Positions 1 through 64,000 of a DNA stretch of 64,000 bases are shown here, in pieces. The notes beneath the pieces were generated by a model that worked only from the letters and a program-made list of their open reading frames with translations, made no database searches and had not been told where the DNA came from. Both the position numbers and the translations under genes were made by a program. The stretch is from Octopus bimaculoides. Its lineage: Eukaryota. Each line of letters begins with the position of its first letter. The first letter of the stretch is position 1. The stretch lies in contig NC_068994.1 in NCBI RefSeq assembly GCF_001194135.2, positions 31,224,755 through 31,288,754 of the forward strand. Reading direction: 5' to 3'.

Positions 1-18
1 CGAAACATCTGTTTTATA

Positions 19-1153
19 CAGGGTTGCCAATTTAGCATATTTTATGCTAGATCTAGCATTTTTTTTTTCAGCATTTAGCAGAAAATTTTTTAATCTGGCA
101 TTTAGCAGGGAAAATAGCAGGTTTAAAATTTTATGTAGCATTTTTTCAGCATTTTTCTCTGATCATGACATTTCCACAATAGTTACCCTCTTTTCTTCTT
201 TTTCCTCCTTTTCTACTTTCGTTAATGTATCTTATAGCCAAATTTTAGTACTATCGGCTATTATTGAATTTTTCTTTCACTTTCTTGAAATTTCAAATGA
301 AAGTTTATCAAAAGGAAGTTTATCAAGTTATGAACTTTTCCAGTCCCCTTCCCAGCGGCTTGGGTACAGAGTGATGCTGGTGGGGGGAGGGGGAGAAGAT
401 AACTGTGTCAGCACCTGAACTCACGACACAATAATGTAAATATGTTGCAAAGAATGAAAGCATGGTAATTCGTCCTAACAATGCATTATGCTGTAGTGAT
501 GAGTTATTATAATGACAGATTGACTGATTTACTTTCTGTTTGATTGTGTTTTTTCATGCTTGTTTTGGATTATATATCTTGTATAGAAGTGCGGGCGGAG
601 TTGGTGGGGTCTCCTCCTTTATATTTCTACTTTTTTTTTCAAGTATTGTAGTTACATTTGAGGTTTTACCAATGGATATTAAATGTAAGATTGGAAGCGA
701 AATATGATGTTCCCAGGTTTATATCAGAACACAGTTTTAGGATTTCTGCAGAGTTTCCTTTTCCATTTATAAGTTGGACACCCTGCATCTTGAATCAGTA
801 TTCTTCACCTCAAGAATCTGTAAGCAGCAAACATAAGGATTGTTAATGGCGAATGAAAGAATTGTTAGCGACAAACCGATAAGTTGTGTTTTCAGTTTTA
901 TATTTTTATTAATCATTCAATTTATTTTCTTGCTTTCCATTCCTTTTTGCTGTACCAGCAAAAATTCCGAAAGGAATAGCTTAAGATGCCAGCGCTTACG
1001 AAGTGGTTGCGTGAAGTACCTAGTGGCCAATCTAAAGTATATTGTAGATGTAATATGTTGGCAAAATATTCTCTTTTAGTAAGCCACTGTGAAGAAACAT
1101 AAGGCATCAACTCCCCGGCAAATGATTCTTACCAATTTTATTAAAACCAAAAA
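19..1153 (+). mobile_element. Left end of a degenerate hAT-family DNA transposon (TIR, subterminal repeats, transposase N-terminal zinc finger); runs into an N-gap
   Basis: CAGGGTTGCCAA at 19-30 resembles a hAT TIR and is followed by repeated TAGCA/CAGCA motifs (to ~155). 953-1153 translates YQQKFRKE*LKMPALTKWLREVPSGQSKVYCRCN..SH, frameshifting into VKKHKAS, which resembles hAT transposase N-terminal Zn fingers. The right TIR was not seen. Confidence 0.6.
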
Positions 1154-1288
1154 NNNNNNNNNNNNNNNNNNNNNNNNNNNNNNNNNNNNNNNNNNNNNNN
1201 NNNNNNNNNNNNNNNNNNNNNNNNNNNNNNNNNNNNNNNNNNNNNNNNNNNNNCCAATCAGGGGTGGATAACAACCTTATAGGAACCC

Positions 1289-1575
1289 CCTATAGCCTCG
1301 GGCTGACCAAAGCCTTGTGAGTGGACTTGGTAAACGGAAACTGAAAGAAGCCTGTCGTATATATGTATATGTGTTTGTGTGTCTGTATTTGTCGCTTGAC
1401 AACCAATGCTGGTGTGTTTACGTTCTCGTAACTTAACAGTTCGGCAAAAGAGACCGATAGAATAAGTACTAGGCATACAAAGAATAAGTCCTGGGGTCGA
1501 TTTGCTCTACTAAAGGCGGTGCTCCAGCATGGCCGCAGTCAAATGACTGAAACAATTAAAAGAGTAAAAGAGTAT
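1289..1575 (+). mobile_element. SINE family A, 5'-truncated copy
   Basis: Colinear with full copies at 25866-26293 (-) and 59779-60168 (+); same 3' end ...ggccgcagtcaaatgactgaaac..aaaagag. Confidence 0.9.
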
Positions 1576-1766
1576 ATATATGTATATGCACATATAATAT
1601 ATATATAATATATAATGCAAGAGAGTTAGGGGTTGAGGATTCAACCCACTAAGGGATAGTATCTATCCAATATACTGCTGGGAGGGTACCCAATTATTGT
1701 TACACTAGTGTTATACCAAGTGTAATAAGTGGGTGTGAGTAAAAGGGGGTTATTTTACCCTAAATT

Positions 1767-2130
1767 TATATAGCAATAAGAAAATGGAGGAGAATATGCG
1801 GTATCCATCTACTTGCAGACAGTGTATTCCATTGAATTAATTTGTTTATTTTGTAACTAAAATAACAAAAACCACAATATACAAATGCTTATGACATACT
1901 ATGCCATATTAACAATTAAGGTTACAAATATAAAGTACATTTAGCAATTTTGCTAAATGTACTTTATATTTGTAACCTTAATCGTTAATATGACATGGTA
2001 TGTCATAAGCATCTGTATATTGTGGTTTTTGTTATTTTAGTTACAAAATAAACAAATTAATTCAATGAAATACACTGTCTGCAAGTAGATGGATACCGCA
2101 TATTCTCCTCCATTTTCTTATTGCTATATA
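1767..2130. repeat. Long inverted repeat: 181-bp arms, 2-nt spacer
   Basis: 1767-1947 pairs with 1950-2130; 5 mismatches by hand alignment, all transitions. Confidence 0.97.
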
Positions 2131-2397
2131 ATATATATATATATACATACATATAAATAATATATATATATATATACAATATATATATACATATAATATA
2201 TATAATGTATATATATTATACATATGTATGTATTATATATATGTACATATATTATATATAAGAATATATTTTATATATATAATATATATTATACATACGA
2301 ATATATTTTATATATATGTATATATATGTATATCATATATATATTATATGTATAAATATATATGCATATATATTATATATATAAGTATGTATGTGCA

Positions 2398-2728
2398 GGC
2401 GCATGGTTCAGTGGTTGGAGCGTCGAGCTTACGATCGCGAGGTTGTGAGTTCGAATCCCGGACCGGGCTGCGTGTTGCGTTCTTGAGTAAAGCACTTTAT
2501 TTCACATCACTCCAGTTCACTCAGCTGTAGAAATGAGCTGCGACGTCACAGGTGCGAAGCTGTATCGGCCTTTGCCTTTTCCTTGGATAACACTGGTGGC
2601 ATGGAGAGGGGATGCCGGTATGCATGGGCGACTGCTGGTCTTCCATAAACAACCTTGCTCGGACTTGTGCCTCGGAGGGTAACTTTCTAGGTGCAATAGC
2701 ATGGTCAGTCATGGCCGAAGGTGGTCCC
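2398..2728 (+). mobile_element. tRNA-derived SINE family T, full length
   Basis: A box TGGTTCAGTGG (2404-2414), B box GTTCGAATCC (2449-2458), then a non-tRNA body. A second copy lies at 5299-5482 (-). Confidence 0.9.
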
Positions 2729-2889
2729 AGCAAGTGTATGTATATATATATTATGTATACCAGTATACATATATGTATATATATGCAATTAAGATCTAAG
2801 CACTGGCATCTCATAGATTATATTCATAGATTATATTCTCATCAGAAAACATATGAAAAATGTTTCTAGCGGTCGGGCCATGAGAGGGG

Positions 2890-5298
2890 GCAGTGAGCTG
2901 GACTGACCATTATCTAGTGCGTGGAAAAATAGTTTTTTTGATAATTTCTAAAAATTGACAGTTTGGTCCTGAGGTACCTAAAAAGTTGAATGTTGCAAAC
3001 TTTAAATTATCAAGCAACTTGCAAAGATTCCACGATGCTATAGAAAGTATCAATCTTGACCTAAACAATCTATGGGAAGATTTCAAAACAAAAGTATTTC
3101 AGGCTGCAAGTCCGTCAGTAGGATTTAAATCACATAAGTCCAGTAACTGGTTGTCAGAAAGATCAGCAGAAATTCATGATCTACTTTTAGAAAAACACAA
3201 CATAGGCAATACATTTCCTTCTCAGTCCTTGAACCCCAACTCAAGCGAAGCTAACAGAAAACTGAAAAGAAAAGTGTAGACTGCTCTAAGGAAGATTAAA
3301 CAGGATTGGTGGAATGATAGACCAAAAGGGGCACAAGAAACAGCTGATACAAATTATGCCAAGTGTTTGTACTCTTATGTTAAGGAGATATATGACCCAA
3401 AATCTTCTTCAATAGCTCCAGTGGGAACAGCAAATGGATGTTTTCTTCTGACTGACACCGCTTCTATTCATAAGTATTGGGTAGAACATTTTTCCGCACT
3501 TTTGAATAGACGATCATCCATGGACATGAGGACGATAGAAAAAATTGAACATCTTCCAGTAATAGAAGAAATAGCATTTGAACCAACTCTAAATGACGTT
3601 TATTTAGCTGTGAATAAGCTGAATAACAATAAGTCTCCAGGGTCTGATGGAATCTGTGCAGAAGTCTTGAAATATGGGGGTGACAAAATGTTTGAACTCT
3701 TAAATATATTAATTTGTCACTGTTGGAGAACTGAGAAAGTGCTTCAAGACCGGATTGATGCCATTTTGGTCTCTTTGTATAAATCGGGGCCAGAGGATCT
3801 GTGTGGTAATTTTCGTGGGATTTCGCTTTTGTCTGTGGTTGGAAAGGTACTTGCCCGAATTTTGTTAGAACGTTTAAATACCTTTATAGTTCCAAATATA
3901 GTGTCTGAATCTCAGTGTAGTTTTCGTTCCTCCAGGGGCACAGCTGATTGTATCTTTACTGTCATACAATTACAAGAAAAGTGCATTGAACAGTATCTTG
4001 CTCTATACCATTGCTTTGTTGATTTGAGCAAAGCATTTGACACTGTTAATCAAAATGCTCTGTGGCTAATTCTAAGGAAAATAGGTTGTCCAGAAAAATT
4101 TGTAAACATGATCAGGGCTTTGCATCAAGATATGAAAGCTAAAGTTAATTTTTATGGTAGGCTCTCTGAATCTTTTGCTGCTGAAAATGCAGTAAAGCAA
4201 GAAGATCTTGATGCACCCACCCTCTTTGCAATATATTTGTTGTTGTGTTGTCACATGCTTTTCAAAATTCTGAGGAGGGTATTTACAAAAAATATCAAAC
4301 AACTGGGAATGTTTTTTAATCTGACCAGACTGAAATTCAAAGCAAAGGTTTTTACTTCACTCATTAGGGAACTTTTGTATGCTAACGATTGCGATCTTGT
4401 CAGTCAGAAACAGGTCTGCAATCTCTTGTATCTGCATTTTACTCGGCTTGTGATGATTTTGGCTTGACCATCAAGTTGAAGAAAAAAACAGTTGTAATGC
4501 ATCAACCTGTGTGTGTGGTGCTATTTGTAACCGTACTAAAATTTTTGTTAAGAGCAAGTTACTTGGGACTGTCAATTCGTTCGTCTACCTTGGAAGCTCT
4601 GTTCAAAATGATGGAAATCTTGGTACAGAAATACAGCTGCGAATTCAAAGGGTAGCAAAAGCATTTGGTGCCTTGGAGTCACGCGTTTGATGCCAGCGAC
4701 ATATAAATAACAATACAAAGCTGGCTCTTTACAAATCATTTCTCTTACCATCCCTGTTATATTCCTGTGAAACTTGGACTTGTTATGAAAGGCATTTTAA
4801 ATTGTTAGAACAATTCCACCAAAAATGCCTTCATCGCATTTTCAAAATTAAAAGGAGTTCTTTTACTCCAAACACAGACGTCTTTGCATTTGCAGGCATC
4901 ACCACAATTAAAGCTATGATTTTGAGGAACCAATTGGGATGGTGTGGCCATAGTGTTCGAATGGCAGATGAACACATGCCGAAACAGCTGTGTTATAGTG
5001 AGCTTGCAGAGGGGAAACGCTATCGACGTATACCTAAAAAAAGGTTTAAGGACGGCATAAGGACTACTATGAAGTCACTGGGAATGGTTCCAGAGGATAT
5101 AGAAACCCTTGCTTCGGATCGATTTGGATGGCGAACAAAGGTGTGGAATGGAGTGAAAGCATCTGAAGAGGCCAGGATAACACAAATAAAGTTCAAAAGA
5201 GATCTAAGGAAAAATGTAACGATTGAGAAGGTGAATGACAATGACCTTTCTGTGTACACAGTCTGTGACAGATCATGCCTGTCTTTCGCTGGACTGAT
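2890..5298 (+). mobile_element. RTE-clade (BovB-like) LINE ORF2, degenerate: reverse transcriptase and C-terminus
   Basis: Motifs KSPGSDGI, NFRGISLLSVVGKVLARIL, FVDLSKAFDTV, ELLYAND (YADD), QLGWCGHSVRM and terminal CDRSCLSFAGL; contains stops and frameshifts. Confidence 0.93.
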
Positions 5299-5482
5299 GT
5301 TATCCAAGGGAAAGGCAAAGGCCAATACAGCTTGGCACAAGTAATGTCGCAACTCATTTTTACAGCTGAATTAACTGGAGCAACGTGAAATAAAGTGTCT
5401 TGCTCAAGAACACAACATGCTGCCCGGTCCGGGAATCGAACTCACAACCTCACGATCGTAAGCTCGACGCTCTAACCACTGA
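5299..5482 (-). mobile_element. SINE family T, 5' half
   Basis: Reverse complement of ~2408-2592; it truncates the RTE 3' end. Confidence 0.9.
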
Positions 5483-5589
5483 TACTCGGAGTTTCACGTT
5501 CCCGTTCATCGGACAGTTTTGTTAGAAATGGGAAAGGAATGACAATGCAATCAAAAGTAATATAAAATTTGAAACACATAGATCTGTTC

Positions 5590-5945
5590 GATTGGTCGTT
5601 TTTGCTCACTGTTCCCAGGGCTCCGACAATTATTGGTGCTACTGCTACCTTTTTCATTGACCACAACTGCTTAACTTCCCAAGCTAACCTGTCATATCTC
5701 TCAACTTTTCTTTTTTCTTTATCGCATACCCTGTTGTCAGCTGGGCATGCTATGTCTATGATCCAGCATAGTTTGTTTTCTTTCTCAATTAAGACTATAT
5801 CCTGCTCCCTATTCTCTATCTCATGGTCGCACTGAATCGTAAAATCCCATAGGATCTTTGCCTTTCTATTTTCGATGATGCCTTCAGGTTTGTGGTCATA
5901 TCAATTTTTTGCTCTGTCAAGTCCATACTTCAACCTGTTCTATTT
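5590..5945 (-). mobile_element. R4/Dong-like LINE fragment (restriction-like endonuclease region)
   Basis: Minus-strand translation includes KILWDFTIQCDHEI, IIDIACP and LWSMKKVAVAPIIVGALGTVSK. Confidence 0.85.
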
Positions 5946-5988
5946 GTAATTACTTGTAGAAAAAAACAACAACAATAATACATACATA

Positions 5989-6019
<31 letters not shown>

Positions 6020-7237
6020 CTGATATTCACGTCGTTGAATTTTTTAATTTCTGAATTCAATTGTGGGATCTATTTTAAAACGGGGGCGCCAGTATTTTCT
6101 TAANNNNNNNNNNNNNNNNNNNNNNNNNNNNNNNNNNNNNNNNNNNNNNNNNNNNNNNNNNNNNNNNNNNNNNNNNNNNNNNNNNNNNNNNNNNNNNNNN
6201 NNNNNNNNNNNNNNNNNNNNNNNNNNNNNNNNNNNNNNNNNNNNNNNNNNNNNNNNNNNNNNNNNNNNNNNNNNNNNNNNNNNNNNNNNNNNNNNNNNNN
6301 NNNNNNNNNNNNNNNNNNNNNNNNNNNNNNNNNNNNNNNNNNNNNNNNNNNNNNNNNNNNNNNNNNNNNNNNNNNNNNNNNNNNNNNNNNNNNNNNNNNN
6401 NNNNNNNNNNNNNNNNNNNNNNNNNNNNNNNNNNNNNNNNNNNNNNNNNNNNNNNNNNNNNNNNNNNNNNNNNNNNNNNNNNNNNNNNNNNNNNNNNNNN
6501 NNNNNNNNNNNNNNNNNNNNNNNNNNNNNNNNNNNNNNNNNNNNNNNNNNNNNNNNNNNNNNNNNNNNNNNNNNNNNNNNNNNNNNNNNNNNNNNNNNNN
6601 NNNNNNNNNNNNNNNNNNNNNNNNNNNNNNNNNNNNNNNNNNNNNNNNNNNNNNNNNNNNNNNNNNNNNNNNNNNNNNNNNNNNNGTTTTAAGATTTACT
6701 AAATATGGTCTTTTGTATGACCTCACAGAGAGAAATGGTAGTGTTCTTAGAAGAAAAAGGAGGACGATGTTTGCACTTTCGAATACTCAAGGAGAGAGGA
6801 GAGGATAAGTATACACACCGTAGTTGTAGATATTAAAGGTTTTTTTTTTTTCTTTAAGCTGATCGTTTGTGTGTTCGAACGCTGTAGGTATGTAAGTTTC
6901 GTAACTTATTTCATTTTGAAGGAAATTGTAGATATTCCAGTCTTTGGGAATAGTAGGAGGAAGAGATGTTCACCTTGTTGGATTTTTGAATTTCTGAATT
7001 TCTTTTTCTTTTTCTTTTGGACTTTTTCTTTTCTTTTTAAAAGTTTTCCTATGGTTTACAGTTTTTGTAGTTGTGCTGTATGTATGTATTGGCAGGTGCT
7101 TGCTTCCTTAATTTTTTTTATCGTGCATTTAATTGTGTTGTTACAATAAAAGTTATGTTTACATGTTCTGTTAGTCAGGGAAGAAGGGAAGACAGAATGT
7201 TCACACAAAATTAGAGATATTAAAGTTTCTAAATTTT

Positions 7238-7242
7238 TATTA

Positions 7243-7332
<90 letters not shown>
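7238..7332. repeat. (TTA)n/(TAA)n microsatellite abutting the Dong-like 3' end
   Basis: Read directly from the sequence. Confidence 0.95.
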
Positions 7333-7333
<1 letters not shown>

Positions 7334-8490
7334 ATGAAAACTCACAGCTTATTTTGCTGGGTATGATGGAAAGTATCAGCTGTTCACAGCCGGCAGACTA
7401 AGGTGACATTTGTATATTGGTTATACTTCAAGAACCCTGCGGAGAATTCTTGCAGTTCCAAGCAATGCTGAATTCTGTAGGTGTTCTACTTTCACACTTG
7501 CACCAGTTTTTTCAGCCACGTCGGTAGTTGAGTGCGGATACTTCCAAGTGTACCAATTACTATTGGTATGACGTCTACTCTCTTCATTGACCACAAACTC
7601 CGTATTTCCCATTTCAAATCGTAATAGTACTTCAGTTTTTCTTTTTCTTTCACATTGATCCTGTTGTCACCGGAGCATGCTATGTCGATTATTATATATG
7701 TNNNNNNNNNNGTTCTTTCTTTTTTTTTATTCACCACAACAATGGCTGGTTTCCGATGTCTGGTCAGACGATCGCACTGGATCATTGTATCCCACAGGAT
7801 CTTGCAATTCTCATTTTCGGTGACTCCTGGAGTTTTCTCATACTACGTCTTTGCTCTTTGTAGGTCGGGATTTCCACAGAGCTCCCAATGGATCATTCTT
7901 GCCACATTGTCATGGCGTCTTTTGTATTCGCGTTGTGTCAATTTCGAGCATTTGCTAACGATGTGCCATACCGTTTCACCGCTCTCACCACACATTCTAC
8001 ATCTGTCGTTATCGGTAATGTTGTCTATTCTGCACTTCATATAGTTGATTCTTATCGCTTGTTTCTGAGTAGCGCATATGAGAGCTTCTGTATCTATCTT
8101 CAGGTCACCTCTCCTCATCCATAGCCACCGGTCCTCTGTATATGTCTTCGCGTTCACATCTCTTGCAAACTGACCGAACATTTTTCTTTTTTTCTTTTGT
8201 TCATTTCTTGTTTAAATTTTTCTTTTGTCATACAATTTTCAGTTTTGATGACGCCGGCCTTCTTCGTGTATTTCAACAGTGGCTGCACGGCATTTTCTAT
8301 ATACCACCCTAAGCTATTTTCCTCTGCTTCGATACAGTCCTGGCAACTGATCAACCTCTCCCACCCTTTCTTCTGGACAAGTTCAACTTATCGGTGGAAG
8401 GCTCCATGTACTGTTAACATTTTTTCTGGTCTTGGAATGCATTTTCTTCACTTCTCTTTTTTGCCATTTTATAATTCTCGTTCCATACCG
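7333..8490 (-). mobile_element. R4/Dong-like LINE, 5'-truncated, with 3' end
   Basis: Post-RT LISCQDCIEAEENSLGWY, CCHC motif CRMCGESGETVWHIVSKC, YKRRHDNVARMIHW, RLE region IIDIAC..DLKWEI..IPIVIGTLG, end motif LLGTARILRRVLEV* (stop 7421-7423), a short 3'UTR, then (TAA)n. Confidence 0.92.
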
Positions 8491-9661
8491 AAGTGATGCT
8501 ATCACCCACGTATTAACTGCTTAGATTTTATTCCATCAAGTCAATTTTGAGCGCAACACCAACCTCAGTCTTCGGAAATACTCCATCGAGGATCGAATCC
8601 ACGCTATACCTGCATGAAGCCACTACAAATACGTTGTGGAAAAAAAAATTATCTACTGTCATGGAGAAAGTGTAACTGTAAAAATGCAGAATTATCGGAG
8701 TAATGAGCATTTAAAAAATTATGTATGTATAGAAATGTATGAATGAAGAGATTCAAATTAAGGAAGTGCAATAATAATGTTTAGCAGTTCAAAACTGTGA
8801 ATAGTGAAATGCAGAATTAGGTCGACTGATCGTTGGTTCAAAGTAATTGAACATAAGCAATGAAATGGGTTATTTCCCTTGAGTGTTTAAAAAAATATTC
8901 TATATTCTATAAGTGGTATGACTTATTTCCCTTGGGTGTTTTAAAAAAATAGTTATATAAAAGAGATATAAANNNNNNNNNNNNNNNNNNNNNNNNNNNN
9001 NNNNNNNNNNNNNNNNNNNNNNNNNNNNNNNNNNNNNNNNNNNNNNNNNNNNNNNNNNNNNNNNNNNNNNNNNNNNNNNNNNNNNNNNNNNNNNNNNNNN
9101 NNNNNNNNNNNNNNNNNNNNNNNNNNNNNNNNNNNNNNNNNNNNNNNNNNNNNNNNNNNNNNNNNNNNNNNNNNNNNNNNNNNNNNNNNNNNNNNNNNNN
9201 NNNNNNNNNNNNNNNNNNNNNNNNNNNNNNNNNNNNNNNNNNNNNNNNNNNNNNNNNNNNNNNNNNNNNNNNNNNNNNNNNNNNNNNNNNNNNNNNNNNN
9301 NNNNNNNNNNNNNNNNNNNNNNNNNNNNNNNNNNNNNNNNNNNNNNNNNNNNNNNNNNNNNNNNNNNNNNNNNNNNNNNNNNNNNNNNNNNNNNNNNNNN
9401 NNNNNNNNNNNNNNNNNNNNNNNNNNNNNNNNNNNNNNNNNNNNNNNNNNNNNNNNNNNNNNNNNNNNNNNNNNNNNNNNNNNNNNNNTTATAAATTTTT
9501 TACCGAAGAGGGTTTTTTCATGCTGAGCTACCCGGCAAAATTGTTGATTGTTGATTTTGTTACTAATTGACGATTCCCTGCCCTGCATATCTATATATAT
9601 ATATATATATATATACACTCACACATAAATTCATATACATATACACACACATTATACACAT

Positions 9662-9698
<37 letters not shown>

Positions 9699-10010
9699 TA
9701 CCTGTACTTATATCAATTACAGGATCAAGTTTTTATTTTTCTGCATTTTACAAGAAACACACATGTATGCATTGTTTATGCTATAACTTATGACATATAT
9801 TACGCGGCGAATTGTTTTAGAACATAGAAGACTTTTTCCAGTCTGATTCTTCACATATATAGATATTTCTTTGTCTACTTACTTGTTTTGTCAAAAACAA
9901 TACTTTGTACAGTCGTTGGTAACGGATCTTTTAGAAACCTCAACGAGAACTGTCTACTATTTTTCTTAGAAGAAACACAGACACTCACGCACGCGTGCAC
10001 ACAGACACAT

Positions 10011-10047
<37 letters not shown>

Positions 10048-10062
10048 TATACACACACGCAC

Positions 10063-10093
<31 letters not shown>

Positions 10094-10109
10094 CATGTAT
10101 ATGTATATA

Positions 10110-11305
10110 TATCAGGCTGAGTAAAGAGTAAGCAACGTTTTGAAACATGAAATCCATCACAATATATTTCAACAATGCAGAAATTTTATTCATCAAAGTA
10201 AGTACCATTACAATCAACATATTTTTGCCAAGAGTTACAAGTTCGTTTATTCTGGTAACATAANNNNNNNNNNNNNNNNNNNNNNNNNNNNNNNNNNNNN
10301 NNNNNNNNNNNNNNNNNNNNNNNNNNNNNNNNNNNNNNNNNNNNNNNNNNNNNNNNNNNNNNNNNNNNNNNNNNNNNNNNNNNNNNNNNNNNNNNNNNNN
10401 NNNNNNNNNNNNNNNNNNNNNNNNNNNNNNNNNNNNNNNNNNNNNNNNNNNNNNNNNNNNNNNNNNNNNNNNNNNNNNNNNNNNNNNNNNNNNNNNNNNN
10501 NNNNNNNNNNNNNNNNNNNNNNNNNNNNNNNNNNNNNNNNNNNNNNNNNNNNNNNNNNNNNNNNNNNNNNNNNNNNNNNNNNNNNNNNNNNNNNNNNNNN
10601 NNNNNNNNNNNNNNNNNNNNNNNNNNNNNNNNNNNNNNNNNNNNNNNNNNNNNNNNNNNNNNNNNNNNNNNNNNNNNNNNNNNNNNNNNNNNNNNNNNNN
10701 NNNNNNNNNNNNNNNNNNNNNNNNNNNNNNNNNNNNNNNNNNNNNNNNNNNNNNNNNNNNNNNNNNNNNNNNNNNNNNNNNNNNNNNNNNNNNNNNNNNN
10801 NNNNNNNNNNNNNNNNNNNNNNNNNNNNNNNNNNNNNNNNNNNNNNNNNNNNNNNNNNNNNNNNNNNNNNNNNNNNNNNNNNNNNNNNNNNNNNNNNNNN
10901 NNNNNNNNNNNNNNNNNNNNNNNNNNNNNNNNNNNNNNTTCATCGCCAGTTACGGTCGAGAAATGGATCGGTTTGTTACGGAGAAGCGACCGGCAAATTT
11001 CATATCTGCGCATTTCCTGATCTTCATTCAAATCCTGTGGTACTCATTTGTCGAGCGTTTTAAACTGTCCGATCGCATGCAAATGGTTGCAGGCAGTTTT
11101 CTGGCTAACTTGAAGTTCTTTTGCTAGTTCTCGAGTGGTTTTACGTGGATCTTTCTCAATGATGGTCTTTAATTGACTGTCATCGATGATAAATGGGCGT
11201 CCACTATGCTCACGATCTTCAAGGCTCAGGTCTCCACTGCGAAATCGTTTAAACCATTTTCGAGCTGACCACTCACTGGTCATTTCCTCACCAAACGTTT
11301 CGTTG
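10110..11305 (-). mobile_element. mariner transposon spanning an N-gap; 5' end replaced by a LINE
   Basis: TIR-like TATCAGGCTGAG at 10110; C-terminus WQKYVDCNGTYFDE*; N-terminal HTH ARKWFKRFRSGDLSLEDREHSGRP; VTGDE. Confidence 0.9.
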
Positions 11306-13620
11306 CTTTTTTTTTTATTACCTATTACAGGCGCACATAGAGGGGATAATACAATATGATCTGGGTGTCATATACAATCAAATGGAAATAAAAATTTTAA
11401 ATGACAAAATGAAAAATCGAATTGGACACAAAAGACAATTGCATACAATGAAGGACAATATGGGGTTTAAAAGACAGGAATGCTCCTACCCCACGAGCCC
11501 TGTCTTCTCTACCGACACCTTTGTAGCCTCTATGACGTGCTCACGCAGGGCCTTTCACTCCCAACTTACGTGCTACACGCGTCCATCTTTTTCTTTTTTT
11601 TTTTTAACATACTCACTGACAAACGCCTCCTTTCCAGTCACACCTTCCTTTTCGGGTGAAAAGGGAAAACATTCACCTGAGCGAGAGACACAGCTGTCTG
11701 TCACAATGCTTTTTATTCTCGACTTCCAAATCACTTCTCTCGCAATTGTTACTACTACGAGAAAACAATTCTTACCTTCTTCCGTAAAGAAATCTAGTGG
11801 GTTAATTTTTAGAATTGACTCAGAAGATAGCTGTACTCTTCTTCTCTATGACAACGGGTGTTCTGCATAAGTCCACACTTCTGATACACCCGGACACTGA
11901 ACAGTAGCGTGCAGGACGTTTCCACGTCCCGCTCGCATCTTGGACAGGGTGACGACCCAGGGTGGCCGTGTCTGGTGAGCTTATCCCGAACGAGTAGGGC
12001 TCCTCGGTAACACTGCCAGGCCAAAGACTTTTGGAAGTTATTCAGTGTCTTCCGCCCGAATGTGCTTCGGAACAGGCTGTCTAACTGATTATCATCGAGA
12101 CCCAGGGTCCTTCCCAGGGCATCATCATTTCCAGCCTCTACCAACCTACAATAATAAGCCGCGGTGGTACCGAAACCGCTGGCGTTGTCCTAGTTGCAGA
12201 ACTGGAGGAGAGCCTTGCGGCACCCAGTATACCAGGTACCCAACCATGATCTTCGACGAAAGCAGTTTTCTCTGCCACCAAAACTAGTAAAACTGGGGAA
12301 CATCCGTCTAGCGAGCGGAGACTAGATGCTTCAACCTCACCATATGTTTGAGCATCAACAGCCAAGGCATCCCTAACCCACACTTTAATGGCTTTTGACG
12401 GCACTCCAATTGCTAGTGCCCCAGTCTAGGTCTCGGCTTGATCCATGTACCAATGTCCGTTAAGGACTTTAACTGCGGGAGGTAGAAACAGGATTTTCTC
12501 AGAGCCAGTCAGGAGATACGAGAAGATTTGTAGACTGTCCAGCTTGGTCTCTGTAGCAACCATCACATGTATATCGTGTGATCTGAGGTCGTCGAGCAAA
12601 CAAGCCTGCTTCTACTTCGAACTCAGACCACGCACATTTAAACAACCAATGTTAAGTGAAGTCATTACAAAAAGCAAAGGTTCCATTTACCCTTTGACTG
12701 GAGAAGATGGAGCCGACCTCACCTTACGCGGGGCAGCCCACTCCTCCTTCTTCAGATAGTTGGGTAGATCCATAATATTCCAGATGGCCAAAGGATTCCT
12801 ATCCTTCAATTGCTTGTATAGGGTTTCCCCTATCCAGGCACATCTTTTTTTTTAAGTTCTTATGTAAAGGGTAAAGTTTTGTTGTGTGATGTGGTACGAT
12901 AATATCGTTTGTATATTTGTTCTGAGTATCATATTCAATTAGTATTGTCTTCTTTTTTTCGGGGACAGTTGGGCGGGGTCTTTTTTTTGTGTGGTGTTTC
13001 GTCTTGGTGTTTTGTAGGGGATATGAATGGGGATAGTACATGTGTACTTTTTCTCGCCACAGTGAACTCCCTCTCTGTCACTTCCATGGTGTCGACCAGG
13101 GGAGTAACACTTTCTACTTCTGGTGCCAATAATTCAAAGGGGGCGAGGTTTTGCTTTTGTGAGGGCTTGTGTGAGCAGGGGTTGGGTTTTTGGGGTGTCA
13201 TATTTCGAGGCCGGCACTGCAGAGCTGAGAGAGAGGGAGTTTTTGTTTGTGTCGGGGTTGGTTGAAGGTCCTGTGTCTGCACAGTTTTATCCTTTTCTAT
13301 TTTCTGTTCTCGCTTTTTCCTTTCTTCACAGTCGACATGAATGTNNNNNNNNNNNNNNNNNNNNNNNNNNNNNNNNNNNNNNNNNNNNNNNNNNNNNNNN
13401 NNNNNNNNNNNNNNNNNNNNNNNNNNNNNNNNNNNNNNNNNNNNNNNNNNNNNNNNNNNNNNNNNNNNNNNNNNNNNNNNNNNNNNNNNNNNNNNNNNNN
13501 NNNNNNNNNNNNNNNNNNNNNNNNNNNNNNNNNNNNNCCTCCCAGTTGTTTTCAAATAATAGAAGAGAAAAAATCTAAAACAGAAATTATAATTTCTGGT
13601 TTGGGTTTATTTTTTACATA
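11306..13620 (-). mobile_element. L1/Tx1-like LINE, RT-deleted and apparently chimeric (ORF1 remnant, APE N-terminus, ORF2 C-terminus, poly-A)
   Basis: Poly-A with AATAAA at ~11309-11320 (minus). zf-RVT-like KSLAWQCYRGALLVRDKL..CPRC..ET; GLGMPWL motif; ORF2 start MTSLNIGCLNVRGL..ETKL near 12665; low-complexity ORF1 at 12700-13345. Confidence 0.85.
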
Positions 13621-14848
13621 AACTTGAATAAAGCTTCCCTTCACCAAACAAATAAATAAATAAATAAACGACTTATTTCACATCATAAAGTATCCAAAGC
13701 TTGGCTTATATTTGTCCCTGTGTTCTGAGTTCAAATCCCGCCAAAAGTCAGGTTTGTCTTTCATTCCTCAGGAATCATTAAAATAAAGTACCAGTCAAGT
13801 GCAAGAATCTATTAAATTGACTTATCTCCTCCCCTGTGTTGCTTAAGTTACAAATGACGTAAGATTTTTTTTTTTTAATAATGGACTAGAAACATTATAT
13901 TAGCAGGGGAAAGAATTCGTCGATCACCGTTACCAAGGATCTGTGGGACACAAAATGGTTGAAGATGACAGTTGGGTATTTGTTTTCTTTACTACTTTAA
14001 TGTTCTAACTTTTGTTTTCTTTACTATCTCCCTAAGACTCTTTAGTTTTTGTGTATAACTGACGACCAATTTTTTTTTAATTGCTTAATGATAATTTCTT
14101 CTCGCTCTCTTCTAGTGTGTATGTCTTTCTACGAAGATGGTGATTAATTTCGTCGCTACACTGAGCTTCTTGATTGATGCAAATCCATCTAGTGAAAACA
14201 AAATGGCTTTATATATATATATATATATAGTTGTGTGTGATTTCAAATCTATCCATCCGTCTATCACGGTTTCAACATCACTACCTTATACTTGGATGCC
14301 TTAAACGGAGTTGTGCAGGTCTCTGGTGTGAGAGTAACGTCCGCCCTTCTCCCTGCCACCCTCCGAAGCTGTTTTAAAAAAATAAAGGGTAATGGGTGCT
14401 ACCCTTCCCTCTTTGACTAAATTCTATATAATACGTGTGTGTGTATAAAAATGGGATAATACTAGAGATGAACAGACACAGGTACGAAACCAAAAACGAA
14501 TCCTCTAATTGTTGTTTGACATGCTAGAAATAGCAACCTAATTCCATGCCATCAGATCCTACCGACTTCAGAAAATGTACGAATACACATTGGATAATGT
14601 GAACATAGAAACAATATATCTGAAAAAATAAGCTGAATTTTCTAGGCAGGATCGTCTTTGCTCATAGATGTACTAGATCAGAGCTGACTTTGGGTTAAAC
14701 TTGAACAACAGACGCTCACATACTTGTTCTGAATTATACTGAGATGAAAGTCGAACAACCTGTAACGGTATGACGTAACGATATTGCACAATAGGTGAGA
14801 CGAATATGTTTATTCTATTTGCGAATATATATTTGTCTTGCTTTAAAA

Positions 14849-15115
14849 CAATGATTCCCAACCTTTGGTCCACAAAAATACTACTGGGGATCGGCGAACT
14901 GTGTTCAAATGAAACTGGGAATATGATTTGGTTGTTAGTTAATAAAATCGATTTATCAAGTAGTCAGTCCTTTCAAAATCCTGTGATCTACAGGAAAATT
15001 GGCATTCTCTTGGTATTGGTCTACAGTGTATCATTGTGTAAGGAAACAACGTCATTCGCATTCGTTTCCAGCCTAACTTCTTTATCTATGTAATGAGAGA
15101 AGGTTGGGTGAAAGA
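14849..15115. mobile_element. hAT-Charlie-like MITE remnant
   Basis: CAATGATTCCCAACCTTT at 14849 with a partial inverted partner AAGGTTGGG near 15100. Confidence 0.45.
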
Positions 15116-15349
15116 TGTAGTGTGCCAATATCAAAGGATTGCCAGAAAATTAATTTAAGCAAATGGAGTCATTGGTGGTGAAAAAATTGAGAAGCAATTG
15201 GCATATGTATGTAACAACATTGGACAAAATTAGTCTTATTTATGCTTAAATTTAGCTGAACAAAACTTCCAGTCAATGAAAAAGTTTTTAATCCAGTATA
15301 GTCTATCATTTAATAGATTTACCCTGTTCATGTTTGTTTGTGTGTGTGT

Positions 15350-15560
15350 GTGTGTGTCCATTCATGCTAGCATGGCTTGGATGGTTTTCCAGGAGCTGGC
15401 AAGCCAGAGGGTTGTGCCAAGCTCTAGTATCAGCTTTGGCATGATTTCTATGGTTGAATGCCCTTACTAATGCCAACCACTTTACAGAATGTACTAGATG
15501 CTTTTTATATAGCACCAATAGGGTCACCAAGTAGCTTGCACAACAATAAGAACCCCTTGA
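15350..15560 (-). mobile_element. RTE-type LINE 3'-tail fragment (related copies near 21040, 31085, 40760, 42630, 43330)
   Basis: Reverse complement of the ...ggcatccagc..tagaaac..gccaa..catgc(c/t)agcatgg..gatgatgat tail seen at 28620-28770. Confidence 0.7.
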
Positions 15561-16059
15561 CTGAGAGGGGGGATGGTATTGAGGGAGGTGGCTTTGTACG
15601 ATGATGAGAAATTAAAATAAGATACAAGGATAGAAATAAGTGTCTTGCTGTAGAGGAGAAACTTGGCTACCCCAGTCTAAAAGAGAGAGAGAAGATGGTG
15701 ATGGTGAAGATGTGCTAGAGAATCCTAAAGATACAACTAGAATATGAGTGGTATAGAGGATTGGACAGGGTGAGTGAGCAGGAAGTTCATGAGAGTGCAA
15801 AAAGAGAGTTGGGGCAAAGGGGAAAGCAGTGAATGGTGAACATGAGTATATAGGGGAGCAGCAGGATAGCAATGATACAGTTAGTAGTGGGTGAGGGACA
15901 GGAAACAAAGATGACCCGTGGGGAGAAACAAGCATGGTGCTTAATGAGATGTAGTTTGGTTCAATGGCAGCATAGTGCTTAATAAAATATAGTTTGGTTC
16001 AATGGCAGTGGGAGGGTGAATTAATGTAACGTGGGTGGAGAATACATAATACAGACCAC

Positions 16060-16390
16060 TTCCAGAACTCAGTTTTGTTGAGCTAGGCAAGTCTTCTCAA
16101 GAACCTCATATTGCCAGACATCTTGCTCCATTGTCATCTCCTCCATAAGGCTCAACATTTTGAGATCAGTCCTCACTACTTCATCCCATGTCTTTCTGGG
16201 CATCCCCCTGCCTTCTGCAGATACCATCTGCTTTAAGCAATCAGTACTTCTTTATGCAGCTGTTCTCATTCATGTGCATGACATTACCAAACTATCGTGG
16301 TCTTCCCTCTAGCATGCTACATCTGATTCTTCTTAGCATGTTAGCACTTTGTTGTACATGAACTCTGATGTTGTACATCATTGGAGCATA
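16060..16390 (-). mobile_element. RTE LINE ORF2 C-terminal fragment
   Basis: Translates ..FGNVMHMNENSCIKK.. and an RGRPRKTWDEVV-like segment. Confidence 0.75.
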
Positions 16391-16690
16391 CTATATATAT
16401 ATATATATATATTTATGAAGGTAGGCTGGTGGGTTTTCATTTAAGGGACTATAAGTCAGAAAAAATATGCACTCATATTTGCCAATAGAGTAGATATATT
16501 AATCTCTAAGTTAATATATAGCTTTTAAGCAACTAACCTTGAATGGGAAGATCTGCAAACAGATCTCTCACTTATTTTGGAGAATTTGTTGCAATTGCTT
16601 CCTCCAGAGTCATATTCCAATGATGATCATATTCGTCACTAAAAATCATGTAAAAAGAATCACCGAAAACTTCTCTGAAGTAAGGTTAGG

Positions 16691-16769
<79 letters not shown>

Positions 16770-17265
16770 AGAAAGATATAAGAGCTTTGCATTCTATATA
16801 TCAAAGTCCTTGCAACAACTGATATGGAAGGCAAAGCAAGATGTGAGTGCATGTATAAAAGAGAAACTTGATGGGAGAGGGAGATAAAAAGGGAAAGAAG
16901 AGGAAGAGAAGCTAGATAGAGAGGAGAAACAAGTGATAAAGTATAAACCAGGAATTAATATTTTAAGAAGGTGTTAAGGTATATAAGGAGAAACATTCAT
17001 TTAAACCTATTGGTTCCATGGTTCCAAGCTTGAATATGATTCCTTGAGTGTGTGTATCTATAGTATGTGGAGATGCCAAATACTGATAAAAAGTTAATGA
17101 AGAGGCCTGTTGTGTTAAAGTGAATGGTGGTAGGTTGACCTGGTATGCATGGTAGAATACTCTGAATAGAATAAATGCTTTATGGTGTTCAGGTATGTTA
17201 CTTCATATTCTTTAATGAAAATCATACATCATCAAACTTGTCTTTCATTATCTCAGAATTAATTA

Positions 17266-17730
17266 AGGCACCAAGCTGACAGAATTGTTAGTGCATTGGA
17301 CAAAATGCTGAGCAGCATTTCTTCCTACTCTTTATATTCCAAGTCTAATTGCAGCCAAGATCAAGTTTACCTTTCATCCCTTCTGGGTCAATATAAGGCT
17401 TTGAACCTATAGTAGAAAGTATTATTATTACTAAGGCAGTGAACTGACAGAATCATTAGCACATCAGACAATATTTAGTGGCCTTTCTTTCAGCACTTTA
17501 CATTTTGAGTTCAAATTCTACCAAGGTTACCTTTGTCTTTCATCTCTCCAGAGTTGTTAAAATAAAGTACCAGTCAAGTACTGAGGTCAATGTAATTGAT
17601 TAACCCCCTCCCCTCAAAATTGCTGGTTTTGTGCCAGAATCAGCTATAAAATTACCACTCGAGAACTAAGTCAATGTAATTGACTGTACCTTCTCTCCAA
17701 AATCTATGACTTTGTTTTCATATTAGAAAT
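17266..17730 (+). mobile_element. Tandem CORE-like SINE (family B) copies
   Basis: Repeated head ggcagtgaactgacagaatc, B-box-like gagttcaaattc and CORE-like ctttcatc..gtc..taaaataaagtaccag, with (ATT)n spacers. Confidence 0.8.
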
Positions 17731-17849
17731 CACTGGTCCTCTACCTATGTAAGAAATTTTAAAATGCTCACAAAAAAATTTCTCCCCTTGTGCCTATATT
17801 ATACATTGTTTTAATAGTACTTTGATGGCCTTCTCTGGCTGTCAGTGAA

Positions 17850-19585
17850 GAGTTGAAATGTGAAAAACCAATGACAATAGCTGAGATACAGTCAGTGATG
17901 AGCTTTTACATAAGAGCCAAAAGTGCTTGCTTTGGATGGTTTGCCTGGCAAGCTCTATGGCTACATTCCACACTTGTTCACTCCTCTCTTGACACATATC
18001 TATTGCAACAGACAACTGACTAGGAATATTTCCATTTGTGTTAGCCAGATATTCATAGCGCTACTGAAGAAAGGTATGGACAAGAGAGACATTATTGATA
18101 ATATCTGTACTCTCTTAACACAGAATTTTTTTGCCAGCATGCTTGAGAAGAGAGTGGGTCATGCAGACAATGTGCAGTTCCCAGCAGATTAGTTATCACA
18201 TCAGTGAAAACATCATAGAGAGTGTTGAATAATAAACCTGGCTTCAATGGGGTTTCTGCTTCATAGCCTTTGGTAGTGTCAACTATCTTTACTTGGCAGT
18301 TACTTGTAATGACTCTGCTTTCAGAGTCTATATCACTTCAAAGTACAACAGTTTCTGGTCAGGGATCAGATTAAATGGCTTATGGGAACTATTCTAAGTC
18401 ATATATTTGATCTGTCAGGTATGTCCTCTCATTACTTCAGTATACTTTTGTTTATTAAATTATTATTGCAGGAGCAATAATAATTTGAAGTAGACATGGG
18501 GAAAGGGCTCAATATGTCATGGTTAACACTGTGCAGGTATGTGCTGAGGCTGCAGTATTTACTGAGATTCCTGTTTGGTGAGGTCACTGTTTGTAAGGCA
18601 TGTTTCCTGTAGCTTGTCTCTTTGATGGAGCTGCAGTCCTGCATTGAGTAAATTCAAAGATAAGGCACTTACCATCTAGAATGTTGTCAAGACTGGCACA
18701 GTCATCTCCTAGTTGAGCCTTGTGACCAGTACTATGTCAACCCTTGCATTCTATTGTGGGTATGGATTAGTGGTGAACAAGATTGACGGATGTTTGAGGA
18801 AGACTTGGGTATTAATAAGGATCAACTGAAGAGCCTATTCTGAAGAACTTTCTTTCTAAAGACTAATAACAACTACCAGAAATCCTTGACCTGGCATAGC
18901 CTGTTTGTGACAAATTTCCCAATTTGTGATAGCAGGTATGGGAATCAGCTGGGCCTTTCCAAGATACATGCAGAGTGATGAACCCATTCTATATGAATTC
19001 ATTCAATGCCTGAGAATTGCTGACCTGTGGATCTTTGTTGAACAGCTGATGTTGCTTGTAGGACAGGTCTGGAAAACTTCTGAAACCATCATACTGTGCT
19101 GATTTTCTTTGGTTGAGAAGAGCCAACAGTTTTCCTTTGTCTGAAAGCTTTGGCAAAAGAGGTTATATGGTAATCATGCCTAAAAGATCTGAAAACAAGT
19201 GTGTTACTCTTCATCAACTTTTTCAGGTTCCAAATAGAGTAGAAGGTCAGCAGGGAGTGGGAAGTGCTGCCCTCCAGTAAATTTATCAAAAGTTTGGTCA
19301 ATTATGGCATATACTTGTTGACCAAGAAATGACAGCTGGAAGAGGGGCTTATTTCTGGTAGTTAGAGGAATCCAGGATTTGTGGGGTTCATTGGTTGGCC
19401 CTAGCTGACTCTATTGGCATTATATAATGCCATGAACTGGGTAAACATTCTTTTTCACTGTTTACTTTTTCTTTCTTCATCTATATTCATTTCATTTGAA
19501 TATAAATAACCCCACCCATTTTTTTATAACCTGTCTGTGTAATATTCCCTTACTAATGTCCTTGTGGCAAATAAAAGAAATCATC
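17850..19585 (+). mobile_element. Old L1/Tx1-like LINE ORF2 (partial RT to 3' end)
   Basis: LDGLPGKLY..LLKKGMDKRDIIDN (RT N-terminus), GLNMSWL..RL.YL, LGINKDQLKSLF..YQKSLTW, LAKEVIW; homologous to 11306-12420. Confidence 0.8.
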
Positions 19586-19953
19586 ATTATCATTGTTATT
19601 GTTGTTATTATACTATAGCTCTTGATTGATAGAAACAATGGAATACCAAATTAAATCAGACACATACATATGCATAGATACATGTACATACATACATACA
19701 CACATGCACATACATAGACGCATATACATACATGTACATAGATACACACACACACTTACATACATACATACAAACACTTATACAGTTGTTAACTTATTAT
19801 ATACAGGCGTTTATAGTGTGTTAATGATGCATAACAAGACCAGTTGCAAAGTGATTGTTGAAAGAATTAACTGTAAATTTCCCTTCATAAGTGTTCACAC
19901 CTCCAACCAAAGTGAAACTAACAGGGACCATTCAGGGGCAGCAAAATTAAGCT

Positions 19954-20199
19954 ATGCTCCCCAACCAGATGAAATCTCAGACCCACAGAGGAATCCCTGC
20001 TCGTCCAAAGACTAGTGTGACTGAGAGTAATAAAACAGCAAACCACTCCAAGTCTAATGTTGGCAGAGTTCATTCAGCACCAGTGTGTGAAGCGCGTTCA
20101 ATGTTAAGAGGAGATAATGACAAACCACCAATACAAACATCAACTGTGGCAAAATTCAACAAGCCATCTGCCAGACTCAACCCAAAAACTATTGATCCA
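19954..20199 (+). CDS. PACRGL: PACRG-like protein, coding exon 1 (start 19954 or 19969)
   Basis: Ends KFNKPSARLNPKTIDP|gtaagt, matching vertebrate PACRGL ..PSDKLNPKTINP|F. An in-frame TAA at 19948-19950 precedes the ATG. Confidence 0.85.
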
Positions 20200-21702
20200 G
20201 TAAGTAAAGATATTTTCCTTTGTTTTATATAATAAATTTTACAGACATTCTGATGTGTGTAAATCTTTTCCTGATCAATGGTTATTTAGCTGGGAAATTT
20301 CATATATTTCATTGAAATATCATTATGATTCAAAAGCAATTCTGTTATTAAGGAAATTTCTACATGAATGCTTGCTCTTTTAGAAATAGCAGCTAAATGT
20401 CCTTCATGTTGCACCCTAATATTTTGATGAAGGGAAAAAAAGGAAAGGGACATGGAATAATGTAATTTTACATACTCTATGCCTTTTATAAACACAGGGT
20501 GGTCATGGCTTGAATGTCTTTCATCATATGTCTCTTCAATCACGACTAGCCTTGAGTTGAATAACAACAGCCATTGTTTTTATAAGGCTGTAAAGGTTCC
20601 GATTCTTAAAAAAAGGACATTATTCAATCTTGTCGTAGATTTTCCTAAAATGACTGAAGGACCATACTGGAACATCTTCTTTCATAAGGCTGCTTAGCAA
20701 GTTTGGTCTTGAGCTCAATAACAAAATACCTCACTAATTGTCCACTAACATTCCACAATAACCAACCTTAATCCAAACAATTATTAGGTCCATCTACATG
20801 TTCATTATTCCCTAATGTACTAACCTCAACATTACTTTAACACCTCCATTTTCAACATAGCTACATGTATGACTACAATCTTATCATTTATTTTTAACAT
20901 AGGAAACATAGTTCTTTCACACTCTAACCAAAATCACTATTATAGAATATAAGCATTAAATTGGTTAACTGACTTGTTTGATGAAAGACCGTACCTTAAT
21001 TACACAACCTAAGATATAGAGGAGGCATAGTGTATTATCATTCAACACACACTTTTTCCATGCTTTTATGGGTCAGATGTAGTTTGTGGAGACAGGTTTT
21101 CCACATCTGGATGCCTTTCCTTTCACCAACCTTCACCTGTTTCCAAGTAAAGTAATATTTCACCATGTTTTCCATGTGGATCTTTGTTGAATAGCTGTTG
21201 TTTCTTGTAGGACAGATCTAGCTAACGTCTGAAGTCATCATGCCATATTCATTTTCTTTGGTTAGGAAGAACAGGCAGTTTTCCTTTGCCTCACAGCTTT
21301 GGTAAAAGAGATTGTGTGGTAATCATGCCTAAAAGCTCTGAAAACAAGCATGTCACTCTTCATCCAACCTTGCTTGGTTGATAACACTTTTCTACAATCA
21401 TCACATGATGTCACGTGGCTATAGTAGAAGATATTTACCCAGGGCATAATGCAATTAGATTAAAATCAAAACCACATAGATTTGATGTGAAATTCTTAAA
21501 GACTCAATATTTTCCTCATCTTTTACAAGAATATGTGTATGAAGATATTGCTTTTTCTAAAAGCTAGTTCTCTTTTTTTAATCATATCCATTTTTTGACT
21601 ACTTATAATAGATACTAGGACATTTATATAAATTTTTAGAACAATAATTATCACAATTTTCACAGCTTTCTCTGCCAACACTGACTTCTCTTCTATACAC
21701 AG

Positions 21703-21770
21703 TTCAATACATCTACCAAGAATCAATCAGTTTTTTCTACAGTTTACATTAATGGTGGCATTCCCTGTTG
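21703..21770 (+). CDS. PACRGL: PACRG-like protein, coding exon 2
   Basis: ttctatacacag|FNTSTKNQSVFSTVYINGGIPC+tg|gtaagt; 68 nt, phase 0/2. Confidence 0.93.
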
Positions 21771-23738
21771 GTAAGTTATACTCCCTTTCTTTGTATGTTC
21801 TTTTTAAAATATGGACTATAAATAAGTCTGGGAGTGAAAGGAACTTGTGACCTTTGAGACTTTTAAGTGTAGCCTTCTTGCTGAAGTCTGAATTTGACAT
21901 TAAAATTTTTTTTTTTTGTTGATCATTTAGTATTGTATTTATTCTAATAGTCTTAAATTCTTTCAAAAGTCATTGAAAGGTCAATTTACATTTTTATTTT
22001 TTTGTTTTATCTTTCACTTGTTTAAGTCATTAGACTGCAGCCATGTTGGGGCACTACCTTGAGCTATTTAGCTGAATGAATGAATTCCAGTGCTTACTCT
22101 TTTTAACCCTAGTATTTATTCTGTTGTTCTCTTTTTGCCATACCACTAAGTTACAAAGACACAAACAAACCAACAATAATTGTCAAGTAGTTGTGGAGAG
22201 AATAAACACAAACACATACAATTATTCATTCACAAGGCATTGGTTGGCCCAGAGGTATCATAGAAGTCCCTTACTCAAGGTGATGTCCCATAGGAATGAA
22301 CCCAAAACTACATGGTTGCAAAAAGAACTTCTCAACCACTTCATTTTCACAATAAATATAATTACAATTTTTTGTATATTTAATAAAATCTCCTTTAATG
22401 GGGCTCTAATAGATTACACTTAATTCAATGTGGACCTCAGATATAAAAATGAAGTTCCCATGTTTGTTATTTGTATGTATCTGGTTATTTCCTTCTTAAA
22501 TTGATTTCCTTAATCATCATGTTTGCTATTGACATTCCATTTTAGTATAGCTCTTGTCTTAGACTCACTTATCCAATTAAGCAAGTCATTGGCCACCAAC
22601 CAAAACATTCTAGGTTCAAGCACCATCAGCTGTAGCTAGACAATACCGCATATGATGCTTTTGAATTTACTAACCATGGCTTTCATCCTTACTGCTTCTC
22701 TCTTCTCTACCGTTTTTCTTTCTGTAATTATATATTCATACCACACACACACACACCTCCCCCTATGTCCATCTCTATACATTGATACCCCCTTATACAT
22801 ACACCACCCTGTTTCCTCCTCCTCCCTTCCTAACTCTTCTCCATAGAACCATATTCTCACCTGAATCCTAACCCTTTTTTTTTCTTCTTCCTTTCCCACC
22901 ATCTTTCCTCCTCAATACTTTTCCCATTCATTTATTCTTTTCTAATGAAGAACAAATACCTGAAATGTCAAGACTCTTCTTCTTCCTTTTAAGTGTTAAG
23001 CTAATACAGCATTCGTTAAAACTTGTCCCTCTCATGTTGTCTTCTTTTTCTGCTCATTTTTAAATATATATACTAAGGCCAGCCTTTTTTTTATCTATCT
23101 AAAAGGGTTTCTATCCCAATATTTACATGCTATTATTTACAGCTTTATCTACTTCAAGTTTTACAGTTAAAAACAAATTATATATACTAAACAAAATACG
23201 GAGAAATGTACAACTAACAGACCTGGGGGTTAATCTCAGATTTCCTAACCTATCCATTAAGTGGGTGAAGGAATCAGAAGTTCCCTTGAACTGGATCCTA
23301 GTATTTTGTGGCTGCTATCTATTAGTGGTAAAATGTTAGAATTGTGTATAACTTCCAGTCAAATTGGGGAAAAATTCCAATCAGGTGCACAAGCCACAAA
23401 TTATTAGTGACACTGGCCTGGCTATATGATGGAGTAAAGTGGCTCAAAAGAAATACTAGTAGCAGGTGGAGCATGTTGCTGTAATTCAGTATTCTCAGGC
23501 ACATGCAGGGTTGTAAAGTTCAGAAGATTGCTCCCCGACTGCAGGGTTTCAGGTTTAGTCTCACTGCATGGCACCTCTACCGTAGCCCTTGACTGACCAA
23601 AGCATTGTGAGAGAAATTGATAGAGGGTAACTGCTTGGAAGCCCATCCTCTGTGTGTGTGTGTGCATCATGTGTATATATGTATGTGTGTGTGTGTGTAT
23701 ATATGTGTGTGTATATACATACACATAATGGACTTCTA

Positions 23739-23768
<30 letters not shown>

Positions 23769-23776
<8 letters not shown>

Positions 23777-25027
23777 CATTAAGAATGAAATGTCCGATTT
23801 TCTTGTGCACTAAGTTTGACAGTTGTTAACTCTAATGTTTCATCCTGGCAATTCTTTGTTTTACAACATTGAAGAGTTACATCATCACTTTTCGAAATGC
23901 AATTCATAGTGTCTAATTATATTGTGAGTTTTTTCTTGTAAATCAATTTTTGTGAACCCACGGATAGATCAAAAAGTCATGTTGTTTATGAATATGAGTT
24001 CCATCATGGAACCAATGCATCCCAGACAGCACAAAGATGTGGCGAATGAGTGCATTGTACGTCGATGGTTTGAGAAGTTCCAGTCTGGTGACTTTACTCT
24101 TGAAATTCAGTCCCATGGTAGACCTGAGACCAAGGTGGATAATGATGAGCTGGAAACTGTAGTGGAAACAGATACATTTCAAACTACGCATGAGTTAGCA
24201 GCAAGGTTTGATGTTTCAATTCCAACTGTATTGGACTATCTGAAACAAATCAGCAAAGTAAAGAAGCTGGACAAGTGGGTACCACATAACTGAACATGCA
24301 TCAAATGACACGTCTTGAAACTTGTTATTCTTTGCTGTCATGGCTTAAAAACAAGCCATTTTTGCATCGTATTGTTACGTGTGATGAAAAATGGATTCTC
24401 CTCAACACTGGCAAGCATTCTGCACAGTAGTTGGATAGAGACAAAGTGCCAAAACACAATCCAAAGACAAATATTCACCAAAAAATGGTAATGGTGTCTG
24501 TTTGGTGGACCAGCACTGGTGTCATCCACTACAGCTTCATGAGACCTGTTAAGTCAGTTACAGCGGATGTATACATCAACCAACTGGATGAAATGATGAG
24601 TGAATTTGCAATTAAACAACCAAGATTGGTCAATAGAGACAGGCCTATTCTCTTGCAAGTCAATGCTCGACCACATTTTGCACAAAGAACGCTACTCAAG
24701 TTACAGGAACTTGGAAGTACTCTGTCATCCACCATAGTCACCAGACCTTGCACCAAGTGACTATCAAATTTTCCAGGCATTAGACAACTTTTTGCAAGGG
24801 AAAAACTTCATATCTGAAGAAGATGCAAAAACAGCCTTTCATGATTTCATCACCTCTTGCTCTTCAGAATTCTTCGCTGGTGGCATAAATAAGCTACCAA
24901 TAAAATTGCAACATTGTATTGATAATTTAGGTACATACTTTGATTAATTGCATTGCTTTTTTTGTTGAGATAAAGTAAAATAAACTTTCAGTTCAAAATT
25001 GGACATTTCGTTTTTAATGACCTGATA
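23769..25027 (+). mobile_element. Near-full-length mariner (Hsmar/Mos1-like), inactive, in PACRGL intron 2
   Basis: TIRs (t)aaggtcattaagaatgaaatgtcc / ggacatttcgtttttaatgacctgata; WVPH, VTCDEKWI, LLQVNARPH (catalytic D>V) and SPDLAPSDY-like motifs, with stops and frameshifts. Confidence 0.95.
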
Positions 25028-25865
25028 TATATGTATGTGCGTGTGTATGGGGAGGTGGATGGATGGATACGTGTGTGTGTGTGCCTTCATGCTTGTGTTT
25101 TCCCACCACTACCACTTGACTACTTTGGTGTTTTTTTGTTTTGTTTTGTTTTTTTACATCACCCATAACCTAGCAGTTTGGCAAAGGACACCAGTAAAAT
25201 AAGTCCCAGTCTTAAAAGTAAGTCATTTTTTCAACTAAACCCTTCTGGGTCGATGTCTTCGACTAAGACCTTTGAGGCAATGCCCCAGTATGGCCACAAT
25301 CCAATGATTGAAACAATGAATAAAGAGGGAAAAAAGATCAGATATAAACACAAATGTCATAATTAGAGAGAACAAGCGGTGTTAACTGACATTATTGTTT
25401 AGCTGAGGAAGCAAGGGAGGCAACTTGATGGACATTACCTGTATTGCCCAGGATTGTAGATAACTGTGACAGGGGAGACAAAATCGATGAAAGATTGAAT
25501 CTTGAGTGATAGCAGAGGTAGGATTAGCAATGATAGAAACCAGACAGATGAAGGACAAAAGTATAACTGACTGAAAACACAGGTGGAGACAAGTAATTCT
25601 TAAACAAGCCAATAAGGTAGTTTCTGTGTAATCATTCAACCTGCTACATACAGCAAATTTCTTTCAAATTATATCCTGTGTCTTACATAGAGAATACAAC
25701 TGACAATGTGGTCCCTGATACGAAAGACACGTTAAATAATGGCGTCTTAGATACTTCAAAAAAGATTGGATGGTAACAACTGGAGCACTGTCGATCATAT
25801 AAGCTTGCATGATTAGGGCTGACCTGACACTAAACCACAACCTGTTCTTACATACCATACTCTCT

Positions 25866-26092
25866 CTTTTACTCTTTTACTTGTTTCAGTCATTTGACTG
25901 CGGCCATGCTGGAGCACCGCCTTTAGTCAAGCAAATCGACCCCAGGACTTATTCTTTGGAAGCCTAGTACTTATTCTATCGGTCTCTTTTGCCGAACCGC
26001 TAAGTTACGGGGACGTAAACACACCAGCATTGGTTGTCAAGCGATGTTGGGGGGACAAACACAGACACACACATACACACAAACACACACAT

Positions 26093-26133
<41 letters not shown>

Positions 26134-26293
26134 TACGACGGACTTCTTTCAGTTTCCGTCTACCAAATCCACTCACAAGGCTTTGGTCGGCCCGAAGCTA
26201 TAGTACAAGACACTTGCCCAAGGTGCCACGCAGTGGGACTGTACCCAGAACCATGTGGTTGGTAAGCAAGCTACTTACCACACAGCCACGTGC
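25866..26293 (-). mobile_element. SINE family A, full length, young
   Basis: tRNA-like head, internal (TA/CA)n, CpGs retained; colinear with 59779-60168. Confidence 0.93.
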
Positions 26294-26598
26294 CCATCAG
26301 AGTGATATGGTGATTTAAAAGGACAGCAATTATTGTGCCTTTCAGAGATGTACTTGCAGGCAAATGACTTGACCTGAGATTTCATTAAACAATTACGTGG
26401 AATACTTAATTAGTTCTTCAAAAACACAGCAAAGATTATTAACTTCACTCAAACATTCATTTAGATGCAACAAAAATTTTGATACCAAAAAATAAATGTT
26501 TAAGTGATATTGACTGTCTTTGTGTATTTTTGAATTATATTTCCATTAATTATCATTATAATAATTGATAACCACAAAGATGATAATTCTTCCTTTAA

Positions 26599-26718
<120 letters not shown>

Positions 26719-27326
26719 TGAATTTATTTCTCCTTTTTGTCTTTAGTTCATTTTTTTTTTTAGCCTTCGCTGTTAAGAACTTACTGAGGAACTGTCTTCA
26801 TTGTCCTCCTCATTTATCTCATTTATATATACATACATATATATATACAGGAGTGACTGTGTGGTAAGAAGTTTGCTTCCAAACCATATGGTTCCAAGTT
26901 CAGTCTCACTGCGTGGCACCTTGGGCAAGTGTCTTTTACTATAGCCTTGTCATAGATTTGGTAGACGGAAACTGAAAGAAGTCCGTCATGTGTATGTGTG
27001 TATATATATATATATTTGTATGTGTGTCTTATTATTTTCATCATCATCATTATTATCATCAGCATCAGAAGCAGTAAGGTGGCAAGCAGCCAGAATCAAT
27101 AGGACGCCATACTAAATGGTTTGCAGTATCTAATCTGTCTTTACATTACAAGTTCAAATTCCATCAAGGTTGACTTTTCTTCTCATTCTTTCTGGATCGA
27201 AAAAATGCAAAGCAGTTGTGCACTGTTATCAATGTCATTGACTAGCCCCTCCCTATAAAATTTCAGGCCTTGTGCCTGAAATTTTCTACAGTAGAAAGAA
27301 TTATTACTATTGTTATCATTATTATC

Positions 27327-27530
27327 AAGGTGGTGAGCTGGCAGCATCATTAGCATGCTGGACAAAATGCTTAGCAGTATGTGGTCACTATATTCTGAGT
27401 TCAAATTCTGCTGAGGTTCACTTTTCCTTTCATCCTTTCAGGGTCGATGAAATAAGTATCAATCACACACTGGGTCAATGAAATCGACTACCCCTTTCCA
27501 CAGAAATTTCACGCCTTGTGCCTATAGTAG
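27327..27530 (+). mobile_element. CORE-like SINE family B
   Basis: ggtggtgagctggcag..gagttcaaattctgctgagg..ctttcatcctttcagggtcgatgaaataagta..ccttgtgcctatagtagaaagg. Confidence 0.85.
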
Positions 27531-28770
27531 AAAGGATTGTTAGATGCACCCAGTGCAAGCTATGGACACATAAGAGGTGCAGCAATATCAAAGGAAGGTT
27601 AACTAGGAAGTTAGTTTTCGTTTGTAGATGTTCAGGAGCTATAAACACTGTAAATGTGCAGAAAACAACTTCTGCCACATTCCAGGGAGAAAAACTAGAA
27701 GTGGTTGATAGCTTCCGCTATCTTGATGACCAAATTAGTAGTGGGGNNNNNNNNNNNNNNNNNNNNNNNNNNNNNNNNNNNNNNNNNNNNNNNNNNNNNN
27801 NNNNNNNNNNNNNNNNNNNNNNNNNNNNNNNNNNNNNNNNNNNNNNNNNNNNNNNNNNNNNNNNNNNNNNNNNNNNNNNNNNNNNNNNNNNNNNNNNNNN
27901 NNNNNNNNNNNNNNNNNNNNNNNNNNNNNNNNNNNNNNNNNNNNNNNNNNNNNNNNNNNNNNNNNNNNNNNNNNNNNNNNNNNNNNNNNNNNNNNNNNNN
28001 NNNNNNNNNNNNNNNNNNNNNNNNNNNNNNNNNNNNNNNNNNNNNNNNNNNNNNNNNNNNNNNNNNNNNNNNNNNNNNNNNNNNNNNNNNNNNNNNNNNN
28101 NNNNNNNNNNNNNNNNNNNNNNNNNNNNNNNNNNNNNNNNNNNNNNNNNNNNNNNNNNNNNNNNNNNNNNNNNNNNNNNNNNNNNNNNNNNNNNNNNNNN
28201 NNNNNNNNNNNNNNNNNNNNNNNNNNNNNNNNNNNNNNNNNNNNNNNNNNNNNNNNNNNNNNNNNNNNNNNNNNNNNNNNNNNNNNNNNNNNNNNNNNNN
28301 NNNNNNNNNNNNNNNNNNNNNNNNNNNNNNNNNNNNNNNNNNNNNNNNNNNNNNNNNNNNNNNNNNNNNNNNNNNNNNNNNNNNNNNNNNNNNNNNNNNN
28401 NNNNNNNNNNNNNNNNNNNNNNNNNNNNNNNNNNNCGTGATGGCACTTGTGCCGGTGGCACATGTAAGGACATTCGAGCGAGATCGTTGCCAGTGCCGCT
28501 GGACTGGCTCCCGTGCAGGTGGCACATAAAAGACACCATTTTGAGCATGGCCGTTGCCAGTACCGCTTGTCTGGCCTTCGTGCCGGTGGCACATAAAAGC
28601 ACCCACTACACTCTCGGAGTGGTTGGCCTTAGGAAGGGCATCCAGCTGTAGAAACTCTGCCAAATCAGATTGGAGCCTGGTGTAACCACCTGGTTTACCA
28701 GTCCTCAGTCAAATTGTCCAACCCATGCTAGCATGGAAAGCGGACGTTAAACGATGATGATGATGATGAT
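27531..28770 (+). mobile_element. RTE LINE 3' part spanning an N-gap, including a PHD-like insert and a repeated-motif 3'UTR
   Basis: RCTQCKLWTHKRC..FVCRC..LEVVDSFRYL before the gap; gccggtggcaca repeats and an (GAT)n tail after it. Confidence 0.8.
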
Positions 28771-28789
28771 GGTGATTATTATTATGGTG

Positions 28790-29160
28790 GCAAGCTCCAG
28801 ACAAAATACTTAATGGCATTTCATCTGTTTTTATGTATCAGGTTCAAATGCTGCTGGGATCAACTTTGCTTGTCATCCTCTAAAATTTCTACCCTTCTGC
28901 CAAAATTTGAAACCATTACTTTTATTATTATTATTTTTATTATTATTAAGGCAGAATTGTTACTGCTCTGGACCAAATGTGTTGTGGCATTTCTTCTGGC
29001 TTTGTGTTCTGAGTTCAAATGCCATTGAGGTTGACTTTGCCCTTCCAGGTCAAGTCAATAAAACAAGTACCAGTTGAGCACTGAAGTTATCACTATTGAC
29101 TAATTTACTCTCACCAAAATTTCCGGCCTTGTGCTTGTAGTAGAAAGGATTATCATTATT
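28790..29160 (+). mobile_element. Two tandem family-B SINE remnants
   Basis: Same head and CORE-like motifs, each flanked by (ATT)n. Confidence 0.7.
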
Positions 29161-29271
29161 ATTATTATTTCATTGACCTGCTGTATTTAACAAGTAATTA
29201 TTTATTGACCAACTTCATAAAGGACAAAAGTTGTTAAGAGAATACGGTGCTGGTGATGATCTTAGAATTAA

Positions 29272-29532
<261 letters not shown>

Positions 29533-29534
29533 TA

Positions 29535-29735
29535 AAGGCACAAGGCCTGAAATTTGTAGGGAGAGGACTAGTTGATTATCTTGACCCCAGTATTTCACTG
29601 GTACTTAATTTATCAACCCCAAAAGGATGAAAGGCAAAGTCAACCTCGGCAGAATTTGAACTCAGAACATATCAACAGACAAAATACCACTAAGCATTTC
29701 ACTCAGGTTGCTAACAACTCTGCCTGCTCGCCACC
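29535..29735 (-). mobile_element. CORE-like SINE family B
   Basis: Reverse complement of family B, with (ATT)n on both sides of the element strand. Confidence 0.85.
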
Positions 29736-30457
29736 TTCCATAATAATAATAATCATCATCATCATTATATTATAAAAGAGAAGCTGATTTCCATCTGTCT
29801 GACCCTCACAAGATATATGTAGAAGGCGGGAAAAAGTGGAGGAATCAAGAAGGAAGATAATTCATGTCATAACATATATGTAGAAGAGGGAAGAAATGGA
29901 GGAATCAAAAGGGGAGATAACTCATGTCACAACAAATTAGTAGAGAAAAAGTTGTTGAGAGAGATTGTGTGTGAAAGATAGATAGGTAGTGTTATCACCA
30001 TAGTGACTAACAAGTTTTAATTAAAAAAACAAGAATTTTAACTGTATCTACTTGATTCAGTGTTCATGTACAGACAATTTTAAATTGTTAATAGCAGAGT
30101 GGATGACCCTGAAAACCAGTGTATACATGCAAACCAAACAGAATTCAGCAGCACAGCCAAGAAGAAACAAGATGAAAGCAAAAGAACTTTGACAAGGAAT
30201 GTTCTTTATCACAAAGTTATTATATGATATATTGTTCAGTGAATATACTTATTGTGTAGAATATGAAAAAAAGTATTTTAGAAAAATGCTGTTGTTCAAC
30301 AGTATTCAAGTTGTTATTAATCTTCATTGGGAAAGTCAATCTAAACATTATTTGAAAAATTTATTAAGGTATATGTATGATTAACAAATATTTTTACAGA
30401 CAATGTAGGAACTGGTAAAGACCTAGTAGTAGTAATTATTATTATTATTATTATTTA

Positions 30458-30645
30458 AGACAGTGAGCCGGCAATCATTAGCACACCAGGCAAAATGCTT
30501 AGCAGTATTTCATGTCTTCACGTTCTGGTTCAAATGCTGCAGGAGTCAATAAATTAAGTACCAGTTACGCACTGGAATCAATGTAATCAACTGGTCCCCT
30601 CCCCCAAAATTTCAGGCCTTGTGCCTATAGTAGAAAGGATTATTA
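30458..30645 (+). mobile_element. CORE-like SINE family B
   Basis: Same head and tail (..ggccttgtgcctatagtagaaaggattattatt). Confidence 0.85.
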
Positions 30646-31511
30646 TTATTATCATTATTTGCCTTTGCTTTAATTTGTACAAGCTGCACCCAAGTCTCAA
30701 CCAGAGATGTCAAATGACGGCAAGTTTTTGCATCTAAAGATGCAAACAGGTGAGGTACCATGCAACTGAAAAATTAATGCCTAAAATCAATCCTTTTTTT
30801 TAATAAAATTTATAATAAAACTGAATAAGATTATATTTACATGGAGAAGAAATTACATGGAATAAATATTATTATTATTGTTGTTATTAAACCTAGAATT
30901 AACTACATCTTGGGAAATGTATGTGACAAATGTTAACAAAAATGTACTCGATGTTGTGCATGAATGCCTTAGCAATGTTTATAAATTTTAGTATTGCTAT
31001 TATCTAGAATATTTCAATGTCTTTCTGTTATTTGTAATCTGTCAATGTCCTTACAGCAGTCATTTATGCATCCGTTGGCCATGGTATCACAGTGGTTTGA
31101 CCAGGGCTGGCAAACTGGAAGGCTGTACCAGACTCCAGTCTGATTTGGCATGGTTTCTACAGCTGGATGCCCTTCCTAACACCAACCACTCCAAAAGTGT
31201 AATAGGTGCTTTTACTTGCTACCAGCATGGATGCCATTTGTGTGACACCAGTATCTGCCTCGACTGTGATTTTATTTGATGGGTCTTCTTCTCAAGCACG
31301 ACATAATGCAAAGATCTCATTCATTGCCTCCATGAGGTCCAGCACTTAAAAGGCGCTTTTTACATGTCACTGGCATGGATGCCAGTTACATGACACCAGC
31401 ATCAGCCACAACTGATCAAGACATTTCTTAACTGCTATAAAGTTTTGTTTTGCTTCTGTTATTATCATCATCATCATCATTATTATCATCATCACCACCA
31501 TTATTACCATT

Positions 31512-32105
31512 TAGGCAGGAAGCTGGCAGAATCATTAGCCCATCAGACAAAGCGCTTAGCAGCATTTCTTTTGGCTCTTTATGTTCTGGGTTCAAATTCT
31601 GACAAGTTCAGGTCTGCCTTTCATACTTATTGGGTTGATAAAATAAAGTACCAGTTGAATACTGGGGGTTGATGTAATCAACTTACTCCTCTCACTGAAC
31701 TTACTGGCTTTGTTCCAAAATTTGAAACCCTTATTATTATTATCATGCTATGGTCAACTTTGCCTTTTTGTTGTCTAGGATGGTTGAAGAAATGAAGTAC
31801 CACTCATTCACTGAAATCAGTTAAACTGACTGCAGTCTTTCCCAAAAGTGTATGGCCATTGTACCCAAAGTAGAAATCATCTTAGGTATTTCTTAATTGC
31901 AATTTCTTAATTGCATTCCGTCAAATGTATGGAGTTAAAGTGAAAAAACTTTACTTTCTGAGTTCAAATACCACTGAGGTTGACTTTGCTTTTCATCCTT
32001 CTGGGGGTCAATAAAATAAGTATCAGTCAAGTACTGGGGCCAATGGTTTCGACTAATACCCTCCCCTCAAAATTGTTGGCCTTGTGCCAATATTTGAAAC
32101 AATTA
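31512..32105 (+). mobile_element. Tandem array of about three family-B SINE remnants
   Basis: Repeated ctttcat..gataaaataaagtaccag and ccaaaatttgaaac ends, separated by (ATT)n. Confidence 0.75.
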
Positions 32106-32739
32106 TTATTATTCTATTCTTTTTAACTCTTGTTTTGTTGGAATTCCTGGAGTCTTGCATGCATAGTGGGCTTGCTACCTGCAACCTACAGTAGTATGCT
32201 ATCTGTTTTTCAACTTATACTTTCCTGATGATTCTGGCCATACTAAGGAAGCAAACCTTTTATAACAGCTCTACTAGGCATTCTATTTCGATTTCCATTA
32301 TATTCCTCTTGGTGCTTTCTGATACCATCCCCAAGGATCCAACAATAATTGGCATATTATTATTGTTGTTGTTATCATTATTGTCATCATCATCATTATA
32401 CTTCATTGAATAGTATGGTTATAAAATCCTGTATGCTTTTGTTTGTTTTTCTTCTTCATGTTAACTGTCAGGCCTTAACAAAAAGCCTTAAGCAGAAAGT
32501 ACCTTTCTAAAATTATGAGCTGCTCTAAAAAGGAGATATCTCTATTTTTAAATCAGAATTTTTTTGTACTTCTATGTTTTCAAGAGTTTTTTTGTACCTC
32601 TTTGCTTTCAATGTTTTTGTCTGAAAGAATTACAACATCTAATATAAGTCATTCTCTCTTTTTTATGTCTCTTAGGATATCTGGTCTGAAATGCTGATAA
32701 AATTGTGATATTTTTTTTTCTCTTTTTTCTCTTTTCTAG

Positions 32740-32847
32740 ACTCATCGTGACGATAATGTATTTGAGAACGGACTAGAAGCACTCAGCCAGATTAGTGCCA
32801 CAACTAAAGATGCCCTTAATATTCACCTGAAATCATTTCTGCTTGCT
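32740..32847 (+). CDS. PACRGL: PACRG-like protein, coding exon 5
   Basis: Long polypyrimidine tract..ctag|THRDDNVFENGLEALSQISATTKDALNIHLKSFLLA|gtaggt; 108 nt, equivalent to VHSDDEVFERGLNAL.. in PACRGL. Confidence 0.93.
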
Positions 32848-32959
32848 GTAGGTTCATTTGATTTTGTTTTTTCTTTCTTTGACAGACAGACACACACACA
32901 CACACACACATCTTNNNNNNNNNNCTTTGACAGACAGACACACACACACACACACACAT

Positions 32960-33850
32960 CTTTAGTCAATCAGTCAGTCCATCCCTTGCATGTTTGCACA
33001 TCAGGTAGCAGATCCCCTCCAATGTTCTTAATAGGTTGCGCTCTATGTTTCCCCACTGTCTGTTGACAGCTTTAGGTTCAGTGCTATATAACCCATGGTC
33101 TTCCCCTACTTCCTCCTGCTGATGTTCATCAACCATCTGTCTGCTGCAACATGTGATCAGCCAATCACATCCGTTGTTCCATTATTATGTCTTAGAATCT
33201 TGGTGACGATATTCTTCTGTTTGCATGTTGTGTCATAATGACATCAGTGCAACGCATGGCAGGTGGGTATCATATGTAACATCGTCTTTAGCTGAAGTCT
33301 AATTTTCCAGCAAATCAAAGAATGATCCATGTCACAGTCAGTTCTCTAGAAGAATCAAATCATAAGCACATATCTCAAGTGGCAACGTTTTGTGAATATC
33401 AGGTCAGTAGGTATCAATGTCTGAAGTGGGAAAATCTCCAAGACACTTTATGCTGATCTTCATTTTGGAAGTTATTATTAGTGACAAACAATCCATAGAA
33501 TGTGCAAAACTCAAGCAACTGTTGTCTGCTGTCATTTATGCTTGTTCCTGGAAGCTTGGTCAGAAGTCATGATTGGTACCCACTTTAACACTTAAGTTGC
33601 CCATCAACAGCAGCTATTCCCGATTTGGGGTCTCCTGAATTATCCTTGAGAGTTGGTCATAGAATTCATCTTTTGTAGAGTTGGGGGTCTAGGCATAGAC
33701 ACTGACAATGTTGACAGATCCGTCAAATGTATGGAGTTAAAGTAAAAAAATGTATCTGGTCCCTCTTTCATTGGGCTTCACTATCTTCAGTAGTGAGTTT
33801 CTAAACCCTTTTCCTACTAGAAAATAATATAGTCTTTCTCATTTAAAGTT
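32960..33850 (-). mobile_element. RTE (BovB-like) LINE with internal deletion (APE domain joined to C-terminus/3' tail)
   Basis: SVYA*TPNSTKDEFYDQL..LLLMGN (APE) lies within a few hundred bp of a GRP-containing C-terminus and a (GACT)n tail. Confidence 0.65.
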
Positions 33851-34037
33851 CCTGATTCTGCAACATATTTTCTGTTGGATTTCAATGCCCACATATATTT
33901 TAATAGTTCATTGTTAATCACTGCTGTCTTTCACATGTCACTGATTTTCATAGAATTCTCTTCAGGAAGAACACCTGGCTCAAAAAGTTCCATCCTACCT
34001 GTGCCAGTATAGAAAAGCAGACATATAAATGATGATG

Positions 34038-34077
<40 letters not shown>

Positions 34078-34429
34078 AAGGTTCATAAGTATATTACAAT
34101 TCCTAGCTGGAAAGGCAACTACTACTAGTTTCAAATATAAAGGTCTGGACCCTCTTCAGGTTGTGAGGTTGGACAAGGGAATTCAGAATTTTCTTCCAGG
34201 AATTGTCATATATTTTTGACTATCTACAACATTCCCCTCTATGCCCCCAAATGCTCTTTACTTTGGATTTACCAAACCAGGATCATAATATACACCTATA
34301 CAAAAAGGTACAAGAGTAAAGGTGATGTTTTAGATAGAAGTCATTACACAAGTACCAAATTGTTAGACCAGGTCATGAAAGTTACAGAAAGAGTTTAGAG
34401 CCTAATTAATTAAGAAGCTAATTAGGTTA

Positions 34430-35120
34430 GATAAGATGCAGTTTGATTTTGATTCAGAGAGAAGTACAACTAATGCCCTCATTCTAGTGAGACAATTGCC
34501 AGAAAAGTACTTAGCTAAAAATAAGCCATTGTAGTTGGACTTTGTTGACCTGGAGAAAATTTCAACAAAGTCTTTTGTTCTGTATTTGGTGGTCTCTGAG
34601 GAAGCTAGGTCTAAACAAATGGAATGTGAAAACCATAGAAGCTATGTAAAGGGTTGCTGTCAGTAAGGTGAGGGTCACTGACAAGTACAGCGATGTATGT
34701 ATATAAAGTACAGATAAGCTTTCACCAGAGCTCATAACAAGAATTTGAGACTGGTTGTCCTTGTGAACTATTGTGTGCTAAGGACCTTGTCCTTATATCA
34801 GAATCTATGATAGAATTAAAAAGAAATTCCCAGTGTGGAAACAAAATTCAGAATCAAAAGGCCTTAAAGTTAATGTGGTAAAGAGTTCTAGCCAGCAGGA
34901 AAACAGACAAGACTCTTCTCTCTGCAGGAAAATATTCCACTAGTGTTGGTGTTATAAAAAAAAGCAGCCAGTTCACTCTGTGAAGTGGTTAGTGTTAGGA
35001 AGGACATCCAGCCTTAGAAACTTTGCTAAAACAGACATTGGCGATTGATATGGTCTTCCATCCAAACCATTCAATGCATACCAGCATGGAAGACGGATGT
35101 TAAATCATAATGATGATGTT
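34430..35120 (+). mobile_element. Degenerate RTE LINE RT fragment and 3' tail
   Basis: RQLPEKYLAKNKPL*LDFVDLEK motif; same tail as 28620-28770. Confidence 0.75.
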
Positions 35121-35142
35121 GATACATATAATTTAGGCCCCT

Positions 35143-35176
<34 letters not shown>

Positions 35177-35302
35177 ATACTAAGTTACAAATATATGCAA
35201 ACAAATAAAAATGAATAAACTATGTATATATTTTAAACACAAGCCTAATAAATACATCCATCCTATCTTTGTCATGTGACACTATTTTTCTGACTGTCAC
35301 AG

Positions 35303-35383
35303 TTGGCCAAACGCCGGATGGAGAAGAAGTACAGAGATAAAGTAACTGAAGTGCTGGAGGATCTGGAACAGAATGGTGGCACT
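35303..35383 (+). CDS. PACRGL: PACRG-like protein, coding exon 6
   Basis: ctgtcacag|LAKRRMEKKYRDKVTEVLEDLEQNGGT|gtgagt; 81 nt. Confidence 0.93.
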
Positions 35384-35959
35384 GTGAGTATCTTTGTCAT
35401 TTATGTTACACAGATTAACTTCAGGCTGGAGTCAATTCTAGGGAAACATCTAGAGCAGTGGTTTTCAAATGGGTTCCATATGACCCTTAGGGGTTCATAT
35501 AAGATTTAGTTGTTGGAAATTATGTATAACAAATCAGGTTACTCTTCTCAATACACAAAATATTTTAGCAATATTCTCATTCAATTCCTAATGATAGCTA
35601 TATGTATAAAAGAGAGATTCTATCTGTTTGTGTTTGTTTGCCTACCAAAATGAAAGTAAATGGTTCAAGGGAAGCTATTATATATATATGTATCTATTAT
35701 CATTATTATTATAATTATTATTATTATTATTAACTTTATTATCTATTATTCATTTCTTTGTCCACCAAAATGAAAGTGAATGGTTCAAGGGAAGCTATTT
35801 TGTATATATATCTATTATTATTATTACTATATATATATATATATAACAGAGATATTCTGTCCATTTCTGTGTTTGTTTGTTCAAAATTATACTATGGTAC
35901 ATAAAAATAATTTCTGTTTAACAGGTTTAGATGGTCATGGTCTCACATGGTGAAACCAT

Positions 35960-36880
35960 CTAATAACAACTCCGTTCAGAAAGCTGGAATAATACATATA
36001 CGTACCAGAGGGGAGAGAGACACACACAACCAAATAGAATGTTCAACAGAAGATTTATTGATATGTTAACATGTGTGTCTGTGTGTGCATCATGTATACA
36101 GAATAATAGACCGGCCATCATGAGAACAAAGTGTATGTGTGTATAGGCATGGATGTATGCATGTGCATTAGGTACATATAAGAATAGCAATGAAGTGGAC
36201 AGTGAAAGAGTCTATAATGAGAAGTTAGAAGAATGTTCATAGACATAAGAAATGAGAGTACCAGTTTGTAACCAATTGTACAGGGTAATTGAAATACTGT
36301 ATCAAGTTGCAGTGATGATGCAAAGCTGGTTGCCGTACATGTTGTACGTGAAGTTGAGGCTGTAATACTGCTTCTTGGGTCACTTGGTACAGGAGTTCTT
36401 GCAGGTTGTATATTCACTGTTGATCCATGGTGAAGTACTTCACAAACAATGAAGTATTAGAACCTGTGCAAGTTGCTGGTTGAGCTGTGTACATAGAGAG
36501 ATGATGTTGACAACATTAAGAAGATAATGGTGGCAACACAGATGGAGGTTGCCGTAATGCTGTTGGACGGGTGTTGTCATCTGGTGTTATTGCTGGAACT
36601 AACTGTGTCTTGTGTGGTCAGTGGCTGGACCTTAAAGAGTCTGGAACTAAAGATCTCAAGACAAGGAGAAACTGGGTTTTTATAAGGAGCTGTGAGCTCT
36701 AACTGGGTTGAGAACAGGCTGTCTCATGTGATCTATTTAGGGGTTCTGACTGATTATACGCTGCGTATTGACACAACAGAGTAAGAGACAAATTGTGCCA
36801 ATACCAAACAGAGTAGTGGTCATAATGGGGTCCAAATAGTGGCCAAAGGTTAGCTGTTATCTGCTATGCTGGGATACACA
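35960..36880 (-). mobile_element. Solo-LTR-like sequence, antisense in PACRGL intron 6
   Basis: Minus strand starts TGTG.., has TATAAAAA (plus 36677-36684), AATAAA (plus 36054-36059) and a GT-rich tract downstream. No clear terminal CA or TSD. Confidence 0.35.
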
Positions 36881-39206
36881 TATATATAATAAAGGGGAGA
36901 GAGGAATTTCACTCAATCGTTCACTACACAGGTATCACATTGAAAGCTATTAAATTACAAAGTGTTTGTGTTGTTTATAATAAACTTTATTTTACATTTC
37001 TTGCCCACAAGTGATTATGTCTGCTCTTTAGCATACTTCTGTATGTCATCTCAAATCATGATCACAGGAAAAGTTGTTGATAATTCTTATCAACTAAAAC
37101 AAAGCTGATAAATATGCACAAGTGTTGCAAAATAAGTTTAATTACCAATAAACATCAGCTTGGATAGCACTTTATTCAACCGACAGAGGAAGATGACCAA
37201 TCAAACTGATTATGTAAATAGAATTCTGATTGGTTGAAAGTGTCTTCTTGTCTCAAGCTCTGATTTTCTGCCTATTCTTGTCAGAACCTTTGATATGGAG
37301 TATCGAAATTTTAATCCCTTTCACACTTATAAAATGTCAAGTAAACTTTAAAATTTGTCATTACCGTTTTAGCTGGGAGACCAAACTGATAGTTTGGTAA
37401 CCCGCTAAAATAAACATTAAAAACCGAAAGGAGAAAATAAACAGCTTTGTAAATTTAACTCAGTGTTTATTGAACAAGAGAGGTACACAATTTAAGAAGT
37501 GACTTGTTAGAATATACACATCTGTGAGGAGACATAAACAAAAATAGCAAAGATCTATTATGCCAAAAGAACTGGTAATACATACATTACAAGTGTTCTA
37601 TGAAGAGAACATAAGATTGCTGCATAATTCAACATGAATGTGAAACGACATTAAACATCGTTTAAGGTAAATGAAGGTTTCTGTAGGAATGCTAAGTCAT
37701 ATTCACTTAGTGAGTTTACATGTGCAAGGATGAATTTTGATGTTGTCGTTGTCGGCGTTAGATGCAGTAAGAGCTGATAGTGGTGATGTCAGCGGTGAGG
37801 AATTTCAATGTGTTGTAACATGGAGAAAGTGAGTAAATAGCTTCCTGGTGCAAACGCAAGCTAGACTCTCTAAGTGGAAAAAAATTATCTATTTAAGGAA
37901 ATTGCTAGGCTCCATTGCGATTGCTAGATGCTCCAAGCAATATAAAATATGGCCCAAACCATGATTACCAGCATGAATATCATGTATTTAACCATTTTAT
38001 GATTTTAGTAAATTTATACAGAAAACATAAGCATTATACCATCCAGCATAAATAAAAGTCAAATACATTATATTTTTTCTGTAAAAACCTATTCTGACAT
38101 TAAATGAGTCCACTTCCTGTATGAATGTTTACATTTGTATATAATTTTACAAAAAAAATTTCTAAAAAAAATTCTGGAAACGATCTACTCATGTAATTTA
38201 AGTTTATTTTTGTTTTTGCGGAAAAAAAGTGCGTAAATTACATGGGTTTCTATGGTATTTTTTAGAACCACAAAGAATGATTAACAGTTAAGTAAATTTA
38301 ACATAGAATGTTTACCACCACACTTAATTTTATACCCTTAGTTGAGCAGTATGTAAGGCGAAAATATGCAGGTTTCACTTAATTGAGCCTCAAGCCTTTT
38401 TTGACGCCCTTTGTAAGAATGTCCAGGCATAAATGTAGACAGCCATTATATTGTGTTTACCTTCAATAACAGCATAAAACAATAAGCTGGAGATTCACCT
38501 TTAGAACTGCAATTTTATAAATGAAGTTCTAGCTTATCGTATTATGGTTATATCTGCATCGTCGTCCCCCACCTCAATCGGTGCCCAGGACACTTGCTCC
38601 CCTAGTTAAACTACTGCATGTATATCAGTGTATTTGGAGAAAACAAAGGAATCAAAGACAATACAAAGTGATGTAGATTGACTAAGAGAGAAAAAGAAAA
38701 AATAAGTGAGGGAGAAAATGATTCATGTATTTGATGATAGACAGCATAAGATGCAGTAAGAAGGTCAATAAAGTATTTGGTGACAGACAGCAGAGGAAAT
38801 TGCAGCTATAGTCTTAATATTAAAATGTCATTATCTGATGGGAACAAAACATCTTCATTTATATTTGTCTATAATTTATGGCTGTCACAAACAAACCCCA
38901 TAATTTTTATGGATACTGCACTGCTCTGTGTGTGTGTCGATATATATATATATACTTTACTTAAAAGTGGCAGAAATATAACAAAAGCTGTTACTCAGAG
39001 TTTATATATATAAACACACTCTCACACATAAATTAATTCAAAATCACGTATTCTGGGAAAGAAGAAATGGGTTTAGTGGATAGTGCAAGATCTGGGTGGG
39101 AAGACATAGGTGACGAGAGGAGAAAGCAGTTGAATTGGGTAGTTCTTGATGTAACAGGTCAATTTAATCCATTTTCATGAAGTTCTTTTTTGTTTGATCC
39201 TTACAG

Positions 39207-39263
39207 GAAACGCTGGTAATTATAAAATCCAAGATCCCTACATACAGCTCCATTAACAGATGA
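39207..39263 (+). CDS. PACRGL: PACRG-like protein, last coding exon
   Basis: tttgatccttacag|ETLVIIKSKIPTYSSINR* matches the conserved IIKSKIPTY C-terminus. Confidence 0.96.
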   Translation, partial: ETLVIIKSKIPTYSSINR

Positions 39264-39907
39264 AAGACCAGGTGAAGGGATATATCTGGTGGATATCTGT
39301 CAGTCATGTGACCTGCTTCAGTGTGAAATGTGAAAAAGTAAAGCAAAGGGGAGGAAAAGAAGATGTGGAGGAGAGAGACTACTACTTATTTCAGTCTTTA
39401 AAGCCTGTTCTTTACTTCTTTCCAACCAAATTATACAACTATGATGTCAACAAGCCTTCATATCAGCTATTTTGTCACATTTAAGTATCTATTTCTGATA
39501 ATTGTATAAAAACCACCCAATGCATCTTCAAGTCTTTTTCACATTTTTATGAAGTAATTGATAGCAAAGAAAAGAATACTAAATTTATTTTTACAGGAGC
39601 AGGTTGGAGATGGGGGGGCTAAATGTTTGTCATTTGAACACTGATTTGAATGTCTTAAGTAAATTCTTTGCCCAATCTGGTAAAAGATAGCTCATCTGTT
39701 TCCTTTCCATTCATTTGCTGGATAACTCAAAATAACAACTGAAAAAATATATTTTGTTATTGTAAAAATTTCCTTTCATTTGCTGTTGTTGTAGTCATCA
39801 TTTATATTAAGAATATCTTTCAAGTTAGGCTTGAAGATAGAACATGAAATCAGCCTTGAAATGATGAGGGTAGTAGTAACTAATGTTGATCTCTATTGGG
39901 AACCTTC

Positions 39908-40181
39908 AGCTGGATCATACAGTTATATGACAACATTGATTCGATTGTTCGGGTGAACGGTTTTCTTTCTAAGCCGTTCTGTATCAAACATTTTCCGGGT
40001 TAATCTTTGCTCCAGCCACCATCTCGTAAACCTTAATGGTTTCACCTATCGTTTGTAGGTGTTCCATCATGGTCATGATGATGGTGATGTCATCCGCATA
40101 TGCTGAAACCGTGGTTCCCTCGAGATGCCACTCAACTTTCGCAGTAACGGCTCCAGAGCCATCACATACAAAAGCGGCGAG
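39908..40181. mobile_element. L1/Tx1-like RT fragment with internal inversion
   Basis: Plus 39908-39988 reads WIIQLYDNIDSIVRVNGFLSKPFCI; minus 40181-39986 reads SPLLYVMALEPLLRKL..VSAYADDITI..KINPE. Confidence 0.85.
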
Positions 40182-41413
40182 TATATGTAGAAAATTTTGT
40201 TAAAAACTATCCATTTTCTGGATGTTATGAGGCAACAATGTCAGGGCATATACATCTGTAGTAATGCCCTTTTATTTATACGATTTTTTTTCATTTCATA
40301 TTTATTTCATTCATTGTTTGCAATAGTCTCTCTCCTCACACATATACTGCAAAGCTTACAGTTAGGCTGCTGAATTGAAATCTCTATGTTGCTTTGAGGG
40401 GAAGGTAAAACTTGACAAATTGCGTCTCCTATTGTTGGACTACCACGATGTTTGTTTAAAACAGAGAGATAATGACTGTGATAAAATAATGAAAGCAATA
40501 TTTACTAAGCAAGTGAGCATTGTTATACAAAGAAATAATTAGACATAAAATATAAAAATTATTAGAATTGGGAATCAAATGTGAAAATATTATCAAGGGG
40601 CTAGCAGAAAACTGCTCAGAGGGTGGTCTTTCTGCTAGTATATATATATAACATGTGTGTATAAGTTGACATAGTGCTTTGAGGTAATTTGTCTTTCATT
40701 CCTAATCTTCTATGAAAGTATGTCTGGCCAGAGGGAAATATTGCCTTACTTAGAAACAGGTGAGTGTCAGTAAGAGGAAGGACATCCAGCCATAGAAAAT
40801 TTGCCTCAACGAATTCCAACCGACCCATGTGAGCATGGAAAAGTGAATGTTAAAACGATGATAACAACAATGACGATGATGATGGCAATGATGATGATCT
40901 CATTCTTTGTAAGTTCTAATCTAATGTAAGCATTTTGCTAGGTTTCAAACCAGGATATTTTTCAGACTCTAGCTGCCAAGTCTTTACTAGGTACCTGTAT
41001 AAAGTGATTTTTTTCCTATCTGTTGCTTAATTCTACCATAATTAGATTTAAATACAATGTCTGTGCTCTTTGAAAGCTCTCAAAAGCTTGCATAACTCAC
41101 CTTGTTTTATATTAAGTTAATTCTTTCAGGAACATTCAACAAAAGACTCTCCTTGTGTTTTAAGGAATTTTGAAAATAATCAAGAATTTAAAGGGATTTA
41201 GTAAAATGATTAACATTTTGGTATTTAACATACTCAAGATAAGTATTTGGTGCATAACAAAAGATTATTTCATAAAATTATGATAGAAGGTTCTAAATTG
41301 ACTATGAACATTTTAAAATAGGTAAATTTTTGTATCACAGAATCTGACACCAGGTTGGGTTCAAAAGGGTGAAAGAATTTAAGTCCAGATTATAGTTTCA
41401 TTTTAATAGGAGT

Positions 41414-41639
41414 ATAACCTTTTAGCCATTAGATTATTTTGTCAAAAGTATGCTTTTTTATTCACATTGTTTAAATTAATCATGCATTATCTCATAGCTT
41501 TGAAATTTTGATGATGTGATTGTATATTTTTACAATAGCATGGGAGGGTAGGTATGATAGGCTGAATCTGGCTGGCTAGAACATAAAACAAGTAGCATAT
41601 TTGGACCAGATATAGCCAGTTTAAATGCTAAAGGGTTAA
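41414..41639. mobile_element. piggyBac-like MITE
   Basis: Right end ..aatgctaaagggTTAA; degenerate left end ataacctttTagc. Confidence 0.6.
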
Positions 41640-41824
41640 TGGAGGAAAGTTTTGTCTATTATATAGGCAAGTCAAGCAACTATATAGAACTCCCTTCCTA
41701 GCTCATGACAATGATATATGCATCATCATCATTATTGTAATCATCAATTTTATCCTTTTTTTTTTTTTCCATAACCACATATGTAGAAGTTTGCTATCAC
41801 ACTACACACAACTAACTAGATATA

Positions 41825-42020
41825 ATGGTTTCAAATTTTGGCACAAGGCCACTAAGTTCAAAGGAGGGACTAAGTCAATTAAATTAACCACAGTGTTCAA
41901 TTGGTACTCATTTTATCAAGGCTGAAAGGCAAAGTTGACTCCAGCAGAATTTGAACTCAGAACGTAAAGCCAGACGAAATTCCACAAAGCATACTAATGG
42001 TTCTGTCAACTTGCCACCTT
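41825..42020 (-). mobile_element. CORE-like SINE family B
   Basis: Reverse complement of family B (ggtttcaaattttggcacaagg..gaatttgaactcagaac). Confidence 0.8.
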
Positions 42021-42211
42021 AAACTCGCTGGATATAATGGCATCTTATATATACCATGTTTGAGCATTCAATATTTTTTTTTTTTTTTTAAGAAACCATT
42101 TTTTTTCACACCTAAGAACAAAACTAATTATTTAATGACACTGGTGGCAAGTATGATCCACACCTGTTTTTTTTTTTTTGTTTCCATTTATTAAAAAAAA
42201 AACACAACTAG

Positions 42212-42415
42212 TACAGGCATCCCCACTTCCTCATGCTATAGAAATGGCAACATTCCAGAAAATCTTATCATAACATGGTATCTTGTAATGTGAAATCTAT
42301 TTCCCTCATGCACTTCCATGTAATATAACATGGAAATTAATAACATGGTATGGAATTCCTTGTTACAGCAAAATTTTCAGTAATGTAATACTTCCATAAC
42401 ATAGGGGATGACTAT
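42212..42415. mobile_element. Tigger/pogo-like MITE
   Basis: TACAGGCATCCCC at the left, GGGGATGACTAT at the right; about 200 bp. Confidence 0.6.
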
Positions 42416-44599
42416 TTATATTCCATGACATTTTTAACGTTTCCAGCATGGCTCCTTATGTTGAAGGAAACAGGCTTACCTAAAATGTTAGTTTCCACTT
42501 CTCATAGTACACACCATATGGAGAAAGCTTCTATCACCACTTTACCTTCAGTGAAATCTCCTTCAAATTGTTCTTCATCAGTTTAAATAACCAATTTACA
42601 GAATGGACAAAAGTCAGCTTTTATACTCTATAAAGTAATTAGTGTTAGGAAGAACATCCAGCTGCAGAAATCATGAAATCATGCTGAAATTGGACTGCAC
42701 AATGAAAATGTGACCTTCTGGCCTGTTTTGAAGGCAAGTACCTCCAAATATGAATTGACATGGGCCATGACAACCCTTCAGTACTATTCCAGCTTGGAAA
42801 ACAGATGTTAAGTAACATTTTAAATACACACACACATACATGCACATATGTATCAGTTCAAAAATGTTTGGGACATGTTTGATTTGTAAACAAGCAACTT
42901 CACTGCAATCTGTCATGGAGACAAAATTCTTGCTTTAAGCAAAACGTGTTAAAAAACATTAAAGTCAGTTCAGAGACTCCATCCACTCTGGTTGATTGGT
43001 AGATGCATTTTGAGCTTTTGCTCTCTGCAGTTACAGATACCAAGCAGGGCAACTCTCAACTGACTGGAAGTTTTAACTTCCTCATAAGAGATCAATAAAT
43101 AATATTTACTGATTACATGGTACAGCCACTGGGCCAGAGCAAAATACCTGGACAGCACCCAAAGCAGTAATGTAAACTAAACAAACTTTACTTAGTGGCC
43201 ATGAATGACAGCTTGGTATACATAGATGATGAAGCATAACAATGCAGAAGTGCATGCATCCTACAATCCAGTGATATCATTCATAACCTAGTAATGTTTC
43301 CACTCATACTGTCTCTAAAGATAATTTTCAGCGTATTGTAATAGTTGGCATTAGGAAGGGCTTCCAGTTGTAAAAACTATGCCACAGTGAAGCTTGGTGC
43401 ACTCTTCTGGCTTGCCAGCTCCTGTCAACCCATCCAACCCATGCCAATGATGATGACAATTGTTTATCAGTCCAGACGTACACAAACATGTTAAATATGA
43501 TTTCATATAACTCTGTACACACATATATACATATACGAGGTAGTATTAAAGCATTCCCGGACTAGTTATGCTTACTAAAAAATAACTTATTTACGTAAGT
43601 GTAGGTCTGATACTATACTAAGCTAACAGTATCTGTATGGGACAATGCAGATTTAGCTAATAGTGTCAGTATGATACCATATTGACTAAGCTAATAATAC
43701 CAATTTAATACTACACTGAGATGCTAACAGTGTTGATATCATAGAATGCTGGCTTAACTTTGTTTATCTAGCCAAGATTTATTGATTCTGAAGAGTCAAA
43801 ACAATATCTACACATTGTGTCTATCCACTACTCAGTTATGGATTGTGACTTTCTAGTCAGCATCTAGAGATTGTATCTGTCTAGCAAACATCTATAAACT
43901 GTGTCTATTCAGTCAACATCTATAGGTTTTAAATGTTTTTGTTAAAATATGGTCACCAAAGGATTACTACAGTGAAAACATTAATTAAAGACATTATGTA
44001 ACGTGGAAAAGATAATATTAACTCTATGGTTATTACTTTAAATATTTCACCAAGTATGGGAGACAACTCTGGGCATGTTTTGGTTTTAATAGTTCTCCTC
44101 AGTGAAACACTGGATTCATTATACTTGCTGAATTATTGGTGGAAAAATCACTGAGTATTATGTCAATATAGTCATCAATTTCAAACTGAATATCTAGGTA
44201 AAAAAAAAAACTGTTTTAGTTCCAAAACACTATCATATACTAGCACAAACCAGAAAATGGACCTCCACATATTTACCCAATCTGCTAGAAATAACTGCCA
44301 ATATTTTTCAAATAACATCCAACTGTTTTAAAGAAGGACATGCTAGTCTCGAAGAACACTACACCTGGAAAAAAACAATGGAATGGTTACAGCTGGAATA
44401 TCTTTGATCTTAAATCAACTCAATCAAAGTTGTCTTAGGACTAATTAAGAGCCACAACCATGTACTAACTAGATATGCCTAGCTGCAAAATAACAGCACG
44501 TAGTAGCTTTCAACAAAAATTAGGGTAAAACTGCCGATAAACTTCAACCGAAAATTAATTTTCATTGATGTAATTAAAAAATTCGATATATTTACCAAA

Positions 44600-46581
44600 T
44601 AAAGGCTTTTTACCATGTCAAGTTCCCGTTTGTCCTATCTAACCTATCAAAGACTAAATCCATCTAATGTAAAAAGATGTTTTGTTCTATGATGCCGGTT
44701 GAGTCTTTCAGCAAATTTAGTACGAAACGGCATTCTTTATTTCATTGAAGTTCATACTCCCTTCCCCACCTTCTACCCATGTTCCTCTGCTTCTTTCTTT
44801 TATAGGTTCGCTGTTTCTTCTCTCTCAATCTCATGTTTGCTCTGTTTTAAAAATACTTCGTAATTAAAGTGCAGATGAGAGTGAAAATTAAATAACTTTA
44901 CGAATTATCACCTTAATGGAGAAGGAAGTAAACATTATATTAGTAAATAACATATTTCCAAAATTTCTTCAATAAATTCTCCTGTCAAACAAAGAAAAAT
45001 TCCATTGATCATTTCTCCTTGTACGTATGTGCGCGCGCGCTACAAAATATCAGGTGAGAAGAGGGCTAGTGCTTCTATACTAAACAATATGATAAAGATT
45101 TCGAGCAGTTTTGCTGGTAGGAAGTCAGCCCATAAAATACAACGTTCTGAAATTTAACTTTCCGAACTAAACTTCATTAAGCTCCTCCTTCTACTGGTCA
45201 GATTTCGTTAACGAACTATGAGCGTGCCCCCTCACCGAGTAATGAAGACAGTTAAAAATGAATAGACCTAGATAATATAACCTTAAATTGGAAAAGTGCG
45301 CGGTACGCTGTTAAATTCTTGTTGAAATGGGTCAGCAGCCAGGTTTTGATTCCCTTTTAGCTTACCTTATTATATTAATACCTGACAAAGGCTTGAAACG
45401 ACACAATCCACATTTTTCCTTATTTCATTAATTCTAATTATCACAATATTTCCAACAGGCATTGAAATGATAGTGATGGTGGCGGCGCGATGTAGACTGC
45501 CCCAAACTATCTACACCACCACTACTATAAAAGACAGACGAGTTATACACTTGTAAAAGAAAGAAAAAACATGAAAACTAGCCTCTCGACAGTTATTTTA
45601 TTTCGTTAGCAGTGTTAGTTTTGCTAACTTACCCTTTATTTGTTGTAGATTGGTAAGTGTAATAGGCCGGAAGTAAATTCTACATTGCTAGGTAGATTAT
45701 GTTAACAAAGTAGTCAATGTTAATTGTTATATATTACATTCACCTAGCGAGTTTGAAATGGTAAAAATTAATCATAAAGAAGCAAGACATATCGCTGAGA
45801 AAAAAAAATTATTACAAAACCCATTTCAGAATTTTATATTTCGTTTTTACTTAAGTTAATTATAAAATAAAGGAAATTAGATGGCGATCGAGAATAAAAG
45901 AATTAGAGTAAAGAACAAACATGGAGACGAAAAGGGGAAAACGGTAAGGGGAGAAAGAATAAAATACAGTGGAAGACAAATAGAGTAAATGAAGCGGGTG
46001 AACAGACAGATGGGTGAGGTAAGAAAATGAAGAGATGTGAAGAAAGATAAGCGCGAGTAAGGAACAAAAGCGGGAAAGATGATGTCAAAATGAGAGAGAG
46101 GGAGAGATTGAAGCTGAAACAAAAGGAAAAGGATGGGAAACGTAAGTAGAAAGGGGGACTTTTTCACCGCTTACACCGGGTCGCATCAAATTTTATCACC
46201 CGCAGACAATGGTACGGAGGAACTGGCGCTGTAGTAATTCGTTCTGCGACTACTTGGTGACGCGATCCTAGCTGACGCTTGGTTATCCCTCCCCCAACGT
46301 TGTGTTTGTCCTGGTCGGGACTGTTTATGGTGTGTCAGCGGGCCAGCAACCGACCGCAGCCAAACTGGCTCTCTTAGCAACGGCCCCGCCTCTCTGTAGC
46401 CGAAATACTAGTGAGTACTTACAATTAGTTCCTTCATTCTAACACATTCTCAGCAGCACGTCACAGTCGTTTCCTGCATGCATGTTTCCACTTAAATTAA
46501 GAAAGAAAAAAACAGAGGGAAGCAGTTAAAGAATATATATATATATACACACACATTAAAAGTACATGCACACACGCATAC

Positions 46582-46622
<41 letters not shown>

Positions 46623-47343
46623 NNNNNNNNNNNNNNNNNNNNNNNNNNNNNNNNNNNNNNNNNNNNNNNNNNNNNNNNNNNNNNNNNNNNNNNNNNNNNN
46701 NNNNNNNNNNNNNNNNNNNNNNNNNNNNNNNNNNNNNNNNNNNNNNNNNNNNNNNNNNNNNNNNNNNNNNNNNNNNNNNNNNNNNNNNNNNNNNNNNNNN
46801 NNNNNNNNNNNNNNNNNNNNNNNNNNNNNNNNNNNNNNNNNNNNNNNNNNNNNNNNNNNNNNNNNNNNNNNNNNNNNNNNNNNNNNNNNNNNNNNNNNNN
46901 NNNNNNNNNNNNNNNNNNNNNNNNNNNNNNNNNNNNNNNNNNNNNNNNNNNNNNNNNNNNNNNNNNNNNNNNNNNNNNNNNNNNNNNNNNNNNNNNNNNN
47001 NNNNNNNNNNNNNNNNNNNNNNNNNNNNNNNNNNNNNNNNNNNNNNNNNNNNNNNNNNNNNNNNNNNNNNNNNNNNNNNNNNNNNNNNNNNNNNNNNNNN
47101 NNNNNNNNNNNNNNNNNNNNNNNNNNNNNNNNNNNNNNNNNNNNNNNNNNNNNNNNNNNNNNNNNNNNNNNNNNNNNNNNNNNNNNNNNNNNNNNNNNNN
47201 NNNNNNNNNNNNNNNNNNNNNNNNNNNNNNNNNNNNNNNNNNNNNNNNNNNNNNNNNNNNNNNNNNNNNNNNNNNNNNNNNNNNNNNNNNNNNNNNNNNN
47301 NNNNNNNNNNNNNNNNNNNNNNNNNNNNNNNNNNNNNNNNNNN

Positions 47344-47375
<32 letters not shown>

Positions 47376-48100
47376 AAATACAAGTGTTTTCTTGAATGTG
47401 ATCATCCCTTCAAGAGATTAACATATCCTCTAATTAACTTTATATATACATATATATATGTATGTATATATACCCATTCGTATATCCATATTGAATCGAT
47501 GTATGTATTATATGCATGTGTATAAATAGTCATTATATAACTACATGCGTTTGTATGTTTTTGTATATACCCATGTACGTTTGCGTATGTATTCTGTTAC
47601 ATATAAATATTACTAAAGATCAATCTTTAAAGTTTATTTATAAACTGATTTGTGTGTATATAAATCTGTAGAGGAAGAGAGTGGTTAAAATTTTGTGGAG
47701 ACTATTGATTTATATAGATAAAAAAAATTTTCACACATAGAGCTGCAAAAGAGCGACTTTTAGGGTTTGCTTACCTGCTGAACGACAGTTTGTACTTTGT
47801 CACTAGTAGCGGATTGCGCCCGTGCTCGAAAGAGAATATTCTTCAGTCGCCGGATCCACTAAAAGGGTACCTCAGAACGTTATACTTCACAACGTCAATT
47901 AGCGGCAGGACTATAAAGGAAATTCTGCATTAGTTCGTCTCTAACCAGTCTTGCTACGAAATATATTGATGGAGTCCTTACTAGTATCCCGATGTCAATG
48001 AGTTACTAAATTAAGTATTTGAATTGTAGTCTTTATACTTACGTAGCTATATGCACACACAAAAGATTATCGTTGGGTTAAATAAATTACTTCTACTGTA
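44600..48100. promoter_or_regulatory. CpG-retaining region, probable promoter and non-coding first exon(s)
   Basis: By eye, far more CpG than the flanks. (GC)5 at 45031-45040, ETS-type CCGGAAGT at 45667-45674, CTTAGCAAC (RFX half-site-like) near 46372-46380, GC box CCCCGCC at 46384-46390, and splice-donor-like motifs on both strands. Confidence 0.5.
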
Positions 48101-48475
48101 GAATATATCTATAGGTTTTAGCCAATATTCTATGTGATACTAAGATATAAACATTTTGAATTTATGCACGCTATATTCTTGGACAGAAAAAGTGATGTGC
48201 TGCATAATCTGCATCCCGTACATCCCAAATATGTGTGATATATGAAAATTGGTTTCTTTCATTTATTCGAGCCCTTACAAATAACTAGTTTAAAAGCTGT
48301 CTCTTCATAATCAAAAACAGTGTCATTAACTGAAAATATCTCAACACAGTTCAAATTACTTCGATTGTCCCACTTTTTCTGTCCACTGTGGTGTTTGGAA
48401 TAAAGACAATGTGTTTATGTCTATCAGTTATTTAATATTGAGTACGTGTGTGTAATATAGTAATTGTATGTGTAG

Positions 48476-48530
<55 letters not shown>

Positions 48531-49075
48531 NNNNNNNNNNNNNNNNNNNNNNNNNNNNNNNNNNNNNNNNNNNNNNNNNNNNNNNNNNNNNNNNNNNNNN
48601 NNNNNNNNNNNNNNNNNNNNNNNNNNNNNNNNNNNNNNNNNNNNNNNNNNNNNNNNNNNNNNNNNNNNNNNNNNNNNNNNNNNNNNNNNNNNNNNNNNNN
48701 NNNNNNNNNNNNNNNNNNNNNNNNNNNNNNNNNNNNNNNNNNNNNNNNNNNNNNNNNNNNNNNNNNNNNNNNNNNNNNNNNNNNNNNNNNNNNNNNNNNN
48801 NNNNNNNNNNNNNNNNNNNNNNNNNNNNNNNNNNNNNNNNNNNNNNNNNNNNNNNNNNNNNNNNNNNNNNNNNNNNNNNNNNNNNNNNNNNNNNNNNNNN
48901 NNNNNNNNNNNNNNNNNNNNNNNNNNNNNNNNNNNNNNNNNNNNNNNNNNNNNNNNNNNNNNNNNNNNNNNNNNNNNNNNNNNNNNNNNNNNNNNNNNNN
49001 NNNNNNNNNNNNNNNNNNNNNNNNNNNNNNNNNNNNNNNNNNNNNNNNNNNNNNNNNNNNNNNNNNNNNNNNNNN

Positions 49076-49154
<79 letters not shown>

Positions 49155-49899
49155 ATCTATATCATTTATCTTTTACTTGATTCAGTCATTAGACTGCAGC
49201 TTGCTGGTATACCTCCTTGAAGAATTATTAGTCAAAGGAATCAACTCCAGTCCTTAATATTTTTTTAAACCTGGTACTTATTTTATCAGTACTTTTGCCA
49301 AACTACTAAGTTATGGGGGGACATAAACACACCAACACTAGTTATTAAGTGGTGGTCAGGGACTCTATCTACTATTAATTTGCTGTTTCATTAAAATTGT
49401 TTCGCAAAAATCCCCAAAGAATTATCTCTCTCCGCCTTGTGCTCTACCCTAGCACCGGCATTGTCTCTCTCTCCATTTCGATAACTACTTGCTTCTCCAA
49501 TCACTTACCTCCTCCTCCACCATCCCACTCTATATAAACCTGCTCTCTTGGATTCCTACTACATTTCAATAACCCCCACCAAAAGAATACAAACCCAGAA
49601 GATGTTGTTCAGATAAGGAATCTTGTGTGTGTTTTTTCAACTCAGTGCATCTACCACCTCTATTTCAGTGCAGATCATAATCCCCTCTTAGTTCTGTAAA
49701 CATAGTTTTCATCTTCTGTCTTAAAAACAAACGTAATTTCACACGAATACCCTTATCGTCACTTATTCATGCATCTATTTACTTTTATCACATTGTCAAT
49801 TATTCATTTCTCTAATTTTTTTGTCACAGATTGGCTGACCAAAGATTCTAAGAGTTCTAAATTCTATCTACTATAAATATGTCATTCCTAACACCAGTA

Positions 49900-51375
49900 A
49901 TGCTATTTTGCTGTTCAACCGCCCTCCAGCCCCCACCACTAGTACCGCAAGTCCCTATCCTCTGACAGCCTTCGTTGTCTCTCATTAACACTTCTAAAGG
50001 CTTAATGCCATCCCCACCTGCCACTTAGGATCTATCTCCTATGTAAGGTTGTGATCATATAGCGCATAAAAATGATGGTGTAGTGTATGCAGGTTGAAGG
50101 CTGTTTGGTTATGAATTCTGCCAAATGAGAGCTTTTGGCATCCCGGGGTCACACGGACACACACCCTCGGGGTTGGCACATTCAACGTGGGCATACTGAA
50201 AGGTAGGTCTGGTGAGATTGTTGAGGTGCTTGAACAGAGATGTGTAGATTTGTGCTGCATCCAAGAAGTAAGGTGGAGAGAAGGCTCTGCTAGGTTCCTC
50301 ACAGGCAAAGAACATAGATACAAGATCTTCTGGGCAGGGAACACTGACGGGGTCAGGGGCGTGGGTATATTTCTTGCAGAGAAATGGGTTGATAAGGTAA
50401 TCGAGGTAGTCAGAATCTGCGATAGAATACTTAAGATTAGATTAGTGCTACATAATGGGTTAGCAACCATTATCTCGGCTTATGCCCCTCAACCAGGGCT
50501 ACCTGATGGACAGAAAGACTGATTTTATGACGCCCTCTTGCTGACTACCTCATCAACGAATGACAGGGACCTTCTCTTTGTGGCTGGTGATTTCAATGGA
50601 CATGTTGGACAACATGCAGGGAGCTTCCATGGCATACATGGAGGTTATGGTTTTGGTTCCGGCAATGAGGAGGGAACCAGGCTGCTGGAGTTCTGCGATA
50701 CAAATGATATGGTTTGCAATACTAACTTCAGGAAACCTGCCAGTCACCTAGTCACCTACCGATCTGGCAGACACACTAGTCAGATTGACTGCATCTTCAC
50801 CAGGAAAAGGGAAAGATGGCTACTTATAAATACCAAAACCTTCCCAGTTGAAGAATGTACCCCACAACATAGATTAGTAGTTAACGACTTCAGGATCAGG
50901 GCTAAATGGATGCCCAGAAGACGACCAGCATGGAGAAGGGTCTGGAAGCTTAAAGATCCTGCGAATGGACAGAGATTTTGAGACATATTACTCAAAGCTT
51001 TTGATGAAATAGACGGGGCTATAGCATCACATGACATGGAAGACAACTGGAGGTTTCCACGGGACAATCTGCTGAGGGCCACTGACCAGATCTGTCGATG
51101 GTGCAAAGTCCCTGACCCAAGGTAACGTGGTGGTGGAACAGTGTTGTTGATAGGGCCATTAGGGAAAAGAAACAGGCTTGGAAGGACTGGAAGAACGGTG
51201 GTAGCAGGGAATCGTTACAGACTGCAAAAAGGGAAGCTAGGAGACGGGTTTATTTAGCCAGTGGAGAAGCAGATAAGAAAAAATTTGCCAATGTTCTGCA
51301 CCGTGAGGACCAAAGTCTTGAGGTATTCCATGCTGCGAGACAGTGTGTGAGAGAGAATCATGACGTTGTAGGAGA
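49900..51375 (+). mobile_element. RTE LINE 5' part (5'UTR and APE endonuclease), 3'-truncated
   Basis: NVGILKGRSGEIV..CCIQEVRW, IISAYAPQ, VAGDFNGHVG, SQIDCI, QHRLVV; few stops. Confidence 0.93.
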
Positions 51376-51725
51376 GAAAGATATGCAATGATATACACCT
51401 GAAAAATCAATCCTTCAAGGACTTGTACCAAACTTTGGCATTGAAAGTTATGCAAACAGCAGAATGGGGTGCCACTGCATCGTGCCAAAGATCCCCACAT
51501 TGCCACCAAGATGTAGGATCAATATTGCTACAGTTTGGGTTTCAAGGACCCACAGCTTTTCAAGGACTGAGAGACCCACATGGTGCAGATATGTCTTCAA
51601 AACAAAACTGGATCTCCTCCTGTCAAGGATTCTGGATGAGCTTATGTCACAACAGGAAACACAGATGAGGGGAGCAGCTCTTTCATTCACTAAATATCAG
51701 GGAAGGTTTCAGATGGTGCAGATAT
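51376..51725 (+). mobile_element. CR1-like LINE 3' end
   Basis: GCHCIVPKIP..VFKTKLDLLLSRILDE..QMRGAA resembles the CR1 ORF2 C-terminus. Confidence 0.7.
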
Positions 51726-51784
51726 AGCTCAAACTGGAACCAGTTAAAGAGAGTAAAGATATGTGTGTGTGTGTGCTTGTATGT

Positions 51785-52320
51785 ATATATATCATCATCA
51801 TCTTTTAACATCTGCTTTCCATGCTGGCATGGATTGGACAGTTTGACTGAGGACTGGCAAACCAGGAGGCTGCGCCAGGCTCCAATCTGTTCTGGCAAGG
51901 TTTCTACTGCTGGATGCCCTTCCTAACACCAACTACTCTGAGAGTGTAGTGGGTGCTTTTTACATGCCAGTGGCATGAGGGCCAGTTAGGCAGCAGCACT
52001 GACAACGACCACACTCAAATGGTGCTTTTTACGTGCCACCAGCATGGGAGCCCATCAGGTGGCACTGGCATCAACCACAACAACGATTTCACTTGACTCA
52101 ACAGGTCTTCTCAACCACAGCATATTGCCCAATGATTGATGGGTACTTTTAAACGAGCCAGTTATGTGACACTGGCATCTGCCGCAGATACGATCTCACT
52201 TGGTTAGCTGAGTCACTTGTCATTGCCTCTGTGAGGCCCAACATTCGAAGGTCATGCTTCACCACCTCATCCCAGGTCTTCTTGGATCTACCTCTTCCAC
52301 TGGTTTCTTCTGCTGTTAGG
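51785..52320 (-). mobile_element. RTE LINE 3' end with 3'UTR and (GAT)n tail
   Basis: GRGRSKKTWDEVVKHDLRMLGLTEAMT followed by the family tail. Confidence 0.88.
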
Positions 52321-52694
52321 GTGCACATATATATATATATATATATATATATANNNNNNNNNNNNNNNNNNNNNNNNNNNNNNNNNNNNNNNNNNNNNNN
52401 NNNNNNNNNNNNNNNNNNNNNNNNNNNNNNNNNNNNNNNNNACGTGTGTGTGTGTGTATGCTTATGTATGTATATCTGTATATGTCTATATACAAGGGGC
52501 TGCTGAAAAGTTCCTGGCTTTAAAGGTATCGTGAAAGGCCTGGTTGTGGGGTCCAACCTTCCAAGTTCTTTTACTGATATTATGAAAATGGAAGGACCAC
52601 TACAATAAGAGGGAAATATGTTGGATAAAATTACAATCTGTATTTTGGTTTACCCAATGCTAGAAACTTTTCAACACCCTCTCGTTTATGTGTG

Positions 52695-53765
52695 TGTGTG
52701 TATAGGTGTCTTGTCAGTAAGGTGACAGCCAACCATGAGTACAACAACGAATTTAGTGCAGCACTAACTAGTTCACCAGGACTTAGTCCCCTCTTATTCG
52801 TTGTAATCCTCCTGGACATAACAGGGATTTAGGAGTGGTTGCTTTTGGGAACTACTATATGCTGTTGACCTTGCTCTTATAGCGGAATCTGTAGCAGAAT
52901 TGAAAATGAGATTCCTGACATGGAGGTAAAACCTGGAATCAAAGGGTTGTAAAGTTAATCTAGCAAAGACCAAAGTTGTAGTTAGCAAGAAAGCAGTTAA
53001 GACTTTCTTTCCTTCAAATAAAGGAATCTGCCCAATTTGTAGAAAAAGTGTTGGAAGGAATTCCATTTAATGCACCAAGTGCAATCTGTGAACATACAAG
53101 GGGTGCAGTGTATCACAGGCAGGTTTACAAAGAAAGTAGTTTTGTATAGATGCATAGGAACAATAAACACTACGGACACATTGAAATTAGATTTTCTGAA
53201 ATGCCTAGGAGGCTTCGTAGGGGTTATAGACAATTTCTGTTACCTAGGTAACCAAATTAAGTGGGAGAGATGTTATGAAAGTATAGTTGCTAGAATAAAA
53301 ATAGGATGAAGAAAATTCAGAGAGCTATTACCTCTGTTGGCAACAAAAGGCCTCTCTCTCAGAGTGAAAGCCAGATTGTATGATGCTTGTGTACCAACAG
53401 CTGTGCTCCATTGTAGTGAGATATGTGCCTTGAATGCAGAGGGCATGCAAAGACTGGAGAGGAATGAAGCTTGTATGCTCTAATGGATGTACTACATCAG
53501 AGTGCAAATGTGTTAAGAGAAACATTAGGCATAAGCATGGTAGAGAGAAGACTTTGATGGTTCGGTTATGTGATGCATATGAATTAGGACAGCTGTATAA
53601 AGAAGTACCAATTGCTCAAAGTGGATGGAACCTGCAGAAGAGGGAGATCCAGGAAGACATGGGATGAAGTAGTGAGGGCTGATTTCAAGATGTTGAGCTT
53701 CACAGAAGAGATGGCAATGAACTAAGGTGCTTGGTGTTATAAAGTTCTTGAGAAGATCCACTCAC
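52695..53765 (+). mobile_element. RTE LINE RT-to-C-terminus fragment with PHD-like insert
   Basis: LSPLLF, ELLYAVDL, KVNLAKTKV, CPIC-x10-CTKC-x4-Y-x2-C, FCYLG, FRELLPLL, KARLYDACV. Confidence 0.9.
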
Positions 53766-54231
53766 CTCAGCAAAACTGAATTCTGGAAGCACTGTGTATT
53801 ATGTGTTCTCCACCCAGACATTACATTAACCCCACGTACATACACACACACACACACACACAATCCCAATGAACCAAACTACATTTCATCATGCACTATG
53901 CTTGTATCTCTCTCTCTCTCCTCTGTTCCTGCAGTCCAACAACACTATGCCATTGCTCTCTCCTGTCCGCCTTCCGCCAACTGTATTATTGTTATCCTAC
54001 TGCTCCTCTATATGCCAATATTCCCCATTCATTGATTTCCTTTCTCCCCTCACTCCCACTCTCCCTTTGCACTCTTTTGAACTCCTTGCTCACCCACCAT
54101 GTCCAATCTTTTGTACCATTTCATTTACATTCACCTCCTTGTACCTTGAGGGTATGTCCTGGCACATCATAACCATCCAGGGATGGTTATGAGCATATTG
54201 GGTAATTAACCAGTTGGCAACTTGGAGAATT

Positions 54232-54480
54232 TTAGAAGGGACTTCCTTTGGTGGGGATAGAGTTTAATAGTCTGAATGGTAAAGTTAGGATGTTAAATTT
54301 TTCTGCTAAGTAGAGTTGACACTTGCTACCCATAGAATGTGCTGGAGCTGATTCTATAGTAGTCCATTTAATGTTATTGTTAGACTCTAAATAGACTTTG
54401 AGAGAGTTCTTTTTGTCCTCATCTTGGGAGGTGTATGTATGCTGAGTATGCCTCAATCTAAGAGTATCCTCAGTAAGGTT
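54232..54480 (-). mobile_element. Penelope-like element, GIY-YIG endonuclease fragment
   Basis: LTEDTLRLRHTQH..NIKWTTIESAPAHSMGSKCQLYLAEKFNIL..LLN matches the GIY-YIG C-terminal pattern. Confidence 0.75.
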
Positions 54481-55685
54481 TACGAGGGTCAGTTGAAAAG
54501 TATGTTGACTGATCAAGATACTCTCATGGAACGTCACCAAATTAGGTTTATTTTACAACTTAGTCCCCCCTTGTGGTTCACTTCTTCCATTGGTGTTATA
54601 GTGCTTAGATCCCATTGGCGAAGGAGCTTTCATCCTGCTGGTCAAATAAGTTATCAACAGCAGATATGACATCATCATCACTGCAATACTGGTTCCCAGC
54701 CAAGTAATTTTTCATTTTGAGGAATAGATGATTGTCAGATGGGGCCAAATCAGAAGAATAGGGAAACTGATCAACCAATTCAAAGCTACAGTCACATACA
54801 GCAGCCATTGAAACCATTGATGTCTGGAGCATTATCCTGATGGGACAAAACTTCTTTTGTAACTGTTTTAGAAAATTGGCATAGTACTTTACATTGCTCA
54901 TATGGCCCTTTTGAAATAGTCAATAAACACAGTGCCTTGTATATCCCAAAATACTGAGGCCATCACCTTCCCTGCCGATGAAACAACTTTGACCTTCTAT
55001 GGAGCATATCATGAGAGGTGTTTCCACTGCATAAATTGTCTCTTTATCTCTGGTTCAAAGTGCTAAACCCAACACTCATCCTGGATTAGGAAATGTTCAA
55101 GGAAAGCAACTGAATTTAGCTCAAACAATATCAGATTTTCCCATGATATGATCAGCCTGGTGCACTTTTGATCAAGTGTCAGAAGACATGGCACCCACTG
55201 AGTAGAAACCTTCATTATGCCAAGTTCATTGTGCAGAATAGTCTCAATTCTCTCACAAGATATGCTAATAGCACTGGTGAACACAATCCAGGTTTTCTTC
55301 AGTGGTTGCAGTTGCAGGATGTCCAGACCTTGGGTCTTCAAGATTCTTCCTTTCCCTCCTGAATTCATCTGCCCACTCTTGCACAGTTTATAAACTGGAG
55401 TGTCATCCCCTAATGTAGCCACCATGTCAGCATGAATGTTCTGGGAGGCTAAACCCTTTTTCTGCAGGTACTTGATAACATGACGATGCCATATTTTGTC
55501 CATTTTCAAGAGAGGTTGCTACTAATTTTGAAATCTTCTTTTAAGAGTCACATGTCAGTTTACCTAGAAAGAAACAATGCAGTTATTTATAAGAATAGTT
55601 GAAATTTATGCAAGCAAGATTTCACAGCGCTCCTTCATCTCTCTCTTTCATAGTCAGCCTATGAACTTTTCAGCCCACCCTTGTA
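54481..55685 (-). mobile_element. mariner transposon with both TIRs, internally deleted
   Basis: TA-flanked TIRs tacgagggtcagttgaaaagt / acttttcagcccacccttgta; HRHVIKYL, WVPCLL, QDECWV and PYSSDLAPSD motifs. Confidence 0.93.
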
Positions 55686-55707
55686 TGTGGTATTTTGTAT
55701 TATTGCT

Positions 55708-58160
55708 ACTAGCAGAGATACCCAGCGTTGCCCGTGTCACATGCAATTGAAGAATGAGACTTTTCTGTTATATTTTCTGTAAGGAACTGGAATACATATG
55801 ATTCGAATTTCATCAAAATTGCACATGAGGGTTCTTTCCCTCTTTACACACCCTAAAAAAATTCTAATCATGAGACATGTATCCAATACTATTGATCTTT
55901 ATGAGCATATTCCAAAATTTCAGTCTTCTAGAACCTGTAAAAAGGATTTTGCTCCTGAAAAATGGAGCTCATGGAGCTCTAAAGTTTGGGAATGAGGGCC
56001 CCTATTGGGGGTGGGTGTGTTAATGTCAACCAGAGAAGTTGAATTGTTGGGAATGTTTTTAACTTGGGTCTTATAGTATGCCTGTATATATGTGAGAGTA
56101 TAGTCTCACTTTAATAGTTTGAGTATGAAATTGAAAGTATTTGAAATTACAGTAGCCATATGTTATTGTTTCACTTTTGATAGGTAATACTGAAATAGTG
56201 GAATAGTTTCAGTGTTAAAGTGAAAGTATCTGACATTACAGTAGAGTGGTGTCATTGTTACACTTTTGACATGTAATACTGAAATAGTGGAGGAGATATG
56301 ATATTGCTGTGGGCTCAAACTATGCAAGAAGTTAAAAATATTTTTGGCCTAAGACACTACATGGATCCTAAAAGGATTTTGCTCCTGAAAAATGGAGCTC
56401 ATGGAGTTGAAAAATGTGGGAGTTAAGGCCCCTATTGGGGGTGGGTGTATTAATGTCAACCAGAGAAGTTGAATTGTTGGGAATGTTTTTAACTTGTGTG
56501 TAATATGTATTGTTTGAATTTCTTTGAAATAGGAAATATATATATGTTCACTGGGTTTGTAAAAGAGAGCAAAGCTACAGGAAAGCAAAAGACGAATGAT
56601 CACGATAATCAGTCAGCTACCCTAGCCTAGTCGTTACTACTCCCCATACTTACTCTCACCATACATACTTACTACTCACCATACAGGTGACAGGCACAGC
56701 TGTAAGATACATTACAGATCTATAGCAATTGGAAGGGCATGGCCCAATTGAAATAACAACGTGTGACGTTTGGAGTAAAGGGAAATGAAAGTGTTGCCTC
56801 TGAAGTTTGCAAATGACCACTATACCGATAGGTAACTGTGCAGAAAAAATTTATAAACGATAAATGTCTTAGAACAACCAGTCACTCATCTGGGAATGTC
56901 TTGAAATCAATGTTACCAACTGGGGACTATGTGTGACTCAGTGATTATAAAAAGACTCAAAGGAGGTCTGCAACGAAATAATTTTACTCAACACTTTGCA
57001 AGTGAATCAGTGGAGGCAAAGATGCGTCTCATTTACTTGACAATTTATGCACCACTTTGCAGAAATCACAATGAAAGTATATCTGAAAGGGTAGTCTTAC
57101 ACTGTTGTACCGTTGAATTACAAATAATGCTCATCTGTTATGGTCAGGTGACCTTATAGCTTCCAATGGTACAACTGTATTCGTCTTTGCTTAGGAAAAA
57201 TGACTAAATTGTGGGTGTGAAGTCCCCATGAATAGGTTTTTGTAACTTCTAAGAAGAAGAAATTTTAGAAACATTACTTTATTTGTGTGTAATCTGGATG
57301 GTTANNNNNNNNNNNNNNNNNNNNNNNNNNNNNNNNNNNNNNNNNNNNNNNNNNNNNNNNNNNNNNNNNNNNNNNNNNNNNNNNNNNNNNNNNNNNNNNN
57401 NNNNNNNNNNNNNNNNNNNNNNNNNNNNNNNNNNNNNNNNNNNNNNNNNNNNNNNNNNNNNNNNNNNNNNNNNNNNNNNNNNNNNNNNNNNNNNNNNNNN
57501 NNNNNNNNNNNNNNNNNNNNNNNNNNNNNNNNNNNNNNNNNNNNNNNNNNNNNNNNNNNNNNNNNNNNNNNNNNNNNNNNNNNNNNNNNNNNNNNNNNNN
57601 NNNNNNNNNNNNNNNNNNNNNNNNNNNNNNNNNNNNNNNNNNNNNNNNNNNNNNNNNNNNNNNNNNNNNNNNNNNNNNNNNNNNNNNNNNNNNNNNNNNN
57701 NNNNNNNNNNNNNNNNNNNNNNNNNNNNNNNNNNNNNNNNNNNNNNNNNNNNNNNNNNNNNNNNNNNNNNNNNNNNNNNNNNNNNNNNNNNNNNNNNNNN
57801 NNNNNNNNNNNNNNNNNNNNNNNNNNNNNNNNNNNNNNNNNNNNNNNNNNNNNNNNNNNNNNNNNNNNNNNNNNNNNNNNNNNNNNNNNNNNNNNNNNNN
57901 NNNNNNNNNNNNNNNNNNNNNNNNNNNNNNNNNNNNNNNNNNNNNNNNNNNNNNNNNNNNNNNNNNNNNNNNNNNNNNNNNNNNNNNNNNNNNNNNNNNN
58001 NNCGAACTATGCAAGAAGTTAAAAAATTTTTTTTGACTAAAACACAACCGGGACCCTAAGTAAGGCATGTGTAAAATTTGAATGAAATTGGTTGTGTAGT
58101 TCTCGAGTTTTAGGGATTCACACACACACACACACACACATTCTCATTTTTATAAATATA
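55708..58160 (+). mobile_element. Helentron/DINE-like non-autonomous element spanning an N-gap
   Basis: 5' ACTAG..CCCAGCGTTGCCCG; internal direct repeats; 3' (CA)n-ttctcatttttataaatata. Whether it is one element or two across the gap is uncertain. Confidence 0.55.
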
Positions 58161-58439
58161 TTGCCAATCAATATAATCCTTTGTCATTTCCTCTACTTAG
58201 CAACTTCAAGTTAGTCTTCCATCTCTCTCTTCTCTCTCTCTCTGTTCTTGACACTTCTATTTACAGCTATACTTGTCCATATCCATTACACATGTCCACA
58301 CCAGCATAGCTTCCTCTCTTGCACATTATACCTTATTCTTCATACACCCAGTTTTTCTCTTAGTTTTTTTTTTTTTTTTTTTTTTTTAGTTTTACTGTTC
58401 TTGCATACCAACATTGCATATCCATCAAAGCCTACTAGT

Positions 58440-59040
58440 TTCATTTCTTTCTAGTCTTTGCATACCCTCTGCATTCACACCTATATCTCGTTATCATTTA
58501 GTTCTAACTCAAGTGTCATACAATCTGCCCTTCACTCTGAGGGAAAAGACCTTTATGTCTGCAACAGTAATAGCTCCCTGAACTTTTCCCCATCCATTCT
58601 TACTTTGGCTGCTATACTTTCAGAGCAAATAACTCCTCTTCTAATGATTCCTCTTAAGTAACAAAGGCTATTGACTACTTCCAGTATTCCCTCTAGCTAT
58701 TCAAAAGAATCTGTTTCTGTTGTGCTTTCAGTATGTATTACTCTAGTGCATTTGTTATAAAGCTTAGTGTCTCTGTTAGTCTGCCTGTAGTTCCACACCT
58801 CTTGTGTATCCATAGCTTACATTGGGTTCAGCATTTGGAGTTTATACCTACTCCTTTCCTGCATATCAATTGAGGCCATTTTTCTGATGAAACCAGGGTC
58901 CAATCTTCTTTCCTACTTACTAAAACTTTAATCTTTGTTATGTTTACCTTCAAGCCTTTCAATTTTCCATTTAGCTTCTATGCCTGATATTTCTTCTGTT
59001 TCCATAATAGATTCAGCATAAAAAAAAAGTTCCTATTGAC
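58440..59040 (-). mobile_element. Degenerate RTE LINE fragment (PHD-like insert region)
   Basis: Minus-strand remnants of a TQCKLW.HKRC-like segment and LEVVNSLCYL. Confidence 0.65.
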
Positions 59041-59778
59041 ACCTAGTTTTAAACTTTTTTGTGACGGCCTATAGGACTATAATGACTAGAAGAATTTGTT
59101 TGATTAAATTGTTCAAGACAGTTCAGTGACTGAAACTAAAATGATGAAAGATAACTCTCACAACTATAAACCTAGTTCCTCATTCATACTTTAACTTCTC
59201 TTCACACCTCATCTAAAGTTATCACTCTCGTTCTCCCTTTCAGTTAAAGGAGGCTCTTTAGTCTTGTGAATTACAAGGTATCTTCACTGGTGTTGTTGAC
59301 ATGAATAAAATAGCCAGTCCACTCTGTTAAGTGGTTGGTAAAAGCAGAGATATGATCCTTCCCCTCGTTGAATCATGTCATACCATCTGGGCGATGCCAA
59401 CATAGGAAGCAGAAGTAAAATTATAAATGATGAATACTCTAAAACAATAACCCTTATTGAATTTTTATAACGGAGCTACACAGCTACTTGCATTTAGAAC
59501 AAAGGTTGAGAATGATCAGTAGGAACTGCAAAGTGATAAATAGGTAATGAGATATTCAGATGGCCCCCTCATGGAACAAGATGTGTAAAAATAAGTGGGG
59601 ACAGCAGAACTAGGATTGTAGGTGTAGCAGGGACCATACTCCTTTTGTGTATTTGAAAATGTTCCTGCACATAATATTCTGTTGTTGTCTTTTGTTTGTT
59701 TGTGTGTTTTTACTTTATTTGGACTAAAGATTTGTTTTCATATGCTAACACTAAAGAACATTGAACCTAATTTCATTA

Positions 59779-60168
59779 GGTGCAGGAGTGACTGTGTGGT
59801 AAGTAGCTTGCTTACCAACCACATGGTTCAAGGTTCAGTCCCACTGCGTGGCACCTGGGGCAAGTGTCTTCTACTATAGCCTCTGGCCGACCAAAGCTTT
59901 GTGAGTGGATTTGGTAGACAGAAACAGAAAGAAGCCGATCATATATATGTATGTGTGTGTCTGTGTTTGTCCCCCCCCCCACCACCACCAACATCGCTTG
60001 ACAACCGATGCTGGTGTGTTTACGTCCCCATAACTGAGCGGTTTGGCAAAAGAGACCAATAGAATAAGTACTAGGCTTACAAACAATAAGTCCTGGGGTC
60101 GATTTCCTTGACTAAAGGCGGTGCTCCAGCATGGCCGCAGTTAAATGACTGAAACAAGTAAAAGAGTA
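59779..60168 (+). mobile_element. SINE family A, full length
   Basis: tRNA-like head ggtgcaggagtgactgtgtggtaag..ggttcagtccc; same body and tail as 25866-26293. Confidence 0.93.
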
Positions 60169-60359
60169 TATTCTCAAAACCATCATGATTTTAAATTTAA
60201 AATTAAGTTGTAAGAAGTGTACAGTCAGCATAGATTAGGATCTATTTAAATATGTACACAAGTAAACACACACATATTTCAACTGTAATCTTTATTTATT
60301 TATTTTCATTGCATTTATCCAGTCATTTCATAATTTTTTGTTCTTTTGTCTTTTCAAAG

Positions 60360-60506
60360 GTTGCTGGACATTCTCAACCAGGTGATGTTTTTGCTGTGAT
60401 TTCAAAATGGGATCTTGCATTCTCTCATCTGTTACTGCATCATTGAACACTTCAACATCAGAATTCAACCCAACAGAAACTAAAAGATTATTTCGGTAGT
60501 AAGAAT
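60360..60506 (+). other. Spliced 5' leader of the zinc-finger gene (acceptor AG at 60358-60359)
   Basis: Long polypyrimidine tract ..ttttgtcttttcaaag|G; in-frame TGA at 60444-60446 upstream of the ATG. Confidence 0.7.
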
Positions 60507-61907
60507 ATGGACTCGCTAGCAGCCGACACCCAGCAAATGCCTTGCCCAACTGCAGACTTATCAGTAACAGCTTCCCAGAAGCCGTACTCTGGGGTTACTT
60601 CCCCTCTAGTATCACCCGATGTTCCAACTTGTTATTCACAGTTACCCCCCTTGCCTGTATTGCCATCTGATGGCACTCCACCGGATAACTGCCAAAAATT
60701 AAACTCGGGGAACAATTCAACCCGAGTACAAGTGAAAACAGATCCGGGGGAGATGACTAACCCAGAAAGTACATCGACCAAAAAAAAGTCATCGACAAAA
60801 AGCACTGAAAAACCTTTCAGTTGCACCATGTGTGGGCAGCACTTTGCACGTAAAGACACTCTGCAGTGTCATAAGCGGACACATACTGGCGAGAGACCAT
60901 ACTCTTGCGATTCGTGTCCGTTACATTTTGCCCGACGCGATACGCTGCAGTGCCACCGTCGAACTCATAGCGGTGAGCGTAGGTTCATTTGTGAAGTGTG
61001 CCTGCAGAAGTTTGCTCGCAGGGACACACTCCACTGCCACCAGCGGACTCACAGCGGTGACAAGCCATTCAGCTGTGACTTGTGCATTCAGAAATTCGCC
61101 CGACGTGACACCCTGCTCTGTCATAGACGAACACATTCTGGTGAGAAACCGTTCGTGTGTCAGTTTTGCGGGAAAAGGTTTGCACGCACAGACAAGCTGC
61201 ACCGTCACAAGCGTACCCATCTTCGAGGTAATCCCACCACAACACCTGGCTCTCATTATAATCAGAATACAGCATCTAACTTAAGTGCTGGTAACAACCT
61301 GCATTGCAACAACAGCAGCTGCAACAGTAGCAACTGCAGCCTTAGTGCTATGCAAGGTCCTTGCAATGACAACTGCCTAAATTACAACAATAGCTCAGGT
61401 GCAAATACACCATGTACGAGTGCACTCTGTAATAGCTCAATGGGTTGCACCTACCACTGTAATGGTAGTGGATGCAATCAGGTAATTCCTGCAAATGTGC
61501 AGTGCAATGTATCAGGGTGCAATGGAATTTCATGTAACAGTAACATTTCCAACAGTGTGCCATGCTGCCCAAACATGATCAACACAAGCGGTTCTTGTGG
61601 AAACAGCAACATGTGCCTCACTTCCAACAGCCCCCAGTGCCATGACAGAAGTTCTGCCTCTGCCAGCACAGACACTACCACTGCCTCTTCTGTGGCACCC
61701 ACCTCTCTTCCTGCTGCTTCAGGTTGTGGTGGTCAGACCGTCGTGCTTTCCCACCATTCATCACAGCCTACAGCTGTAATGACAACTTCAGCAGCACCAA
61801 TGTTCACGACCAACTCCAACAACAACCTCACCAGCACAGGAACACTACAGAAACCTGATCGGTTCCAAGCCAATTCAAGCAACCAAATATGGCAGATATT
61901 CTACTGA
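60507..61907 (+). CDS. C2H2 zinc-finger protein (5 fingers, 466 aa) with Cys/Asn/Ser-rich C-terminal region
   Basis: Intact 1401-nt ORF; five C-x2-C-x12-H-x3-H fingers (60816-61220) with TGERP/SGE(D)KP-type linkers; basic KKK patch before finger 1. Confidence 0.96.
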   Translation: MDSLAADTQQMPCPTADLSVTASQKPYSGVTSPLVSPDVPTCYSQLPPLPVLPSDGTPPDNCQKLNSGNNSTRVQVKTDPGEMTNPESTSTKKKSSTKSTEKPFSCTMCGQHFARKDTLQCHKRTHTGERPYSCDSCPLHFARRDTLQCHRRTHSGERRFICEVCLQKFARRDTLHCHQRTHSGDKPFSCDLCIQKFARRDTLLCHRRTHSGEKPFVCQFCGKRFARTDKLHRHKRTHLRGNPTTTPGSHYNQNTASNLSAGNNLHCNNSSCNSSNCSLSAMQGPCNDNCLNYNNSSGANTPCTSALCNSSMGCTYHCNGSGCNQVIPANVQCNVSGCNGISCNSNISNSVPCCPNMINTSGSCGNSNMCLTSNSPQCHDRSSASASTDTTTASSVAPTSLPAASGCGGQTVVLSHHSSQPTAVMTTSAAPMFTTNSNNNLTSTGTLQKPDRFQANSSNQIWQIFY

Positions 61908-62267
61908 ATAGAGAACCAATTCAAATGTGGCAACTGAACACTTTCAACCTCATCAGATATCAGATTGGCTATTCTTCACCTATTACTTGATGCATCAGAT
62001 ACACTTCCTGTTTTGTTTTCAACTGTTGGAATATGGTTTGTGAGCACTGCATGTTCCAGTGTCTCAAAGGTTTTCAGATACTGGGGACTGGCAGCAGTGC
62101 TACACACCTATTTGCATTTTCTGTTTCTATGCAAATTGGTTCAAAAATCACATGGACACACGTGAATATACACATGAGTGTGTGTGCGTATGTTTATATA
62201 TACATATATATATGTCTGTGTGTATATGTATGTATGTATGTGTATGTACATATATATATATATATAT

Positions 62268-62303
<36 letters not shown>

Positions 62304-63180
62304 NNNNNNNNNNNNNNNNNNNNNNNNNNNNNNNNNNNNNNNNNNNNNNNNNNNNNNNNNNNNNNNNNNNNNNNNNNNNNNNNNNNNNNNNNNNNNNNNN
62401 NNNNNNNNNNNNNNNNNNNNNNNNNNNNNNNNNNNNNNNNNNNNNNNNNNNNNNNNNNNNNNNNNNNNNNNNNNNNNNNNNNNNNNNNNNNNNNNNNNNN
62501 NNNNNNNNNNNNNNNNNNNNNNNNNNNNNNNNNNNNNNNNNNNNNNNNNNNNNNNNNNNNNNNNNNNNNNNNNNNNNNNNNNNNNNNNNNNNNNNNNNNN
62601 NNNNNNNNNNNNNNNNNNNNNNNNNNNNNNNNNNNNNNNNNNNNNNNNNNNNNNNNNNNNNNNNNNNNNNNNNNNNNNNNNNNNNNNNNNNNNNNNNNNN
62701 NNNNNNNNNNNNNNNNNNNNNNNNNNNNNNNNNNNNNNNNNNNNNNNNNNNNNNNNNNNNNNNNNNNNNNNNNNNNNNNNNNNNNNNNNNNNNNNNNNNN
62801 NNNNNNNNNNNNNNNNNNNNNNNNNNNNNNNNNNNNNNNNNNNNNNNNNNNNNNNNNNNNNNNNNNNNNNNNNNNNNNNNNNNNNNNNNNNNNNNNNNNN
62901 NNNNNNNNNNNNNNNNNNNNNNNNNNNNNNNNNNNNNNNNNNNNNNNNNNNNNNNNNNNNNNNNNNNNNNNNNNNNNNNNNNNNNNNNNNNNNNNNNNNN
63001 NNNNNNNNNNNNNNNNNNNNNNNNNNNNNNNNNNNNNNNNNNNNNNNNNNNNNNNNNNNNNNNNNNNNNNNNNNNNNNNNNNNNNNNNNNNNNNNNNNNN
63101 NNNNNNNNNNNNNNNNNNNNNNNNNNNNNNNNNNNNNNNNNNNNNNNNNNNNNNNNNNNNNNNNNNNNNNNNNNNNNNNN

Positions 63181-63243
<63 letters not shown>

Positions 63244-63689
63244 ACTCACACACACACACACTCACTCACACATGCGCACACACAAAAAGATAGGTAGATA
63301 TATTGGCAAGTAAAATTTTTTACCCTTCCTTTGCCCTATTGTTTTGTCAAACACACAAATATAAGAATCACCACTCACTGCATATTGTTCCATCAAACAA
63401 TGTTATCAAACATCTTCATATGCAGCACAGTGTGCAGTCAGACATTGTTATGAAACTTCAGCCACCCCTGTTCCATCAGGCACCATTGTAAACCTTTTCC
63501 CCAACCCCCACTACATTTACTGTACTTTCAAACACCATTATATGAGTAAATAAAAAAAAAATAACAAAACAAAATGACTCCTACTTGTATCGTCAGACAT
63601 GCTTTAAGAAGACAAAGAACTCAAGGTATAACTCACAATTACAGTGATAATTTGGTGATGGAATTCTGGATTTGTATATATGTATAGCC

Positions 63690-64000
63690 TATATTGTTAA
63701 GAAGCTCACTTTGTAAAAACCTGGTTTCAGGTTCAGTTCTACCGTGTGGCACATTGTACAAGTGTCTACTATAGCCCGGGGCCAACTAATGCTCTGTGCT
63801 TGAATTTGGTTGATAGAAACTGTGAAAACCTGTCATATGTGTGTACCTCTTTGTGTATGTGTTTAATCTCCACCCCTGTCCCCATAACTTAGCTGTTCAT
63901 CAAAGAAACTGATAGAAATAAGTACTGGAGTTGATTTGTTTGATTAAACCTTTCAAGGCAGTTCCCCACCATAGCCACTGTCTGGTAACAAACAAGTAAA
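63690..64000 (+). mobile_element. Degenerate family-A-like SINE
   Basis: ggttcagttctaccgtgtggcac..actatagccc..gatagaaataagtactgg..ggcagttccccaccatagcc. Confidence 0.7.

What the first reader, a model, noticed from the sequence alone, without database searches (positions are those of the whole stretch)
60816..61220. Zinc-finger array with four iterated R-x-D-T-L-x-C helices: predicted reader of tandem CpG triplets
Seen: helix positions -1..+6 are RKDTLQC, RRDTLQC, RRDTLHC, RRDTLLC and RTDKLHR. Codons differ widely at synonymous sites between fingers (e.g. cgtaaagacactctg / cgacgcgatacgctg / cgcagggacacactc / cgacgtgacaccctg), so the identity reflects selection, not recent duplication. Known: Arg-1/Asp+2 specify G, Thr+3 favours C or T, and engineered RTDTLRD, RNDTLTE and RSDKLVR modules bind ACG, CCG and GGG (from memory); Arg-G contacts underlie methyl-CpG readout in Kaiso/ZFP57/KLF4. 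Inference: the site is about 5'-GNG-(NCG)4-3', so the protein may be a CpG-repeat/CpG-island or methylation-sensitive reader in an AT-rich, gene-body-methylated genome. Cys at +6 next to the first His ligand is unusual and may add redox or metal sensitivity.
Basis: partly seen in the sequence, partly recalled or inferred. Interest (0 to 1): 0.7.

Follow-up and report, generated by a model that had tools for sequence, protein, structure and literature searches.

The report
Conserved octopus five-finger zinc-finger gene
This is a real, single-exon Octopus bimaculoides gene for a five-finger C2H2 zinc-finger protein whose four near-identical DNA-reading helices are frozen by selection in two other distant species, so it is very probably an uncharacterised sequence-specific DNA-binding factor, but its proposed CpG or methyl-CpG reading remains an untested prediction.

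Summary
Nt 60816-61220 encode five canonical C2H2 fingers with helices RKDTLQC, RRDTLQC, RRDTLHC, RRDTLLC and RTDKLHR. They lie in a 466-aa single-exon ORF (60507-61907, +) on Octopus bimaculoides chromosome CM046614.1.

The fingers are old. Between-finger nucleotide identity is 54-67%. Two distant orthologues (P0069, P0121; species not named) keep the same array finger for finger. Synonymous sites are saturated (pS 0.76-0.91) against pN 0.03-0.14. All 20 base-contact columns (-1,+2,+3,+6) are invariant, against 28 of 85 variable other columns (p=0.0009). Cys at +6 occurs in about 0.6% of other fingers.

The gene has no effector domain, is not in a ZNF cluster, and has disordered termini. It belongs to an unnamed ZNF family (probably cephalopod) rich in R(R/K)DTLQx helices.

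The predicted site, about 5'-GGG-(K)CG-(K)CG-(K)CG-(K)CG-3', rests on engineered modules (RTDTLRD=ACG, RNDTLTE=CCG, RSDKLTE=CGG).

Methyl-CpG reading is not supported by known determinants: characterised readers pair the Arg with Glu or Asp, and this protein has Thr.

Verdict: a new member of a known kind, with an unusual homotypic Cys+6 array and moderate interest.

The parts
60507..61907 (+). Complete coding sequence (466 aa plus stop) of the zinc-finger gene, apparently one coding exon
   Evidence: ORF list. An in-frame TGA at 60444-60446 lies upstream of the first ATG. The exact product is recorded as a called gene on O. bimaculoides GCA_001194135.2 chromosome CM046614.1.
60624..60665 (+). 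N-terminal short conserved motif, PTC(Y/F)..LP..P(V/L)(L/I)P, aa 40-53, inside a region predicted disordered
   Evidence: P40, T41, C42, P47 and P50 are invariant in the three-species alignment. pLDDT is below 50 for aa 1-101. A similar C(Y/F)-x-P/L motif is seen by eye in paralogues P0045, P0084, P0029 and P0076.
60765..60815 (+). Basic Ser/Thr/Lys-rich stretch (ESTSTKKKSSTKSTEKP) just before finger 1. It may be a nuclear-localisation or DNA-backbone-contact segment (inferred).
   Evidence: Translation. TRF finds an 18-nt unit repeated 1.9 times at 60766-60801.
60816..60884 (+). Finger 1, FSCTMCGQHFARKDTLQCHKRTH; helix codons 60849-60869 (RKDTLQC)
   Evidence: The orthologues have RRDTLQC.
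60900..60968 (+). Finger 2, YSCDSCPLHFARRDTLQCHRRTH; helix codons 60933-60953 (RRDTLQC)
   Evidence: The helix is identical in both orthologues.
60984..61052 (+). Finger 3, FICEVCLQKFARRDTLHCHQRTH; helix codons 61017-61037 (RRDTLHC)
   Evidence: The orthologues have RRDTLRC. The only helix difference is +5, His CAC (61032-61034) against Arg CGC.
61068..61136 (+). Finger 4, FSCDLCIQKFARRDTLLCHRRTH; helix codons 61101-61121 (RRDTLLC)
   Evidence: The orthologues have RRDTLQC. 19 of 23 residues match a finger of paralogue P0068.
61152..61220 (+). Finger 5, FVCQFCGKRFARTDKLHRHKRTH; helix codons 61185-61205 (RTDKLHR)
   Evidence: The orthologues have RTDKLQR.
61293..61661 (+). Octopus-only in-frame Cys/Asn/Ser-rich low-complexity insertion in the tail (aa 263-385; 18 Cys, 26 Asn, 25 Ser)
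   Evidence: Composition. Absent from P0069 and P0121. A 15-nt TGCAACAACAGCAAC unit repeats at 61305-61338. Predicted disordered.
61845..61904 (+). Conserved C-terminal motif LQKPDRFQANSSNQIWQIFY, a possible partner-docking peptide (inferred)
   Evidence: K449, D451, F453, A455, N456, N459, Q460, W462, Q463, I464 and F465 are invariant in three species. AF2 places a short helix at the extreme C-terminus, at low confidence.

Best explanation
The region is the DNA-binding domain of a solitary, single-coding-exon Octopus bimaculoides gene. The gene encodes a 466-aa classical C2H2 zinc-finger protein with no recognisable effector domain.

Shown here:
- There are five canonical fingers joined by TGEKP-type linkers.
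- The flanks are predicted disordered and carry short conserved N- and C-terminal peptides.
- The same five-finger array is kept, finger for finger, in two other deeply diverged species.
- The four base-contact positions of every finger are invariant.

Inferred:
- The protein binds double-stranded DNA in the canonical wrap-around mode. Finger 5 (RTDKLHR) would read GGG at the 5' end. Fingers 4 to 1 (R-1, D+2, T+3, C+6) would each read an xCG triplet.
- Arg-1 would hold the 3' G and Thr+3 would sit over the middle C (or T).
- The 5' base would be set mainly by the cross-strand Asp+2 of the neighbouring finger, which favours G or T, because Cys+6 cannot hydrogen-bond like Arg.
- The predicted site is about 5'-GGG-KCG-KCG-KCG-KCG-3', a period-3 CpG tract that is rare in this CpG-depleted genome.
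- The protein would act as a sequence-specific transcriptional regulator that recruits partners through its conserved terminal peptides.

Open: whether it distinguishes methylated from unmethylated CpG.

Sub-confidences: DNA-binding C2H2 factor under purifying selection about 0.85; site of the GGG-(NCG)4 type about 0.4; methylation-dependent binding about 0.15.
For: - Canonical ligand spacing, hydrophobic core and linkers are present in all five fingers.
- Pfam zf-H2C2_2 scores 75.2 bits against a cutoff of 40, and zf-C2H2_4 scores 44 against 27.
- AF2 predicts five beta-beta-alpha units at pLDDT 60-81, with helices starting at position +1, and disordered termini.
- Orthologues P0069 and P0121 share helices RRDTLQC, RRDTLQC, RRDTLRC, RRDTLQC and RTDKLQR.
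- In the ZF region, pN/pS is 0.116/0.855, 0.139/0.908 and 0.028/0.762 for the three species pairs.
- Contact columns vary in 0 of 20 cases. Other non-structural columns vary in 28 of 85 (p=0.0009), and non-contact helix columns in 8 of 25 (p=0.005). This is the pattern expected if positions -1, +2, +3 and +6 touch bases.
- Positional orthology of the fingers holds across species.
- Engineered modules with the same R-1/D+2/T+3/L+4 bind ACG and CCG, and RSDKLTE binds CGG.
- The cross-strand contact from position 2 is described in PMC4330361.
Against: - There are no binding, expression or localisation data.
- Code-based motif prediction fails for a large share of natural ZF proteins.
- Thr+3 can also accompany T, and Cys+6 has no established base preference.
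- Long arrays often use only a subset of their fingers.
- No site matching (CGN)3CG was found in the 64-kb window beyond chance: one 1-mismatch hit, and 10 of 100 shuffles do as well. One window says little either way.
- The taxa of the two orthologues are not given by the tools.
- Non-cephalopod orthologues could not be excluded, because poly-ZNF proteins swamped the homology list.
Confidence: 0.5

Rival explanations
1. Same protein and same binding mode, but Thr+3 reads thymine. The site would be a period-3 TpG/CpA tract, such as GGG-(KTG)4, or the protein would bind TpG and 5mCpG interchangeably through hydrophobic contact of Thr+3 (and Cys+6) with the C5 methyl group.
For: Small or hydrophobic residues at +3 (Ala, Ser, Thr, Val) are classically associated with T as well as C (recognition-code knowledge, from memory). 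[quoted passage not shown] Kaiso-family fingers bind both mCpG and TpG sites (PMC6222495).
Against: The only two verified modules with R-1/D+2/T+3 target xCG, not xTG. There are no data for this protein.
Confidence: 0.2
2. A methylation-dependent reader: the array binds preferentially to methylated period-3 CpG tracts in methylated gene bodies.
For: Arg at -1 with Asp at +2 is the guanine-holding unit used by all known 5mCpG-reading fingers. The host genome has gene-body methylation. The Thr methyl group could pack on the 5mC methyl group (inference).
Against: Known readers need an adjacent acidic residue (Glu for 5mC, Asp for C) to sense cytosine status. This protein has Thr at +3 in all four fingers. 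[quoted passage not shown] No experiment has been done.
Confidence: 0.12
3. Cys+6 is a regulatory thiol rather than a base-reading residue. Four solvent-exposed cysteines on the DNA-contact face would make DNA binding switchable by oxidation or by soft metals. The octopus-only Cys-rich tail might add to this.
For: Cys+6 is rare (0.6%) yet invariant in four fingers in three species. The octopus tail carries 18 further Cys. Redox-sensitive cysteines in DNA-contact surfaces are known in other transcription-factor classes such as AP-1 and NF-kB p50 (from memory).
Against: The canonical His+7 ligand is intact in every finger, so Cys+6 is not needed for zinc binding. The Cys-rich tail is absent from both orthologues. 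Invariance is explained equally well by a base- or shape-reading role.
Confidence: 0.08
4. It is one of the fast-evolving, transposon-tracking ZNFs of the cephalopod expansion, or a decaying duplicate, and the repeated helices have no particular meaning.
For: O. bimaculoides has about 1450 C2H2 genes (PMC12513265). The window is full of retroelement debris. The exact protein is absent from the large protein collection.
Against: The ORF is intact, with conserved ends. Contact residues are invariant across saturated synonymous divergence. No ZNF cluster and no second copy occur in the 64 kb. Pfam found no domain other than the zinc fingers.
Confidence: 0.05

Closest known systems
Unnamed ZNF family (probably cephalopod), represented by O. 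bimaculoides 'zinc finger protein 431' (P0029) and unnamed Logan/ENA proteins P0021, P0052, P0068, P0045, P0084 and P0076
   Same: The best per-finger matches all fall in this family, at 15-19 of 23 residues. An example is CDLCIQKFARR in finger 4. The family shares recurrent R(R/K)DTLQx helices, a last finger of xTDKLxR type, an N-terminal C(Y/F) motif and a C-terminal ..WQ(L/I) end.
   Different: The paralogues have 8-13 fingers that alternate RxDTL-type helices with Q-1 types (QRDYLQI, QRDKLQI), and they carry Ile, Val, Arg or Lys at +6. This gene has only five fingers, four of them homotypic, all with Cys at +6.
Engineered (Barbas-type) xCG modules RTDTLRD (ACG) and RNDTLTE (CCG), plus RSDKLTE (CGG)
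   Same: They carry identical residues at -1 (Arg), +2 (Asp), +3 (Thr or Lys) and +4 (Leu). This gives the only experimental precedent for the triplets read.
   Different: The modules have Asp or Glu at +6, which sets the 5' base. This protein has Cys. The modules were selected in a fixed Zif268/Sp1-type context, not in a homotypic natural array.
Zif268/Egr1 and WT1 GCG-reading fingers (RSDELTR type)
   Same: They have Arg-1 buttressed by Asp+2 on the 3' G of a CpG, a cross-strand Asp+2 contact, and canonical linkers. PDB relatives were retrieved by sequence.
   Different: They have Glu at +3 and Arg at +6, and three or four heterotypic fingers.
Methyl-CpG-reading C2H2 proteins (Kaiso/ZBTB33, ZFP57, KLF4, CTCF)
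   Same: They use an Arg to hold the G of (m)CpG.
   Different: They pair the Arg with Glu or Asp to sense cytosine status, and that residue is missing here. They read one or two CpGs rather than four in register. No homology was found beyond the generic finger.

Membership tests
Classical (Krueppel-type) C2H2 zinc-finger array | C-x2-C-x12-H-x3-H ligand spacing with a conserved F/Y..C..C...F.....L..H...H core in each unit | tested here: met
   Five units match exactly.
Classical (Krueppel-type) C2H2 zinc-finger array | Profile match above curated thresholds | tested here: met
   zf-H2C2_2 scores 75.2 bits (cutoff 40) and zf-C2H2_4 scores 44 (cutoff 27). The single-finger model zf-C2H2 scores 20, below its cutoff of 25.2.
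Classical (Krueppel-type) C2H2 zinc-finger array | Seven-residue TGEKP-type linkers between fingers | tested here: met
   The linkers are TGERPY, SGERRF, SGDKPF and SGEKPF, and are conserved in the orthologues.
Classical (Krueppel-type) C2H2 zinc-finger array | Beta-beta-alpha fold | tested here: met
   AF2 predicts two strands plus a helix for each of the five units, at pLDDT 60-81. This is a prediction only.
Classical (Krueppel-type) C2H2 zinc-finger array | Zinc-dependent, sequence-specific DNA binding | not testable with these tools
   Indirect support only: base-contact columns vary in 0 of 20 cases against 28 of 85 elsewhere.
Methyl-CpG-reading C2H2 fingers (Kaiso/ZFP57/KLF4/Egr1 type) | Arg that makes a bidentate contact with the G of CpG | tested here: met
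   Arg at -1, buttressed by Asp+2, is present in all five fingers. This is a sequence-level test only.
Methyl-CpG-reading C2H2 fingers (Kaiso/ZFP57/KLF4/Egr1 type) | Acidic residue (Glu for 5mC, Asp for C) placed on the cytosine next to that Arg | tested here: not met
   Position +3 is Thr in fingers 1-4 and Lys in finger 5. The requirement is as stated in PMC11514455.
Methyl-CpG-reading C2H2 fingers (Kaiso/ZFP57/KLF4/Egr1 type) | Measured preference for methylated over unmethylated DNA | not testable with these tools
   Needs EMSA or methyl-SELEX.
Effector-domain poly-ZNFs that track transposons (KRAB/SCAN/BTB/ZAD types) | N-terminal effector domain | tested here: not met
   Pfam finds only finger models. 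The N-terminus is predicted disordered.
Effector-domain poly-ZNFs that track transposons (KRAB/SCAN/BTB/ZAD types) | Tandem gene clusters and rapid turnover of contact residues | tested here: not met
   No other finger-coding sequence occurs in the 64 kb. Contact residues are invariant across saturated dS.
R(R/K)DTL ZNF family, probably cephalopod (P0029 group) | Family-typical fingers (CIQKFAR(R/K), R(R/K)DTLQx helices, terminal xTDKLxR finger) | tested here: met
   The best finger matches fall in this family at 15-19 of 23 residues.
R(R/K)DTL ZNF family, probably cephalopod (P0029 group) | Alternation with Q-1 fingers (QRDYLQI or QRDKLQI) and 8-13 fingers | tested here: not met
   The array has only five fingers, and none has Gln at -1.
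R(R/K)DTL ZNF family, probably cephalopod (P0029 group) | Shared non-finger motifs (N-terminal ..C(Y/F).P.LP, C-terminal ..WQ(L/I)) | tested here: inconclusive
   The resemblance is seen by eye. A profile of the C-terminal 70 aa retrieved only the P0069 cluster from 1.84 billion representatives.
Engineered xCG-binding modules (RTDTLRD, RNDTLTE) | R-1, D+2, T+3 and L+4, with an acidic +6 that sets the 5' base | tested here: inconclusive
   Positions -1, +2, +3 and +4 are identical. Position +6 is Cys rather than Asp or Glu. The comparison bears on 'works like', not on membership.

The most novel reading that the evidence does not exclude
The array is a conserved cephalopod reader of period-3 CpG tracts. 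Its Thr+3/Cys+6 surface, which lacks the usual acidic residue, would distinguish 5mC (or T) from C by hydrophobic packing and might be switched by thiol chemistry. That would be a previously undescribed, acid-free mode of cytosine-status reading, in an invertebrate with gene-body methylation.
Probability: 0.08. Interest if true: 0.7.

Novelty: new member of a known kind. Interest (0 to 1): 0.33.

Why it matters
Cephalopods carry well over a thousand C2H2 genes, and almost none has a known binding site or function.

This gene is a tractable exception. It is small, encoded by a single exon and solitary in the genome, and it is conserved far beyond the lineage-specific expansions. Its recognition surface is so regular that the predicted site (four CpGs in register after a GGG) is simple to test.

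If the prediction holds, it would give a defined CpG-tract-binding factor in a mosaic-methylated invertebrate. It would also give a natural test of what Cys at +6 and Thr at +3 do in base or methyl recognition.

If the prediction fails, the gene is still a clean example of a deeply conserved homotypic finger array.

Tried and rejected
1. Full-length homology search. 6206 hits were found, but the 120 listed were almost all long poly-ZNFs whose summed scores outrank true orthologues. Only P0069 and a few family paralogues were useful. A short non-cephalopod orthologue scoring under about 300 bits would have been hidden.

2. Search with the octopus N- and C-terminal parts only: nothing at E<=10.

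3. The same search with the P0069 termini: only P0121 was found.

4. Full HMMER search with a profile of the C-terminal 70 aa against 1.84 billion representatives: only the P0069 cluster.

5. Exact look-up of the octopus protein in the 15-billion-protein collection: absent. Cluster members of P0069 (P0122, P0123) are near-identical variants of one species.

6. Species of SRR25158129 and SRR27666065: not given by the tools and not found in the literature.

7. Literature search for the helix strings: no paper.

8. The Kaiso structure paper was not held, and a search for Kaiso residue names found nothing. I therefore do not use my recollection of Cys/Thr methyl contacts in Kaiso as evidence.

9. 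The supplement of the B1H survey was not held, so there is no empirical triplet profile for the R/D/T/C core.

10. Scan of the window for (CGN)3CG: one 1-mismatch hit, not above chance.

11. Considered and rejected:
- Recent duplication or gene conversion.
- KRAB-like transposon-tracking ZNF.
- An upstream extension of the ORF, which an in-frame TGA excludes.
- Cys+6 as a substitute zinc ligand, because His+7 is intact in all fingers and species.
Full report
**1. The observation**

Window 60507-61907 (+) is an uninterrupted 466-aa ORF. An in-frame TGA at 60444-60446 precedes its first ATG. The coding sequence is therefore most simply a single exon. A pyrimidine tract followed by AG near 60358 could be the acceptor of a non-coding 5' exon; that is by eye only.

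A regular-expression scan finds exactly five C-x2-C-x12-H-x3-H units. They lie at 60816-60884, 60900-60968, 60984-61052, 61068-61136 and 61152-61220. The helices at -1..+6 are RKDTLQC, RRDTLQC, RRDTLHC, RRDTLLC and RTDKLHR.

Between fingers, amino-acid identity is 11-17 of 23 but nucleotide identity only 54-67%. Only 4-8 of the identical residues share a codon.

As a background, I used 1419 fingers from 119 unrelated poly-ZNF hits. Cys at +6 occurs 8 times (0.6%) and the R/D/T/C contact set once.

**2. Where it is and what surrounds it**

The exact product is recorded as a called gene on Octopus bimaculoides assembly GCA_001194135.2, chromosome CM046614.1. It is not in the 15-billion-protein collection.

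The rest of the 64 kb is AT-rich (GC 0.37). It contains assembly gaps flanked by TA/TG microsatellites and non-LTR retroelement debris. One RVT_1 match at 3367-4464 is clear. The endonuclease and zf-RVT matches are weak.

tblastn with the finger array finds no other finger-coding sequence in the window. The gene is therefore solitary here and not part of a ZNF cluster.

**3. Anatomy of the protein**

Pfam finds only finger models: zf-H2C2_2 at 75.2 bits (cutoff 40) and zf-C2H2_4 at 44 bits (cutoff 27). No other domain family was detected.

AlphaFold2, run on the three-species alignment, predicts five beta-beta-alpha units (pLDDT 60-81) with helices beginning at position +1. Residues 1-101 and 241-466 have pLDDT below 50 and are likely disordered.

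The linkers are TGERPY, SGERRF, SGDKPF and SGEKPF. These are the canonical type that goes with contiguous major-groove wrapping.

**4. Relatives**

The first homology search was swamped by long poly-ZNF proteins. It still yielded P0069, a 410-aa protein from a Logan contig of SRR25158129. A search with the non-finger parts of P0069 then found P0121, from SRR27666065.

Both proteins have five fingers with helices RRDTLQC, RRDTLQC, RRDTLRC, RRDTLQC and RTDKLQR. Both share the N-terminal PTC(Y/F) motif and the C-terminal ..NQ(I/L)WQIF(Y) end. P0122 and P0123 are variants of P0069 from the same species.

Their coding DNA was recovered as L001 and L003. In the 140-codon finger region:

| Pair | pN | pS |
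|---|---|---|
| octopus vs P0069 | 0.116 | 0.855 |
| octopus vs P0121 | 0.139 | 0.908 |
| P0069 vs P0121 | 0.028 | 0.762 |

Synonymous sites are saturated in every pair, while replacement changes are few.

Each octopus finger is most similar to the finger at the same position in the other species. The homotypic array therefore predates these splits and has not been homogenised.

Across the three species, all 20 base-contact columns (-1, +2, +3, +6 in five fingers) are invariant. By comparison, 28 of 85 other non-structural columns vary (Fisher p=0.0009), and 8 of 25 non-contact helix columns vary (p=0.005). That is the signature expected if these positions read bases.

I infer that they are other, distantly related cephalopods.

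**5. Family**

The nearest individual fingers all belong to a group of unnamed Logan or ENA proteins plus O. bimaculoides 'zinc finger protein 431' (P0029), at 15-19 of 23 identical residues.

Those paralogues have 8-13 fingers. Their fingers alternate R(R/K)DTLQ(I/V/R/K) helices with Q-1 helices such as QRDYLQI or QRDKLQI. They end in ..Y(L/M/T)WQL and carry an N-terminal C(Y/F) motif.

The gene is thus a short, homotypic offshoot of a ZNF family that is probably cephalopod. Its distinguishing marks are the loss of the Q-type fingers and Cys at +6.

A profile of the C-terminal 70 aa found nothing outside the P0069 cluster among 1.84 billion representatives. I could not exclude a diverged non-cephalopod orthologue, because such a protein would have been hidden.

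O. bimaculoides has about 1450 C2H2 genes (PMC12513265). This gene is one of them, and no paper mentions its helices.

**6. How it probably works**

RTDTLRD is used for ACG (PMC12196555). RNDTLTE is used for CCG and RSDKLTE for CGG (PMC7317221).
- With R-1, D+2 and T+3, fingers 1-4 are therefore best guessed to read xCG.
- Finger 5 (R-1, K+3, R+6) is best guessed to read GGG.
- Every finger has Asp+2, which makes the cross-strand contact into the neighbouring triplet (described in PMC4330361). That contact classically favours G or T there; this preference is from memory of Zif268 work.
- Cys+6 cannot make the hydrogen bonds of Arg, Lys, Gln or Glu. The 5' base of each triplet is then probably set by the neighbour's Asp+2.
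- This gives about 5'-GGG-KCG-KCG-KCG-KCG-3'.

This is inference. Code-based predictions agree significantly with experiment for only about 60% of natural proteins. Thr+3 can also go with T, and arrays may use only some of their fingers.

**7. Methylation**

Octopus does have sparse methylation. [quoted passage not shown]

The characterised 5mCpG-reading fingers combine the guanine-holding Arg with an acidic residue that senses cytosine status: Glu for 5mC, Asp for C (PMC11514455; PMC6222495). This protein has Thr there. It does not carry the known determinant and should not be filed as a member of that class.

A hydrophobic Thr/Cys contact with a C5 methyl group (5mC or T) remains possible but is untested.

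**8. Side observations on sequence evolution**

CpG observed/expected is 0.95 in the finger region, 0.31 in the rest of the ORF and 0.38 in the window.

Of the 28 CpGs in the finger region, 16 are the first two bases of CGN Arg codons. There, both deamination products are amino-acid changes: Arg to Cys, Trp or stop, or Arg to His or Gln. Those 16 are therefore likely protected by purifying selection.

The same logic suggests an origin for Cys+6. TGY is one CpG transition away from CGY. Arg is the +6 residue of finger 5 (CGT) and of RRDTLQR fingers in the paralogues. This is a hypothesis only.

The octopus-specific His at +5 of finger 3 (CAC) against Arg (CGC) in both orthologues is the complementary CpG transition. 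Alternatively, it could be an A-to-I recoding site. Neither can be tested here.

**9. Verdict**

- The selection inference is strongly supported.
- The binding-site prediction is reasonable but unverified.
- The methyl-reader and CpG-island reading and the redox idea are speculative.
- This is a new, uncharacterised member of a known kind (a classical C2H2 DNA-binding factor) with an unusually regular, deeply conserved recognition surface.

Noticed in passing
window 61293-61661 (aa 263-385 of the ORF): An in-frame, octopus-only low-complexity insertion with 18 Cys, 26 Asn and 25 Ser. C-N and C-x3-5-C spacings recur, and there is a 15-nt TGCAACAACAGCAAC repeat at 61305-61338. The insertion is absent from both orthologues and is predicted disordered. 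It may be repeat expansion read in a Cys/Asn frame. A metal or redox role is conceivable.
   Followed up: partly
window 61845-61904; L001 1424-1483; L003 ~1546-1602: The extreme C-terminus, ..(K)xD(R/K)FxANxxNQ(I/L)WQIF(Y), is conserved in three species. Paralogues end in ..Y(L/M/T)WQL. It looks like a short docking peptide of unknown partner. A profile search found it nowhere else.
   Followed up: partly
window 60852-60854 (AAA, Lys +1 of finger 1); 61032-61034 (CAC, His +5 of finger 3); 61200-61202 (CAC, His +5 of finger 5): The octopus has A where the orthologues have G at two of these sites: Lys against Arg, and His CAC against Arg CGC. At the third site the orthologues have Gln. These are either CpG-transition substitutions or candidate A-to-I recoding sites. 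RNA-seq is needed.
   Followed up: no
window 60804-61229 compared with the rest of the ORF: CpG observed/expected is 0.95 in the finger-coding region, against 0.31 in the rest of the ORF and 0.38 in the window. Of the 28 CpGs, 16 are in CGN Arg codons. Cys+6 codons (TGY) are one CpG transition from Arg (CGY).
   Followed up: partly
window 3367-5344 (+), 7843-8178 (-), 11809-12141 (-), 50187-50981 (+): Fragments of non-LTR retrotransposons. One RVT_1 match is clear (E 1e-15). The Exo_endo_phos_2 and zf-RVT matches are weak and fall below the curated cutoffs.
   Followed up: partly
window 23952-24290 (+) and 55063-55506 (-): ORFs that look like pieces of a mariner/Tc1-type transposase N-terminus by eye. 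They have no Pfam hit at E<=0.001.
   Followed up: partly
window, many places, e.g. 62170-63290, 46560-47400, 48450-49250: Runs of N (assembly gaps) are bordered by (TA)n and (TG/CA)n microsatellites. ORF callers read through these as long artefactual ORFs.
   Followed up: no
L001 224-253 (upstream of the called start of P0069): An in-frame upstream ATG gives MDGNKQEIHC..., as used by variant P0122. This matches the MDGDKQ start of P0121 and the MDS start of the octopus protein, so the true start of P0069 is probably 10 codons further upstream.
   Followed up: partly
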